A DNA stretch of 61,702 bases from Bacteroidales bacterium (GTDB lineage: Bacteria; Bacteroidota; Bacteroidia; Bacteroidales; WCHB1-69): contig JAZRYC010000159.1 of NCBI GenBank assembly GCA_045600525.1, positions 1-61,702 of the forward strand, in the 5' to 3' direction. Under the pieces are notes generated by a model, which had not been told where the DNA came from, searched no databases, and saw nothing but the letters and a program-made list of their open reading frames with translations. Shown here one piece after another: positions 1 to 61,702 of this stretch. The position numbers and the translations under genes were made by a program. How positions within the stretch are numbered: the first letter of the stretch is position 1; each line of letters begins with the position of its first letter.

Positions 1-645
1 ATTTCCGTCAACAAGCCAGCTTACAAAATAACTCCAATAGTAGCTTTCCGACGATTCTCCTGTTTCATAATCATGAAAAAAGTGCGTATATCGGCTGTAT
101 GTGGTCAGTGCGTAGTAGTTCGCCTCCCCGGGGTAGTCGCGCCACTCAACATAGATGTCTTTGTGCGGCTCATCCCAGATTTCGCCCCAGTGGACGTCAC
201 TGTTTACAACAACCGTGTCAAAATGAGCATCCACGGGCCTGCTGTACGGCACTGTGCATACAGCGGAAACATCGTCATACCCGGCTCTCGACGCCCGAAT
301 GTGATAAGTGTGGCCCTCCTCTACCGGAAACTCCTGGCGGGTGAGCAAAAAAACATCCTTCGGCTCGTAATAGGTGGCCTGAATCCAATGCACCCCGTCG
401 GCTGACAACTCCACCACCCCGTCGCGCAGCATCGTAATTTCCTGCTGACTGCCCGCACCATATAACAACTGCGTGTGCGACAAAATAATGTACGTGGAAT
501 CCAGCTGCGGACACAACCGGCAGTACAAAACCAGCTGCGGCTTCTCGTTGACCTGATTGCCCAAATCCACCGGGTCAATGCAACTGCTCAGCAAAACTGC
601 CACAAACAAACTGAATAGCAATATAGATGTTTTTATACTCTTCAT
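1..645 (-). CDS. Lipoprotein, DUF4249-like partner of the TonB-dependent receptor (3' end runs off the window)
   Basis: Not in the ORF track because there is no stop inside the window. ATG at 645 reads MKSIKTSILLFSLFVAVLLSSCIDPVDLGNQVNEKPQLVLYC..., with a lipobox LSSC. It starts 7 bp downstream of the TonB-dependent receptor stop, the usual receptor-DUF4249 arrangement. Confidence 0.7.
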   Translation of the reverse strand, partial: MKSIKTSILLFSLFVAVLLSSCIDPVDLGNQVNEKPQLVLYCRLCPQLDSTYIILSHTQLLYGAGSQQEITMLRDGVVELSADGVHWIQATYYEPKDVFLLTRQEFPVEEGHTYHIRASRAGYDDVSAVCTVPYSRPVDAHFDTVVVNSDVHWGEIWDEPHKDIYVEWRDYPGEANYYALTTYSRYTHFFHDYETGESSESYYWSYFVSWLVDGN

Positions 646-651
646 AACCGA

Positions 652-3081
652 TTAGAATTTGAAATGATAGGTGAACGTAGGAATAATGGGGAAAATGCTG
701 ACCTGCATGATTTTCTGCACATTCGTCGATGTCTGCATGGCGGGATCGTAAACAAAATCATTATCCACATAGTAGAAAAATGGATTTTTGTGGTTGTAGA
801 GGTTGTAAATGCTGATTTCAAATATGCTTTCGCCCTGCTTCTTGTGCGGCTTGATGAACTGCACACCCACATCCAGATGGTGGAAAGGCTTCATACGTAT
901 GTTGTTCTTGTCGCCATAATTTTCAATGTAAGAATGATAATAACCAAAGCCCGGATTGTCCGATTGAATATCGTGCATATAGGTTTGAAGGTCTATTCCC
1001 TCGTAAACGGCGTTCGGCAATGTCACGGCGTTGCCCGTGGCGAACGTCCACGCTAAAGAGAGGTTGATCCAGGATTTCGGGCTGTACATCAGCACAAGAG
1101 AAACATCGTGACGGCGGTCGTAACGTGCGAAAAAGGGCTTGCCGAAGTTCAACTCGTCAAACTGCTGCTTGGTCCACGACAGCGTGTAGCCAAGCCAGCC
1201 GGTGAACTTGCCAACTTCTTTTCTCACTAAAAACTCCATACCGTACGACCAACCCTGGCCGCTGGTCACCTGGTTGCTCCACTGGTTTTGAAAATCGGCG
1301 GTCGCCGCGGGCGTTTCCTCTAAAAGATCGTATAACATATCCATAAAATAGGAAGAGCCCTCTTTGTAGGCCAAAATGTGGTTCATCTTTTTGTAATAGC
1401 CTTCCAGAGAAAACGACAGGCGCGGTTTTTTCAAATCATAGTGCAGTCCCAGCGCCACCTGCTGTGAGCGCTGTGGTCGTATTCTGTCCGTGACGGGCAC
1501 CCACAAATCCGTCGGCAAACCGATGGTGCTGGTGCTCAGCAGCAGCATATTCTGGCTCATCATCGCGTAGGAGGCCTTGATGGCCAAGTTGGACAGGATG
1601 TTGTAACTCATCGACAGGCGCGGCTCGGGTGAGAAATAGGTCTTGTGCGGCACCGTGAAACAGACCAAACGGATGCCGGGATTTATCTTGAACCGATTGC
1701 GGATGTTGATTTCGTCCTCCGCATAGACAGCATACTCCAAGCCGGGTTCCTTTTCCACCCGGTTCATCGTCGTGGTGTCCATCTTGAACATCATTGCGTT
1801 AGGTCGCGACTCGTGATAGGTCACCGCCGCACCCACCAAAACCTTGTGCGTGGCGTTGGGAATGTAGGAAAGGTCGTATTTCAGCGTGTAATCCCGTATG
1901 CCGGAATTGAAATCGGAGGAAAACGATTCGTCCGGATAACCTTGAATATGGTAATGGTATTTTGAATAGGTGTTCATCTTGTAGTCGCTGAAGACAAACG
2001 ACATATTGGAAAACACCTTGCTGGAGAACAGGTGGTTCCAGCGCGCGGTGGCGGTGGCATTCTGCCAATACAAGCCCACTTTGAACTTTTCCCTTTCCGT
2101 GCTGCCACTGATGTAAGATTCTCCCAAGTGGAACTTGTCCTGCCCGTAATAGGCACTCACGAATATCTTGTCCTTCTTACTGATGTTGTAGTTGAACTTG
2201 GCATTCAAATCAAAAAAATAGTAGCCCATAGAACTGCCCTCGGCGGCAATTTTCATAATGGGAATCAGGAAGAGGTCCAAATAGGTGGCGCGCCCCGAAA
2301 TCATAAACGAGGACTTGTTTTTCACAATGGGGCCCTCTAACATCATATTGGAAGAGATGAGCCCCACGCCGCCTTCGCCGTGAAAAGACTCCTTATTTCC
2401 GTCTTTCATCGTCACGTCGATAACGGAGGACAGCCGACCGCCGTATCGGGCCGGAAAACCGCCTTTAATGAGCTCTACAGACTTAATGGCATCGCCGTTG
2501 AAGATGGAAAAGAAGCCCAACAGGTGGTTGGCGTTGTAGATGGTGGCCTCGTCCAAGATGATGAGGTTCTGGTCGGGACCGCCGCCGCGTACGTAGATGC
2601 CGGAGGTACCTTCCGAGCCCGACTGCACGCCCGGCATCAGCAGGAGGGTTTTGAAAACGTCTTTTTCGCCAAAAAGCATCGGCACGTTCTTCACCTCCTT
2701 GGCCGTCAAAGTGATGGAACTCATCTGCACCTGTTCCGTGTTGGTCTTTTCCGCCGTAATGTTGACGGCTTCCAAGGTCGTTATTTTCGCTAATTTCGCA
2801 TCATACTCATAATCTATCGCTTTATCAATACGAAGCGTATCCTTCATATAGCCGAAACTCGAGAACACGATATACAAAGAATCCCGATAGGGCAATGTGA
2901 TAGTATAAAAACCATACGTGTTGGCCGTAACGGCGGATTGCGAAACCGGTTCGTAAATCAGCGTCCCCGGCAATGTTTCCAAGCTTCCTTGCTCATAAAT
3001 GTAGCCGCTAATCGTGATTTTTTGTCCGAAAGCGGCAACAGCAAAGAAGGAGGATAGCATCAATAAGCATAATTTCCTCAT
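652..3081 (-). CDS. TonB-dependent outer-membrane receptor (carboxypeptidase-regulatory-like N-domain, plug, beta-barrel)
   Basis: Signal peptide, plug motifs YVRGGGPDQNLIILD and KGGFPARYGGRLSSV, C-terminal aromatic strand YHFKF. Confidence 0.92.
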   Translation of the reverse strand: MRKLCLLMLSSFFAVAAFGQKITISGYIYEQGSLETLPGTLIYEPVSQSAVTANTYGFYTITLPYRDSLYIVFSSFGYMKDTLRIDKAIDYEYDAKLAKITTLEAVNITAEKTNTEQVQMSSITLTAKEVKNVPMLFGEKDVFKTLLLMPGVQSGSEGTSGIYVRGGGPDQNLIILDEATIYNANHLLGFFSIFNGDAIKSVELIKGGFPARYGGRLSSVIDVTMKDGNKESFHGEGGVGLISSNMMLEGPIVKNKSSFMISGRATYLDLFLIPIMKIAAEGSSMGYYFFDLNAKFNYNISKKDKIFVSAYYGQDKFHLGESYISGSTEREKFKVGLYWQNATATARWNHLFSSKVFSNMSFVFSDYKMNTYSKYHYHIQGYPDESFSSDFNSGIRDYTLKYDLSYIPNATHKVLVGAAVTYHESRPNAMMFKMDTTTMNRVEKEPGLEYAVYAEDEINIRNRFKINPGIRLVCFTVPHKTYFSPEPRLSMSYNILSNLAIKASYAMMSQNMLLLSTSTIGLPTDLWVPVTDRIRPQRSQQVALGLHYDLKKPRLSFSLEGYYKKMNHILAYKEGSSYFMDMLYDLLEETPAATADFQNQWSNQVTSGQGWSYGMEFLVRKEVGKFTGWLGYTLSWTKQQFDELNFGKPFFARYDRRHDVSLVLMYSPKSWINLSLAWTFATGNAVTLPNAVYEGIDLQTYMHDIQSDNPGFGYYHSYIENYGDKNNIRMKPFHHLDVGVQFIKPHKKQGESIFEISIYNLYNHKNPFFYYVDNDFVYDPAMQTSTNVQKIMQVSIFPIIPTFTYHFKF

Positions 3082-3161
3082 AAAACAAAATTAGAACTTT
3101 TGGATAACGAAATTGGGGTGCAAATATTGTGTTAATGCCAACAACCTATGCTTAAGGGTCA

Positions 3162-3275
3162 TTATAAAAACATCGCCATAAAGACAGGCATCATCCACAC
3201 GTCGTCGTCGCGACGCAGATCTTTGGTATAAACCAGATAGCTGTCGCCTATTCGGTCAGAAAACCTGTTCCATAT
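3162..3275 (-). pseudogene. C-terminal remnant of an AAA_14/DUF4143 ATPase gene
   Basis: The minus strand reads IWNRFSDRIGDSYLVYTKDLRRDDDVWMMPVFMAMFL* with no start codon, resembling the typical DUF4143 C-terminus. A direct-repeat pair lies just upstream. Confidence 0.55.
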
Positions 3276-3305
3276 TCAAAGACTATTTGGAACCGAAAAA
3301 CGACA

Positions 3306-3353
3306 AAATTCTCACCAATTATTTTAGCATTTTCCTGCAAATTCTCACCAATT
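3306..3353. repeat. 15-bp direct repeat AAATTCTCACCAATT x2 (33-bp spacing), possible operator
   Basis: Copies at 3306-3320 and 3339-3353, upstream of the DUF4143 remnant. Confidence 0.6.
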
Positions 3354-3394
3354 TTTGAATTTCTATGTTTATGTCTCAACTCAGCTGTTAGTTT

Positions 3395-3419
3395 GAGACG
3401 CGGTACACCACGTCTCTAC
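3395..3419 (-). repeat. GTAG-type REP palindrome
   Basis: The minus strand reads GTAGAGACGTGGTGTACCGCGTCTC: a GTAG tag followed by an imperfect hairpin. Confidence 0.65.
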
Positions 3420-3499
3420 TTTTAAACCATTAACATTGACTTTAGGTTGTCCCACCTTCTTAAAACCTGAAACTACTTAGTGGGCAATTTTCGTGGCGC

Positions 3500-3532
3500 A
3501 AAAAAAGAGGAACCGGATTTCCCGATTCCTCT
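3500..3532 (-). terminator. Intrinsic terminator of pepC
   Basis: Minus strand AGAGGAATCGGG-AAAT-CCGGTTCCTCT followed by a T tract. Confidence 0.7.
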
Positions 3533-3552
3533 ATGTCTTTTCATGACTCGCT

Positions 3553-3580
3553 GTAAGGGCGAATAATTATTCGCCCTTAC
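3553..3580. repeat. Perfect 28-bp palindrome, REP-like
   Basis: GTAAGGGCGAATAATTATTCGCCCTTAC equals its own reverse complement. Confidence 0.75.
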
Positions 3581-3613
3581 CATGAGCCCTTACTAAGGGT
3601 CTTTACTTTCACA

Positions 3614-4840
3614 TTACTTAATGCCGAGTTTCTTCTTAATGTCTTTAGGAAGAGCGTCTTTGTGGACAACGATGTTCATCGTTTTGTAACGAACGAAAGC
3701 TTTGGAAGCATAGAACATTCCGTGGTAGTCGCCATAATCGCCCCAGCTGTTCTTTACCATGTAGTATTCGTTGCCGTCTTGGTCTTTAGCCTTACCATAG
3801 ATAACCATTCCGTGGTCATCCGTTGTTTCCCAGTTGTCGAATGCAGCCTGGCGTTCTTCTTGGGATACCCAGCGTTGCGGTGTAGGATGTTTAGCGGCTT
3901 CGTCTTGGATTTCCTTAGCACTCATGCCTGTCCAGTGTGCCATATCGCTACCGATCATAGCAGAAGACTTTGTTTCAGGGAGAACGCAGAAACCTTTCTT
4001 TACGCCCATACGGAAACCTTGTTCGCTGACGTCGGAACCCCAAGCGATGCAGTAACCATTGTCGATAGCATTATCAAAAACTTGCATCATTTCATCCAAA
4101 GGCAGGTTGTAGCATTGTGACCAACGCCAGTTGTCTTGGATTTCAAGAACGAATTTATCATAGAAAGGATGATGCGTGTAAGAAGTGATGGAAACATAGT
4201 CGTCAGCATTCAGGCCGAGAGACTCATAGAAGGATTTCGGAGTGTATTTAACGCCATTGTAGGTGAATTCCTTCGGGCAGTCGCCAAGGTAAACATTGTG
4301 AACAGCTTCCATAGCTTTGAGCCAAAGCGGTTCGTTGTTGGCGTTGGTTTGGAGTTTCTTATGGTCGCCTTCAGCGATAGCTTTCACGATAGCATCAGTG
4401 ATGGCGGAAAGTTCGGTGTGATCGGAAAGTGTGTCACCGTAAGCGGCACCCGGACGCATTTCGCTTTCAGGAACGAGACCGAAAGTCTTCATACCGTAGA
4501 TAACATCGTAGAAAGAACCACCTTGGGAGAAGGAAACGTCGCCGTGTGTGCGGACAGCAGCCTTTGCGCGATCATTGTAAGTGTTTGAAACAATGTACAT
4601 TTCAGAGAAATCATACTCACCTTTTCCCATACGGAGGAGTTCTGATTCAATGAAACCGAGACCAGAATAGCACCAGCATGTACCAGCACGATTTTGGTCT
4701 TTGATGGAAGTAATCGGGTTTTCTTTCACCACAGTGAATTTGTAACCCTCTTCTTTTTCTGCTTTTTCTTCTTGTGCGAAAACATTATTTCCGGCAAGAA
4801 CTGCAAAAGCCATAGCTACTAAGAAAAATGCTTTTTTCAT
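3614..4840 (-). CDS. pepC: Cysteine aminopeptidase C (peptidase C1B, bleomycin hydrolase family), exported
   Basis: QNRAGTCW (catalytic Cys), DDHGM (His), VKNSWG (Asn); signal peptide. Confidence 0.88.
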   Translation of the reverse strand: MKKAFFLVAMAFAVLAGNNVFAQEEKAEKEEGYKFTVVKENPITSIKDQNRAGTCWCYSGLGFIESELLRMGKGEYDFSEMYIVSNTYNDRAKAAVRTHGDVSFSQGGSFYDVIYGMKTFGLVPESEMRPGAAYGDTLSDHTELSAITDAIVKAIAEGDHKKLQTNANNEPLWLKAMEAVHNVYLGDCPKEFTYNGVKYTPKSFYESLGLNADDYVSITSYTHHPFYDKFVLEIQDNWRWSQCYNLPLDEMMQVFDNAIDNGYCIAWGSDVSEQGFRMGVKKGFCVLPETKSSAMIGSDMAHWTGMSAKEIQDEAAKHPTPQRWVSQEERQAAFDNWETTDDHGMVIYGKAKDQDGNEYYMVKNSWGDYGDYHGMFYASKAFVRYKTMNIVVHKDALPKDIKKKLGIK

Positions 4841-5114
4841 TGGATAAGTATTTAATGAATAATGATTCTTTTAGGGGCTGCAAAAATAATCAAAAAAATG
4901 CTGCCCATGACTTGCAGAAGTTCAATTTATTAGAAAAAAGGACAAATCCAAATATCTCAAAAAACTGTTCAGTCAACCATCATATTGTGTCATTTTTTCG
5001 TAATAAACTGCATATTCATCACTTTTATTGAATATTATCTTTATAATGAGCCCATAAACATTACTTTTGCAGTCCGCCTTTCTACCATGTATTTAATAAC
5101 TAAATTTTTAAACT

Positions 5115-5870
5115 ATGTTAAAACAGACTCTTTCCTGTGCAACGTTTGTCCACGAAGAAGGACAAAAAGACTTGGTTTCATCAACACTTTCAAAATTCTA
5201 TTCAATTGATGTGGACAACTGTTTGGATAACAGTTATGAAACTATTGAGTATTTGAAAAACAATCATCCTGATGTTTTGTTTTTGAATTTGGAGTATGCT
5301 GATTTGCTGAGTATCATTAACAAACCTCCATTTATTATCGGCGTAGGAAAACCATGCAGCATAAAAAAGTTGCGATTTTATTTGAATTCCGGATTTACAG
5401 ACTTTGTATTCACACCGACTACTGAGAGAGAAATTCGTATTGTGATAGGAAAAATCATGCACATGCATGCAACATTGCAAGATGAGAACCACTACCCTAT
5501 GGCAGCTGAAGAATCAAGAGCCAAATACAACCAAACGGAGATATCGGCGGATAGTACGAATTCCATTTTCATCAATTCGGGTAAAAGAAGAGGGGCATGC
5601 CGAGTACCCTTAAACGAAATCCTTTATGCAAAAAATACGGGAAATGAAGTCAAACTCATTTTAGAAAACGGAAGTTCAAAATACGACAAAACAACACTTA
5701 GAAATTTCCAAAGAAAACTACCCAATAAATTTATGAAGATCAATCGATCCATTGTCATCAATACGGAAAAAGTAAAACGTATTAACAAAAGAAGTGTGAT
5801 TCTTGGCGACGAAACTTTTAACGTAACACGAAGTTTTTACAAGCAATTTTCAAGATTCTTCAAAATTTAA
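5115..5870 (+). CDS. LytTR-family regulator with a degenerate receiver domain
   Basis: C-terminal LytTR motif FMKINRSIVINTEKV; N-terminal receiver-like PDVLFLNLE and PPFII. Confidence 0.8.
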   Translation: MLKQTLSCATFVHEEGQKDLVSSTLSKFYSIDVDNCLDNSYETIEYLKNNHPDVLFLNLEYADLLSIINKPPFIIGVGKPCSIKKLRFYLNSGFTDFVFTPTTEREIRIVIGKIMHMHATLQDENHYPMAAEESRAKYNQTEISADSTNSIFINSGKRRGACRVPLNEILYAKNTGNEVKLILENGSSKYDKTTLRNFQRKLPNKFMKINRSIVINTEKVKRINKRSVILGDETFNVTRSFYKQFSRFFKI

Positions 5871-5876
5871 AGGAGG

Positions 5877-5907
5877 GAGGGCGCAAATTTTTTATTTTTG
5901 CGCCCTC
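5877..5907 (+). promoter_or_regulatory. Hairpin containing the -7 promoter box of tRNA-Arg
   Basis: Stem GAGGGCGCAAA/TTTGCGCCCTC; TATTTTTG (TAnnTTTG) at 5893-5900, 11 bp before the tRNA. Confidence 0.55.
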
Positions 5908-5911
5908 ATTT

Positions 5912-5983
5912 GGTTCTGTAGTTCAATGGATAGAACGAAGGTTTCCTAAACCTTAAATCTGGGTTCGATTCCCAGCGGGACTA
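5912..5983 (+). tRNA. tRNA-Arg (CCT)
   Basis: Cloverleaf: acceptor GGTTCTG/CGGGACT, D-arm GTTCAATGGATAGAAC, anticodon arm AAGGT-TTCCTAA-ACCTT, T-arm CTGGG-TTCGATT-CCCAG. Confidence 0.95.
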
Positions 5984-6145
5984 CTCCATTTTCCCCGACT
6001 TGTCTTTAACCTATTGATATTCAATATGGTTTTAACAAAAATGGCATATAAGACGTTTTCTTAAAAAAGACAACATAAAACATCTTCAACGAAATTTTCT
6101 TCAAAATAGCGACAATATAAAATTAACTGTTTATATATCTGCATT

Positions 6146-8023
6146 TTACAAACTCTCTTGACGAAGATATATCATTATTGCCGTAATATCTGCCGGACTC
6201 ACTCCACTGATTCTTGAGGCTTGACCAAGATTCAACGGCTTTACTTTAGAAAGTTTTTCTCTCGCTTCTTTAGAAATACTCGTCAGTTGGTTATAATCAA
6301 ATTGAGGAGAAATTTTGATCGTATCAAGTTTGGAAAATTTCTCCACCATTTCTTCTTCCTTTAGTATATAGTTTTCATACTTGATAGCAATCTCAGCACC
6401 TCGAATCAAATCAGAAGAATAATTGGCTTCGCGAATAAAGTTCGCAAACTTTTCATCGACACCAAGAATATCGTCTATAGATAATTGAGGACGCAACAAT
6501 AACTGCGACAATTTCACATTATGAGAAAGCAAAGCAGATTCCTTCGCCTCCAACATAGGATTATAAATATTAAAATCCGTAATATGATTTTTCAAATAGT
6601 CTACGATGTCATTTTGTTTTTCGTATTTTTTCGAAAAATCGTTAAAACGAGCATCGCTAATTAGTCCTAATTTATATCCAAAAGTGGTTAAACGCTGGTC
6701 TGCATTGTCTTGACGAAGCAATATGCGATATTCGGCTCGCGAGGTAAACATCCTATATGGATCCTGCACCCCTTTTGTAACCAAATCGTCAATAAGAACA
6801 CCTATATAGGCTTGTGAACGGGAAAGCACCAATGGTTCCTGGGCATGAATGGAAAGATGTGCATTGATGCCTGCCAGTAGACCTTGACAGGCAGCTTCTT
6901 CATATCCTGTAGTTCCATTAACCTGACCTGCCAAATACAAATTTGGCAGGCATTTGGACTCCAGAGTATAATGCAACTGAGTAGGATCAAAATAATCATA
7001 CTCTATGGCATAACCCGGTCTGAAAATCTCAGCCTTCTCCAATCCAGGAATAAGGTGCATGGCTTGAAGTTGTATTTCCTCCGGTAAGGAAGAAGAAAAG
7101 CCATTAAGATAATATTCTATGGTATTGGCTCCTTCGGGTTCAAGAAACAGCTGATGTCTATCCCGCTCAGAAAATCGCACAATTTTATCTTCTATAGACG
7201 GACAATAACGAGGACCGACACCCTGGATTCGGCCTTGGAACATCGGTGACTTTTCAAAACCCAGCCGTAGGACGTCATGAACCTGTTCGCTTGTATAAGT
7301 AATCCAACAACTTTGTTGATGTACTAATGAAGGTGTTTCAGTAAAAGAAAATCTTTGAGGATTTTCGTCTCCTGGCTGCTCCACCATTTTGGAAAAATCC
7401 ACGGTTCTCCCGTCAATACGAACTGGTGTTCCTGTTTTGAGTTTTTGAGTTCTAATACCGTATTCTTTCAGTTGATCTGACAAGGACAGGGAAGAACTCT
7501 CTCCCATTCTACCACCAGAGAAGTTAACTTCACCCACATGAATTTTTCCATTTAGGAAAGTTCCATTAGTAAGGATTACTTTTTGCGCATATATACGTTT
7601 TCCAAGTTGGGTAACTACTCCTTTCAATTCATTGGATTCAATAATCAGTGAAGTAACGGTGTCTTGACGAAGATACAAATTATGTGTGCTTTCTAATACT
7701 TTTCGCCAATAAAGAGAAAACTGCGTTTTATCACATTGGGCCCTTGGACTCCACATGGCAGGACCTTTTGATTGATTGAGCATGCGGAATTGTATCATGG
7801 TGTGATCTGTCACTATTCCCGACATTCCACCCAAAGCATCAATCTCACGCACAATTTGTCCTTTGGCAATTCCACCCATGGCAGGATTACAAGACATTTG
7901 TGCAACAAGAGAAAGATTCATTGTTATCAGCAAAGTTCTGCTTCCCATTTTTGCTGCAGCAACGGCTGCTTCACATCCGGCATGACCGGCACCCACAACC
8001 ACTATATCAAAATCATTATTCAT
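6146..8023 (-). CDS. mnmG: tRNA uridine-5-carboxymethylaminomethyl(34) synthesis enzyme MnmG (GidA)
   Basis: [60 protein letters not shown]. Confidence 0.98.
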
Positions 8024-8039
8024 CTTTTCCCGTGGAACA
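8024..8039. promoter_or_regulatory. parS-like site
   Basis: CTTTTCCCGTGGAACA, a 13/16 match to TGTTYCACGTGRAACA, immediately upstream of the mnmG start. Confidence 0.4.
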
Positions 8040-8076
8040 TTTTTATAAGTTACTAGAAAATAAAATAGTTACAGAA

Positions 8077-8493
8077 TTATTCAATGTAATACATAGCTAA
8101 AGATTCGTTTTCCATCTTGCGCATAACTTTGGCTTCATCCTCAGTTTTATCTTTATATCCACATAGATGTAAAGTACCATGCGCAACTACTCGGAGCAAT
8201 TCCTCCTCAAATGACACATTGAATTTGATAGCATTTTCTCTTACCCTATCCAAACTAATCATAATATTACCAGCAACCACGTTTCCCACACACTGATCAA
8301 AGGTAATAATATCAGTATAAGTATCGTGATTTAAAAATTGGATATTATTTCTTAAAAGATAGGCATCATCACAAAACAAATATAAAATATCGCCTGGTAT
8401 CAATTGCTCTTTTCTAACAATTGACTTAAGCCATTGCTTGTGCCTCAAAGTAAGTGATACGTCACAAGACGTTTGAAAATCAAAGGAAATCAT
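8077..8493 (-). CDS. ybeY: rRNA maturation endoribonuclease YbeY
   Basis: HDTYTDIITF and the HGTLHLCGYKD metal-binding motif. Confidence 0.95.
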   Translation of the reverse strand: MISFDFQTSCDVSLTLRHKQWLKSIVRKEQLIPGDILYLFCDDAYLLRNNIQFLNHDTYTDIITFDQCVGNVVAGNIMISLDRVRENAIKFNVSFEEELLRVVAHGTLHLCGYKDKTEDEAKVMRKMENESLAMYYIE

Positions 8494-9539
8494 TATCTGA
8501 CTTTAACAAATTTTGTATTACATATTGCTGCGCCATTGCTTCTAATCTGTAGCAAATATATTCCATTATCTAAATCTGAAACATTAATATTCTCAACTTC
8601 ATTAGTTTTGTTGTAAAAACTTTTTTTCAATATTCCGAGTGTGCTATATATAAACAGATCATACTTTTCACCGCTCTGTCCTTTGAAATCAATTTTTAAT
8701 TCATCATGCACGGGATTCGGAAAAAGACTAATGTTTAACTCGCCTACTTCATCTACAGATAATGTATCATGGGAACCAGGAATGAATGACCACCTGTATA
8801 AAGAATCATATACTACATTTTTTGTAGTATTACGAATAATGTCGGCAAATGACTCCTCAATACCTGGATTGAAAGAAATCCTTTCAGGATTCTTTTCAAA
8901 CAATACACTATAAAAGGTACATGCTGCAGCATAAGAACCCGCTAAAGAAGGATGACTTTCATCAGATTGGTAAAGTTCGATTTCAGGATGATGATCTCTT
9001 ATATTATGCCAAACATAACCAACCGGTGAAACCAATGTATGATTATTCTCAGCCATTATCATATATCGCAGATATAAAAGGCTGTCCATACCTTCATATG
9101 TACACAAAGGCGGAAAATTTTCACAATTTAATTGATCTCCATTCTTTCTACCCCAAGTCATATAGAAAACAATCTTAGCTTCAGGGTTATATTGACGAAC
9201 CATTTCGCAAAGATGCTGGGCATAAGGATAGGACTCATTATAGAATTGTTCGTCTGGAAAAGAAGGCAACTGACTTTGTTCCTGTAATACAACATAATCC
9301 CAGCCGCCTTGCTGTATCAAAGAAGAGGAAACAGATAAATGCTGTCGAAAAGTACATCCACCCGGCGTACTGCTGGTATATGTAATAGTATCACCAACAG
9401 AATTACAAATATTTGAAATTAATTGAGGAAGATTATTTACTTCCGTATAACTATTACCTATAAAAAGAACCTTGTAACTTTGGGCAAAAGAAAATAGAAA
9501 TCCAAAACAAAAAACAAAAAGTATAAAAAATCTTTTCAT
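8493..9539 (-). CDS. SGNH/DUF4886-like hydrolase with a T9SS C-terminal sorting domain
   Basis: VLFIGNSYT, WDYVVLQEQS, DESHPS; C-terminal LFPNPVHD...GIYLLQI...KFVKVR. Likely start MKRFF at 9539. Confidence 0.8.
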   Translation of the reverse strand: MKRFFILFVFCFGFLFSFAQSYKVLFIGNSYTEVNNLPQLISNICNSVGDTITYTSSTPGGCTFRQHLSVSSSLIQQGGWDYVVLQEQSQLPSFPDEQFYNESYPYAQHLCEMVRQYNPEAKIVFYMTWGRKNGDQLNCENFPPLCTYEGMDSLLYLRYMIMAENNHTLVSPVGYVWHNIRDHHPEIELYQSDESHPSLAGSYAAACTFYSVLFEKNPERISFNPGIEESFADIIRNTTKNVVYDSLYRWSFIPGSHDTLSVDEVGELNISLFPNPVHDELKIDFKGQSGEKYDLFIYSTLGILKKSFYNKTNEVENINVSDLDNGIYLLQIRSNGAAICNTKFVKVR

Positions 9540-9540
9540 C

Positions 9541-9948
9541 TTAATATTGAATTTGTTTGACATATGCCGATTGAGATATTTCTCTTTTTACAATAAATTT
9601 TGGTTTCACGTGAAAATTTATACTATATTGCTTATTATCATTATTATGCGTTATTTTATCTGCAAATAACGACAATAAATTATCTTTATCGAACTGCTCG
9701 ACTTTATCAAAAACTGGCAATATTGACTCATACATGAAAACAACCTCATCATTACCTAAAAGACATGTGAAATCAACAGAAAAATCGGGATGTTCTGCCA
9801 TCAAATAGTCAATAATTTCCTGATTTGCCATGGATAATATACCGAAATCCGACTCCATAGCATAATCTTCGCAAAGGTCTTCCACAATCTGCAAAACCTT
9901 ATTATACAAAGTATTTTTATCCAAATCAGGGAGAGTGATGTTTATCAT
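9541..9948 (-). CDS. Hypothetical protein, probably a degenerate RsbW-like (HATPase_c) ATP-binding protein
   Basis: The segments VEDLCEDY..SDFGILSMANQEII and LFADKITHNNDNKQYSINF resemble the small HATPase found between DUF4175 and ybeY in Bacteroidota; the N and G boxes are absent. Confidence 0.5.
   Translation of the reverse strand: MINITLPDLDKNTLYNKVLQIVEDLCEDYAMESDFGILSMANQEIIDYLMAEHPDFSVDFTCLLGNDEVVFMYESILPVFDKVEQFDKDNLLSLFADKITHNNDNKQYSINFHVKPKFIVKREISQSAYVKQIQY
9602..9617. promoter_or_regulatory. parS-like site (intragenic)
   Basis: GGTTTCACGTGAAAAT, 13/16 match with a perfect TTTCACGTGAAA core. Confidence 0.45.
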
Positions 9949-9959
9949 AATGGTAACTT

Positions 9960-12900
9960 TTAGTCGATATTATAAAAATAATTATTGGCTTTTTCCTTAT
10001 AATAGTAATTCAAATTAGCAGGAACAGATTTCAGCATCTCATTCTGCTGAGTCTTTTCTCTATCAAATTCCCATTCTTTCGGAGGATTCAAACGAGGGAT
10101 GTTTCTGGCCTCGTTAGCCTTTCTTTCTTCATCCTTTTCGCGCTCCAAATCCGCCCTCTCGCTCTTCAAAAGACGAGTGGTAATAGATTGCTGCCTATCG
10201 ATTGTTTGCTGCGTTATAGTACGATTTACGAGCTCTTTCTCCGTCTTTTTCATATCATTAATAAGCTGCTCTAAAGACTTATCCCCTACTCCATTCTCAG
10301 ATTTAAGCGCATTTTCATAGTCTTCCAACATTTTACGAATAGCCTCCTGCTGTGCCGCCATTTTCGCAAATTGTTCGCTCATCTGGCTTTGCTGTCCAGA
10401 TTGTCCCTGCTTTCCTTGCTGCTCCATCGACTTCTTAAGCGCCTGCATTTGCTTATTTAACTGCTGTTGAAGCTCTCTGGCAGATGTTTTCTGGCTTTTC
10501 TTTCCTTTTCCGCCAGGTTTACTGCACGAACCATTTCCAGACTTGTTACACTTACTCTTACATTCACTCTGCTTTTTCTGCATATCCTTCATGGATTCAC
10601 GCAGCATTAAAGCCAAATTATTCATAGATGTAATCACAAACTGCTGATCTTTTGCAGCATTAGTGAGCCGACGATCCTGTAAATCGGACTGAGAAGACGA
10701 AAGATAATCCTGAATCTTTGAAATTTCTCCTTGTATAAAAGGTTTTACAGCCATTTGACGACGTGCCAATGCAGATAAGGAATCTTCTACGATCTTCATA
10801 TCGTTCTGAACTTTATGCTGCTTAGACATAATATCAGAAACTTGTGCAGAACGTGGATTCGTCTTCTGAGTAATAGAAAGCACATCTTCCTGATTAAAGG
10901 AAATCTTGACTAAATTATCCAATATTTGGCGAATAGTTTCTATATCTTCAGACACATTTTCTAACTCGCTTTGATTGAAATCCTGCTCCATTTGGTTGGC
11001 CATCTGTTCAATATCATCTGCAGCCTGCTTTTGATTTTGCGAGGATTTAGGACGATTATTTTTCTCTAAATTACTCTTACTTTGGTCCAACTGCTGTTGG
11101 GCGTCTTTTTGTAATTGCTCCGTGCTTTTGAAATCGGTAGGTTCTTCTAATTCGCTATTGAGCTTCTTGAGTTCGTTTATCTCCTTTTGAAGTTGATTGT
11201 ATTTATCTTGCAGTTGTTGCTGTTTTTGCTGCAAATACTGCTTATTCGTATTTTTGTCATTGGTCTTTGCCGCATTTTCACGAAGATCATTGGAGAGGTT
11301 TCGAAGTTCCTGAACTGTTTCGTTTAATTTCTTTTCAACTTCCAACTGCTTGTACAACTGCAATTGCTGATCCAGACTTTTATTGATATCCTCCGTATTG
11401 GATTTAATTTTCTGCATCTCTTTCTGAACTTGATCTTTAGAAGGAGATTTCATCATTTCATGCAATTTCTGCATCATCTGTTTCATTTCATCTGAAAGCA
11501 CTTGATCCATACGTTGTTGCAGTTCCTTTTCTTTTTGAAGAATATTTTGGTCTATATCCTTGTATTGATTTTCAAGCATTTGCTTGTTTTGCTCGCTTTG
11601 CTTTAATTCGTTAATCTTATCCTGCAACTCCTTATACTGCTGCATAAGCTGTTCAAGTTTTTTCTTATCCTGCCATGAAAGATCCTTTTCCTGCATCATC
11701 TGCATTTGAAGTTTGTCAATATCCTTCATCAATTTAGCAGATTCTTCAATCAAATCATTATAGCCGGACTTTGTTTGTTCATCAGCCTTATCAAGATCTT
11801 TGTTGATTTCATCTAAAGTACGGACTCTGAATGTAATAGGTGATGTTTTACTGGACTTATGTCCATTCACACCATCATTATCAGATACTTTAAAATAATA
11901 TTCTATTTTTTCACCAGGGCCCAAAGAGAACGTATTTACATCAAAGTAATAATAGAAATCCTGAACCGTCATATCGCTGGAAATATTGATACGTACACTC
12001 TTATTGGATTCCAATAATTTTCCGTCAGAATCATATTTGCTATAGACAAACAAAAGATCTGAAAAACCATAATCATCCTTAATATTGCCCTTAAAATAAT
12101 AACGATCAGGATATAGTGAATCCTGCTGAGACTGTACAAATATTTCGGGATACATGTCTTTTATAACATTTATCTCATCTGTCAGCGTATCCGTGCTGGT
12201 AAAATATTTGTTTTTATTAAAAATTGAATACGTAAATGACGTTTTGGCAATTACATTGATAATGTAATTGTCTTCAGAAGAAGAATATATCTTCTCATGA
12301 TCATTGAAAATAAAAATAAGGTTTTCAGAATTCTTAGTATAAAACTTCCACGTGATCTTAGTACCCTCTGGAACCGTTAAATTACTGACATTCTTTATAA
12401 TGTCGTCAGGTTGATGCAAATAAGCAGGATAATGCAGTTCTACAGTGTATCCAAGGGTCACAGGTTTTGGCAAAACCTTAATTGTATACAATTGCGATTG
12501 AACTTCGTCGGTAAAAAATTGAAAGTCTGTATTTTGCTGCATATTGGAAAAAGTATAGGAAAATTCCGTATTAGAAATCTTCTTACACTTAAAACTCCTA
12601 TCATTATATTTTACAAAAACTTCGTTTGGCACCTCTTCCCCATGTATTTTCACATTAACGGTGAAATCATCATGTTGAAAAGCCATAAGTTTATTGTTAG
12701 CTATTTCAAAACTATAAGGTGCCGGTTTTTCATACACTTGCGTATGATGAACGATACGCTTGGTTGGTTCCGTGAAAAACTCACTTCGTATGGAAAACAG
12801 TAAAATGAAAATAACAACGGGAATCAATGCCCATCGTAAAAAACGTTTAGTCTTATTAACCGGAACAGCTTGAACAAAAGAATAGGTTTTAAAAGAATCT

Positions 12901-13322
12901 ATTTTAGAATCAATAGCAGCGGAAAGAAGTTCAAAACTTTTGAATTCACCTTCATCCATCTGTTTTTGCAATTCAAACAAATTCAATAATTTATCATCAA
13001 TTTCATTGAAATGTTTACCTATAATGGAGGCAATTTCCTTATTAGAAAGCTGCTTTCCCAGTCCACACAATTTAAAGAGAGGAATGATAATATAGATGAC
13101 AAGATTAAGCAGAAATAAAGCAATAAAACCATAAAACAAAATGGAACGAATGGTTGTATTGGCATAGGAAAAATACTCAAATAGGGAAAAAACAATGAAA
13201 GTAGAAAGCAGGATGATTACAAAAAAAGCAATCCCCTTGTACAATTCGTTGAGATAATATTTCTTAACAAACTGACGGATTTTATCATTTAATATCTGCC
13301 TATTGGATGAGTTCATCGGCAT
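9960..13322 (-). CDS. DUF4175-family membrane-anchored coiled-coil protein
   Basis: N-terminal transmembrane helices, IKDDYGFS and VSDNDGVNGHKSSK motifs, long Q/K-rich coiled coil. Confidence 0.8.
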   Translation of the reverse strand: MPMNSSNRQILNDKIRQFVKKYYLNELYKGIAFFVIILLSTFIVFSLFEYFSYANTTIRSILFYGFIALFLLNLVIYIIIPLFKLCGLGKQLSNKEIASIIGKHFNEIDDKLLNLFELQKQMDEGEFKSFELLSAAIDSKIDSFKTYSFVQAVPVNKTKRFLRWALIPVVIFILLFSIRSEFFTEPTKRIVHHTQVYEKPAPYSFEIANNKLMAFQHDDFTVNVKIHGEEVPNEVFVKYNDRSFKCKKISNTEFSYTFSNMQQNTDFQFFTDEVQSQLYTIKVLPKPVTLGYTVELHYPAYLHQPDDIIKNVSNLTVPEGTKITWKFYTKNSENLIFIFNDHEKIYSSSEDNYIINVIAKTSFTYSIFNKNKYFTSTDTLTDEINVIKDMYPEIFVQSQQDSLYPDRYYFKGNIKDDYGFSDLLFVYSKYDSDGKLLESNKSVRINISSDMTVQDFYYYFDVNTFSLGPGEKIEYYFKVSDNDGVNGHKSSKTSPITFRVRTLDEINKDLDKADEQTKSGYNDLIEESAKLMKDIDKLQMQMMQEKDLSWQDKKKLEQLMQQYKELQDKINELKQSEQNKQMLENQYKDIDQNILQKEKELQQRMDQVLSDEMKQMMQKLHEMMKSPSKDQVQKEMQKIKSNTEDINKSLDQQLQLYKQLEVEKKLNETVQELRNLSNDLRENAAKTNDKNTNKQYLQQKQQQLQDKYNQLQKEINELKKLNSELEEPTDFKSTEQLQKDAQQQLDQSKSNLEKNNRPKSSQNQKQAADDIEQMANQMEQDFNQSELENVSEDIETIRQILDNLVKISFNQEDVLSITQKTNPRSAQVSDIMSKQHKVQNDMKIVEDSLSALARRQMAVKPFIQGEISKIQDYLSSSQSDLQDRRLTNAAKDQQFVITSMNNLALMLRESMKDMQKKQSECKSKCNKSGNGSCSKPGGKGKKSQKTSARELQQQLNKQMQALKKSMEQQGKQGQSGQQSQMSEQFAKMAAQQEAIRKMLEDYENALKSENGVGDKSLEQLINDMKKTEKELVNRTITQQTIDRQQSITTRLLKSERADLEREKDEERKANEARNIPRLNPPKEWEFDREKTQQNEMLKSVPANLNYYYKEKANNYFYNID

Positions 13323-14409
13323 TACCGGGATTTGACTGCGTTATATTGAAAAACTGATCCTTTATACGACTAAAATAATTCAACAGTATTCTATTTTTTC
13401 CAAACATTGCTCTAACAAGGAAATATTTGAGAAAAGGAGAATTATACTTATTCATCTTTACTCTTTTGGATAAAGTTTTAAATACGAATTTATCCTTGGA
13501 GTTGCTTTTGTTATCAACTGACGTCTGCATTTCATATATAAGCAGATCGGTAAGCGGAATATTCACAGGACATACACATTGGCAGTTTCCGCACAAAGTA
13601 GTCTGTCTAAAAATAGCTTGCGACTTATTATATCTATCGATGCAATTATTTTTCACAATAGAAATAGGATCCATACCGCCATTCTTCACAACAGGACAAA
13701 CCTTGGCGCAGCGACCGCAATGAACACAATATACTGACTGCCTCAAAAAAGAATCTTGTAAATACTCCGAAACATGGTTTTCATACAATAAAACCGTTAT
13801 TTTCACCTCTTCTCTTGAAAAACCTGCGGAATCTGAAGAAATAAAGGCATCATTTATAATTTTAAAAAAAGGCTTCTGGATAATTTTAACATCTGAAAAA
13901 GATCCACATTTTTCCTTATTCAACTGCTTCAAAGAAACAAAAAGAGATATATCCTTTTGTTCTACAATCATTTGATCAATATTCAGGACAACAATGAGAT
14001 TGCTTATGCTATTGAAACAGTCTTTAGATTCCTTGTCAATGAAAACGAGTGATCCATTCTCCACGACAGCAAAATCTGCATCTACAACCAGCGTGTCTGC
14101 CTCATCATAATGATTTTGGATATTAGACAAGGGGACAGTAGTAACCAAGGGAGTATTATTTGCCAGAACTTCAGGGACATTAGGCAGATCAAAACATACC
14201 TTGTTATAAGATTTGTTGGGAAGAAGTTCAATAATGGAGTCTATGAGTTGTTGTTCATTTTGCACCCATTTGACGCCTATATCATGGGCATTTGCCTGAT
14301 TTTCAAATTTAAGCAAATGCTTATCCATATCTTCAATAAAATTATGTCGAAGATAATAGGCTTTTTCACGAAGTGCCTGAAAATCAGTAAATGTTCCCCA
14401 TGCATTCAT
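13300..14409 (-). CDS. LUD-domain/4Fe-4S protein, divergent LutB/LldF-like
   Basis: ADFAVVENGSLV (LUD-like); CVHCGRCAKVCP and LCGNCQCVCPVNIPL. Confidence 0.7.
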   Translation of the reverse strand: MNAWGTFTDFQALREKAYYLRHNFIEDMDKHLLKFENQANAHDIGVKWVQNEQQLIDSIIELLPNKSYNKVCFDLPNVPEVLANNTPLVTTVPLSNIQNHYDEADTLVVDADFAVVENGSLVFIDKESKDCFNSISNLIVVLNIDQMIVEQKDISLFVSLKQLNKEKCGSFSDVKIIQKPFFKIINDAFISSDSAGFSREEVKITVLLYENHVSEYLQDSFLRQSVYCVHCGRCAKVCPVVKNGGMDPISIVKNNCIDRYNKSQAIFRQTTLCGNCQCVCPVNIPLTDLLIYEMQTSVDNKSNSKDKFVFKTLSKRVKMNKYNSPFLKYFLVRAMFGKNRILLNYFSRIKDQFFNITQSNPGNADELIQ

Positions 14410-14412
14410 GGT

Positions 14413-14838
14413 CTAAAGGTTTATTTTCTCAATTCGTCTTTGATGTCTTCCTCCTTCAAAATCAGTTTTGAAAAAAGTATCAACGATAGAGAAGGCTGTT
14501 TCTTCTGAAATAAATCTTGCGGGAAGAACAAGAATATTGGCGTTATTATGTTGTCTGGCCAAAGCGGCAATTTCCGCAGACCAGCAAAGTCCCGCCCGAA
14601 CGTTCTGATGCTTATTTGCCGTCATCGTCATACCGTTTCCTGTTCCGCAAATCAATATTCCGAATTGGTTCGGATCTTTGGATACTTGTTCGGAAAGAGG
14701 GTGTGCAAAATCAGGATAGTCCACGCTATCAGCAGAATGTGTGCCAACATCTTCAAACTGAAAAAGGTTACTGAACTGTGTTTTGATTTTTTCCTTCAAT
14801 TCATATCCGGCATGATCGGATGCAATAAAAACTTTCAT
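14413..14838 (-). CDS. rpiB: Ribose-5-phosphate isomerase B
   Basis: ASDHAG, SVDYPD, ILICGTGNG, ARQHNNAN, FEGGRHQRR. Confidence 0.97.
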   Translation of the reverse strand: MKVFIASDHAGYELKEKIKTQFSNLFQFEDVGTHSADSVDYPDFAHPLSEQVSKDPNQFGILICGTGNGMTMTANKHQNVRAGLCWSAEIAALARQHNNANILVLPARFISEETAFSIVDTFFKTDFEGGRHQRRIEKINL

Positions 14839-15330
14839 ATTACGTTACTTATATAAGACTCGCAAAAATACAATTTTTTTGGTATCCCTTTTGACCATTA
14901 TCTATAATCCCTTAAAGACTTATTTTAGACTATATGAATTATATTGCTGTTGAAGTCGTGGATAAAAAAAGCGGAATCCTATTGCAAATGTGACTTATTA
15001 AAAGAAATGAACATATTTTCAACAGAATATTAATTTGTAATAAATTATATTTCAAAGAGTTGATTTTTTTCTGTGAATATAAAAATAAAGGTTGTGTTTA
15101 TATTTTCAGAGCGGCAGATGTGAAAAAAAGAGGTTGAAAAGAGACAATTTTTGGGCATAAAAATACTTTTCAAAATTTTTAAACAGAATTATCAAGTTGT
15201 AACTTCCATTATTTTGATAAAAACACCGTTTATTAACAATTGAAAGTTAGTAAAACGATAACTTTCTGAATATTTGTCAGTAATCTTTTTTCGTTAGTAA
15301 GAATTTGGTGTAAACTTTGTAAATCGTATT
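14839..15330. other. Candidate chromosomal replication origin (oriC)
   Basis: About 490 bp of AT-rich divergent intergenic DNA. DnaA-box-like 9-mers: TTATCCACG (rc 14957-14965), TTTTCAACA (15016-15024), TTTTTCACA (rc 15119-15127), TTTTCAACC (rc 15132-15140), TTATTAACA (15230-15238). Gene orientation switches here. Confidence 0.5.
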
Positions 15331-15339
15331 TTTGTGCCG

Positions 15340-16146
15340 ATGAAAAGATGTGTCTTTTTTTTATTACTATTATGTATCGTACTGACTGCTAATGCACAAA
15401 GACGTTCTTATACGGCAAAAGTATTTGATGGAATTACCTTTCAGCCTTTGTCAGGAGCCAGCGTATACAATGCCAATACGCATAAATTTTCTTTTTCCGA
15501 TAAAGATGGAAAGTTTACCATTAACCTTGCCTTAAACGATACTTTGGTAATTTCTAAATCCATTTATAGGCAATTGGTGGTAGTTGTCAACGAGAAAATA
15601 CTGAAAGGATATGAGGATTTCTTTTTGTATTACAAAGCCACCATGTTGAAGGAGGTGAGAATTATAGCTTTAAATCCTTCTTATGAAGGATTTAAGAAGG
15701 ACATTGTGAACATTCGTCTGCCGGAATATTATGAAAGGGCGCACGATACTCAGCTTTCTGATTTTGAAAAGGCGAATGCCACATATGAAAAAAGTGGGAA
15801 TCTGCTTTCCTTAGGAGGTAAAATGACCACCTCCCCTATTTCCTATCTTTATGATAAATATAGTCATAAATCAAAGATGAAGCAACTTTACAATGAGATG
15901 GTTTCATACGAGGAGGAAGTGGAAAGAGTACAAGACAAATACAATCGGGAAATTGTACAAACGCTTACAGGTTTGTCTGATGATGAATTGATTGATTTTA
16001 TGATGTTTTGTAGATTCAGTTATTATGATTTAGTAAGATGGAGTGACGAACAGATTCGTGCTCAAATAAAGAATAAATTTTTTGATTATCAATATAATAA
16101 GATGATAGATGAAGGATATAAACCGCTTCATAAAAAGAAATTTTAA
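15340..16146 (+). CDS. Exported protein with a carboxypeptidase-regulatory-like N-terminal domain
   Basis: Signal peptide, then KVFDGITFQPLSGASV...SDKDGKFTI and a SPISYLYD motif. A -7 box TATTTTTG lies at 15327-15334. Confidence 0.7.
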   Translation: MKRCVFFLLLLCIVLTANAQRRSYTAKVFDGITFQPLSGASVYNANTHKFSFSDKDGKFTINLALNDTLVISKSIYRQLVVVVNEKILKGYEDFFLYYKATMLKEVRIIALNPSYEGFKKDIVNIRLPEYYERAHDTQLSDFEKANATYEKSGNLLSLGGKMTTSPISYLYDKYSHKSKMKQLYNEMVSYEEEVERVQDKYNREIVQTLTGLSDDELIDFMMFCRFSYYDLVRWSDEQIRAQIKNKFFDYQYNKMIDEGYKPLHKKKF

Positions 16147-16345
16147 CATATATCATATTATTGGTATTGTTTTCGGAACAACCTTTAGTATGATATATTG
16201 GATAAAAGTAGGGAGATTTTCCGATAATTTTCTCAAAAGCAGTCCCATATTAATGACAATATGGGGTATTTTATTGGGGTATATCACTTTTGACTTGGTT
16301 TTTAACGCGAAAGAGAGAAAAGATAAACAAGAAAGTGAAAAATAA
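16109..16345 (+). CDS. Small two-helix membrane protein (DUF6132-like)
   Basis: Two hydrophobic helices, YWIKVG and SSPILMTIWGILLG; overlaps the upstream stop. Confidence 0.55.
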   Translation: MKDINRFIKRNFNIYHIIGIVFGTTFSMIYWIKVGRFSDNFLKSSPILMTIWGILLGYITFDLVFNAKERKDKQESEK

Positions 16346-16399
16346 TTATTTTTGCGCTCTTTAATTTATAGGATATATATTCACTTAAAAATATTAAAT

Positions 16400-18064
16400 A
16401 TGACAGAAAAACTACAAACTTTACGAGACAGTGCTGCCATTAGATGGAAAGCATTATTATTGTTGGCGATGGCTATGTTCTGCGCCTACATTTACATGGA
16501 CAACCTCTCCCCTATCAAGGACCTGATGATGTCACAACGTGGTTGGGATTCCACGGCTTTTGGTACCATGCAGGGTGCGGAGACCTTTTTAAATGTCTTT
16601 GTATTCTTCTTAATTTTTGCCGGTATCATTTTGGATAAGATGGGTGTTCGTTTTACTGCCATTCTTTCCGGCGCCGTCATGTTGTTTGGTGCGCTCATTG
16701 AATATTATGCAATATCCAACGCATTTATTGGTAGTGGTTTAGAAACTTGGTTTACTAATCATTTTAATTATGTTCCCGGTTTTGACGAATTAGGTGTTTC
16801 ACCTTTCTATGAGGGAATGCCTGCTTCCGCAAAGGTTGCCGCCATTGGTTTTATGTTCTTTGGTTGTGGTGCTGAAATGGGAGGTATCACGGTTTCTCGT
16901 GGTATCGTAAAATGGTTCAAAGGTCGTGAAACGGCATTGGCCATGGGTTCTGAAATGGCATTGGCTCGTTTGGGCGTTGCCACCTGTATGATTTTCTCAC
17001 CGTTCTTTGCAAAACTCGGTGGTAATATTGATGTTTCCCGTTCTGTAGCATTCGGTGTGATTTTGCTTTGTATTGCACTCATCATGTTTGTGGTTTATTT
17101 CTTTATGGATAAGAAACTGGATGCCCAGACTGGTGAAGCTGAAGAAAAAGATGATCCATTCAAGATTTCCGATATTGGCAAAATCCTCTCTTCCGGTGGA
17201 TTCTGGTTGGTGGCTTTACTTTGTGTGCTTTATTATTCCGCAATTTTCCCGTTCCAAAAATATGCAGTCAATATGCTTCAATGCAATTTGACTTTGACAG
17301 AACCCGAGGCTGGTTCCTTCTGGGCTGGAAATAGTGTAACAATTATTCAATATATCATCATGCTTCTGGTGGCTGTGGGTTCTTTCGCCAGCAATTTTGC
17401 CAAGAAGAAACCTGCTAAAATTGGTTTGATGGCCATGGCTGTCGTAGCACTTGTTATTTATTGCTGCATGGGCTATATGCGTGGTACGGCTGAAACCATC
17501 TTCGCTGTGTTCCCGTTATTGGCTGTTGCCATTACTCCTATTTTGGGCAACTATGTTGATCACAAAGGTAAAGCTGCTTCTATGTTGATGATCGGTTCAT
17601 TGTTGTTAATAATCTGCCACTTGACATTCGCCTTCATTCTGCCGCTCTTCAAGGGCAGTGCCATTGGTGGTGTTGTGGTTGCCTATATTACCATTTTGGT
17701 TTTGGGAGCCTCCTTCTCTTTGGTTCCTGCCGCTTTGTGGCCTTCTGTTCCAAAGTTGGTGGACGAAAAAATCATTGGTTCCGCATACGCACTGATTTTC
17801 TGGATTCAGAATATCGGTTTGTGGCTGTTCCCGTTGTTGATTGGTAAGGTTTTGGACAAAACCAATATGGACATCGTCAATGCCGTCAAGGAAGGTACGA
17901 TGGATTCAGAGGTGGCCGCTGTTTCCTTTGATTATACCTGGCCGCTCGTCATGTTGGCATGCCTTGGCGTTGCCGCTTTAATTCTTGGTATCGTTCTCAA
18001 GAGTGTTGATAAGAAGAAAGGTCTCGGTCTTGAATTACCGAACATTGTTCCTACGGAAGAATAA
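16400..18064 (+). CDS. Major facilitator superfamily transporter
   Basis: GIILDKMGVR motif A, WFKGRETALA, more than 12 transmembrane segments. Likely start MTEK at 16400. Confidence 0.9.
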   Translation: MTEKLQTLRDSAAIRWKALLLLAMAMFCAYIYMDNLSPIKDLMMSQRGWDSTAFGTMQGAETFLNVFVFFLIFAGIILDKMGVRFTAILSGAVMLFGALIEYYAISNAFIGSGLETWFTNHFNYVPGFDELGVSPFYEGMPASAKVAAIGFMFFGCGAEMGGITVSRGIVKWFKGRETALAMGSEMALARLGVATCMIFSPFFAKLGGNIDVSRSVAFGVILLCIALIMFVVYFFMDKKLDAQTGEAEEKDDPFKISDIGKILSSGGFWLVALLCVLYYSAIFPFQKYAVNMLQCNLTLTEPEAGSFWAGNSVTIIQYIIMLLVAVGSFASNFAKKKPAKIGLMAMAVVALVIYCCMGYMRGTAETIFAVFPLLAVAITPILGNYVDHKGKAASMLMIGSLLLIICHLTFAFILPLFKGSAIGGVVVAYITILVLGASFSLVPAALWPSVPKLVDEKIIGSAYALIFWIQNIGLWLFPLLIGKVLDKTNMDIVNAVKEGTMDSEVAAVSFDYTWPLVMLACLGVAALILGIVLKSVDKKKGLGLELPNIVPTEE

Positions 18065-18088
18065 TCAACGCGATTAAGTCAAATTTAT

Positions 18089-18116
18089 AGCCCGAGGGCC
18101 GTCCTCGGGCTTTTTT
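18089..18116 (+). terminator. Intrinsic terminator
   Basis: AGCCCGAGG-GCCGT-CCTCGGGCT followed by TTTTT. Confidence 0.85.
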
Positions 18117-18142
18117 AATTATTTTAACATTAACATAAAAGG

Positions 18143-19141
18143 ATGAATAGAAAATACGCTGTTACGATTATTGTTGTTCTGTCGGTTTTGCTTTTGGGAT
18201 CACTTTGTGGAACGGTAGGGTATGCCATTGCGCAGAAAAACGAGCAATCAACACAAAAACCCAATTACTATGCCAATACCATCACTTCTCCCTATATTCC
18301 TGAAAAACTGAATTTTGCGGGAGAAGAAGTTCCTGTGGATGTATATTGGGTGCGCGAAGCACTGGATCGGGAACTCATCGTGAACTGTTATCAGCACTCA
18401 AAGACACTGCGTATTTTCAAACTTTCGGCGAGACTTTTTCCCACGATTGAAAAAATATTAAAAGAAGAAGGTGTACCCGACGATTTCAAATATCTCTGTG
18501 TGGCAGAAAGTGGTTTGGAAAATGTAACGTCACCGGCTTCCGCCGGAGGTTATTGGCAGTTTATGCCGTCCACGGCCAAAGGTTTTGGATTAGAGGTTAC
18601 AGACGACATAGACGAGCGCTGCAATCTTGAAAAATCAACACGAGCCGCCTGTCGGTATCTTAAAAATTGTAAAAATCAATTTGGCAGTTGGACAATGGCC
18701 GCAGCTGCCTATAATAGGGGAGAGGGTGGTTTGAAAAAGGCTGTAGATCACCAAGAATGTTCCAATTATTGGGATTTATGGCTGAATAGCGAAACAGCAA
18801 GATACGTCTATAGAATTCTGGCCTTTAAACTGATGTTTGATAATCCTCAAAAGTACGGCGTCAATATTTGTCCGGCAGAAATGTACCAGCCTATACCTTG
18901 TCGTGACTATCAGACAACCGTTTCCATTCCCGATCTTGTTAAATTTGCCAAAGACCATAATGTTACTTATCGTGAAATACGCGAATTGAATCCTTGGATT
19001 AAAAACACCAAACTAACCGTTGCTTCCGGAAAAACCTATACTTTGAAATTACCCGTTAATTCCAAAGACGGATATAAAACATTATTTCAAAATTGCAAGA
19101 ACCCCTACCTTGTTATCGGAAAGGATACGACGGGAATATAA
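18143..19141 (+). CDS. Lytic transglycosylase (SLT/MltD-like)
   Basis: VAESGL (catalytic Glu), AGGYWQFM, AAAYNRGEG, LysM-like ELNPWI. Confidence 0.9.
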   Translation: MNRKYAVTIIVVLSVLLLGSLCGTVGYAIAQKNEQSTQKPNYYANTITSPYIPEKLNFAGEEVPVDVYWVREALDRELIVNCYQHSKTLRIFKLSARLFPTIEKILKEEGVPDDFKYLCVAESGLENVTSPASAGGYWQFMPSTAKGFGLEVTDDIDERCNLEKSTRAACRYLKNCKNQFGSWTMAAAAYNRGEGGLKKAVDHQECSNYWDLWLNSETARYVYRILAFKLMFDNPQKYGVNICPAEMYQPIPCRDYQTTVSIPDLVKFAKDHNVTYREIRELNPWIKNTKLTVASGKTYTLKLPVNSKDGYKTLFQNCKNPYLVIGKDTTGI

Positions 19142-19174
19142 GTCATCCGAATTTCGTACTTTTGCGCCGCTTAA

Positions 19175-20146
19175 ATGATAGATAAAATGAATACATTAGA
19201 ACAGGAATTTGCGACCGTTTTAGAAAATAAGAACCCCAAAAACCTTTATGATCCCATTTCCTATATTTTGATGCAGTCTGGAAAAAGACTACGTCCTCAA
19301 CTGGTTCATATGGCGGTGGATCTTTTTGGAGGTGATGCCGAACAAGCACAATATATAGCCATGGCTTTTGAAATGCTTCATAATTTCACGTTGATTCACG
19401 ATGACATTATGGATGTGGCACCTCTTCGCAGAGGAAAGGAAACCGTTTATAAGAAATGGAACAGCAATATTGCCATTTTATCAGGAGACGCTTTGGCCAT
19501 CATGGCTTTTCAGCAATTGCTACGACTGGATTGTGAAAAGCAGATTATCTTGGATATTGCGGATGTTTTTGCCAAAACCTCTTTGGAAATCTGCGAGGGC
19601 CAGCAGTTTGACCTTGATTTTGAAAAACAGGAGGACGTTTCAATTGATGAATACTTGAACATGATTCGTTTGAAAACAGCAGTCATGTTTGCCGGTTGTT
19701 TGAAGTCGGGTGCCATCTTTTCGTGTGCAGACGAGGAAAGTCAGCAAGCATTGTATGACTTGGGTATTGACCTAGGTATGGCCTTCCAACTAACCGACGA
19801 TGTTCTTGATGTATATGCGGATGTGGCCGCATTTGGTAAGACAATAGGTGGCGATATTCGTGACAACAAGAAAACGTATCTTTATTTGAAGGCGTTAGAT
19901 TTGGCCAATAATGAGCAAAAAGAAACATTAACTTCATTATTTGCCAAACCAACAGAGAATTTTGATGAAAAATACCATATTGTCAGGGGCATATTCGATG
20001 ATTTGGAAATAAAATCTACTACAGAAAAAGAAATTATGCGTTATATTGAGCGCAGTCTGGATGATTTGAACCGTGTTCATGTATCTGAAGATAAAAAATC
20101 GGTTCTTAAAAACTTGATATTAAGTTTAGTGCATAGAGAGAAATAA
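19175..20146 (+). CDS. Short-chain polyprenyl diphosphate synthase (FPP/GGPP synthase)
   Basis: GKRLRP, FTLIHDDIMD (Phe five residues before the first DDxxD), GQQFD, FQLTDDVLD. Confidence 0.9.
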   Translation: MIDKMNTLEQEFATVLENKNPKNLYDPISYILMQSGKRLRPQLVHMAVDLFGGDAEQAQYIAMAFEMLHNFTLIHDDIMDVAPLRRGKETVYKKWNSNIAILSGDALAIMAFQQLLRLDCEKQIILDIADVFAKTSLEICEGQQFDLDFEKQEDVSIDEYLNMIRLKTAVMFAGCLKSGAIFSCADEESQQALYDLGIDLGMAFQLTDDVLDVYADVAAFGKTIGGDIRDNKKTYLYLKALDLANNEQKETLTSLFAKPTENFDEKYHIVRGIFDDLEIKSTTEKEIMRYIERSLDDLNRVHVSEDKKSVLKNLILSLVHREK

Positions 20147-20154
20147 ACATTGTC

Positions 20155-21957
20155 GTGCAGGAAAAGAAACGTTTTTATATTATTCTTGGAGCATTGGGTG
20201 TTTTAGCCCTCATCTATCTGATCAAACTTTTCAGCTTACAGGTGGTTTCCACTTCTTATAAGGAAAAGGCCAACCAGAATGCGCTTCGCTACATTACGGA
20301 ACATCCGGCGCGAGGATTGATTTATGATAGAAATGATTCGCTTTTGGTGTATAATGATGCCGCATACGACTTGATGGTAGTTCCCAATGAATTGCGCGCC
20401 TTTGATACGGCTGAACTGTGTCGTGTGTTGGACATCACCAAAGAGGATGTTATCAAGAAAATAGAAAAGGCAAAGAAATATTCGCTTATTGTTCCTTCTC
20501 TTTTCGAACAGCAGATTTCAAAGGAAGACTATGGATTTTTGCAGGAAAAGATGTACGAATTTCCTGGTTTCTTTGTTCAAAATCGTACTCTTCGATCCTA
20601 TCCGAATCCAATAGCGGCCCATATTTTGGGATATGTCAGTGAGGTTAATGAACAGGATATGGAGAATGATCCCTATTATCAGATGGGCGACTATATCGGG
20701 AAAAGCGGGATAGAGAAGGCATACGAATCGATACTACGCGGTTCAAAAGGGAAACGTGTTGTTTTGGTGGATGTTCACAACCGTGAGGTCGGAAGTTATG
20801 ACAATGGTTCGGAAGATATGGTGGCGGTTCCGGGCACTTCTATTTGGAGTACATTGGATATGCGTTTGCAGCGATACGGGGAAGAACTTATGGCCCACAA
20901 GAGGGGAAGCATTGTTGCCATTGAACCTAAGACGGGAGAGATTTTGTGTTTGATTTCCGCTCCCACATACGATCCCAACCTTTTGGTGGGTACGGCTCGT
21001 CCTAAAAACTATGCCACATTGTTGGAAGATCCCAAAAAACCGCTTTTCAATCGAGCATTGATGGCAAGTTATCCGCCAGGTTCCACGTTTAAATTGGCCA
21101 ACGGCCTCATTGCCCTGCAAGAAGGTATTGTTTCCGCATCAACGGTGTATTCTTGTTCGGGAGGCGGTTACCATATAGGAAGTCATGTCGTGCATTGCCA
21201 TAATTGCGGAGGATTGAATATATTCACAGCCATCCAGCGTTCGTGCAATACCTATTTTTGTCGCGCCTATTACAACATTTTATCTAATCGTCGGAAATAC
21301 AAAAATGTGCAGGAGGCATATACCGCGTGGTTGGACTATATGCATTCCATGGGTTTCGCTCAAAAATATGAAACAGACTTACCTTACGAGCTACAGGGAA
21401 GTATTCCCACAGCCGATTATTTTGACAAGAAATATAATAAGAGTTGGAATGGTAATACGGTGGTGTCCATGGGTATCGGTCAGGGCGAAGCGGCAGTGAC
21501 GCCGCTTCAAATGGCAAACATGTTGGCGGTAATAGCCAACAAAGGGTATTATATTCGCCCGCATATCGTTAGGGCAATTGGAAATAAGGATAGTTTGAAC
21601 AAGCAATTTAGCGAGAAGATATATTCAAAGATAGAGCCTCGACATTTTCAAACGGTGATGGAGGGAATGAAGTTGGTGGTTACCAATGGTACGGGACGAA
21701 CCGCACAGATTCCCGGCATCGTGGTGGCTGGAAAGACAGGTACTGCGCAGAACCCGCACGGAGCAGACCATTCTGTGTTTGCCCTTATTGCCCCCGCCGA
21801 CGATCCGAAAATTGTAATTTTCTGTCTGGTGGAAAATGGCGGATTTGGAGCAACAGTGGCTTGTCCTATTGCCTCTCTTTTAGCCGAACTCTATCTTACA
21901 GGTGAGGTTAAGCGAACGGATTTGGAAACACGTATGAAGGAAATCTATTTAAAATAG
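20155..21957 (+). CDS. mrdA: Penicillin-binding protein 2
   Basis: RGLIYDRN, PGSTFK (SxxK), SCN (SxN), KTGTAQ. Confidence 0.95.
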   Translation: MQEKKRFYIILGALGVLALIYLIKLFSLQVVSTSYKEKANQNALRYITEHPARGLIYDRNDSLLVYNDAAYDLMVVPNELRAFDTAELCRVLDITKEDVIKKIEKAKKYSLIVPSLFEQQISKEDYGFLQEKMYEFPGFFVQNRTLRSYPNPIAAHILGYVSEVNEQDMENDPYYQMGDYIGKSGIEKAYESILRGSKGKRVVLVDVHNREVGSYDNGSEDMVAVPGTSIWSTLDMRLQRYGEELMAHKRGSIVAIEPKTGEILCLISAPTYDPNLLVGTARPKNYATLLEDPKKPLFNRALMASYPPGSTFKLANGLIALQEGIVSASTVYSCSGGGYHIGSHVVHCHNCGGLNIFTAIQRSCNTYFCRAYYNILSNRRKYKNVQEAYTAWLDYMHSMGFAQKYETDLPYELQGSIPTADYFDKKYNKSWNGNTVVSMGIGQGEAAVTPLQMANMLAVIANKGYYIRPHIVRAIGNKDSLNKQFSEKIYSKIEPRHFQTVMEGMKLVVTNGTGRTAQIPGIVVAGKTGTAQNPHGADHSVFALIAPADDPKIVIFCLVENGGFGATVACPIASLLAELYLTGEVKRTDLETRMKEIYLK

Positions 21958-21958
21958 T

Positions 21959-23212
21959 ATGTATTCAGACCTTAATAGAAGAAATACAAAAGGTTACGAC
22001 GCACGTCTGATCATTTACTATATCGCTTTGGTGTTTATAGGCTGGATCACTATATATTCCACCTGCTATGTTCCCGACAGCGTTAATGCCATTTTTGATA
22101 TCAGTCAGCCTTATTGCAAGCAGTTGATTTGGATTGGAACATCTGTGCTCTTGGGAGTTTGTATTCTTTTTATTGACAATAAGGTCATACAACATTACGC
22201 CTATTATTTCTATGCCGTCTGCCTTTTTCTGATGTTATTGGTTTTGGTGGTGGGAACGGAAATATCGGGTGCAAAGGCATGGATTAAGATAGGCGAGTTC
22301 AGCATACAGCCAACGGAATTTATGAAAGTAGCTACCGCTTTGGCCTTGGCTAAGTTCTTCAACGAAGGAAAAACCAGTACGGAGAAAAAATTTGTCTGGC
22401 TGATTGTTTCGGGAATTGTACTGGTTCCGGTGATGGTCATCATGTTGCAGCATGATGCGGGTTCGGCACTCGTTTTTGCCTCGTTTATTCTGCTTTTTTA
22501 TCGGGAAGGACTTAGTGGTGGATTGCTCATATTAGTGCTAGTTGCCGCCTTTCTTGCCGTTTTCACCCTGAAATTCAACGAACTTTATGCCGTTGCGCTG
22601 TTGACGGTGGTTTTCATTATATTTTTTATCAGGGACAGAAACCAGAAAAAGAATATCAAACGCGACATCCTGATCTATGTGATCAGCATTGTGTTTGTCT
22701 TTTCTGTAAACATCCTTTATGAGAATGTCTTGGAACCTCATCAGAAGATCCGTGTAGCCACCATTCTCGGCCAAACCTCGGATCCCAAGGGTGCCGATTT
22801 CAATCTTAACCAATCCAAGATAGCTATCGGTTCGGGTGGTATCTTTGGAAAAGGGTATTTGAAGGGAACTCAGACAAAATTGAAATTCGTTCCAGAACAA
22901 AGTACAGACTTTATTTTCTGCGCCATTGGCGAAGAATGGGGTTTTATGGGAACTTTGGTTGTGTTTGGATTATACATTGCCTTAATATTGCGGATATTGA
23001 TGCTTTCCGAAAAACAGCGATCGCCCTTTGTGCGTTACTATGGATATGGTATTTCGGGTATTATCATCGTGCATTTTTTTGTGAATATAGGTATGACCAT
23101 CGGGCTGGTTCCCATTATCGGTATTCCGCTGCCTTTCATCAGCTATGGCGGTTCCTCTTTGTGGGCTTTTACGACAATGTTGTTTATTTTTATTAAACTG
23201 AATGATAATTAA
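21959..23212 (+). CDS. rodA: Rod shape-determining SEDS protein RodA
   Basis: IQPTEFMK, QSKIAIGSGG, PEQSTDFIF, PFISYGGSS; directly after mrdA. Confidence 0.95.
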   Translation: MYSDLNRRNTKGYDARLIIYYIALVFIGWITIYSTCYVPDSVNAIFDISQPYCKQLIWIGTSVLLGVCILFIDNKVIQHYAYYFYAVCLFLMLLVLVVGTEISGAKAWIKIGEFSIQPTEFMKVATALALAKFFNEGKTSTEKKFVWLIVSGIVLVPVMVIMLQHDAGSALVFASFILLFYREGLSGGLLILVLVAAFLAVFTLKFNELYAVALLTVVFIIFFIRDRNQKKNIKRDILIYVISIVFVFSVNILYENVLEPHQKIRVATILGQTSDPKGADFNLNQSKIAIGSGGIFGKGYLKGTQTKLKFVPEQSTDFIFCAIGEEWGFMGTLVVFGLYIALILRILMLSEKQRSPFVRYYGYGISGIIIVHFFVNIGMTIGLVPIIGIPLPFISYGGSSLWAFTTMLFIFIKLNDN

Positions 23213-23218
23213 TAGGTT

Positions 23219-24355
23219 ATGATAAAGAAAATATTTTCTTTCGTTTTGGTGGTTTTAATGGCTGTACCTATGTATGCACAGCAATTGTCCTCTTCGGAAA
23301 AGACGATTTTATTCTTAATACCTTTTTATTCAAAGGATTTCAATGAGGAAGAACTTTATAGTATTAAAAGCAGCGACGACATACAAAATGTAAAATCCTT
23401 TCAGTTAATGGGTTTTTGGGCGGGCGCGCAAGTGGCTTTTGACGAATATGCGAAGGCGGGTGCTCCGTTGAAAATCATAGTAAAGGATGTAACTAACAGT
23501 GAATCATATCTTCGTTCGATAATGGAAAACGAAACTTTGATGAAGGATGTTGATTTAATTGTGGGGCCTTTTTTCAGTGGACAATTTTTGATTGCTGCGC
23601 AATATGCTCAAAAATACGGTATTCCTATAGTCAATCCATTTACGACCAGGACGGATATTTTGAAAAACAATGAATATGTGTATAAACTTATCCCTTCTTT
23701 GGAGACCCAGCCAGCAACAATTGCCTACATAGTGGATCAATTTCCAAAATATCAAATTATAATGTTGATAGATACCACGCAGGAAAAGAAAAACAAAGTA
23801 CACACAACCTATGCCAACTATTTCACAGAACATCATATTTCCTTTAAAACAACTTCTTCCCACAGTGGGGTGATAGGTATGATGGATCAAAACAGGAAAA
23901 ACATCATTTTGGTTTTTAACAGTAATGAAGCCAAAATGCTTATGCTTTCAAGAGATTTGTTGTATAAGGCAAAATCGGAAGACTTTATGTTAGTGGTTCC
24001 TGAAACATGGATGAGTTCCAAAACGTATGATGTGGAATATTACTCCAGATTGAACATTCATTATTTTTCCGATTATTATGTGGATTATGACAACGAGCGA
24101 ACGCAACTTTTTGTGAATCGTTACATGGAAAAATTCAATGCGCCGCCAACGCTTGAAAATTTCGCCTTTCAGGGATATGATGTTGCTCGATTTTTTACGG
24201 AATTTCTGTTAAATGATAATGATATAGATCGAGTTAAAATCGAGCCCATTTCTTTTCATTTCAGTTTTGATAAAACTCCGGGAGGCGGTTATGAAAATAT
24301 AAACACCCAGTTCTTGGAAATATTAGACAATAAAGTGGAAAAGGTTTCCTATTAA
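23219..24355 (+). CDS. Type 1 periplasmic-binding-fold protein
   Basis: Signal peptide; DLIVGPF, IPIVNPF, AFQGYD. Confidence 0.65.
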   Translation: MIKKIFSFVLVVLMAVPMYAQQLSSSEKTILFLIPFYSKDFNEEELYSIKSSDDIQNVKSFQLMGFWAGAQVAFDEYAKAGAPLKIIVKDVTNSESYLRSIMENETLMKDVDLIVGPFFSGQFLIAAQYAQKYGIPIVNPFTTRTDILKNNEYVYKLIPSLETQPATIAYIVDQFPKYQIIMLIDTTQEKKNKVHTTYANYFTEHHISFKTTSSHSGVIGMMDQNRKNIILVFNSNEAKMLMLSRDLLYKAKSEDFMLVVPETWMSSKTYDVEYYSRLNIHYFSDYYVDYDNERTQLFVNRYMEKFNAPPTLENFAFQGYDVARFFTEFLLNDNDIDRVKIEPISFHFSFDKTPGGGYENINTQFLEILDNKVEKVSY

Positions 24356-25299
24356 TGTTTTATTTTTTGATATAGCCGCATCAGAGGTTTGCCTATCCAG
24401 GGTCTGGTGTATTGTATCATTTTAATAGGGTAGGGGGTTCCGCCAAAACCTCTGTACATTCTTGCCACATTTTCATTGGAAGATCCATTGAAATCAAAAT
24501 GATATGGGGTTTGCGCATTGTTCCGCAAATATTGGTCTATAAGATAAAACATGGGCTTGTCGGCAGCGGCCTTTTCATCCCGACCGGAAAACCAAAACCA
24601 GATTCGGTCATAGTCTTTGATGAAGAAAGCACCGGCAATCAGATCAGAATGATTTTCAGACCAAACGCCACAGATGTCCAGTCGGTTTATTTCCCATAAT
24701 TTGTTGGCAATCCTGTGTAATGTTTGATAGTCATTATCCTGATAATGAACAGCTTTGTTGCGTCCCCGATTATTTTGAAAGAGTTTGATTACGTCGTTCA
24801 ATATTTCGGCATCATATTCAAAAACCAAATGCTTTTTTTCAGCAGATTTGATGTTGCGTCTGACGTTTTGTGAAAAATGCGCGTATATATTCTCGTAGGT
24901 GTCGTTCAGTGACATTGCGTGCGAACAAAGTGTTGAGGTGTTTTTCTCAAAGAGAAGAGGATTGTTGCTAATGTTGAGAAGAAGATCTGTCTGTTTGTAT
25001 TCTTTTGGAATCGCGTCAAAAAAAGACTTGGTAAGTTCGGGTGAGATGGGTTCGGTGGAGAATATTCCTAGTTGGGAGCAGAAAAAGGGTGAAAATATAT
25101 AATCAATCCCCCATTTTTTTCTTACTGGCAGCGGCATTATGCTGGTATAGTCGTCCATAATAAGGGCATGCCACGTGCTTCCTTCTGTGAGGAGGTCCAG
25201 TATCCCGTATGTGGCCATAATGGTTGGGAACTTTGCCTTTGAAATGGTGTCGTCCCATTTGCGGGCATCTATGTCGTTATGCAGGACGAAGCGAATCAT
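24352..25299 (-). CDS. GNAT/FemAB-like acyltransferase
   Basis: FSQNVRRNIKSA, FDFNGS, MYRGFGG. Confidence 0.7.
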   Translation of the reverse strand: MIRFVLHNDIDARKWDDTISKAKFPTIMATYGILDLLTEGSTWHALIMDDYTSIMPLPVRKKWGIDYIFSPFFCSQLGIFSTEPISPELTKSFFDAIPKEYKQTDLLLNISNNPLLFEKNTSTLCSHAMSLNDTYENIYAHFSQNVRRNIKSAEKKHLVFEYDAEILNDVIKLFQNNRGRNKAVHYQDNDYQTLHRIANKLWEINRLDICGVWSENHSDLIAGAFFIKDYDRIWFWFSGRDEKAAADKPMFYLIDQYLRNNAQTPYHFDFNGSSNENVARMYRGFGGTPYPIKMIQYTRPWIGKPLMRLYQKIKH

Positions 25300-26360
25300 T
25301 ATACGAAGTGTTCCGCAATGCGCTTCATTTCGGAAGAGACATTGTTGTTTTCATAAAGAATGCCGTAGATGGTTTCCACAATGGGAATATCGGCCTGATA
25401 CTTTTTGTTGATTTCATGCACGCATCGACAAGCGGTGTAACCTTCTGATACCATGCGTAGTTCTAATAGAGAAACACGAACGGAAAGGCCATGGCCGATC
25501 ATAATGCCGAAAAGTCGGTTGCGGCTGTAGGTGGAGTATGCGGTAACCAGGAGATCGCCCAAATACACAGAATCAGAAATGTGTCTTTGGTCGTTAGGAT
25601 AGATTTTAGACACAAAATATTTCATTTCCTTAAGGCAGTTGGCCACGTATGCGGCAATGAAATTGTCGCCGTAACCCAGTCCGCTGTATATACCTGCCCC
25701 CAACGCGTAAATATTTTTTAACACAATAGAAAGTTCTGCGCCCACCATGTCGTTTGAAACAGAGGCTCTGCAGTATCGGTTGGTAAAGAATTTAGCAACT
25801 GTTTCGGCCAATTCCCTATTGGCTGAGGCCGCTGTAAGGTAGGTGAACTTTTCTTGTGCGATTTCTTCCGCATGGGAGGGACCGCTGATGATGGACATGT
25901 TTTCCAAGGGAACTTTGAAGCGAGTCTGCATGTAGTCGCTGATGAGCTGCATGGTTTCAGGCACAATGCCTTTGACAGCCAGGATGATTTTCTTTTTATG
26001 CAGTTGGCTTCTTTGCAAGGGTTCCAAAGTTTGTGCCAGATATGCGGAAGGGGTGACTATGATAACGTAGTCGGATTTGGAAACCACGGAACGAAGATCG
26101 GTGCTGACCTTTACATCTTCAGGGTTGATGAAAACGGAACTGAGGTATTTCGGATTATGTCCGTACTGGGCAATGTCAGCAGCAGCCTGCGGATCGCGCA
26201 CCCACCAGTGGATATGCTCCAAGTTGGAAGAAATGATTTTGATGATGGCTGTTGCCCAACTACCACTTCCAATGACCGCTACGCGATAGCGAAGGCGCGT
26301 TTTCTTGCTGCGAGGAACGACAGGTATAAATTCCTTATCAATCATAATCGTTTTTAACAT
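25299..26360 (-). CDS. gpsA: NAD(P)H-dependent glycerol-3-phosphate dehydrogenase
   Basis: GSGSWATA, HNPKYL, AVKG, SGPSHAEE, LKNIYA, GDLLVT, SRNR. Confidence 0.93.
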   Translation of the reverse strand: MLKTIMIDKEFIPVVPRSKKTRLRYRVAVIGSGSWATAIIKIISSNLEHIHWWVRDPQAAADIAQYGHNPKYLSSVFINPEDVKVSTDLRSVVSKSDYVIIVTPSAYLAQTLEPLQRSQLHKKKIILAVKGIVPETMQLISDYMQTRFKVPLENMSIISGPSHAEEIAQEKFTYLTAASANRELAETVAKFFTNRYCRASVSNDMVGAELSIVLKNIYALGAGIYSGLGYGDNFIAAYVANCLKEMKYFVSKIYPNDQRHISDSVYLGDLLVTAYSTYSRNRLFGIMIGHGLSVRVSLLELRMVSEGYTACRCVHEINKKYQADIPIVETIYGILYENNNVSSEMKRIAEHFV

Positions 26361-26489
26361 TTTTTAAGGCGGCAAAGATACAAAAAAGAAGAATATAAAA
26401 AAATGAGGTGTTTTAAGATATATTTTTGTTTGACTCCTTTTTCTTGTTGTCTTTTTTCGTACTTTTGCGCACATTCAAATAGGAATAAA

Positions 26490-28130
26490 ATGAAAAGATT
26501 CGTTCTTTGTAACGCTTTGTTTTTTATAATGATAGCGTTGTCGGCCCAACCCAAGGCCGTCCAAAACGTTATTGTTATGATTCCTGATGGTACCTCCACT
26601 AGTCTGCTCGCCGCCGCACGATGGTATCAGACTTATCAGAATACTTCTGAAACATGCCTGCATTTGGATCCCTATTTAAGAGGATTGTTAAACACCCATT
26701 CTTCGGATGCTCCCATTGGGGATTCTGCTCCGACGACGGCTTGTTATATGACGGGCCAGCCCACACAAACAGGTTTTGTTTCCACATATCCCGTTCATAC
26801 GGATCATGATTTGGTTTTTGTGGATTCTGCTCGCGCCTATCAGCCTTTGGCTACTCTTCTTGAAGGTGCAAAGCAGTTGAAACATAAATCTGCGGGACTC
26901 GTGTTTACTTGTGAATTTCCCCACGCCACTCCGGCCGACTGTGCCGCACATACCTATGATCGCGGACAATATGGGGCTATTGCCCCGCAAATGGTCGGTA
27001 ATCTTGTGGATGTGGTGATAGGCGGAGGTGTTTCCTTTTTAAATGAAAAGGAACAATCCTTTTTGAATGAACACGGATATAGTTTGTTCCTCAACGACCG
27101 CAATGGTATGAACAACTGTGCTAACGCTCCGATGTGGGCTTTGTATGATCCGGCCTGCATGGCGTATGAAATGGAACGCGATACCGCCACCACGCCTTCT
27201 TTGTCGGAAATGACCCGCAAGGCCATAGACCTTCTTTCCAAAAACCCCAATGGTTTCTTCCTAATGGTGGAAGGCAGCAAGGTAGACTGGGCGGCTCATG
27301 ATAATGACGCAAAGGCGGCTATTACCGATTTTCTTGCTTTTGACGAAGCCTTTGGAACAGCTGTCGATTTTGCTAAAAAGAATGGCGAAACTGTAGTCGT
27401 GGTCATGCCCGATCATGGAACCAGTGCCATTACCATTGGAAGTTCTTTTTCCAATCACGGGTACGATAAAATGTCTCTTGAACAAATTATGGCTTCGTTA
27501 GACAACTATAACCTTTCCACAAGTTCTATGGCACAGAAATTAAAGGATTTGAAAACGTCTGAGTGGCCTGAACTTTTCTTGAAATATTTTAATATTCAAC
27601 TTTCAGACGCAGACATAGCCTATCTGCAGTCAGCTAAAGATTATAGTAAATCCTCTTTGACAAAGGAAGAGCGAAAAGGAAACCTCAGTCTTTCCAAAAT
27701 GCTTGGACAGTTCCTCTATGCTCGTACGGTGTTCGGATTCACCACATTCGGTCATACGGGCGAAAATGTGTTTTATGCCATGTATCATCCGGCCGATGAT
27801 GTTTTGAATGGTTTCGTGACCAATGTGCAAATGCATCAATATCTCTGTCGCCAATTGGGCTTGAAGGACTCTCTGTCTATTTTGACGCAAGACATCTACG
27901 CTGACCACCATCAGGTTTTTGCCGATTATAAGGTGCAAATTGACAGCCTTGGAAAATATGATTACAGATTAACCGTTAAAAACAAGAGGAACACTTTGGT
28001 GGCCGATAGTTATACGAATTACGTGATGGTAAACAATAAGAAGATCGAGATTTCCTCCGTTATTGTGTATATGCCGATCAATGAAACGTTTTATCTTCCT
28101 AAGAATTTGTATCAATATTTGGAAAAATAA
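26490..28130 (+). CDS. Alkaline phosphatase
   Basis: MIPDG, GDSA (catalytic Ser), HATPA, EGSKVDWAAH, PDHG, GHTG. Start MKRF at 26490, after a -7 box TACTTTTG. Confidence 0.92.
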   Translation: MKRFVLCNALFFIMIALSAQPKAVQNVIVMIPDGTSTSLLAAARWYQTYQNTSETCLHLDPYLRGLLNTHSSDAPIGDSAPTTACYMTGQPTQTGFVSTYPVHTDHDLVFVDSARAYQPLATLLEGAKQLKHKSAGLVFTCEFPHATPADCAAHTYDRGQYGAIAPQMVGNLVDVVIGGGVSFLNEKEQSFLNEHGYSLFLNDRNGMNNCANAPMWALYDPACMAYEMERDTATTPSLSEMTRKAIDLLSKNPNGFFLMVEGSKVDWAAHDNDAKAAITDFLAFDEAFGTAVDFAKKNGETVVVVMPDHGTSAITIGSSFSNHGYDKMSLEQIMASLDNYNLSTSSMAQKLKDLKTSEWPELFLKYFNIQLSDADIAYLQSAKDYSKSSLTKEERKGNLSLSKMLGQFLYARTVFGFTTFGHTGENVFYAMYHPADDVLNGFVTNVQMHQYLCRQLGLKDSLSILTQDIYADHHQVFADYKVQIDSLGKYDYRLTVKNKRNTLVADSYTNYVMVNNKKIEISSVIVYMPINETFYLPKNLYQYLEK

Positions 28131-28160
28131 TTTATTTGATAATAATAAAATCACATAAAA

Positions 28161-29099
28161 ATGGAATCAACAAGCTCTTTATCAAACAGCAATCAAAATC
28201 AAGAACCCAATCCTCTGAAGAAATGGGTCATTTTATTAGGAATCTTGGCAGGTTTGTTCTTTGCAACCACCCTTTATTTTGGATTTTTTGCAAAACCTGT
28301 TTTGAACAAGGAATACTCCAAAGTGGAAAATAGCAACATTGAACTTCAATCGGAGTTAGATTCCCTTTTGGCAGAACACGAGAAAATCAAAGCTCAGTAT
28401 GGTGATCTTTCCGATCAGTTGAGTGAAAAGGACAGCATCATCATGGCGCACGCCGCAGAAATCGAACAATTGATCAATTCTCAGGCTGATTATAAGAAAA
28501 TTAAACGTCAATTGGAACGTTTGCAAAACATTTCCCAGGAATATGTTAAGGAGATGGACAAACTCTATCAGGAGAATAAGGTGCTTAAGGATGAAAACAC
28601 TCAGGTGAAGGCCACTCTTGAGCAGGAACGCCAAGACAAAGAACTTATTCAGAAGTCCAACGAAGATCTTTCTACAAAGATTTCTAATGCCGCTGTCTAT
28701 AAGGCTTACAATATTCGAAGCGCTGGTTATATGATGAAGGCAAAGGGAACAGAAGAACCTACCGAAAAGGCGTCTCGCGTGAAAAGAATAAAAACAACGT
28801 TCATTTTAGGTGAAAATTCACTTATAGAAGAAGGTCCTGTAAATGTGTATTGCCGTATTGCCGTGCCAGGTTCCGGCAAGGTGCTCACTCCGGGTTCCGG
28901 CGAAACATATTCCTTTGTTCACAATGGTCAGAGAATGCAATATTCTTCTAAAACAGTGGTGGCTTATAAAAATAAGGCACAAAACGTTACTTTGAATTGG
29001 GATTTGATGCCTGATGATAAAGCTATCAAGGGTCAATATGTGGTGCAAATTTTCACGGACGACCAATTCTTGGGAGAAAGTTATTTTACACTTAAATAA
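28161..29099 (+). CDS. Membrane-anchored coiled-coil protein with a C-terminal beta domain
   Basis: Single transmembrane helix, long heptad region, C-terminal KGQYVVQIF. Confidence 0.65.
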   Translation: MESTSSLSNSNQNQEPNPLKKWVILLGILAGLFFATTLYFGFFAKPVLNKEYSKVENSNIELQSELDSLLAEHEKIKAQYGDLSDQLSEKDSIIMAHAAEIEQLINSQADYKKIKRQLERLQNISQEYVKEMDKLYQENKVLKDENTQVKATLEQERQDKELIQKSNEDLSTKISNAAVYKAYNIRSAGYMMKAKGTEEPTEKASRVKRIKTTFILGENSLIEEGPVNVYCRIAVPGSGKVLTPGSGETYSFVHNGQRMQYSSKTVVAYKNKAQNVTLNWDLMPDDKAIKGQYVVQIFTDDQFLGESYFTLK

Positions 29100-29125
29100 A
29101 ACATTGTCGTACTAAAAAACAACTC

Positions 29126-30073
29126 ATGGTCAGTAGAAGATATTTGCGAACAAAAACAATGCAGGCTCTTTATGCCCATAGCATAAAGTCCTACGAAGAC
29201 CCTGTTTCCGCACAAATAGAATTAGTAAAGACAGTTAAAAACTGCTATGTGCTCTTTCTGTGGTTTTTCTCCATATTGCCAGAAGTCACTTATTATCGCA
29301 GAAACAAGTTGGAAGACTTTAAAGGCAAGAACAATCCAACGTATGAGGATCTGAATCCTAATACGAAGTTTGTGGATAATAAGGTGATTGAGCAAATGGA
29401 AAACAATGTCACCCTTAAGAAGCTCATTGAAAACAATCATATCAGCTGGTTGCAGGATACAGATTTTATCACCCGTCTTTTCCATCAGATTGAAGACTTG
29501 GAAGAATATCAGACCTATATGTCTAATCCTTCTAGAAGTTATGATGAAGATAAAAAATTGGTAATCGACATCATTGAGAATATCTTTGCCAAAGACGATC
29601 ACATGAGATGGTTCTTCAGTGAGAAAGAAACAAATTGGTTGGATGATTATGAGGAAGCATTGATGATGTTTTACAAAAATGTGCTCAAGTTCAAGGAAAA
29701 TGCCAGCGATAATTGCAAAATTCTCACATTATTCAAGGCAAATGATCGCGAAGATGAGTTTTTCTGCAAGGATTTATTTATGAAGACTATCCAACACGAT
29801 GCGGAATTTGAAGAGATGATTGAAGAAAAATTGCAGAATTGGGAACTTGAACGCGTCATAGGTATGGATATCCTTCTTATGAAAATGGCTATTTGTGAAT
29901 TCACCCAGTTTCCGTCTATTCCCGTAAAGGTTACAATGAATGAATATATTGACTTGGCAAAATTATATAGTTCTGAAAAAAGCCAGATCTTTGTCAATGG
30001 AATTTTGGATAGAATCATTGTGGATTTGAAGGAGCAGGGAAAACTAAATAAAGTTGGTTTGGGATTGTTGTAA
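29126..30073 (+). CDS. nusB: Transcription antitermination factor NusB
   Basis: SRRYLRTKTMQALY, NWELER, PVKVTMNEYIDLAK, FVNGILD. Confidence 0.95.
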   Translation: MVSRRYLRTKTMQALYAHSIKSYEDPVSAQIELVKTVKNCYVLFLWFFSILPEVTYYRRNKLEDFKGKNNPTYEDLNPNTKFVDNKVIEQMENNVTLKKLIENNHISWLQDTDFITRLFHQIEDLEEYQTYMSNPSRSYDEDKKLVIDIIENIFAKDDHMRWFFSEKETNWLDDYEEALMMFYKNVLKFKENASDNCKILTLFKANDREDEFFCKDLFMKTIQHDAEFEEMIEEKLQNWELERVIGMDILLMKMAICEFTQFPSIPVKVTMNEYIDLAKLYSSEKSQIFVNGILDRIIVDLKEQGKLNKVGLGLL

Positions 30074-30084
30074 AAAATATTGAT

Positions 30085-30546
30085 ATGAAAAAAATTGCGA
30101 TTATGATATTGGTGGCAGGTTTGTTTATGTTGAATTCCTGTCACAAAAAACCCGCCCAGGAAGGTGATTTTAAAGTGTCGGATGTGCATATTCCCCAGAC
30201 GGCCAATGGTCTTTCAAAGAAGGATGCCGATAAACTACCAGTTATTGAATTTGAAAAGACTTCTTATGATTTTGGTGATGTAGTCCAAGGCGAGAAATTG
30301 TCTTATTCTTTCAAATTCAAAAACACGGGAAAGTCAAATCTCATTATCTATTCTTCCGAAGCCACGTGTGGTTGTACAACCTCCCAACCGCCGAAAGCAC
30401 CTATTCGTCCCGGAGAATCTGGAGAAATTACCGTTACTTTTGATTCTAAGTCGCAAAATGGTAAAGTGCATAAGCGCATTTTGGTTGGTGCGAATACCTA
30501 TCCTGCGGAAACCATTCTAACCATTACGGCAAACGTGAACAAATAG
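30085..30546 (+). CDS. DUF1573 domain lipoprotein
   Basis: Lipobox LNSC; FKFKNTG, TCGCT, PIRPGESGEI; follows nusB. Confidence 0.88.
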   Translation: MKKIAIMILVAGLFMLNSCHKKPAQEGDFKVSDVHIPQTANGLSKKDADKLPVIEFEKTSYDFGDVVQGEKLSYSFKFKNTGKSNLIIYSSEATCGCTTSQPPKAPIRPGESGEITVTFDSKSQNGKVHKRILVGANTYPAETILTITANVNK

Positions 30547-30566
30547 ACGGCTGGGTATAGAATAAA

Positions 30567-32249
30567 ATGAAAAAATCAACTTTTCTTTTGATATCCCTTT
30601 GCCTTTCAATATATTCTGCATGGGGACAGGCGGAGCACTACGCCACCCACCAGAAGTTTCCGTATGCGCCAACCGCTCAGGAACACCAGATGCTGCCCAC
30701 TTGGTACGTGCATGTGCGGACGAGCACACCGCCCACGGCACCCGTGACGGCTTTGGCGGAATTTCAACCTATGGGCGGCGTGATGATAGCCTATCCGCTG
30801 GGTGTGCCTATTGACCTTGTGCGCGAACTCTCGCTCATCACCCAGGCCAAAGTGCTTGTCTATCGCGCTTCTGACAGCAACACGGTGAAAAACTATTTCC
30901 TGGCTAATGGCGTCAATACTGACAATGTGCAATATTGGGTAGTGAACCACGACTCCTACTGGACCCGCGACTATGGTCCGTGGTTCATCATCGATGGCAA
31001 TGATGAGGTTGGCGTGGTGGACTTCACCTACAATCGCCCGTCCCGCCCGCACGATGATGCCGCCCTCGTCTCCGTTACCAACAAAATGGGGATGGAACGT
31101 TACGAGATGCCTATGGTCCACACCGGCGGTAACTATATGGTGAACGGCTATGGTACGGCTGCCTCCACATCCTTGATTTTGGAAGAAAATCCCAACCAGA
31201 CAGAGGCTTCTTTAACGAATATGGCACATAATTACTTGGGTGTTGACAACTATCTCATCACCAATGATCCGTTGGGCGATTATATTGCGCATATCGACTG
31301 CTGGGGCAAGTTCTTGGCTCCTGACAAAATGCTCATCGGGCAGGTGCCTGCCAATAATCCGCGCTACTCGGAATATGAAATTGCCGCGAACCTCTTTGCC
31401 AACACACTAACAGCCTGGGGTAATCACTACCAGGTTTACAGAGTGTATGAACCGGGCAGCGGCTATTATGATACCCCTTACACGAACTCCCTGATATTGA
31501 ACGACCACGTGTTTGTGCCTGTTACGGGAACGCAATGGGATGATGACGCTATTGCCGTATATGAGCAGGCCATGCCGGGCTATACGATAGTGCCCGTTAT
31601 GGAGTCGTATTACACTCCGTGGTACAATACTGACGCATTGCATTGCCGTACGCACGAACTGGCCGACAAAGATATGTTGTATATACGTCATATTCCTGTG
31701 TTCACGGGCCAGGACGGTTGTATGGGCCAGCGGATCACGGCCACTGTCAAACCATTGAGTGGTGCCTCTTTGGTAGAGGATTCCGTGCGGGTTTTCTACC
31801 GAATCAACGAGGGTGAGTGGCAGAGTGTGCCAATGCAATATATGGGTGGTGACGACTACGAAGCGTTCATCCATGCGGATTTGCACGATGAGGTTGATTA
31901 TTATGTTTTCGCAAAAGACGAGTCGGGTAGGAGAGAGTGCCATCCGTACATCGGGGCCGCCGACCCACATCACTTTGCGGTGAACACCATGGGCATAGAC
32001 GAACACGAAGTTGCACGCCTCCAGGTTGACGTGTTCCCTAACCCAGCCACCGACCGAGTGGTGGTGCGCGGTGAGGAACTCCGAAGCGTTGAGGTTTACG
32101 ACTCTTTCGGCCGCCTTGTCGCAACGTTTGCTGCCTCAGGCACCATGCAGATGATGGACTGTGCGAACTGGCCCGCAGGCGTCTATCTTCTCAACATCAC
32201 CAACGCGCAAGGACAAAAGGTTCAGAAGAAAGTCGTGAAAGTGTTGTAG
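30567..32249 (+). CDS. Agmatine deiminase/peptidylarginine deiminase (PAD_porph) family enzyme with a T9SS C-terminal domain
   Basis: AEFQP, WTRDYGP, TGGN, HIDCW, YTNSLI, DALHC (catalytic Cys); C-terminal VFPNPATD...GVYLLNI...KKVVKV. Confidence 0.85.
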   Translation: MKKSTFLLISLCLSIYSAWGQAEHYATHQKFPYAPTAQEHQMLPTWYVHVRTSTPPTAPVTALAEFQPMGGVMIAYPLGVPIDLVRELSLITQAKVLVYRASDSNTVKNYFLANGVNTDNVQYWVVNHDSYWTRDYGPWFIIDGNDEVGVVDFTYNRPSRPHDDAALVSVTNKMGMERYEMPMVHTGGNYMVNGYGTAASTSLILEENPNQTEASLTNMAHNYLGVDNYLITNDPLGDYIAHIDCWGKFLAPDKMLIGQVPANNPRYSEYEIAANLFANTLTAWGNHYQVYRVYEPGSGYYDTPYTNSLILNDHVFVPVTGTQWDDDAIAVYEQAMPGYTIVPVMESYYTPWYNTDALHCRTHELADKDMLYIRHIPVFTGQDGCMGQRITATVKPLSGASLVEDSVRVFYRINEGEWQSVPMQYMGGDDYEAFIHADLHDEVDYYVFAKDESGRRECHPYIGAADPHHFAVNTMGIDEHEVARLQVDVFPNPATDRVVVRGEELRSVEVYDSFGRLVATFAASGTMQMMDCANWPAGVYLLNITNAQGQKVQKKVVKVL

Positions 32250-32401
32250 GATAAATAGTTAATACACTTTTTCAAATACATCATTTTTTGTCATTGTCGC
32301 AATTGGCCACAATGTAATCCGTTGCAGCAGCACATTATTCATTTGCCGTTTCATTCCAAAAATCATTAAGGCTGCCTTCTAATAATATCTCTTCCTGTTT
32401 T

Positions 32402-32686
32402 TTAAAAACTAAAAGTAAGTCCTATTCCTACCGAATTGGAAGAAGGGGTTATGGATAACTTATGCTGATTGTATCCTGCGGCAATATACTCGCGTCGAGC
32501 CAACATATAATTTGATATAGCATTCTCATCTAAAATGATAGAAAGATTCTGTTTGTCTATATTTTCTAAAGAGCCCTCATAGCGAAGATGCCCACCGTGT
32601 CTCACCATCGTTAAGGAGTTCTGTTGTGCAGCCACAGAACCGATAATAGCTACTAAAAATAATAACAAGAAAACTTTCTTTTTCAT
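32402..32686 (-). CDS. Small exported hypothetical protein, possibly internally deleted
   Basis: Signal peptide MKKKVFLL...AAQQ; C-terminal VGIGLTFSF. Confidence 0.45.
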   Translation of the reverse strand: MKKKVFLLLFLVAIIGSVAAQQNSLTMVRHGGHLRYEGSLENIDKQNLSIILDENAISNYMLARREYIAAGYNQHKLSITPSSNSVGIGLTFSF

Positions 32687-32822
32687 CGTGTTTGGTTTTA
32701 TAAATATGTTAAACAATTGATTTTTGACGGTAAAAGTACATAGTTTATTATTCGAGTAGATCGTATCTACTTATTGGGCGGCAAGTTGGAAAACAATATA
32801 TCATTCCCCAACCTCGTTCACA

Positions 32823-32891
32823 AACAAAGGAAAAATTTTCTAACAAATGACGGAAAAATTTTCCAACAAATGACGGAAAAATGTATTTTTG
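32823..32891 (+). promoter_or_regulatory. 23-bp tandem repeats abutting the -7 promoter box of the DUF4143 ATPase
   Basis: AACAAATGACGGAAAAAT at 32842 and 32865, a degenerate copy at 32823, and TATTTTTG at 32884-32891. Confidence 0.65.
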
Positions 32892-32906
32892 CCTCAAACT
32901 TCGTGT

Positions 32907-34181
32907 ATGGAAAAATATAGAAAAAGAATAGCTGATGATTTATTAGACAGAAAGTTGGCAGGAAAGGGCGCAGTGTTGATTGAGGGACCCAAGTGGTGTG
33001 GAAAAACGACAACTGCGGAACAACACGCCCAAAGTGTTGTCTATATTGATGACCCGGAGATGTTTTCTCAGTATAAAATACAAGCTGATATTCAGCCCAA
33101 AGCTCTATTGCAGGGAGAGACGCCCCGCCTGATTGACGAATGGCAAATTGTTCCTACTTTATGGGATTCCATACGATTTGAAGTAGATCATAGAGATGGA
33201 TTGGGATATTTCATTCTTACGGGTTCGTCGGTTCCAGTTCATAATGAACGAGTAAATCACTCAGGAACAGGAAGATTTGGTTGGTTGCGAATGCGTCCGA
33301 TGTCTTTGTTTGAATCGGGCGATTCGAATGGGAAGGTCAGTTTGTCGAAATTGTTTCAGGAAGAAGGTGAAATATATGCCGAGTCGAACCATTCTTTACG
33401 GGATATAGCTTATCTGATTTGTCGCGGCGGTTGGCCGAAAGCTCTAGATATGGATCCAGAATTTGCTTTGGACCAGGCATTTGATTATTGTGATGCTATA
33501 ACAAACAGAGACATATCCAAGGTTGATGATGTGAACCGAAACCCCGAAAGAGTTAAAAGACTGATGCGGTCGTATGCGCGCCTGCAGGGAGCACAATCTT
33601 CATATAAGACCATTTGTGATGATTTGGCTAATAATGAGGTTGCTGTTTTGGATGTAGATACTATTGCATCTTATATTCTTTCCCTAAAAAAAATGTTCGT
33701 AATAGAAGATGTTCCTGCTTGGAACCCCAATTTACGCTCCAAAACAGCTATCAGAACGTCAGATACGAGATATTTCACGGATCCTTCTATTGGAACAGCT
33801 ATTCTAAATTTGGGACCTGATGCTTTGATGGATGATTTATCGTCTTTGGGATTGTTTTTTGAAACACTGTGTGTGCGGGATCTGAGAACATACGCGGAAT
33901 CTATGATGGGCTCCCTTTTCCATTATCGTGATTCTTCTGGTTTGGAATGTGATGCCGTTATTCATCTTAGAAATGGGTTATACGGTTTAATCGAAATCAA
34001 ATTGGGCGGGGATTCCTTAATAGCAGAAGGTGTGAAAACGCTGACACAGCTGAAATCAAAAATAGATACGACAAAAATGAAAGAACCATCTTTTTTGATG
34101 ATTGTCACAGCGACAGGAAAATTCGCATATCGGATGAAAAATGGAATTTATATTGTTCCTATAGATTGTCTAAGACCATAA
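32907..34181 (+). CDS. AAA_14 + DUF4143 ATPase
   Basis: Walker A GPKWCGKTT, Walker B LIDEWQ, ILTGS, MRPMSL, YFTDPS, YRDSSGLECDAV, IEIKLG (PD-(D/E)xK-like). Confidence 0.9.
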   Translation: MEKYRKRIADDLLDRKLAGKGAVLIEGPKWCGKTTTAEQHAQSVVYIDDPEMFSQYKIQADIQPKALLQGETPRLIDEWQIVPTLWDSIRFEVDHRDGLGYFILTGSSVPVHNERVNHSGTGRFGWLRMRPMSLFESGDSNGKVSLSKLFQEEGEIYAESNHSLRDIAYLICRGGWPKALDMDPEFALDQAFDYCDAITNRDISKVDDVNRNPERVKRLMRSYARLQGAQSSYKTICDDLANNEVAVLDVDTIASYILSLKKMFVIEDVPAWNPNLRSKTAIRTSDTRYFTDPSIGTAILNLGPDALMDDLSSLGLFFETLCVRDLRTYAESMMGSLFHYRDSSGLECDAVIHLRNGLYGLIEIKLGGDSLIAEGVKTLTQLKSKIDTTKMKEPSFLMIVTATGKFAYRMKNGIYIVPIDCLRP

Positions 34182-34194
34182 TTATCATATTATA

Positions 34195-34866
34195 ATGAAC
34201 ATAGAAAAATACTACGAAATTAAAAATTCTCTGCCCGCTCTGGTGCAATTGATTGCCGTTTCGAAATTCAAACCGGCGGAAGATATCCAGACTTTGTACA
34301 ACGAAGGCCAACGTGCTTTCGGTGAAAATAAGGCTCAGGAAATGAAGGCCAAACACGAAATCCTGCCAAAGGACATCCAGTGGCACTTCATCGGTCACCT
34401 GCAAACCAACAAAATCAAGTACATCGCGCCCTACGTGACGATGATTCACAGCATTGACAGTGCCGAACTGCTGGGCGAGGTGAACAAGTACGCGCTCAAG
34501 AACGACCGCGTGATTCCGTGTCTGCTGCAATTCCACATTGCCGCCGAAGAAACAAAGTTCGGCTTTGACCTCCGGGAATGTGAGGAAATGCTCAACTCCG
34601 CCGATTTCCAAAACTGGAAAAACGTCCACATCTGCGGCGTGATGGGTATGGGCACGTTCACTGAAGATATGGGCCAGGTGCGCCGCGAGTTCCAACACCT
34701 GCACCAAATCTTTGACACGCTGAAGCAGAAATACTTTGCCGACGATGCAGATTTCAAAGAGCTCTCTATGGGCATGACCGACGATTATCCCATCGCGGTA
34801 GAGGAGGGGAGTACCTTCATCCGCATCGGCAGCGCCATCTTCGGAGCACGAAACTACCAGCTGTAG
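34195..34866 (+). CDS. yggS: Pyridoxal phosphate homeostasis protein YggS
   Basis: IAVSKFK, FGENKAQE, WHFIGHLQTNK, LSMGMTDDY, IRIGSAIFG. Confidence 0.95.
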   Translation: MNIEKYYEIKNSLPALVQLIAVSKFKPAEDIQTLYNEGQRAFGENKAQEMKAKHEILPKDIQWHFIGHLQTNKIKYIAPYVTMIHSIDSAELLGEVNKYALKNDRVIPCLLQFHIAAEETKFGFDLRECEEMLNSADFQNWKNVHICGVMGMGTFTEDMGQVRREFQHLHQIFDTLKQKYFADDADFKELSMGMTDDYPIAVEEGSTFIRIGSAIFGARNYQL

Positions 34867-35016
34867 TGAACGGTGACCAGTGACCAGTGAACTGAAAGGT
34901 AGATAAGTAGATGAGTAGAGAGGTAGATATGTGTGTAACCTTAAACAGTCGCCAACAAGCACGACACTTCATATACCGAGTAACTTTTCTTGAAACTTGA
35001 AACATGGAACTTGAAA
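34865..35016. repeat. Degenerate 7-bp and 8-bp microsatellite arrays between yggS and polA
   Basis: (RGTGAMC)x4 at 34865-34892, (RRGTAGAK)x4 at 34897-34928, (CWTGRAA)x4 at 34989-35016. Confidence 0.75.
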
Positions 35017-35021
35017 CTAAA

Positions 35022-37700
35022 ATGAAACCCAAACTTTTCCTAATAGACGCTATGGGCTTGATTTTCAGAGCTTATTATGCGATGATTAAAAGCCCGCGCT
35101 TCACATCCAAGGGCTTGAACACATCGGCCATTCTCGGCTTTACCAATATGTTCTATGAGTTGGTCAAAAACGAGAAGCCCACGCACATTGCCGTGGCTTT
35201 CGACACAGGCGCACCTACGTTCCGACATATTGACTATCAGGACTACAAAGCCAACCGCGAGGCCACGCCTGACGATATCATCAATTCCGTGCCGTACATT
35301 CACCGCGTGTTAGACGCATTCGGCATTATGCAAATCGGCATTGACGGCTACGAGGCCGACGACGTGGTGGGCACCCTGGCCAAACACGCTGAAATAGAAG
35401 GCTATGACGTGTTTATGGTCACGTCAGACAAAGACTACGGGCAGTTGGTGTCCGAAAACATCAAGATGTACAAGCCCGGCAAGTTCGGCCAGCCGGCTGA
35501 AATTTTAGGACCCGCCGAAATTTGCGAGAAGTTCGGCATCCAACGTCCAGAACAGGTTATCGATATCTTGGGCTTGCAGGGCGACTCCTCCGACAACATC
35601 CCCGGCGTGCCGGGCGTGGGCCCCGTGAGCGCCAAAAAACTGCTGGCCAAATACGACACCATTGAGGGTATCTATGCCTGCAATGCCAACCAGGAAAAAG
35701 AGAAACTGCAGAACTTGCTTTTGGAAAACAAAGAGCAGGCCCTCCTTTCCAAACAACTCGCCACCATTATGATTGATGTCCCGGTGGAGTGCAATTTTGA
35801 GGAGATGGCCTACAAAGGCCCCGACCCCGCAAAACTCAAAGCCATTTTCAACGAATTGGAATTCAAAGCCCTGTCACAGCGCATCTTTACAGATTTGTCG
35901 TTACAGCAACCCAAGGTCGAAATAGACCTTTTCAATCAGGATGCCGTACTCCCCGAAGAAGAAACCAAAGAGGAACCACTCATCCTCTTGCCTCAAATCG
36001 TATCCATAGACTCATCCAACTTCTCACTTCTCACTTCTCGCTTCTCACCAACTACCAATCACATCTTCTTCGACTGGATTATGCAGGACGACCGCATTGC
36101 CGGCTTTGCCTTTGCTATGGACGACCAAACCTGCTATTACCATTTTGTAGAGAGCGAGCACCGCTATTATCAGCAATTGATACAGTGGATTTTCACGGGT
36201 GACCATACAGTTGTCACGTATGAGAGCAAGCCGACGTACAAGTTTTTGAAAGTCTTCAAGGTAGAGCCGACAGTACAGATTTTTGACTTGCAGATAGCCC
36301 ATTATCTCATTCAACCGGAAAATCAGCACGGCTTGGACCGCATTACGGCTGCGTATTTTGACTATACGCCGAAAGCGGACAACAAAGAATTGCAGAATGT
36401 GGCAGTTGAGCGCGTAAGCTGCTACGTAAAACTATATCCGTTGTTGCTGCAGGAGTTGCGCGACAATCAGCTGGAATCTTTGTTTGAAAATGTTGAGATG
36501 CCGTTAGTGCCTGTTTTGGCGGAAATGGAGCGCACGGGTGTGAAGGTCGATGTGCCCACCTTGCAGAAAAACTCCGAAACGATGAACGCCGAACTCAAAG
36601 AGTTGGAAACGCAGATTTACGAATATGCCGGCGTGTCGTTTAACATCGGTTCTCCCAAGCAGTTGGGCGAAGTGCTTTTTGAGAAGATGCACATTATCGA
36701 AAATGCCAAACTGACGAAGAGCAAGCAATATCAGACGGGCGAGGAGGTGCTCTTGAAGATGGCCTCCAAGCATCCCATCGTGCCGCTGATTCTGGAGTGG
36801 CGCAAACTGTCGAAACTAAAATCCACCTATATAGATGCGCTGCCGCAGTTGATCAATCCCAAGACGGGGCGCATCCATTCCACGTTCACGCAGACCATCA
36901 CCTCCACGGGCCGGTTGAGTTCGGTGAACCCGAATTTGCAGAATATCCCGGTGCGCACTGAGCGGGGCCGCGACATTCGCAAGGCGTTTGTGGCTTCCGA
37001 CGATGAGCACATTATCTTGGCCGCCGACTATTCGCAGATAGAGTTGCGCATTGTGGCGCACGTGTGCGGTGACGAGCGCATGATTGAGACTTTCCGACGC
37101 AATGAGGATATTCACGCATCCATGGCCGCGCACATTTTCGGCGTGGCGCAGGATGAGGTCACCAAGGATATGCGCCGCTCGGCTAAAACCGTGAATTTCG
37201 GCATCCTATATGGCATCTCCGCCTTCGGCTTGGCCGACAGACTGCAGATACCGCAGGGCGAGGCACGCAAACTCATCACCGACTACTACAACAGTTTTCC
37301 GAAAATTACTGAGTACTTGAATAATACGTTGGAGTTTGCCCGCGAGAACCTGTACGTGGAAACACTTTTGGGACGTCGTCGCTACATTCGTGACATTAAC
37401 GCGCAAAACGGACTGCTGCGCAAGGCCGCAGAGCGAAACGCCATCAACGCGCCTATCCAGGGAACTGCTGCCGACCTCATCAAGATTGCGATGGTGACCA
37501 TCCAACACGACATTGACGAGCGTCACCTGCGGAGCCGAATGATTTTGCAAGTGCACGATGAATTGGTGTTTGACGCACGCAAAGACGAATTGGAGGAACT
37601 CACCCAGATTGTACGCGAGCGAATGAGTGGCTCTATGCAGCTCTCCGTTCCGTTGGATGTGGATATCAATTTCGGCACAAGTTGGTTTGAAGCGCATTGA
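35022..37700 (+). CDS. polA: DNA polymerase I
   Basis: 5'-3' exonuclease motifs LIDAMG, YKANR, EADD, GDSSDNIPG; polymerase motifs TGRLSS, DYSQIELR, AKTVNFGILYG, QVHDEL. Confidence 0.97.
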   Translation: MKPKLFLIDAMGLIFRAYYAMIKSPRFTSKGLNTSAILGFTNMFYELVKNEKPTHIAVAFDTGAPTFRHIDYQDYKANREATPDDIINSVPYIHRVLDAFGIMQIGIDGYEADDVVGTLAKHAEIEGYDVFMVTSDKDYGQLVSENIKMYKPGKFGQPAEILGPAEICEKFGIQRPEQVIDILGLQGDSSDNIPGVPGVGPVSAKKLLAKYDTIEGIYACNANQEKEKLQNLLLENKEQALLSKQLATIMIDVPVECNFEEMAYKGPDPAKLKAIFNELEFKALSQRIFTDLSLQQPKVEIDLFNQDAVLPEEETKEEPLILLPQIVSIDSSNFSLLTSRFSPTTNHIFFDWIMQDDRIAGFAFAMDDQTCYYHFVESEHRYYQQLIQWIFTGDHTVVTYESKPTYKFLKVFKVEPTVQIFDLQIAHYLIQPENQHGLDRITAAYFDYTPKADNKELQNVAVERVSCYVKLYPLLLQELRDNQLESLFENVEMPLVPVLAEMERTGVKVDVPTLQKNSETMNAELKELETQIYEYAGVSFNIGSPKQLGEVLFEKMHIIENAKLTKSKQYQTGEEVLLKMASKHPIVPLILEWRKLSKLKSTYIDALPQLINPKTGRIHSTFTQTITSTGRLSSVNPNLQNIPVRTERGRDIRKAFVASDDEHIILAADYSQIELRIVAHVCGDERMIETFRRNEDIHASMAAHIFGVAQDEVTKDMRRSAKTVNFGILYGISAFGLADRLQIPQGEARKLITDYYNSFPKITEYLNNTLEFARENLYVETLLGRRRYIRDINAQNGLLRKAAERNAINAPIQGTAADLIKIAMVTIQHDIDERHLRSRMILQVHDELVFDARKDELEELTQIVRERMSGSMQLSVPLDVDINFGTSWFEAH
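36019..36046 (+). repeat. Heptamer microsatellite (RCTTCTC)x4 inside polA
   Basis: ACTTCTC ACTTCTC ACTTCTC GCTTCTC, encoding NFSLLTSRFS in the interdomain region. Confidence 0.8.
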
Positions 37701-37742
37701 GTTTCAGGTTTCAAGATGTGACTATGTAAACCTTGACACCTT

Positions 37743-37764
37743 GTAGGGACGCATCAATGCGTCC
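37743..37764 (+). repeat. GTAG-type REP palindrome
   Basis: GTAG-GGACGCAT-CA-ATGCGTCC. Confidence 0.7.
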
Positions 37765-37845
37765 GCAGAAAGTTTCAAGTTAGTCCTTTGTAAAATCAAA
37801 GGTTATATTGTTAGAACATATATACATACGTCCGTAAAAAACATT

Positions 37846-37880
37846 AGAGGTGAGAAACAACATATCCATTTCTCACCTCT
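37846..37880. terminator. Hairpin between the convergent polA and ssb genes
   Basis: 12-bp stem AGAGGTGAGAAA/TTTCTCACCTCT. Confidence 0.55.
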
Positions 37881-37918
37881 TTAATTTTTAAAGGGATTGT
37901 CTCTTTTAGTCTTGTTAT

Positions 37919-38095
37919 GAGATTCCTTCACTCCGCTGCGCTTCGTTCGGAATGACGATGTCATCGTTTGTCAAGAAGTGGCGGCGGCGGAAAGTGACAA
38001 AATTAAAGCACGAAAGTGGTGCCGCCGCAGTGCTGATTCCTGCCGAATGCACGTCATTCCGAACATCCGACGATAGGAGGATGTGAAGGAATCTC
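37919..38095. repeat. Nested palindromic element formed by two inverted GTCATTCCGAAC...GTGAAGGAATCTC units
   Basis: Units at 37919-37956 (minus) and 38053-38095 (plus); inner inverted pair GCGGCGGC/GCCGCCGC. Confidence 0.7.
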
Positions 38096-38131
38096 TACAA
38101 GATGCAACGGGGTAATTAACCTTTTTAATTA

Positions 38132-38578
38132 TTAGAACGGCAGATCATCAGTTGCTTCAGGCACAGACTCGTAGGTAGGTTCGGGAACAGGGGTCATTGT
38201 GGAATTATTCTGCACTTGCGTTACCACAGGCTGACTCGCGTCATTTTCTCCCTTCGGAGTGAGAATGGTGAAGGTGCTTGCCTCAATTTCCGTAATGAAA
38301 TGTTTGATTCCATTGTCTTCCCAACTGCGGGAACGGAGTTTGCCCTCAAGGTAGATCATTTTACCTTTGTTGAGGTACTTTTCGGCATTTTCTGCAAGAT
38401 TGCGCCAGCATACGATGTTGTGCCATTCCGTCAACTCTATGCGGTTTCCGTCTTTGTCTTTGCGATATTCGGAAGTTGCCAATGTGAAGGATGCTTTTTT
38501 TACTCCGTTTTCGAAGGTTCTAATGTCGGGATCCTTGCCTAACCGACCCAGTAAGATAACTTTATTTACTCCTGACAT
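38132..38578 (-). CDS. ssb: Single-stranded DNA-binding protein
   Basis: VNKVILLGRLGKDP, TEWHNIV, EGKLRSRSW, C-terminal DDLPF. Confidence 0.97.
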   Translation of the reverse strand: MSGVNKVILLGRLGKDPDIRTFENGVKKASFTLATSEYRKDKDGNRIELTEWHNIVCWRNLAENAEKYLNKGKMIYLEGKLRSRSWEDNGIKHFITEIEASTFTILTPKGENDASQPVVTQVQNNSTMTPVPEPTYESVPEATDDLPF

Positions 38579-38669
38579 AATTTTTTTGTTTTTTAATAGT
38601 TCGCGGCAAAAATATTCAAATTTAAAAAGTGTTTATATACTATTAAGCAATATTAACACAACTTTATTT

Positions 38670-39698
38670 TTATTTGTTAAAACCGGGTTTGTAATAAGAT
38701 TCTTTGAGGATTTCCTGGGCGTTGGAAATAAGCATTAATTCTTTCAAGGTGGTTTCGGGATGGTTGCGCATGTAGTTTTGAACGATATGCCAGCCAATAT
38801 ACGATCCGATTCTTCCTGGGGAGTCATTGCCAAACTCGCGAGTGAATGGAGTCTCATCAATAAAGCGCCGAACCATGTCTTCGTCTTTGGAATAGAGGAC
38901 GTTTTTTTCCATAAAGTACTGCCATACATGCGCTTCGTTTTTTTTCGCCCATTCGTATTTTTCCTTGCTGTAGCCTATGATATCCTCTTGTGAAACGTCT
39001 GGAAACATAGTCTGCGTAAAAAAGAGTTTTTTCCCCTCATCCACCATATTATCCAACACGGTAACCAGTGTTTTGTCAGATAAATGTTTATATGCCAAAA
39101 CCTTGGTAAAACAGTCGGTGGCGATGAATTTGCGTTCGCAGCGGGCGGCGATAAAGCGCGGCATGCCCGCATAACTATAGTATTTGAAATCTTTGCCCAA
39201 ATACATGTCCAAATTGACGAACAATTGTTGGTCATATTCCCATACGGAGGGCATACTGAAATCCAATCCAGAAATCATTGTATAGAAAGTGGGAATCGTA
39301 TCGTCTGGAAAATGGGAAAGATATATTTTCAAGGCATCCTCTAATTGCTTTTGAATATCGGACAGGTTTCCGTATTGTTTTTGCGTCTCCTTATAAATGG
39401 CCTTAATGGTAGGATCGGCAAGATATCCCTGTAAGGCCTTCATCATCTGTTCGTTTTTCCAACTATCCTTGGCGATGAGGATTTCGGGAACCTGCCCATA
39501 TAGCTTTTCCACTCCCTTGGAAAGATTATTCGGATCCAAGGAAAAAAGCTGTTGTTCGTAGCGGATGAAGGAAACCTGCACATTCTTCACTTTGGCCTGT
39601 TGCTCGGTGGAGAGTTTGGGAGCCGCAACCTTTTCTTTCTTATGGCATCCACAACAGACCACGACTAAGAAAAGTAAAAAAATGGATAGTTTTTTCAT
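38670..39698 (-). CDS. gldB: GldB-like lipoprotein
   Basis: Lipoprotein signal; RYEQQLF, LDMYLG, PFT...SPGRIGSYIGWHIVQNYM, YKP near the C-terminus. Confidence 0.8.
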   Translation of the reverse strand: MKKLSIFLLFLVVVCCGCHKKEKVAAPKLSTEQQAKVKNVQVSFIRYEQQLFSLDPNNLSKGVEKLYGQVPEILIAKDSWKNEQMMKALQGYLADPTIKAIYKETQKQYGNLSDIQKQLEDALKIYLSHFPDDTIPTFYTMISGLDFSMPSVWEYDQQLFVNLDMYLGKDFKYYSYAGMPRFIAARCERKFIATDCFTKVLAYKHLSDKTLVTVLDNMVDEGKKLFFTQTMFPDVSQEDIIGYSKEKYEWAKKNEAHVWQYFMEKNVLYSKDEDMVRRFIDETPFTREFGNDSPGRIGSYIGWHIVQNYMRNHPETTLKELMLISNAQEILKESYYKPGFNK

Positions 39699-39921
39699 AG
39701 AAAAACGACTTTGAAACGGCCGCAAAAATAATTATTTTTAGTGTTGAAATTTTTGTTTTACATAAAAAAAATGTATCTTCGCACGCTTTTTTTGTATATT
39801 GTGAAGTAGTATATATCGCTCAAATCAACAACTTGTCCTACTCTTTCCCCTTTTTGATACACGATATAATTTAAACATAAATAAAGTAATAAATATATAG
39901 TATTAATTAAAACAATTTGTT

Positions 39922-42900
39922 ATGAAAAAACATTTTACACAGCTCAGATTAGCCTTGGTAGGCTTTCTGGTATGCTTGATGAGTGTTTCCATGATGGCCC
40001 AGCGGGTCACCTTGGATTTCACAAGTAACGATTGGGCTTTTCCTGTAAGTTCAAATTCAGGACTAACCAATGCGAATACTTACACCTATGATGGCTATTC
40101 CATCATTCTTCAAGCTTCTACTAAGTATTATTACCATACCGATGGTTACTTGATGATTGGTAAGAACAATTCAACGATTACGCTCCCCGCTTTTGATTTT
40201 CCTGTAGAGAAAATCGAAGTTGTGGGTAGAGCAGGTGCTTCTGCTTCCACAAAGCAGAACATCTATGTGGGTACCACGGCTGTGAGTACGCAGACAACAG
40301 GTTCTACTTCCACGCAGACGTATAATATTGCGGACGAATATCAAGGTGCCGGAAATGTCTATGTATTCAAGGTGGAATCCAATCATAATGCCCAAGTGAC
40401 CTATATCAAGGTTTACGAAAAGAATGAAGCAGTCGACACTTCCGTTGTCGCTCCCACCTTTGACTTAGTGGCTGGAAAATATTATTCCGACCAAATGATC
40501 ACCCTGACTGCCGAAGAAGGTGCTAACATCTATTATACGTTGGATGGCACGACTCCCTCTGTTGAAACCGGCATTCTCTATACACAGCCTATCGCGGTTA
40601 ATACTACTACGACCATTAAGGCTATCGCCGTATTAGGCGAAGGTACCAGTCCCGTGGTTTCTGCTGTCTATACCTTCCCCACATTTGAGGAATATGACAA
40701 TATCGCTGCTTTCAAAGCTGCAGCCAATACCTCTGTGGGAAGAATCAACAATGATGTAACGGTTCTCTTCCAAACGGCTGACAAATATCACACCTTCATC
40801 CAAGATGAATCTGGTGCTATCTATATATATGGTACGCTTTCCCAGGCCTATGTGGCTGGTGATGTGATCTCCGGCGGCGTATTTGGCAAATATAAATTGT
40901 ATAACAACATGGCGGAATTGACTCCTGAAAATGGAGCTCCTCTCGCTGCCGGTGTTGCCGGTGACGCTGTTCAACCCACCGAAGTCTCTATTGACAGCTT
41001 GATTGCCAACTACAGCAAATATGAAGGTATGCTCGTCACCGTTTCTGGTTTGAAACTCGGTGCCAACGCTACCTGGACCCCTGGTACTGCCGGCTCTGGC
41101 GTGAATGCCTCCGCCAATGGCCAGACAATTCAAATTTACAATACCTTCAAAGTTCTTGATACTACGATTGTCGCTAATTCCTTTGTGAATGTGACCGGCT
41201 TAGTGATTCGCTATAACTCTACCGTTGAAATCGCTCCGCGTGGCAATGCCGACATTACGGCCGCTCCTGCTGAACCCGCAGCCCTTCCTTATTTTGCCGA
41301 CTTCGACCGCAGCGCTGATCCGAACTTCGTATTCGACAACGGCGCAACCGGCGACCAATGGTTTGTGGGCCAGGCTCAGGATTTCGACAACAACAAACTT
41401 TTCGTTTCTTCCACCAATGGCGCTACCAACAAATATAACACAGGTGTTGCCGCCAATATTACCGCTATGCGTCAGATGGAGATTCCCGCTATGGGCGCCG
41501 TGCTCAATTTCGACTTCAGAGGTATGGGTGAAAACAATGGCGACTATTTGGCCGTTGAAATTCAAAAAGGCAACAATATTGCCACCTATAAGTTCTCAGG
41601 CAGCAACGAGTGGAATAACAAAACCATCCAAATTAACCCCTCCTTCGCAGGTGTGGTTGATGTACGCTTTGTATGGGTAAACAACGGTAACAACGCCGGT
41701 ACCCAGTTCCCTGCCGCTATCGATAACATCTCCGTTACGGAAGCCCTCTGCGCTCAGCCGATGAATGTGCTCGCCAGCGTGGAAGGCAATGCCGCCACCA
41801 TTTCCTGGACCGTTAGCGACTCTACCCAAAACGCTTGGGTTGTGGAATACAAACTGGAAGACCACAATGAATGGTATTCTGTTAATGCCACCACCAACTC
41901 CGTAGTTTTGAACGACCTCCAGGGCAGCAGCAAATACGATGTCCGCGTGAAGGCCGTTTGCGGCGAGGAATCCAGCGCTTACGCCGAAGGTTCCTTCCTG
42001 GTGAACTGCTTGAATTTGATTACCCGCACCACTCAGCAGAACCAGCAGATTAACGCTTCGCAAAGTGGTACGAATAGTTTTGTTCCTGCAGATTGTTATT
42101 GGGAATATACGGTTTCCCAACAGATTTATACGCCTACGGAATTAGGTAATGCTGGAAGACTGTATAGTATTTCTTTCCTTAATACGAATAGAAATCAGTT
42201 TGGTCCTCGCGAGGTGGAAATTTATTTGAAGCAATCAGATAAAACTTCTTTTGCCAATAGTACTGACTGGGAAAGCAAGGATGGTTTCACCAAGGTTTTT
42301 GACGGAACGATGAACGTTGCGGCAAATGATTGGACAGAAATCACATTTAACCGTGCTTATACTTACAATGGTTCCAGCAACCTTGTCCTCATGGTTATTA
42401 ATAAGTCAGGTACTTATTTTGGCTCAAGTTCAAATAAATTGACATATTCTGCTTTTAATGCAGGAAATAACCGTGCTATGCATGTGTATAGCGGTTCTAC
42501 GGAATATACACTTGATAATTATGCGGGTGCTTCCGGAACACGCATTAATTACTGCAATGTGGTTAAATTCAAAAAAGATGTCACTACGTATGAGTGCAAC
42601 GACCAGATTTCCTGTCAAGATCCTTCCAATTTGACCGTGAAGGATATTACGACAGAAGGTGCCACCATTACTTGGACGGCTGCCGCCAACGAACATAATT
42701 TCGTTTTGGACTATAAGACGGCCGATGCTGAAGAATGGACTTCCGTGGAAGTAGACGACACCACATACACCATCGCAGGTCTTTCCCAAAAGACGGATTA
42801 CCTTGTTCGCGTGAAAGCCGTTTGCGGTGAAAATGATCACAGCAACTATACTGACGAAGTTGCTTTCACTACGTCAAGTGTCTGCGCTCCTGTTACGGAC

Positions 42901-45900
42901 GTTACAAACTCCAACCTTTCCACCACGACCACGATTTCCTGGACACCTGGTGGCGAAGAAACGGAATGGGATCTCCAGTTCAAACCCACTGAAGCTGGTG
43001 AAGACGCTTGGGTGAACATCCATATCGGCGGTATTGCCTCCACTACCTTTGGTGGTTTGATGGAACAAACCGAGTACCAAGTTCGTATCATGGCTCTTTG
43101 TGATCCTGAAGATGAAGCTAACCAAAGTGCTTGGACTTATTACACCTTCACTTCCGGTTGCGCTCCTAAAGATCTTCCTTACGAAGAATACTTTGTTACC
43201 AACAACCTTCCTGATTGCTGGGAAACCAACGGATTCACCTTCGGCGGGCAAGCAGAAGCCGCTGCCACGGATCTCACTTTGATGACTCCTCCGATTAACG
43301 TTGCTCCTACGGGTAATACCTACATTTCCTTCGATGCTAAGGGTGGTGCCTACACTATCTTGGCTTCCTACAGAGGTACGGCCATGGATCGTTTCGCAAC
43401 AATCTACACTGGCGAAGCCAATGAGGAAATGACCCACGTTGTGGTACTTGTTCCTGCCGCTTACAGAGACAAAGCCACCAACTTCCTCTTCGTTTGCAAT
43501 GGTGAAGAACTCACTATAGACAATGTGGTTATTACCACTTGTCCGTTCATTCCTTCCGAACTCGTTGCCGCCAACCCCACAGTGAACAGTGTTGAACTTT
43601 CATGGGATGGCGCCGGCGCCGAACAATGGATACTTGAATATGCTAATACGCAAGATAATAACTGGAACCAAGTAACAGTTGATACTTTCAATTATGTTTT
43701 GACGGGATTGGATGCCAATAGCACTTATATCTTCCGCGTAAAATCTGCTTGCGGTAGCAATATGAGCGACTACTCCAACATAGCTGAGGCTACTACCTAC
43801 TGCGCTCCTATTGAAGTTCCCTATACTCAGGAATTCAATGAAAGCGAAATGCCTTCCTGCTGGAACACCTTCTTCACCGGTACCTGCCCTAGCAATGGTG
43901 CTTCCGTTTATGGAGGTGCCCTTAGACTCCTGAACACTTATAATGCTTCTTCCGACAGAGGTGACTACTATGGCGATATTTATGCCGTACTTCCCGAAGT
44001 CATCGACACCATTACCGCTGTACAGGTTTCTTTCGATGCTATGACCTACAACGGATACGACGGACAAATCGCTGTGGGTGTCATCACCGACATGAACGAT
44101 CCGTATGAATCCTTCAAACTTTATAAGATGATTACCCCGACAGCCAATTGGGCTGAAAACGTGGTTTCCTTCGAAAATTACACCTATGCCGATGGCCGTA
44201 TCGCTTTCTTCATGGATAAGAGCTTTGCCTCTAACACGAACCAGGGCGTTCTCATCGATAATGTGGTTATTGACTATATTCCTTCTTGTCCTAAACCGAT
44301 GGCTTTCACCGCTACCGTTGCTTCTGAAAGCTCTGTTCAATTGAACTGGAACTATGGCGGTAATGAAAACAAGTGGGATGTTGAATATGGTGTTGCCGGT
44401 TTCGCACATGGTGAAGGTACAATGATTACCACTTCTATCAGACCGACTACCATTGGTAACCTTACTTATGGTCAAACATACGATTTCTACTTGCGTGCTC
44501 GTTGCAGTAACGACGACCAAAGCGTATGGGTTGGACCGGTTACTACGACCATTGAAGTGAGCTATGTGATGGGTGAGGATTACAACATCACCACCTGCCA
44601 TGGTAATATCTATGATGATGGCGGCGTAAACGGCCTTTATTCCAACAACTTCGATGAAACGATGGTTATCAATCCTTCTTCTCCTGCCAGCTTGGTGGTT
44701 TTGGAAGGTTCTTATACCCTCGCCGCTAATGATACCCTCTTCGTTTATGACGGAAATTCAGTAGATGCTCCTTTGTATGCAGCCTTCGTTGATGGCAGCT
44801 ATGTTACTCTGACTTCTTCTTACGGTCCTTTCACCTTAAGACTCAAATCTGACAATAGCAATGCTTTTTCCGGTTTTGCTTTCGCCGTTTCCTGCCAGGA
44901 TGCTCCTACCTGTTCTGAAGTTGAAAACATCACCTTCGACGGTGGCAACACCTTTACCTGGACCAATGGTTACTGGGGAACTCCGCAAAGTTACAACGTT
45001 CGCTACAGAAAAACAAATGAAAGCGAATATACCGTAGTTAATGTTTCTTCTGCTACCTATTCTATCCCCGGCATGCAGAATATGGCTTACGAATTCGGCG
45101 TACAGGCTGTGTGCGGCGATGAAGACGCCAGCGATTGGACTACTATCGAAGTTACCAAGGAGGCTTGTCCTATGCCTACCGACCTTGATGTAACCGTTTC
45201 TGAAACTTCTGCTCAATTTACATGGAATGCCGGACAACCCGGACAAACCTACGTACTTGAATATAAGAGAGCCACTGCCGTAGAATGGGTAAGCGTTTCT
45301 GCTACGCAAAACACCTACACCCTTTCTAACTTGGATGCTCCTCAAAATTACGTGGCCCGCGTAAAGGCTATCTGCACCACGGGTGACGAAAGTGAATATA
45401 CCAGCGAAGTTTCCTTCACGGTTCTTCCTGCTATCGACGATTGCACGATTCCTACTTTGATTCAAAACGGTACGGGAACAAATAGTTCATCATATCAAAT
45501 TCCAGTATCATCCTATTACTATAATTCATATACCCAACAACTCTACACGGAAGCTGAATTAACCGAGATGGGAATAGTTCCTGGTGCTATTGTGAAGACC
45601 TTGTCTTTGAATTATTTCAATTCAACACCTACAGTACGTCCTATTACAGTTTGGCTTGGTACGACGAATATTTCCTCCTTTAGCGGTTCTTTTGTGGCTA
45701 TTGATGATAACTTCCAACAAGTATTTACCGATAACTGTTTTGAGTTTAGCAATAGAGATAACAACTGGTCCACGATTACCTTTGAGCAACCCTTCATCTA
45801 CAATGGTGGCAACTTGGTTATATCCTTCTTAATGAATTATATGGATGCTCCTTCATCTTCATGTTTTACGAGATATGGTGGTAATTATAATTTTTATTTG

Positions 45901-48900
45901 TCTGATGTGACAGGTAAAGCAGTTTATTGTACTGATGACTATACAAATCATCGCTTGGAAATCAATAGTCAAGGTCTTCCTTCTCAGGGTGGATCGAATA
46001 AATCTGCAACCTCTGTTTCTTACCGTTACAATGTGAAGTTTGGTGTATGTTTGGGCGAAGTAGTCAATACTTGTCCTGCTCCTACGGATATTGAAACGGG
46101 TGATATTACCGCACATAGTGTGGATATGACTTGGACACCGGGCGGCGACGAAACCAGCTGGACCGTTATCTATACGGTTGATGGCGTTACAGTGGATACT
46201 GTTGTAAATACTCCTGCCCTTACCATTGCAGATCTGAACAGAGATAGCGACTACAATATTCCAGTTAGCGTATATGCTAATTGCGACCTTCAGTCTGATG
46301 CTGCTTCCACGGCATTGGTGTTCCGCACGTTACCTACCTGTTTTGCACCTACAGACGTTGCCTTCAATGGCACCAAGGTGGTTTGGAACGGTACCTCTCA
46401 AAGCTATAACGTTCAATACCGCAAGGTGGGTGACGTTGAATACACCACGGATGTGACGAACATTAACTCCTATACCATTTCCGACATCGTTTGGGGCGAT
46501 TCCTACGAATTCATGGTACAGGGCGACTGCGGTGAAGAAGACGGAACCAGTTCATGGGTTTCCATTTCCTTTACCACTCCTGAATGCGCCGGCGGTGTAA
46601 GCGTGGCTATTGGTAATGGAACTTCTACAACATATTATGTTCCTACATATACAAATTATAATTACTCTTATTCCCAACAGATTTTTAAGGCTTCTGAAAT
46701 AGGTGGTGTAGCAGGTTCTATCAATGAGATGAAGATACAAATCAGTTCAACTTCAGCTTACACGCGTAAATTGGATGTATATTTGATGCATACTACCAAC
46801 GACATCATTTCTTCTTGGCTGCCTATTACGGATGCTACGAAAGTATATTCCGGTAATTTGACACTTACCAATGTGGGTGGATGGATGACCATTCCTTTCA
46901 CTACGCCGTTTGAATATAATGGAACGGATAATTTGGTATTGATTGTGGATGATAATACGGGTTCTTATCCAGGTAGCACCTATTTTTATTATACTTCTGT
47001 TCCTTCTGGTACATCAATGTATTATTATAGTGATGGTACAAATGTTAATCCTGCTTCTGTTTCTGTTTCAGGAACGAAAGGAACCTATCGCAACAATGTG
47101 AAGTTCAACATTTGTCCTCCTCCAACCTGTTCTGCTCCTACCAATTTGGCATACGATGCGGCAACAAGCAATTTGACTTGGTCTGACGGTACACATGGTA
47201 CGCCGGAAAGCTATGAAGTACAGTACAGAGTGGTGGACAGTGAGGCATGGACTTCTGCTACAACTACGGAACCTACGGCTACTTTGTCTAATCTTGAGTT
47301 GGCTTCCACCTATGAGGCAAGAGTTCGCTCCTTCTGTTCAGCCGAAGATTATTCCGACTGGACTAATGTGATTAATTTCACGACTCCTGAATGTTTGGGC
47401 GGTGTAAATGTTGTTTTTGAACCTTCTTCTTCTGTAAGCGAATATTTACCATTCTACGGATTTTATGGATATGCTTATTCCCAGCAAATTTTCGAAGCTT
47501 CTGAACTGAATGCAGTTGCTGGTAGCATTAAGTCTATTAGTTTTAATTGTATTTCTGCTCCGGATGCGCAAAAAACAGGTGGCATTCACATTTGGTTGGG
47601 CCATACAACAAAGTCTCAATTCAACAGCAATACAGACTATATTGATCCTTCTACATTGACCGAGGTGATTGCCATGCCGTCGAACCAAAATTATGCTTAT
47701 CAAACAGGATGGAATACATTCACCTTTGATGTGCCATTTGAATATGATGGCGAAAGCAATTTGGTGGTGGCATATTATGAAGGCTGTTCAGGATATAGTA
47801 GTGCGCAATTTGTAGGACATACCACTTCCACAAATAAATCGATTTCTCATTACTCTGATTCTCAGGGTTCTGTGTCAAGTACCAATCCAGCTAGCGCAAG
47901 CGGTAATAAATATTTTGACAAGGTTCGTAATAACATTAAACTTAATATTTGTCCTCCTCCAACCTGTTCTGCTCCTATCAGTTTGACTTTCAATGGAGAG
48001 ACCAACACCCTGACTTGGGAAGCAGGTTCTTATGGTACACCGCAAAGCTATGAGGTGCTGTACAGAGCTCAAGATGCTGAAGGATGGACCGTTGTTACCA
48101 CTACTGAACCGACCTTGACCTTGAATGATTTGGAACTCTCTACCACTTATGAGGCACAAGTTCGCGCCAACTGTTCAGAAACAGACCAATCAGAATGGAC
48201 TTCTGCCATCAGCTTCTCCACACCGGCTTGCTGGGGTGCTGTTGATGTAGCCATCGGTACGGGAACTTCTACTACATATTTTGTTCCTACACATACAAAT
48301 TATAAATACTCTTATTCTCAGCAAATTTTCAAGGCTGATGAAATTGGTGCTGCCGGTATGATTAATGATTTGAAGATTCAAATCCAATCAACTTCAGCTT
48401 ACACGCGTAAATTGGATGTATATTTGATGCATACGGATCAAAACACCATTCCTACAACATGGCTGCCTATTACGGGTGCAACGAAAGTATATTCCGGTAA
48501 TTTGACACTTACCAATGTGGATGGCTGGATGACGATTCCGTTCACCACGCCGTTTGCCTATAATGGAACGGATAATTTGGTATTGATTGTGGATGATAAT
48601 ACGGGTTCTGATCCAGGTGGCACCTATTTTTATTGTACTTCTGTTCCTTCTGGTACATTAAGGTATTATTATTATGATAACACGGATTTTGATCCCGCAT
48701 CTCCTACGACTTCTGGAAACCAATACGCCGGAACCTATCGCAACAATGTGAAGTTTGAAATGTGTCCTCCTCCAACTTGCTACGATCCTACGAATGTAAC
48801 GGTTACCGACGTGACGGCAACTACGGCTGTTGTGTCTTGGACTCCGGGTCATGGCGAGACCAACTTCTCTTTGGAATACCAAGCTGCCGATGAAGCAGAA

Positions 48901-51900
48901 TGGCAAGCCATTATGGTGGAAGGTACGCAATACACCCTAACCGATCTGACCAAGATCACCGACTACAACGTACGCGTGAAGGCTGTTTGCGATGTGGATG
49001 ACGAAAGTGATTATTCCTCTATCGTTTCCTTTACCACGCCACCTTCCTGCTTCACTCCTGAAAACCTTCAGCTCAAAGAACTCAACAGCTTTACTTCTGG
49101 CTTCCAGGCTGTAATCGCATGGACGGACGAACACGAACAAACCAACTTCGCCCTTGAATACAAACTCGCCGAAGACAGCACTTGGACCGTTCTCACTGTT
49201 GATACTACAATGGCTGAACTTAACAACCTCGCTGAAAACTCCGCTTACGACGTTCGCGTGAAGGCCGTATGCGGTGAAAACGACGAAAGCGAATATGCCA
49301 AAGCCATTTCCGTCGTCACCAGCTGCTTGGGCGGCTATGATGTGGACGTCTTAATTGGTGAAGGTACGCAAACAACCTATAATGTGCCGGTTAATCCTTA
49401 TTATAATTATTCTTATACACAGCAGATTTTCACCAAGGATGAGGTTCCTGCCGGTAACATTAATGCTGTATCTTTCCAATATGCTTATTCTTCTGCCATT
49501 ACGTCTAAGAATAATGTGAAGATCTACCTTACCACTACAGATAAGGAAGAGTTCTCTTCTGCCAGCGATTTTGTGACCGATGGTTTCCAATTGGTATATG
49601 AAGGCGCTATGAACTGCACTAGAGGTTGGAACACCTTCAACTTCACTACTCCGTATCAGTATGATGGTCAGTCTAATTTGGTATTGATAGTGGAAGATAA
49701 TTCTGGTAATTACAATAATAGTTCTTATGTTTTCAACTACACTAATACCTCTTTTATTAGTAGTTTGTACTATCAATCTGATAATGATTCTTTTGCAGAA
49801 GCAGATTATCCGGAAGAATATACCTATGTAGGTTCTTTCCGTGCCAATACGAAATTTGCCGTAGTGGGTTGTCCTGCAAACTATGACTTAGCCGTTGATT
49901 CCATCGCTCCGATTATGGATGCCTGCGACCTCAGTGACGCACAAGTCACCATTCGCGTGAATAACACTTCCTACAAGAACAGCGTTTCCACGTTCAATGC
50001 TTCTTACCAAGTTGGTGAAAGCATCGTTACAGAAACCGTGACGCCGGCTACGCCAATTGCTCCTCAGGAATCTTTCGTTTATACCTTTGCTCAGCATCCT
50101 GCTTTCGTGGACGGTTCCAACAACGTTGTCGTTACCATTGATTATGCAGAGGATGAAGACGCAAGCAACAACACGATTGCACTTAATGGCGTACATCAGG
50201 TTGTTCCTGCAACGGTACCTTACGTGGAGAACTTCTCCAACGTTACTTTCAACCGTATGGGCTGGAAGAACGGCAACCTCAACGAGAACAAACATCTTTG
50301 GACAGTGACTCGTGACGGTGTGGCTACCTATATGGATAACGACGAAATGGATGCCGAATCCTACTTCATGACTTCCTGTATTGAAATTCCTGAAGGCCAA
50401 TACATGATCTCCTATGATTACAACGCCCTCAGTGCCCTTTCTGAAAGCATGAACGTTTACATCGGTACCACTCCCGATATCGCTTCCATGAGCCTGATCG
50501 GTTCACACAGCAACTTCACACAGACTGCAGAAATGCAGAACTACGAATACCTCTTCACCAATGATGCTGCCGGCATTTACTACATCGCAGTGGAAGCCCT
50601 CAGTGCCAAGGGTAACATGGGTATCCAGTTCGACAACCTCACGATTACGCCGATGGTGGATGTAACCGTTGAAATTCTGCCTGGTCAGAATGGCTTGGAA
50701 AATGGTACGGTAACGCCGATCGGCAGCCTCAAGGTTCCGTATAACAGCGACCTCACCATCAGCATTGTTCCTGATAATATGTATCACCTTGCCGGTGTTT
50801 GGGTAGATGGTAACAGAACGATGGCCGAAGATCCTCTGAATGCAAGCTTCATGATGTACACGCTCTCCAATATTACGGAAGCCCACACCATCAGCGTGAA
50901 CTTCAAGATGGAATTCCACATCAACAAGTATGCTGTCAATTACAACGACCAATATACCGAAGTAGGTGGTCATTTCGTTCCTGCTTACACTGATACGTTG
51001 CTTGATCCGACAGCTCACGATGTTACCATGGTGGCTGACGAACACTACCATCTCCACAGCCTCGTCGTTGGTACGATGCCTCCTGCCTCTGCTGGCGCCC
51101 TCATCGTTGGCGACGAAGTGATTAGCGACGTGGTATTTGATCCTGCTACTCGTACCTATACCTACACCATCGACACCCTCTATGTGGGTAACTACTATGT
51201 ACAGGCTATGTTCAGAAGAGATACCGTGGCTATTGAGTACACGACTATCGCCGGTACGGGTCTCTATGACGGTCATCAGGTGGCTGAAGGCGAAACCTTC
51301 GCTTCCTACACTGACTATGGCACAGACTATACCTCTCAAATCGATGCTCCTGAAGGCTTCATTCTGATGAATGTAATTGCTGACGGTGTTCAAATGGATC
51401 CTGTTTCTGAATACACCTTCGACAGCGTGGTAACGCCGAGAAGCCTGGCTGGTATCTATGGTCATAGCGTTATTGCTTCCGTTGAAAACCACAATCCTAA
51501 CGGATACCTTGGTTCTACGGACGTGAGAGGCACCATTGCTCCGGATACGCAAATCGTTGTTCATGGCGATGCTGCTACTGTTACGGGTACGGTTGAAGAA
51601 AACTTCTTCTTACACAACTTCTATGTAAATGGCGTGGATCGTTTGAACGAAGTTGTCTTCTCAACGGGTAACAGCTATACTTTCACTTTGGACGAAGTAA
51701 CAGAGAACACCAACATTGTAGCCGTTGTCAGAATTGATACGCTGCATATCCATTACGTAGTAGATGCCGGTAACGGTATCATCAACGGAGACGAAATGGA
51801 TGCTCCTGCTGAATCATGGATCACCCTTGACTATGGTTCTGACTTCACCAGCACCTTCGCACCTGTTACGGGTTATCATCTTGTGAATGTTGCCGTCAAT

Positions 51901-53868
51901 GGTAACAACCATGGTCCTATCACCTCTTGGTTAACCGCTAACATTACAGAAAATCAGGAAATCGTTGTTACGCTCGCCTTGAACGAATACGACGTAACCA
52001 CGGCTGCATACGGTAATGGTACGGTTTCCGAAGGCGCACACTTCATCTATGGTAATGACAACGACTATGTATTCGTTGCAACACCTGCAACAGGATATCA
52101 TATCTCCACCATCCTCTTGAACAACGAACCTCTGACCATCACGGATCCTGAGGCTGTCTTCACCGACACGTTGTTGGATGTAATGGACAACTATGATTAT
52201 GTTGCATACTTCGTTCCTAATGTTTACAACATCACCGCTACCTCCGGCGCACATGGTATTGTAACACCTACGGGTATGAGCAGCTATGAATATGGTACTT
52301 CTGCCACCTACACGATTACTCCTGAAAGCGGTTACTATATCGCTTCCCTGATGGTGGATGGTGAAGCAGTTGCTGTTGCTGGTACTTACACCTTCGACAA
52401 CATTGCCGCAAACCATACGATTGCTGCAACCTTCGCACAGGCTGCTTATACTATAACTGTTGAAGACGCTGTAAACGGTACGATTACACCGGGTACCTCT
52501 ACCTATGGTTATGGTGCTACACCTACCTTCACAATCACGCCTAACGTTGGTTACTACGTTTCCGATGTAACTGTTGATGGCGAAAGCGTTGGTGCCGTTA
52601 GTGCATACACCTTCACGGCATTACAGGCAAACCACACGATTGCTGCAACCTTCGCACAAACGATGTTCACGATTACGGCTACTTCTGAAAACCATGGTAC
52701 GATTGCCGGACCTGCTACGGTTGCTTACGGTGCTGATGCTACCTATACCATCACTCCTGACGCCGGCTATCAGATTGCAGACGTCTTGGTTGACGGTTTG
52801 AGCGTGGGTACTAATGCCACCTACACCTTCGAAGATGTGACGGCTGACCACACTATCCATGCTATGTATGCTGTGGCTAATTACACGATTACTGTAAACC
52901 AACCGCTTCACGGTAACATTACGCCGGGTACGACAGTGGTTAACTACCATGCTACACCAAGCTTCGTTATCACTCCTGAAACGGGTTATGAAGTAGCTAC
53001 CATCATGGTGGGCAGCAACAACGTGATGAGCGCCGCCACGGAAGTCAATGGTGTTTACACCTATGTGTTCCCGATGGTAACCGCTAACCAAACGCTTACC
53101 GCCACCATGCGTGCTAAGACCTTCACGATCACAGCTACAGCGGGTGCCAATGGTACAATCAACGGACCTTCTACCGTGGCATACGGTCAGAATGCTACCT
53201 ACACGATTACCCCTGCCGCTGGTTATGAAGTAGAAAACGTAACGGTTGACGGTATGTCCTTCGGACCTCGTACATCCTACGTATTCGCCAATGTGGTGGA
53301 TAACCACACCATCCATGCAACCTTCAAGGCTCAGTTCTGCGAACAGCCGACCAATATGCAGGTTATCAACATTACCACTTCTTCCGCTACCTTGTCATGG
53401 TATCACGAAGGTGCTCCTTCATACGATATCGAATACAAGAAGGCTTCCAGCACCGATTGGACTCTCATCCAGAATGTTCCTGGCTATACTTATGATTTGA
53501 CAGACCTCGATGACAACACCGCATACATATGGCGCATCAAGGCTAACTGTATGGCTAACAATTCCAGCGAATGGACCAACGGTACTAACTTCGTAACACT
53601 CGTCAATGGCATCCAACCTGGTGTTGAAGATCACGTTGCAAACTTAGTGAATGTATTTGCTACGCAGAACAACGTCAATATCATCAACGACTACGATGTC
53701 AATATTGAAAATGTGATGATTTACGATGTTTATGGTAAGTTGATCTACACGGGCAAAGTTAGCAGCAACAGAGAGGTCATCTCCCTGAATGTGGCTACGG
53801 GCACGTATGTAGTAAGATTGGCAACCGACAAGGGTATGGCAAGCTACAAGCTCTATATCGGTAGATAA
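39922..53868 (+). CDS. Giant (4648 aa) T9SS-secreted surface protein/adhesin with FN3, CUB-like, OB-like, chitobiase-C-like and bacterial-repeat domains
   Basis: Signal peptide; APTF..IYYTLDGTTP; many FN3 modules (Y.VRVKAVC); CUB-like TTCHGNIYDDGG; six SQQI[FY]-type modules; YTIT..G.NGTI repeats; C-terminal IYDVYGKL...GTYVVRL. Confidence 0.88.
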   Translation: MKKHFTQLRLALVGFLVCLMSVSMMAQRVTLDFTSNDWAFPVSSNSGLTNANTYTYDGYSIILQASTKYYYHTDGYLMIGKNNSTITLPAFDFPVEKIEVVGRAGASASTKQNIYVGTTAVSTQTTGSTSTQTYNIADEYQGAGNVYVFKVESNHNAQVTYIKVYEKNEAVDTSVVAPTFDLVAGKYYSDQMITLTAEEGANIYYTLDGTTPSVETGILYTQPIAVNTTTTIKAIAVLGEGTSPVVSAVYTFPTFEEYDNIAAFKAAANTSVGRINNDVTVLFQTADKYHTFIQDESGAIYIYGTLSQAYVAGDVISGGVFGKYKLYNNMAELTPENGAPLAAGVAGDAVQPTEVSIDSLIANYSKYEGMLVTVSGLKLGANATWTPGTAGSGVNASANGQTIQIYNTFKVLDTTIVANSFVNVTGLVIRYNSTVEIAPRGNADITAAPAEPAALPYFADFDRSADPNFVFDNGATGDQWFVGQAQDFDNNKLFVSSTNGATNKYNTGVAANITAMRQMEIPAMGAVLNFDFRGMGENNGDYLAVEIQKGNNIATYKFSGSNEWNNKTIQINPSFAGVVDVRFVWVNNGNNAGTQFPAAIDNISVTEALCAQPMNVLASVEGNAATISWTVSDSTQNAWVVEYKLEDHNEWYSVNATTNSVVLNDLQGSSKYDVRVKAVCGEESSAYAEGSFLVNCLNLITRTTQQNQQINASQSGTNSFVPADCYWEYTVSQQIYTPTELGNAGRLYSISFLNTNRNQFGPREVEIYLKQSDKTSFANSTDWESKDGFTKVFDGTMNVAANDWTEITFNRAYTYNGSSNLVLMVINKSGTYFGSSSNKLTYSAFNAGNNRAMHVYSGSTEYTLDNYAGASGTRINYCNVVKFKKDVTTYECNDQISCQDPSNLTVKDITTEGATITWTAAANEHNFVLDYKTADAEEWTSVEVDDTTYTIAGLSQKTDYLVRVKAVCGENDHSNYTDEVAFTTSSVCAPVTDVTNSNLSTTTTISWTPGGEETEWDLQFKPTEAGEDAWVNIHIGGIASTTFGGLMEQTEYQVRIMALCDPEDEANQSAWTYYTFTSGCAPKDLPYEEYFVTNNLPDCWETNGFTFGGQAEAAATDLTLMTPPINVAPTGNTYISFDAKGGAYTILASYRGTAMDRFATIYTGEANEEMTHVVVLVPAAYRDKATNFLFVCNGEELTIDNVVITTCPFIPSELVAANPTVNSVELSWDGAGAEQWILEYANTQDNNWNQVTVDTFNYVLTGLDANSTYIFRVKSACGSNMSDYSNIAEATTYCAPIEVPYTQEFNESEMPSCWNTFFTGTCPSNGASVYGGALRLLNTYNASSDRGDYYGDIYAVLPEVIDTITAVQVSFDAMTYNGYDGQIAVGVITDMNDPYESFKLYKMITPTANWAENVVSFENYTYADGRIAFFMDKSFASNTNQGVLIDNVVIDYIPSCPKPMAFTATVASESSVQLNWNYGGNENKWDVEYGVAGFAHGEGTMITTSIRPTTIGNLTYGQTYDFYLRARCSNDDQSVWVGPVTTTIEVSYVMGEDYNITTCHGNIYDDGGVNGLYSNNFDETMVINPSSPASLVVLEGSYTLAANDTLFVYDGNSVDAPLYAAFVDGSYVTLTSSYGPFTLRLKSDNSNAFSGFAFAVSCQDAPTCSEVENITFDGGNTFTWTNGYWGTPQSYNVRYRKTNESEYTVVNVSSATYSIPGMQNMAYEFGVQAVCGDEDASDWTTIEVTKEACPMPTDLDVTVSETSAQFTWNAGQPGQTYVLEYKRATAVEWVSVSATQNTYTLSNLDAPQNYVARVKAICTTGDESEYTSEVSFTVLPAIDDCTIPTLIQNGTGTNSSSYQIPVSSYYYNSYTQQLYTEAELTEMGIVPGAIVKTLSLNYFNSTPTVRPITVWLGTTNISSFSGSFVAIDDNFQQVFTDNCFEFSNRDNNWSTITFEQPFIYNGGNLVISFLMNYMDAPSSSCFTRYGGNYNFYLSDVTGKAVYCTDDYTNHRLEINSQGLPSQGGSNKSATSVSYRYNVKFGVCLGEVVNTCPAPTDIETGDITAHSVDMTWTPGGDETSWTVIYTVDGVTVDTVVNTPALTIADLNRDSDYNIPVSVYANCDLQSDAASTALVFRTLPTCFAPTDVAFNGTKVVWNGTSQSYNVQYRKVGDVEYTTDVTNINSYTISDIVWGDSYEFMVQGDCGEEDGTSSWVSISFTTPECAGGVSVAIGNGTSTTYYVPTYTNYNYSYSQQIFKASEIGGVAGSINEMKIQISSTSAYTRKLDVYLMHTTNDIISSWLPITDATKVYSGNLTLTNVGGWMTIPFTTPFEYNGTDNLVLIVDDNTGSYPGSTYFYYTSVPSGTSMYYYSDGTNVNPASVSVSGTKGTYRNNVKFNICPPPTCSAPTNLAYDAATSNLTWSDGTHGTPESYEVQYRVVDSEAWTSATTTEPTATLSNLELASTYEARVRSFCSAEDYSDWTNVINFTTPECLGGVNVVFEPSSSVSEYLPFYGFYGYAYSQQIFEASELNAVAGSIKSISFNCISAPDAQKTGGIHIWLGHTTKSQFNSNTDYIDPSTLTEVIAMPSNQNYAYQTGWNTFTFDVPFEYDGESNLVVAYYEGCSGYSSAQFVGHTTSTNKSISHYSDSQGSVSSTNPASASGNKYFDKVRNNIKLNICPPPTCSAPISLTFNGETNTLTWEAGSYGTPQSYEVLYRAQDAEGWTVVTTTEPTLTLNDLELSTTYEAQVRANCSETDQSEWTSAISFSTPACWGAVDVAIGTGTSTTYFVPTHTNYKYSYSQQIFKADEIGAAGMINDLKIQIQSTSAYTRKLDVYLMHTDQNTIPTTWLPITGATKVYSGNLTLTNVDGWMTIPFTTPFAYNGTDNLVLIVDDNTGSDPGGTYFYCTSVPSGTLRYYYYDNTDFDPASPTTSGNQYAGTYRNNVKFEMCPPPTCYDPTNVTVTDVTATTAVVSWTPGHGETNFSLEYQAADEAEWQAIMVEGTQYTLTDLTKITDYNVRVKAVCDVDDESDYSSIVSFTTPPSCFTPENLQLKELNSFTSGFQAVIAWTDEHEQTNFALEYKLAEDSTWTVLTVDTTMAELNNLAENSAYDVRVKAVCGENDESEYAKAISVVTSCLGGYDVDVLIGEGTQTTYNVPVNPYYNYSYTQQIFTKDEVPAGNINAVSFQYAYSSAITSKNNVKIYLTTTDKEEFSSASDFVTDGFQLVYEGAMNCTRGWNTFNFTTPYQYDGQSNLVLIVEDNSGNYNNSSYVFNYTNTSFISSLYYQSDNDSFAEADYPEEYTYVGSFRANTKFAVVGCPANYDLAVDSIAPIMDACDLSDAQVTIRVNNTSYKNSVSTFNASYQVGESIVTETVTPATPIAPQESFVYTFAQHPAFVDGSNNVVVTIDYAEDEDASNNTIALNGVHQVVPATVPYVENFSNVTFNRMGWKNGNLNENKHLWTVTRDGVATYMDNDEMDAESYFMTSCIEIPEGQYMISYDYNALSALSESMNVYIGTTPDIASMSLIGSHSNFTQTAEMQNYEYLFTNDAAGIYYIAVEALSAKGNMGIQFDNLTITPMVDVTVEILPGQNGLENGTVTPIGSLKVPYNSDLTISIVPDNMYHLAGVWVDGNRTMAEDPLNASFMMYTLSNITEAHTISVNFKMEFHINKYAVNYNDQYTEVGGHFVPAYTDTLLDPTAHDVTMVADEHYHLHSLVVGTMPPASAGALIVGDEVISDVVFDPATRTYTYTIDTLYVGNYYVQAMFRRDTVAIEYTTIAGTGLYDGHQVAEGETFASYTDYGTDYTSQIDAPEGFILMNVIADGVQMDPVSEYTFDSVVTPRSLAGIYGHSVIASVENHNPNGYLGSTDVRGTIAPDTQIVVHGDAATVTGTVEENFFLHNFYVNGVDRLNEVVFSTGNSYTFTLDEVTENTNIVAVVRIDTLHIHYVVDAGNGIINGDEMDAPAESWITLDYGSDFTSTFAPVTGYHLVNVAVNGNNHGPITSWLTANITENQEIVVTLALNEYDVTTAAYGNGTVSEGAHFIYGNDNDYVFVATPATGYHISTILLNNEPLTITDPEAVFTDTLLDVMDNYDYVAYFVPNVYNITATSGAHGIVTPTGMSSYEYGTSATYTITPESGYYIASLMVDGEAVAVAGTYTFDNIAANHTIAATFAQAAYTITVEDAVNGTITPGTSTYGYGATPTFTITPNVGYYVSDVTVDGESVGAVSAYTFTALQANHTIAATFAQTMFTITATSENHGTIAGPATVAYGADATYTITPDAGYQIADVLVDGLSVGTNATYTFEDVTADHTIHAMYAVANYTITVNQPLHGNITPGTTVVNYHATPSFVITPETGYEVATIMVGSNNVMSAATEVNGVYTYVFPMVTANQTLTATMRAKTFTITATAGANGTINGPSTVAYGQNATYTITPAAGYEVENVTVDGMSFGPRTSYVFANVVDNHTIHATFKAQFCEQPTNMQVINITTSSATLSWYHEGAPSYDIEYKKASSTDWTLIQNVPGYTYDLTDLDDNTAYIWRIKANCMANNSSEWTNGTNFVTLVNGIQPGVEDHVANLVNVFATQNNVNIINDYDVNIENVMIYDVYGKLIYTGKVSSNREVISLNVATGTYVVRLATDKGMASYKLYIGR

Positions 53869-53888
53869 TCTTTCAAATATAAATATTC

Positions 53889-53915
53889 AAGGGTGGCATT
53901 CGCCACCCTTTTTTT
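53889..53915 (+). terminator. Intrinsic terminator followed by the glnA -7 box
   Basis: AAGGGTGGC-ATTC-GCCACCCTT plus a T tract; TATATTTG at 53917-53924. Confidence 0.85.
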
Positions 53916-53961
53916 GTATATTTGCGGCCCTGTTTGAAAATAATAATAAAAAAATATAGAT

Positions 53962-55470
53962 ATGAAAGAAACAACAACAATGAGTATGAATCCTTTGGTT
54001 AACTATCTGAAGAAAAGTCCGAAGGAATTCACCAAGGCAGACATGATTAAGTATGTCGAAGAAAACGAAATCCGTATGATTAATTTCCACTATGTGGCCG
54101 GCGACGGAAGAATAAAGACGTTGGGGTTCGTTTTGCACAGTCGTGAATATTTGGAGCAGATCCTTTCCAATGGCGAACGTGTGGATGGTTCTAACATTTT
54201 TCCTGCCTTTATTCACGCCGGTTCATCCGACTTATATGTGATTCCCCGTTTCTCCACGGCTTTCGTCAACCCATTTGCCGAAATTCCAACCTTGTCATTC
54301 CTTTGTTCTTATTACAACAAAGATGGTCAGCCGTTGGAAAATTCTCCGGAATATATTCTCCGCAAAGCCTGCAAGGCCTTTACCGAAGTTACGGGTATGT
54401 ATTTCCAGGCTATGGGCGAATTGGAATACTACGTCATCGGTGATGCCGAAGAACTTTATACGATTCCCGATCAACGTGGTTATCATGAAAGTGCTCCGTT
54501 TACCAAGTTTGAGACTTTCCGCGCAGAATGTATGTATCAGATTGCCAAAGCCGGCGGTTTGATCAAATACGGTCATTCCGAAGTGGGTAATTTCACGCAG
54601 GATGGTAAGATTTACGAGCAGAATGAAATCGAATTTCTTGTTACCGATGTCCAAGAAGCCGCCAATCAGCTTGTTTTGGCAAAATGGATTATCCGTAACT
54701 TGGCCTATCAATATGGTTTGGATGTTACCTTTTCGCCGAAAATCACCGCTGGAAAGGCCGGTAGCGGTCTCCATATCCATACCTGCATCGTCAATGCGGA
54801 CGGCAAAAACCAATATGTTACAAAGGGCAAGCTGAACTCTATTGCCAAAACAGCCATAGCCGGCTATATGACTTGCGCAGGCTCCCTGACCGCTTTCGGA
54901 AACACCAATCCTACTTCCTATTTCCGTTTGGTTCCTCATCAGGAAGCGCCTACTTCCGTATGCTGGGGCGACCGCAATCGTTCCGTCTTAGTGCGTGTTC
55001 CGTTGGGATGGACGCATAAGAACGACATTGTTGCCGACCTCAATCCGAATGAAAAGGCCGTGAAGAAAGACCGTTCCCAAAAGCAGACCGTTGAATTCCG
55101 TTGTCCGGATGGTTCTGCCGACATCTATTTGCTACTCGCCGGTCTTGTTTGCGCCGCCCGTCATGGCTTTGAAATGGAAGGTGCCCTCGACTTTGCCGAA
55201 AAGACGTATGTCGATGTTGATATTCACCGTCCTGAAAACAAACAGCTGGTGGCAAGTCTGGCTCAACTTCCCGCTTCTTGCTGGGAATCAGCCGACGAAC
55301 TCAGCGCACACCGCACCATTTTCGAAAAACACGGTGTGTTCAACAGCGAGATGATCGATGACATCGTTAAGCAATTGAAGTCTTTCAAGGATCAGAAAAT
55401 CCGTAAGGAAATTGAAAAGAAACCTGAAATCATGACCCAAATGGTTCATGAATATTTCTATTGCGGCTAA
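53962..55470 (+). CDS. glnA: Glutamine synthetase (GSI-like)
   Basis: VDGSNI, GELEYY, HSEVG, QNEI, GSGLHIH, RLVPHQEAP, NRSVLVRVP, EFRCPD. Confidence 0.9.
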   Translation: MKETTTMSMNPLVNYLKKSPKEFTKADMIKYVEENEIRMINFHYVAGDGRIKTLGFVLHSREYLEQILSNGERVDGSNIFPAFIHAGSSDLYVIPRFSTAFVNPFAEIPTLSFLCSYYNKDGQPLENSPEYILRKACKAFTEVTGMYFQAMGELEYYVIGDAEELYTIPDQRGYHESAPFTKFETFRAECMYQIAKAGGLIKYGHSEVGNFTQDGKIYEQNEIEFLVTDVQEAANQLVLAKWIIRNLAYQYGLDVTFSPKITAGKAGSGLHIHTCIVNADGKNQYVTKGKLNSIAKTAIAGYMTCAGSLTAFGNTNPTSYFRLVPHQEAPTSVCWGDRNRSVLVRVPLGWTHKNDIVADLNPNEKAVKKDRSQKQTVEFRCPDGSADIYLLLAGLVCAARHGFEMEGALDFAEKTYVDVDIHRPENKQLVASLAQLPASCWESADELSAHRTIFEKHGVFNSEMIDDIVKQLKSFKDQKIRKEIEKKPEIMTQMVHEYFYCG

Positions 55471-55484
55471 TAGAATTATTTCTT

Positions 55485-55511
55485 GTGGGGACGCGATTCA
55501 TCGCGTCCCTA
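55485..55511. repeat. REP-like palindrome (GTGG/GTAG type)
   Basis: GTG-GGGACGCGAT-TC-ATCGCGTCCC-TA. Confidence 0.65.
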
Positions 55512-55530
55512 ATAAAAAATAACGAAAATA

Positions 55531-56031
55531 ATGAATTATACAACAATCATTGTAACCTTCCTGATAGTGGCGACCATTCTCGTAGTGGCCAAGTTGGCTA
55601 TTGACTATAGTGTCAAGAGGCAGTCTTTGGATAACGGAAAGACGGTCAAGGGCATTGTGCTGCCTTTGCGTTTGCAGGCTTACGAGCGTATGGCACTTTT
55701 TTTGGAACGCATAGAGCCGAACCAACTGGTGATGCGCATCCATAGTCAGGGACTGAGTGTGGCGCAGGAGCAAAACCTTTTGCTGACTGCCATCCGTTCG
55801 GAATTCGAGCACAACCTTTCGCAGCAGATTTATATCTCCACTCCGGTTTGGAATCAGGTCAGCGGTGCTAAAGACGACATCATCGACATCATCAATGCCG
55901 TGGCTGCCACCTTTGAGCCCAATGCGGATTCTTTGGACTTTGCGGAGGCATTGCTGGCTGCGGCAGCCGAAAAGCCGGTGGTCTATCAGGCCATGTCCGT
56001 CTTGAAGGCCGAAGTGCAAAGACTGTATTAG
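55531..56031 (+). CDS. Conserved Bacteroidota membrane-anchored hypothetical protein
   Basis: N-terminal transmembrane helix; LRLQAYERMALFLERI, IRSEFEHNLSQQIY. Confidence 0.75.
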   Translation: MNYTTIIVTFLIVATILVVAKLAIDYSVKRQSLDNGKTVKGIVLPLRLQAYERMALFLERIEPNQLVMRIHSQGLSVAQEQNLLLTAIRSEFEHNLSQQIYISTPVWNQVSGAKDDIIDIINAVAATFEPNADSLDFAEALLAAAAEKPVVYQAMSVLKAEVQRLY

Positions 56032-56105
56032 TGAACATCCATGTGTAATGCGATGATCGTATTGCACATTTAATAAATTATTATAAACCATAAAAGTACA
56101 ATTCT

Positions 56106-57734
56106 ATGAACAACGCAAATTATGCATTCAGAGAACCCCAAAACGAACCGGTATATTCATACGCACCCGGCACACCTGAAAGAAAACTTTTACAAGATGA
56201 ATTGGATAGACAATATAACCAAGTCATTGAAATTTGCCCGATAATCGGTGGCAAAGAAGTAAAGACGGGTGATATGGGCAAAGTCGTCATGCCGACAGAA
56301 CACGCCCACGTTTTGGCAAACTACCACAAAGTTGGCAAAAAAGAGGTTCAAATGGCTATTGATGCCGCCATGGCTGCCAAGAAGGATTGGGAAGAAATGC
56401 CTTGGATTCAAAGAGCTTCCATCATGATGAAGGCAGGTGAACTCTTAGCCACCAAATACAGATACATTCTGAATGCCTCCTGTATGCTGGGACAAGGAAA
56501 GAGTCCTATGCAGGCTGAAATCGACTGTCCTTGTGAAGCCATTGACTTTTTGCGTTTCAATACGTACTTTGCATCCCAACTCTATGCGCAACAGCCCATT
56601 TCCGATCATGCTACGCTGAATCGCAATGAGTATCGCGGTATGGAAGGTTTTGTGTATGCCATCACGCCGTTCAACTTTACCTCCATTGCATTGAATTTGA
56701 ATGTGGCTCCGGCTTTGATGGGTAACGTGACCATTTGGAAACCATCCACTACGGCTATTCTTTCTAACTATTATTTGATGAAGTTGTTACAGGAAGCAGG
56801 TCTTCCCGATGGTGTTATCAACTTCCTCCCCGGCAGCGGTTCCGTTATCAGCGAGGTGGCCTTCAAATCACCGCATTTGGCAGGTATCCATTTCACAGGT
56901 AGCACTTCCACTTTCAAAAGCTTCTGGAAGCTGATCGGTGAAAACATCGACATCTACAACACCTATCCTAAGATTGTTGGCGAAACCGGTGGTAAGGACT
57001 TCATCTTCGCCCACAAGAGTGCTCCCGCACGTGAACTGGCTGTGGCCATCCTTCGTGGCGCCTTTGAATATCAAGGACAGAAATGTTCCGCCGCATCTCG
57101 CGCCTATGTTCCTAAATCCCTTTGGGAACCCACTTTGAATCATATCAAAGAGATGATGACGACGGTGAAGATGGGTGATGTGCGTGATTTCTCCAATTTT
57201 GTCAATGCCGTGATCGATGAAAAATCATTTGACAATATTGCTGGTTATATAGACAGAGCAAAGGCATCTAACGATGCAGAAATCGCCTTGGGAGGCCATT
57301 ACGACAAGTCGGTGGGATATTTTGTGGAACCTACCATTATCGTGGCTAAGAAACCCGACTATGAGTCTATTTGCGAAGAAATCTTCGGACCCGTCATCAC
57401 GGTTTACGTGTATGAGGATGATAAATTTGAAGAAATGCTTCATGTTTGCGATGAGACTTCTCCGTATGCCCTTACGGGATCCATTTTCTCCCAAGATCGT
57501 TATGCAATTGAAAAGGCAGAACAGATTCTTCGTCATTCTGCCGGTAACTTCTATATTAATGACAAACCGACGGGTGCTGTGGTGGGTTGCCAGCCGTTTG
57601 GCGGCGCACGTGCCTCCGGTACCAATGACAAGGCCGGCAGTATGCTCAATCTGGTTCGTTGGATCAGTGCACGCTGCATTAAGGAAACCTACGTTCCTGC
57701 TACGGATTATGGTTACCCCTTCTTGGCAAAGTAA
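56106..57734 (+). CDS. pruA: Delta-1-pyrroline-5-carboxylate dehydrogenase
   Basis: PFNF, FTGST, GETGGKDF, FEYQGQKCSA, EEIFGP, QPFGGARASGTNDK. Confidence 0.95.
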   Translation: MNNANYAFREPQNEPVYSYAPGTPERKLLQDELDRQYNQVIEICPIIGGKEVKTGDMGKVVMPTEHAHVLANYHKVGKKEVQMAIDAAMAAKKDWEEMPWIQRASIMMKAGELLATKYRYILNASCMLGQGKSPMQAEIDCPCEAIDFLRFNTYFASQLYAQQPISDHATLNRNEYRGMEGFVYAITPFNFTSIALNLNVAPALMGNVTIWKPSTTAILSNYYLMKLLQEAGLPDGVINFLPGSGSVISEVAFKSPHLAGIHFTGSTSTFKSFWKLIGENIDIYNTYPKIVGETGGKDFIFAHKSAPARELAVAILRGAFEYQGQKCSAASRAYVPKSLWEPTLNHIKEMMTTVKMGDVRDFSNFVNAVIDEKSFDNIAGYIDRAKASNDAEIALGGHYDKSVGYFVEPTIIVAKKPDYESICEEIFGPVITVYVYEDDKFEEMLHVCDETSPYALTGSIFSQDRYAIEKAEQILRHSAGNFYINDKPTGAVVGCQPFGGARASGTNDKAGSMLNLVRWISARCIKETYVPATDYGYPFLAK

Positions 57735-57755
57735 GTTATTGTTGAATACCTATAT

Positions 57756-57784
57756 GGGGGGACAGATTTCTGTCCCCCTTTTTT
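57756..57784 (+). terminator. Intrinsic terminator
   Basis: GGGGGACAGA-TT-TCTGTCCCCC plus a T tract. Confidence 0.85.
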
Positions 57785-57813
57785 GAAAAAACGTTTCTCC
57801 TTTTCCATTATCT

Positions 57814-58641
57814 TTGAATATGTTGCAGCAAATCAATTGTTCTGGAAGATTATTGTCTATTGACCATCCTTTGGTGATGGGTATACTTAATATCACGCAG
57901 GATTCCTTTTACGATGGCGGTCGATATACAACCGAATCAACAATATTAGCGCGTGCGGAGCAAATCCTTGCGGAGGGTGGGGACCTTATCGACATCGGCG
58001 CCGTTTCCACCCGTCCGGGTGCTTCTGTATGTGAAGCTGCTACGGAAATAGAAAACATTGTATGGGCGGTGGATGTTGTTAGGAGGCATTTTCCCAACGC
58101 GGTCATTTCCGTGGATACCTTCCGCTCGGAGGTGGCCCGTGCCGCCGCCGATAAAGGCGCTGACATTATCAACGACATCTCCGGCGGCACGTATGACGTG
58201 CAGATGATTCCCACCATCGGCGAATTGCAAATACCATACGTGCTGATGCACACGCCCGCCATGCCTGATCAAATGCAGCAGTGTACACAGTATGAGGATA
58301 TTTTGGCGGATATGCTGCAGTTTTTCGGTCGGCAGTTGAACCTCCTACGCCAACATTCGGTACACGATATTATCATTGATCCAGGTTTTGGTTTTGGCAA
58401 AACGTTGGAACAGAATTATTTTCTATTGGAAAATCTTTCCGTATTCAAAATATTGTCTTTCCCATTGTTGGTCGGCGTTTCTCGCAAATCAATGATTTAT
58501 AGGAAATTTGATACTACCCCCGAAGGGGCTTTGGAGGGCACGTTGTCGGTTACCAAAACGGCTATTGAAAATGGGGCTGACCTGTTAAGAGTGCATGATG
58601 TAGCCCAAACGGTTTCTCTGGTGCAAAGTATGTTGTTGTAG
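57814..58641 (+). CDS. folP: Dihydropteroate synthase
   Basis: MGILNITQDSFYDGG, STRPG, ISVDT, INDISG, DPGFGFGK, SRKS, RVHDV. Confidence 0.96.
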   Translation: MNMLQQINCSGRLLSIDHPLVMGILNITQDSFYDGGRYTTESTILARAEQILAEGGDLIDIGAVSTRPGASVCEAATEIENIVWAVDVVRRHFPNAVISVDTFRSEVARAAADKGADIINDISGGTYDVQMIPTIGELQIPYVLMHTPAMPDQMQQCTQYEDILADMLQFFGRQLNLLRQHSVHDIIIDPGFGFGKTLEQNYFLLENLSVFKILSFPLLVGVSRKSMIYRKFDTTPEGALEGTLSVTKTAIENGADLLRVHDVAQTVSLVQSMLL

Positions 58642-58708
58642 GTATGACTGTTTTCGTTTATGGCGACATGGTTTTTTCGTACTTTTGCCGCTCATTCTAT
58701 AATTGCCT

Positions 58709-59785
58709 ATGAAAGTTCGTTTTCTCTTGTTTTTTCTTTTGGCCTTTTTTATGGTGCGCGCACAGGTGCCCTCGGGTTATTACCAAGGTGCCGTAAACAA
58801 AAAGGGTTATGCCTTGCGATCGGCCCTGCATAGTATTGTAAAAAGCCACTCCTCTGTTTCCTATAGCGGTCTGTGGGATGCCTTTGAGCATACGGATGCC
58901 CTTCCCAATGGAAAGGTTTGGGATATTTATTCCAACAATCCTAATGGAAACACCGCCTATTATTTTACCTTTGGTTCCGATCAGTGTGGTAGTTATTCTT
59001 CCGAAGGTGACTGCTATAATCGCGAGCATTCCGTACCGAAGAGTTGGTTTGGCGATGCCGCGCCTATGTACACCGACCTATTTCATCTTTATCCAACCGA
59101 CGGTTTTGTGAATGGCAAACGGGGAAATCTTCCTTTGGGCGAGGTTTCACATGCGACGTGGACGAGCACAAATGGCTCAAAATTGGGAAATTGCTCGGTA
59201 TCAGGATATTCAAATACGGTTTTTGAACCGAATGATGCCTATAAAGGTGACTTGGCTCGCTCGTATTTCTATTTTACCGTTTGTTATATGGATAAAAATT
59301 TAGGACAGGAATCGATATCAATGTTTTCAGGCGGTTCGTTGAAACCTTGGGCGTTGGAAATGCTGATTCGCTGGCACAACGAGGATCCGGTCAGTCAGAA
59401 GGAAATTGACCGCAACAATGCGATTTATGCCATTCAGCACAATCGCAATCCCTTTATTGACTATCCCGAGTTGGTGGGCAAGATTTTCGGCAGCGATTCG
59501 GTAAACGCCTTCAATCCAACTGGCATTGATGATTGGAATATATCGGCGCAATGTCGGATTTATCCCAATCCTGCCCGCGACAATATTACAGTGGAACTTC
59601 CTATGGAAACTTCCGAAGCGGTTCTCCAAATATTCAATATGGCTGGTCAATTGTTGATGCAGCAAAATTGTAGCGAAGAAAACATCCAACAGGTTGATGT
59701 TTCATCCGTCTTACCGGGAATGTATATCCTTCGTATTCAAACCGACAAATATCATATTCATAAAAAAATCATTGTCTCCCATTAA
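58709..59785 (+). CDS. Extracellular endonuclease I family nuclease with a T9SS C-terminal domain
   Basis: NREHSVPKSW, DLFHL, KGDLAR, WHNEDPV, QHNRNPFID; C-terminal IYPNPA...GMYILRI. Confidence 0.88.
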   Translation: MKVRFLLFFLLAFFMVRAQVPSGYYQGAVNKKGYALRSALHSIVKSHSSVSYSGLWDAFEHTDALPNGKVWDIYSNNPNGNTAYYFTFGSDQCGSYSSEGDCYNREHSVPKSWFGDAAPMYTDLFHLYPTDGFVNGKRGNLPLGEVSHATWTSTNGSKLGNCSVSGYSNTVFEPNDAYKGDLARSYFYFTVCYMDKNLGQESISMFSGGSLKPWALEMLIRWHNEDPVSQKEIDRNNAIYAIQHNRNPFIDYPELVGKIFGSDSVNAFNPTGIDDWNISAQCRIYPNPARDNITVELPMETSEAVLQIFNMAGQLLMQQNCSEENIQQVDVSSVLPGMYILRIQTDKYHIHKKIIVSH

Positions 59786-59794
59786 AATCCAATT

Positions 59795-59850
59795 TTTCTC
59801 TCTTCTCACTCTACCACTCTACTATTCTACCACTCTACTATTCTACTATT
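59795..59850. repeat. Heptamer/octamer microsatellite
   Basis: TTCTCTC TTCTCAC followed by (TCTACYAY)x5. Confidence 0.7.
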
Positions 59851-59874
59851 ACCCATTTACCAAAACCCACTGAC

Positions 59875-60297
59875 ATGTTATATCTCACCAAACATTTTGA
59901 CTTTGAAATGGCCCACGCGCTGATGGGCTATCCCGGCAAGTGCCGCAATATCCACGGACATTCCTATAAGATGGAGGTCACCGTTACGGGCGAACCCGAC
60001 CCCGCAAGCGGTATGGTCATTGACTTCAAGCTGCTCAAAGATCTTGTAAACGAAAATATTGTCAACAGGTTAGACCATGCGTTAGTGCTTTCCGACACGG
60101 TGGATGCGGAACTTCTGGCCACCTTGCGCAAGCATTACGACAAGGTTATCACTTTCCCGTTTGTACCCTCCACGGAGAATATGTTGGAGCATTTCGCCAC
60201 GATACTGCAACCGTGCCTACCCGCCAACGTGAAGCTCTATTCAATACGTTTGCACGAGACGGACACTTCGTTTGCGGAGTGGAGGAATGAACAATGA
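59875..60297 (+). CDS. queD: 6-carboxytetrahydropterin synthase QueD
   Basis: FEMAHAL, CRNIHGHSY, GMVIDF, LDH, STEN, LHET. Confidence 0.92.
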   Translation: MLYLTKHFDFEMAHALMGYPGKCRNIHGHSYKMEVTVTGEPDPASGMVIDFKLLKDLVNENIVNRLDHALVLSDTVDAELLATLRKHYDKVITFPFVPSTENMLEHFATILQPCLPANVKLYSIRLHETDTSFAEWRNEQ

Positions 60298-60408
60298 ATA
60301 ATGTGATAGTTTTTATCAATTGTCAATCACTACTGTTGCGATAATTTTTCGAAAAATACATATAATTCATTGACATTTATATATTTATAAACGTTTTTGA
60401 CTCGGGTT

Positions 60409-60496
60409 ATCTGTCCACATCACAAAGACACGAAGCTATTATCATCAATCATTTTTGCGCAAACGCAAACTTTGCGCAATCATCCATTCCCCTTCT
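60409..60496 (+). repeat. Left copy of an 88-bp direct repeat
   Basis: ATCTGTCCACATCAC...CATTCCCCTTCT, identical to 61296-61383. Confidence 0.9.
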
Positions 60497-60553
60497 TTTA
60501 GAAGGGGTGCCCGTAGGGCGGGGTAGTGATATAAACATTACGGCGAAGCCGTA
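60487..60553 (-). repeat. Inverted, diverged copy of the 75-bp repeat unit upstream of DUF559
   Basis: Reverse complement GTACGGCTTCGCCGT...ACTACCCCGCCCTACGGGCACCCCTTCTAAAAGAAGGGGAA aligns with the downstream units. Confidence 0.8.
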
Positions 60554-60687
60554 CATTATACCTATCAGATAAAATGCGTAATCATAAATTAAACACAAAA
60601 AAATTGTTCTTAACAATAAATTAACTGACTTTTGCGTTTGTTGAATCTTAAACATCTATTATGATAATCATTGATAACCACAAAATA

Positions 60688-61089
60688 ATGAAAAGGACAA
60701 TTCCGGACATTCCGCAAAATCCAGATCTCTTCGCTTATGCACGCAAAAACAGGCACGCAGGAAATTTGGCCGAAGTTGTTTTTTGGAAAGAGGTCAGGAG
60801 CAAGCATTTCTACGGTATCGATTTCAACCGGCAATATGTTATTGGCAACTACATCGCCGACTTCTATATCAGGTCTTTAGGGGTTGTGGTGGAAATAGAC
60901 GGTGCTTATCACAATAATAAAACTGAATATGACCAACAAAGGGAGTCTTTTATGTCTTCATTGGGAATTTACACTTTTCGAATCAGCGATTATGACGTGA
61001 AAAACAACATTTCATGGGTCTTGAGTGAGCTTAAAAAATTCATTCTCCAGCATTTTTCTGAAAAACTAAATGGTACGGCTGCGCCGTGA
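60688..61089 (+). CDS. DUF559 (Vsr/very-short-patch-like, PD-(D/E)xK) endonuclease
   Basis: ARKNR..AE..FW, FNRQYVIGNYIADF, VEIDGAYH, DQQRE, FRIS. Likely start MKRTI; alternative start at 60661. Confidence 0.9.
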   Translation: MKRTIPDIPQNPDLFAYARKNRHAGNLAEVVFWKEVRSKHFYGIDFNRQYVIGNYIADFYIRSLGVVVEIDGAYHNNKTEYDQQRESFMSSLGIYTFRISDYDVKNNISWVLSELKKFILQHFSEKLNGTAAP

Positions 61090-61141
61090 TCACCGATATT
61101 ACTACCCCGGCTTTCAGCCACCCCTTCTTTAAGAAGGGGAA
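61072..61141 (+). repeat. Solitary repeat unit overlapping the DUF559 stop codon
   Basis: GGTACGGCTGCGCCGTGA...CCCCTTCTTTAAGAAGGGGAA supplies the last codons and the TGA. Confidence 0.85.
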
Positions 61142-61221
61142 TGGGCGCCTCCGTTCGGGCAGACCCGACGGGAATAAAACAGCGATTCTGACATTCAAAA
61201 TTTATATAATTCACTGATATT

Positions 61222-61298
61222 TATATATTTACGAACGTTTTTTAACCTGAGAACATCATCTATATATTTACGAACGTTTTTAACCTGAAAACATCATC
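61222..61298 (+). repeat. 38/39-bp tandem duplication
   Basis: TATATATTTACGAACGTTTTT(T)AACCTGARAACATCATC x2. Confidence 0.85.
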
Positions 61299-61383
61299 TG
61301 TCCACATCACAAAGACACGAAGCTATTATCATCAATCATTTTTGCGCAAACGCAAACTTTGCGCAATCATCCATTCCCCTTCT
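61296..61383 (+). repeat. Right copy of the 88-bp direct repeat
   Basis: Identical to 60409-60496; leads directly into the tandem array. Confidence 0.9.
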
Positions 61384-61702
61384 AAGAGAAGGGGAAAGGA
61401 TGGTACGGCTGCGCCGTGATCACTGATATTACTACCCCGGCTTTCAGCCACCCCTTCTAAGAGAAGGGGAATGAACGGTACGGCTACGCCGTGATCACCG
61501 ATATTACTACCCTGGCTTTCAGCCACCCCTTCTAAGAGAAGGGGAAAGGATGGTACGGCTGCGCCGTGATAACTGATATTACTACCCCGGCTTTCAGCCA
61601 CCCCTTCTAAGAGAAGGGGAAAGGATGGTACGGCTGCGCCGTGATCACTGATATTACTACCCCGGCTTTCAGCCACCCCTTCTAAGAGAAGGGGAAAGGA
61701 TG
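61376..61702 (+). repeat. 75-bp tandem array of three-hairpin units (at least 4 full units, runs off the window)
   Basis: GGTACGGC starts at 61402, 61477, 61552 and 61627; units are nearly identical with a few substitutions. Confidence 0.95.

Follow-up and report, generated by a model that had tools for sequence, protein, structure and literature searches.

The window, meaning the whole 61,702-nucleotide stretch of DNA that was analyzed (positions 1-61,702), is a complete contig (C159) and carries, near its right end, an intact DUF559 gene with a predicted Vsr fold, inverted repeats around that gene, and a tandem array that reaches the contig end. An initial annotation had named the gene, an inverted and a direct repeat unit, a 75-bp array and a set of hairpins, all of which are present. 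It had placed the array immediately after the gene, but a 236-nt stretch (61140-61375) with two other repeated modules lies between.

The gene (60661-61089, plus strand) encodes 142 amino acids and matches Pfam DUF559 (PF04480) over residues 25-127 at a score of 87.7 bits (cut-off 20.6; E = 5.7e-25), and the protein has a relative in the PDB, 3hrl (E = 3.1e-20). Foldseek matched an AF2 model (pLDDT 86.7) to 3hrl, 3r3p (I-Bth0305I) and 1vsr, with 3hrl and the homing endonuclease I-Bth0305I the nearest. The D ... E-x-D ... H motif formed by D67, E78, D80 and H84 is invariant in 17 of 17 homologues, and on the basis of the family these are putative catalytic residues. Median dN/dS among homologues was 0.08 for the 13 usable pairs out of 136, which points to strong purifying selection on the gene. 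The Pfam search of the locus returned DUF559 alone and no Y1/HUH family. The gene had been described as a lone DUF559 gene; a true Vsr (PF03852) is also encoded in this genome, on contig C115. To our knowledge, hardly any function has been assigned within the very large DUF559 family.

Taken on its G-rich strand in the direction of the gene, every cassette end consists of a first hairpin (hp1: an 8-nt pyrimidine arm, a 3-5-nt loop and a purine arm), a short, variable hairpin (hp2) that is free in sequence yet self-complementary and covaries, and a G-box that mirrors the purine arm; an extra third hairpin (hp3) belongs to this lineage. The left triplex-hairpin motif (TM; 60489-60527, G-rich strand plus), recognized by pattern match, DNA folding and the mirror rule, comprises hp1 (60489-60507), hp2 (GCCC-GTA-GGGC, 60509-60519) and the mirror G-box (60520-60527). 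It sits in an inverted unit at 60485-60554, together with the inner hairpin hp3 (ACGGC-GAA-GCCGT, 60540-60552, plus strand), which was found by DNA folding and has counterparts with compensated stems in relatives, for example GGCC-nnnn-GGCC (L014, L017, L019, L038). The right unit, at 61070-61143, is direct, and both it and its hp3 (ACGGC-TGC-GCCGT, 61075-61087, plus strand; from sequence and DNA folding) overlap the stop codon (61087-61089); its TM (61101-61139, pattern match) has the G-rich strand on minus and GGCT-GAA-AGCC as hp2. Left and right TM form an inverted repeat with 84-85% complementarity across 48-52 nt, and the complete motif pattern occurs six times in the window, compared with 0 expected from 100 shuffles. 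Single-strand DNA folding gave three hairpins in every unit (z-scores -2.7 to -6.3), as had been proposed, but the proposed middle hairpin, GGCT-TTC-AGCC, does not hold for the upstream unit, where GCCC-GTA-GGGC is a compensated variant of it.

The enclosing MITE and the tandem array

Downstream of queD lies a classical transposase-type MITE, and the cassette occupies its central palindrome. A regular-expression search placed the left terminal inverted repeat (TIR) of this outer element at 60328-60344 (plus strand), and the same TIR bounds three identical 401-bp copies in another genome of the genus, G006. Its left arm, module X (60409-60488, plus strand), terminates in a GCGCAAA...TTTGCGC hairpin followed by CCATT, and its right arm, module Y (61140-61205, plus strand), contains a bulged hairpin, CCGTTCGGG-CAGA-CCCGACGG. 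The X-Y element has TIRs, a target-site duplication (TSD), multiple copies and no ORF, as a MITE does. The three G006 copies hold a motif doublet and lie within three different 9-bp TSDs; because of these 9-bp duplications we attribute their movement to an ordinary transposase and not to the DUF559 nuclease. The TIR motif is also seen at the start of copies on contigs C94 and C70 of the genome under study.

In the window the right end of the MITE is fused to a second copy, which makes its TSD unreadable. This second, partial copy (61197-61375, plus strand; identified from direct repeats and blastn) is a left arm joined to Y, and it holds a 38-bp tandem duplication at 61222-61299 (TRF: period 38 bp, 2.0 copies) and a second module X at 61296-61375 that is 100% identical to the first. 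Further copies of X lie on C70 and C94, and X can be aligned with a solo MITE; Y recurs twice on C70 and also on C94, C113 and C50, and can be aligned with solo and doublet MITEs. Several contigs of the same MAG (C70, C113 and C1) end within this repeat family.

The array (61376-61702, minus strand; TRF, DNA folding and pattern match) comprises at least 4.4 units and stops at the contig edge. TRF reports a period of 75 bp, 4.4 copies, 94% matches, 0 indels and a score of 605. The array opens with one hp1, after which each unit follows as a linker with hp3, the G-box complement, hp2 and hp1, giving complete TMs at 61431-61469, 61506-61544, 61581-61619 and 61656-61694. The units abut at an exact period of 75 with no unique spacers between them, in keeping with the earlier statement that this is not a CRISPR array. 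The array is a head-to-tail amplification of the right-end unit of the cassette, centered in the second, partial MITE copy. End-unit arrays likewise adjoin eight homologues (L015, L069, L073, L084, L097, L109, L110 and L117). Of the public sequencing runs listed as matching, none was of RNA; contigs from four DNA runs with small shares yielded fragments only, which give neither depth nor copy number and of which none bridges past the array, and a search of the same genome for the continuation of the contig, using the sequences that follow queD in relatives, gave no useful match.

Repeat structure and the triplex rule

The layout of the cassette ends recalls the BoxC/PIT/TM_ECO intrastrand-triplex repeats (Holder et al. 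2015, PMC4666352, cited like the other PMC articles below from excerpts; earlier BoxC and PIT work is cited through it), which are also named HPGQ/HPG1 (PMC5100583). Under the rule for a class II purine-motif triplex, the third block mirrors the purine arm, so that G stands with G and A or T with A. Comparing G-box and purine arm, we found 189 of 219 variable positions to be triplex-compatible, compared with 153.6 +/- 5.7 after shuffling (a level reached in 0 of 5000 shuffles), and 52 of 73 units were compatible throughout. There are three classes of arm, each with its own matching G-box, and hp2 takes about 20 distinct complementary stems, by our reading of the 33 spacer types that represent 52 units. 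Folding computes Watson-Crick hairpins only. The end layout is that of a class II purine-motif intrastrand triplex of the BoxC/PIT/TM type, with the second loop enlarged to a hairpin, and the covariation fits a DNA triplex and not RNA or simple duplex pairing.

The published TM_ECO pattern consists of a 9-nt C-stem, a 3-6-nt loop, a 9-nt G-stem, a 3-nt loop and a 9-nt G-stem. A strict search with it gave 0 matches in the window and, over 30 kb of E. coli K-12, a single one: an exact TM_ECO, which lies downstream of ycjD at a distance of about 170 nt. In the E. coli stretch examined, ycjD is the annotated DUF559 gene.

Association of gene and repeat, and competing explanations

Examination of the flanks of DUF559 homologues, as the initial annotation had advised, revealed an hp1-type hairpin at most 350 nt from the gene at 85 of 86 loci from many phyla, on both sides in 63, compared with 1 of 71 control regions located 1050-1450 nt away. 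The inverted-repeat bracket exceeded shuffles at 52 of 77 cross-phylum loci, and among distant DUF559 loci (40% identity or less) the hairpin was found at 0 of 9. The repeat had also been expected to covary with the protein tree; repeat class does cluster on the tree, but the clustering follows host taxonomy and therefore does not count as evidence of co-evolution.

A census of the genus covered 55 genomes and counted 536 motif occurrences in 44 of them (0-49 per genome), with 0 for the reversed control; the assemblies are draft MAGs, from which repeats and the genes that go with them frequently drop out, and related genomes are not independent samples. Copies lie on both strands, with many plus/minus pairs 100-500 nt apart. 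The motif is present in each of the 20 genomes that have a full-length gene (3-37 copies), and up to three full-length gene copies plus fragments occur per genome. Conversely, 11 of 11 motif-free genomes are without the gene. The motif is also present in 20 of the 31 gene-less genomes, including G069 (99% complete, 49 copies), G005 (29 copies) and G006 (98% complete, 26 copies), so the strict dependence of repeat number on the gene that had been envisaged is not supported.

At the queD site the whole block is absent from four of four syntenic relatives, as anticipated, and their intergenic DNA is unrelated. A nucleotide-exact empty cassette site was not found, either there or in a genus-wide search with a second filled locus (L038), at which G021, compared with G025, lacks about 1 kb and has no clean junction. 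Between genomes, cassette DNA has diverged about as much as neighboring genes, so recent transfer is not supported; a tblastn search of plasmid and phage collections with the protein gave 0 matches at E <= 1e-15. Some copies lying between motif doublets carry internal deletions (for example G074:C28 and G030:C59), and because decayed gene fragments are located inside doublets, doublets come from cassettes and not the reverse. ORF-less doublets, internally deleted copies, solo motifs, inner-segment inversions and tandem arrays are all cassette derivatives. The solo-hp1 forms, found on C94 of this genome and in G032, represent further copies of the outer elements, have an imperfect hp1, and could equally be explained as deletion products between two hp1 copies. 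A perfect solitary hp1 was considered as a landing pad and rejected: the solo forms found have an imperfect hp1, and perfect solitary sites are rare, since hp1 counts approximate motif counts per genome.

Taken together, these data show that the locus represents a single copy of a small, widespread cassette in which a gene for a predicted Vsr-fold DUF559 nuclease lies between inverted structured repeats. The notion that a nuclease and its cognate repeat form a system built like RAYT/REP is borne out by the flanks, the empty queD site and the genus-wide co-occurrence of gene and motif. We consider it fairly probable that the cassette is selfish and that the predicted nuclease drives its spread in a homing-like manner.

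A different account, which we regard as unlikely but deserving of real weight, is that the repeats spread and rearrange alone or through another enzyme, by replication slippage or recombination arising from their structure or by hitch-hiking on MITEs that a transposase moves, with DUF559 as a passenger or host gene; in one variant, the motifs may insert preferentially at DUF559 flanks or serve as expression or insulation signals for the gene. The high motif counts of the gene-less G069, G005 and G006 (49, 29 and 26) speak for this account, as do the identical doublet-carrying MITEs with 9-bp TSDs in gene-less G006. The excerpted text of Holder et al. likewise links TM sites with local instability and reports that remnants of a transposase or integrase were not found close to TM_ECO sites (PMC4666352). 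Repeats acting alone would nevertheless have to be reconciled with a gene-motif bracket that persists at 85 of 86 loci in many phyla although the flanks were unrelated in 18 of 18 cassettes compared, with the presence of the gene in 0 of 11 motif-free genomes, with decayed gene fragments inside doublets, and with the strong purifying selection on the gene.

It is very improbable that the locus is an invertible, phase-variable gene segment switched by programmed inversion through its inverted repeats. 'DUF559 domain-containing protein' is enriched among predicted targets of programmed inversion (odds ratio 14.3) in the excerpted text of PMC9881135, and the ORF-less doublet has its inner segment in opposite orientations in G006 and on C70 of this genome; metagenome contigs show both orientations. 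No recombinase gene, however, is found among the ORFs listed for the last 4.7 kb of the contig, on the assembled side of the array; the sole orthologous filled pair (G025 and G065) has the same orientation; and inversion leaves the different genomic sites, the arrays, the solo units and the mirror G-box unexplained.

We give hardly any credence to the idea that the array and flanking units encode a structured RNA, which the initial annotation had offered as an alternative, or a repeat protein. Each unit does have three stable hairpins, but an Rfam scan of 59700-61702 gave three chance-level matches only (best 24.9 bits against a gathering threshold of 46), the units around the gene lie in both orientations, and the conserved relation is not Watson-Crick but a mirror repeat fitting a DNA purine-motif triplex, a structure stated to be unable to form in RNA (Holder et al., PMC4666352, excerpted text). 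As for a coding repeat, the array has a period divisible by 3 (75 bp, equal to 25 codons), and one of its minus-strand frames stays open throughout, but this is not a coding signal because, by our reading of the sequence, about 6 of the 7 base differences between units alter the residue; the open frame has no Pfam match, and the periods at which arrays repeat in other lineages (49, 46, 70 and 71-72) cannot be divided by 3. An assembly artefact at the contig end is just as implausible: the array abuts that end and several contigs of the MAG (C70, C113, C1) break in the same family, but the units are 91-100% identical to one another and differ at 1-6 positions, which argues against a collapsed loop, in an independent public run, a 105-nt contig matches 61576-61680 except for one difference and so spans more than one unit, and comparable arrays adjoin homologues in independent assemblies.

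Proposed mechanism and known systems

Under the selfish-cassette reading, the DUF559 nuclease would recognize the folded or distorted motif and nick there. Repair or replication restart, with another copy as the template, could then copy either the whole cassette or a single end into hp1-bearing sites, so that spread would be homing-like and dependent on recombination, and misaligned repair between hp1 copies would give rise to arrays, deletions and inversions. A broader proposal, which we advance only tentatively, is that DUF559 cassettes gave rise to the BoxC/TM-type repeats found across bacterial genomes as their non-autonomous progeny, and that these represent a new, transposase-free class of mobile element. 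A Vsr-fold nickase would read the folded triplex or hairpin ends, host repair or replication would copy the cassette or one end into palindrome-bearing sites, and arrays would be the traces left when one end is copied again and again.

For decades, BoxC/PIT/TM repeats have been recognized for their abundance, their conservation and their association with local genome rearrangement, and in the literature we found, consulted as excerpts, no mechanism of spread or partner protein is named for them. No associated mobility gene is reported near the repeats in the excerpted TM_ECO and HPGQ work (PMC4666352, PMC5100583), the excerpted HPGQ paper makes no mention of ycjD, endonuclease or "transpos" (PMC5100583), and we found no literature linking DUF559 to BoxC/TM-type repeats. 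The cassette arrangement may explain how this long-puzzling repeat family spreads. The bracketing of one DUF559 subfamily across phyla provides a testable enzyme-substrate hypothesis for gene and repeat, and the gene-less, repeat-rich genomes constrain the simplest model of dependence. What the window itself adds is that an ordinary MITE can house a cassette in its central palindrome and that cassette ends amplify to tandem arrays. Should the nuclease prove structure-specific, it would rank among the rare natural readers of non-B DNA.

REP/REPIN systems center on a RAYT (HUH Y1) transposase gene that is flanked by inverted cognate hairpin repeats and is single-copy and vertically kept. The cassette resembles them in that a small nuclease-type gene is flanked by inverted copies of a cognate hairpin repeat, and in that ORF-less singlets and inverted doublets far outnumber the gene in the same genome. 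It differs in its enzyme, which has the PD-(D/E)xK Vsr fold and not HUH, in the triplex-type mirror design of its repeat, in a gene that occurs in several copies at varying loci, with a patchy distribution and frequent decay, and in the frequency of one-end tandem arrays. With BoxC/PIT/TM_ECO the cassette ends share a C-rich arm, a loop, a G-rich arm and, mirroring it, another G-rich block, as well as a multicopy, intergenic distribution in both orientations, with frequent inverted pairs and copy numbers that shift sharply between close relatives. Unlike in TM_ECO, the arms are 8 nt and contain A rather than being 9 nt, a covarying hairpin of 10-34 nt takes the place of the 3-nt second loop, and a third hairpin is added.

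The catalytic-domain fold is that of I-Bth0305I (PDB 3r3p; Foldseek probability 1.00, TM 0.72-0.75 on the target), and whole-block presence/absence polymorphism and a selfish-looking distribution are also shared with homing endonuclease genes. In contrast to these, the gene is a free-standing intergenic ORF with no intron or intein (Rfam finds no intron), it is bounded by terminal inverted repeats that are long and structured, it has given rise to non-autonomous progeny, an exact empty target allele was not found, and cleavage is putative. Fold and acidic/His motif are likewise those of E. coli Vsr (1vsr) and of Caulobacter VsrA, whose DUF559 domain belongs to a protein able to damage DNA in vivo (PMC12907096, excerpted text). 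The differences are that this genome has its PF03852 Vsr elsewhere, that no methyltransferase link was seen, and that the conserved partner is the repeat and not a methylated site.

Architecture and covariation of the repeat unit

The source assembly is a 2.12-Mb draft in 180 contigs, and the window is one entire contig (C159), which closes with 1.4 kb of repeats beyond queD (Pfam PTPS) and a gene for a secreted endonuclease I. Within this terminal stretch the DUF559 gene (ORF at 60661-61089; Pfam profile match, 87.7 bits) is accompanied by an inverted unit copy on its 5′ side at 60485-60554 and by a direct unit copy on its 3′ side at 61070-61143, which overlaps the stop codon. The initial annotation had described a lone gene with these two units and a repeat array, each unit carrying three hairpins; the observation as a whole was confirmed, and the hairpins were recovered by single-stranded DNA folding. 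The endonuclease I gene (PF04231; 58703-59785), which encodes a type IX secretion C-terminal sorting domain, adjoins queD in a synteny kept in four relatives, and the spacer between the two contains a short 8/16-bp tandem repeat (TCTACCACTCTACTAT, 2.3 copies, 59810-59850).

On the G-rich strand, the unit consists of a first hairpin (hp1; CCCCTTCT, loop, AGAAGGGG), one T, a short second hairpin (hp2; GCCC-GTA-GGGC left of the gene and GGCT-GAA-AGCC in the other window units), a G-box (GGGGTAGT), a linker of ~12 nt and a third hairpin (hp3; ACGGC-nnn-GCCGT), with hp1 invariably gene-distal and the G-box gene-proximal. The complete motif of hp1, hp2 and G-box has six matches in the window against zero expected. 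The G-box mirrors the purine arm of hp1 by the purine-motif triplex rule (G:G; A or T opposite A), a relation that is not Watson-Crick. Across 73 units from 35 loci in many lineages the rule was obeyed at 189 of 219 variable positions, compared with 153.6 ± 5.7 compatible positions when G-boxes were shuffled among units (0 of 5000 shuffles reached 189), and the arm classes GAAGGGG, GGAGGGG and AGAGGGG pair with the boxes GGGGTAG, GGGGTGG and GGGGTGT, respectively. Hp2 takes the form of ~20 distinct self-complementary stems of 3-10 bp (33 spacer types read by eye, 52 units). Both sequence patterns are covariation for structure. Because purine-motif triplexes are stated not to form in RNA in passages of Holder et al. 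(PMC4666352), the constraint on the repeat points to DNA, and we judge the earlier alternative of a structured RNA to be wrong.

Association of the repeat with a DUF559 subfamily

A homologue (E ≤ 1e-10) was present in 25 of 61 sampled relatives within the genus. For the cross-phylum sample, one genome per species was scanned and the best 80 of 592 relatives were fetched; these are chiefly Bacteroidota (Chryseobacterium, Flavobacterium, Pedobacter, Chitinophagales), with Pseudomonadota, Cyanobacteriota, Bacillota, Spirochaetota, Nitrospinota and candidate phyla making up the remainder. Seventeen close homologues of full length, 44-57% identical to the window protein, share one bracket layout: outer GC hairpin, AATT, hp1, hp2, G-box, ~35 nt, gene, ~30 nt and the mirror image. 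Of the 86 genus and cross-phylum loci whose flanks were long enough, 85 have an hp1-type hairpin no more than 350 nt from the gene, and 63 have one on each side; among control stretches 1050-1450 nt away, 1 of 71 does. The inverted-repeat bracket outscored the best of 20 shuffles by 8 or more in 52 of 77 loci. Since the loci were picked as best subfamily matches, these figures describe the subfamily and not all DUF559 genes. No hp1-type hairpin was seen at nine DUF559 loci of lower similarity (≤40% identity). The proposed partnership of nuclease and repeat is, in our judgment, right. Repeat classes cluster on the protein tree (15 changes vs 29.8 when shuffled), but the tree itself largely tracks host taxonomy.

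Within the genus, the motif pattern occurs in 536 copies in 44 of 55 genomes (reversed control, 0). All 20 genomes with a full-length gene carry it (3-37 copies each), and all 11 motif-free genomes are without the gene. The main rival explanation is that the repeats spread without the DUF559 protein. Of 31 gene-less genomes, 20 also contain the motif (49 copies in G069, 29 in G005 and 26 in G006), making the association one-sided. The genomes are draft MAGs and closely related to one another, so little weight should be put on the absences or on the rank test (p = 2e-4).

All 17 homologues keep residues D67, E78, D80 and H84 unchanged, and the median dN/dS was 0.08 over the 13 pairs, out of 136, whose synonymous divergence was not saturated. 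The AlphaFold model of the protein (pLDDT 86.7) is nearest in fold to the Neisseria DUF559 protein 3hrl, followed by the homing endonuclease I-Bth0305I (catalytic domain) and then by Vsr. Constraint and model together argue that the gene is functional and encodes a predicted nuclease. A canonical Vsr mismatch endonuclease gene (PF03852, E 1.7e-30) lies elsewhere in the source genome, near the start of another contig (C115:147-641, minus strand; locus L011); ordinary very-short-patch repair is thus served by a separate gene. In two loci of the same genus (L016, L024) the ORFs read into the right-hand repeat and share the tail ...TTPPFGHPS; the window ORF likewise terminates within hp3, and annotated proteins may often carry C-terminal tails encoded by the repeat.

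Apparent mobility, enclosing MITE and tandem array

No flanking DNA is shared between any of 18 cassettes (gene plus inverted motif copies) compared, and genomes hold up to three full-length gene copies plus fragments. The whole block after queD is absent in 4 of 4 relatives with endonuclease I-queD synteny (queD 88-92% identical). Plasmid and phage collections contained no homologue at E ≤ 1e-15. The gene looks mobile. Gene pieces for residues 2-51, with or without 107-139, sit between motif doublets, which is the expectation if doublets that lack an ORF arise by internal deletion.

A MITE layer around the cassette adds to the initial annotation. Modules X (60409-60488) and Y (61140-61205) recur on other contigs of the source genome (C70, C94, C113 and C50) and are parts of a classical MITE. 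The relative G006 has three identical 401-bp copies (L145:253-653, L146:234-634 and L147:233-633) that share their terminal inverted repeats, differ in their 9-bp target duplications (three in all) and each have a motif doublet at the centre. In the window, the MITE begins at 60328 and has the cassette in its centre, and its right arm is joined near 61205 to a second partial copy with the array in that copy's centre. The AT-rich left arm of the second copy contains a 38-bp tandem duplication (61222-61299, 95% matches) that is absent from the first (60353-60408). A 269-bp solo form in the source genome (C94:16512-16780) has a single imperfect hp1 exactly where other copies have the doublet or cassette, and clade-B cassettes lie in a second, unrelated outer element with the same property, its solo form occurring in the motif-free G032. 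Two readings fit: the cassette may target such central palindromes and duplicate hp1, or deletion between the two hp1 copies may have produced the solo forms. Few perfect hp1 sites stand alone. Within the doublet, the inner segment (~70 nt) is inverted between the source genome (C70:48383-48760) and L145 (G006:C45), and both orientations were found in metagenome contigs.

The 75-bp tandem array (61376-61702; TRF: 94% matches, no indels) is present as claimed and comprises at least 4.4 copies, the contig ending inside it. It starts with one hp1 abutting a module X′, after which linker with hp3, G-box complement, hp2 and hp1 are repeated; the array unit is the right end of the cassette. Units mutually differ at 1 to 6 positions and a 105-nt contig from an unrelated public run covers more than one unit with one difference, which argues against a simple assembly loop. 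At least eight other loci from unrelated lineages have end-unit arrays (periods 33-72, 2.2-4.8 copies) immediately next to the homologue (L015, L069, L073, L084, L097, L109 on both sides, L110 and L117), indicating that end amplification is a regular by-product of the element and not a peculiarity of this contig. The open minus-strand frame of the array shows no coding constraint, as about 6 of the 7 unit differences alter a residue.

Relation to TM_ECO and a proposed mechanism

The known repeats closest in design are the BoxC/PIT/TM_ECO "intrastrand triplex" repeats. The strict published TM_ECO pattern has no matches in the window; TM_ECO has a 3-nt second loop, whereas the window repeat has the hp2 hairpin in that place. 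Passages of Holder et al. (PMC4666352) report 3610 TM_ECO copies across 262 proteobacterial genomes, an excess of rearrangement where they lie, and transposase or integrase remnants "never found" nearby, and its main text mentions neither DUF559 nor endonuclease. The terms ycjD, endonuclease and transpos- are absent from PMC5100583, which treats this E. coli repeat under the name HPGQ, and none of the searchable papers that mention DUF559 is about repeats. In E. coli K-12, an exact TM_ECO motif, the only match in 30 kb examined, lies ~170 nt downstream of the DUF559 gene ycjD on the same strand. Between gene and motif, ~40 nt of the ycjD 3′ end are repeated ~100 nt past the stop (L150 16320-16465), and a degenerate hp1-like palindrome overlaps the stop codon. 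This arrangement resembles the remnant of an older cassette end. DUF559 proteins are described as enriched among predicted inversion targets in passages of PMC9881135, which we read as an unrecognised trace of the cassette's inverted ends.

Starting from the observed architecture, structural covariation, selection on the gene, different genomic sites and derivative forms, we propose that the DUF559 nuclease would recognise the folded or distorted motif and nick there, in the manner of Vsr at a distorted mismatch. Repair templated by another copy would then spread the cassette or one end of it, and misalignment between hp1 copies could give rise to arrays, deletions and inversions. The element, unreported in the searchable literature, is a fresh variation on the theme of a nuclease with its cognate repeat.
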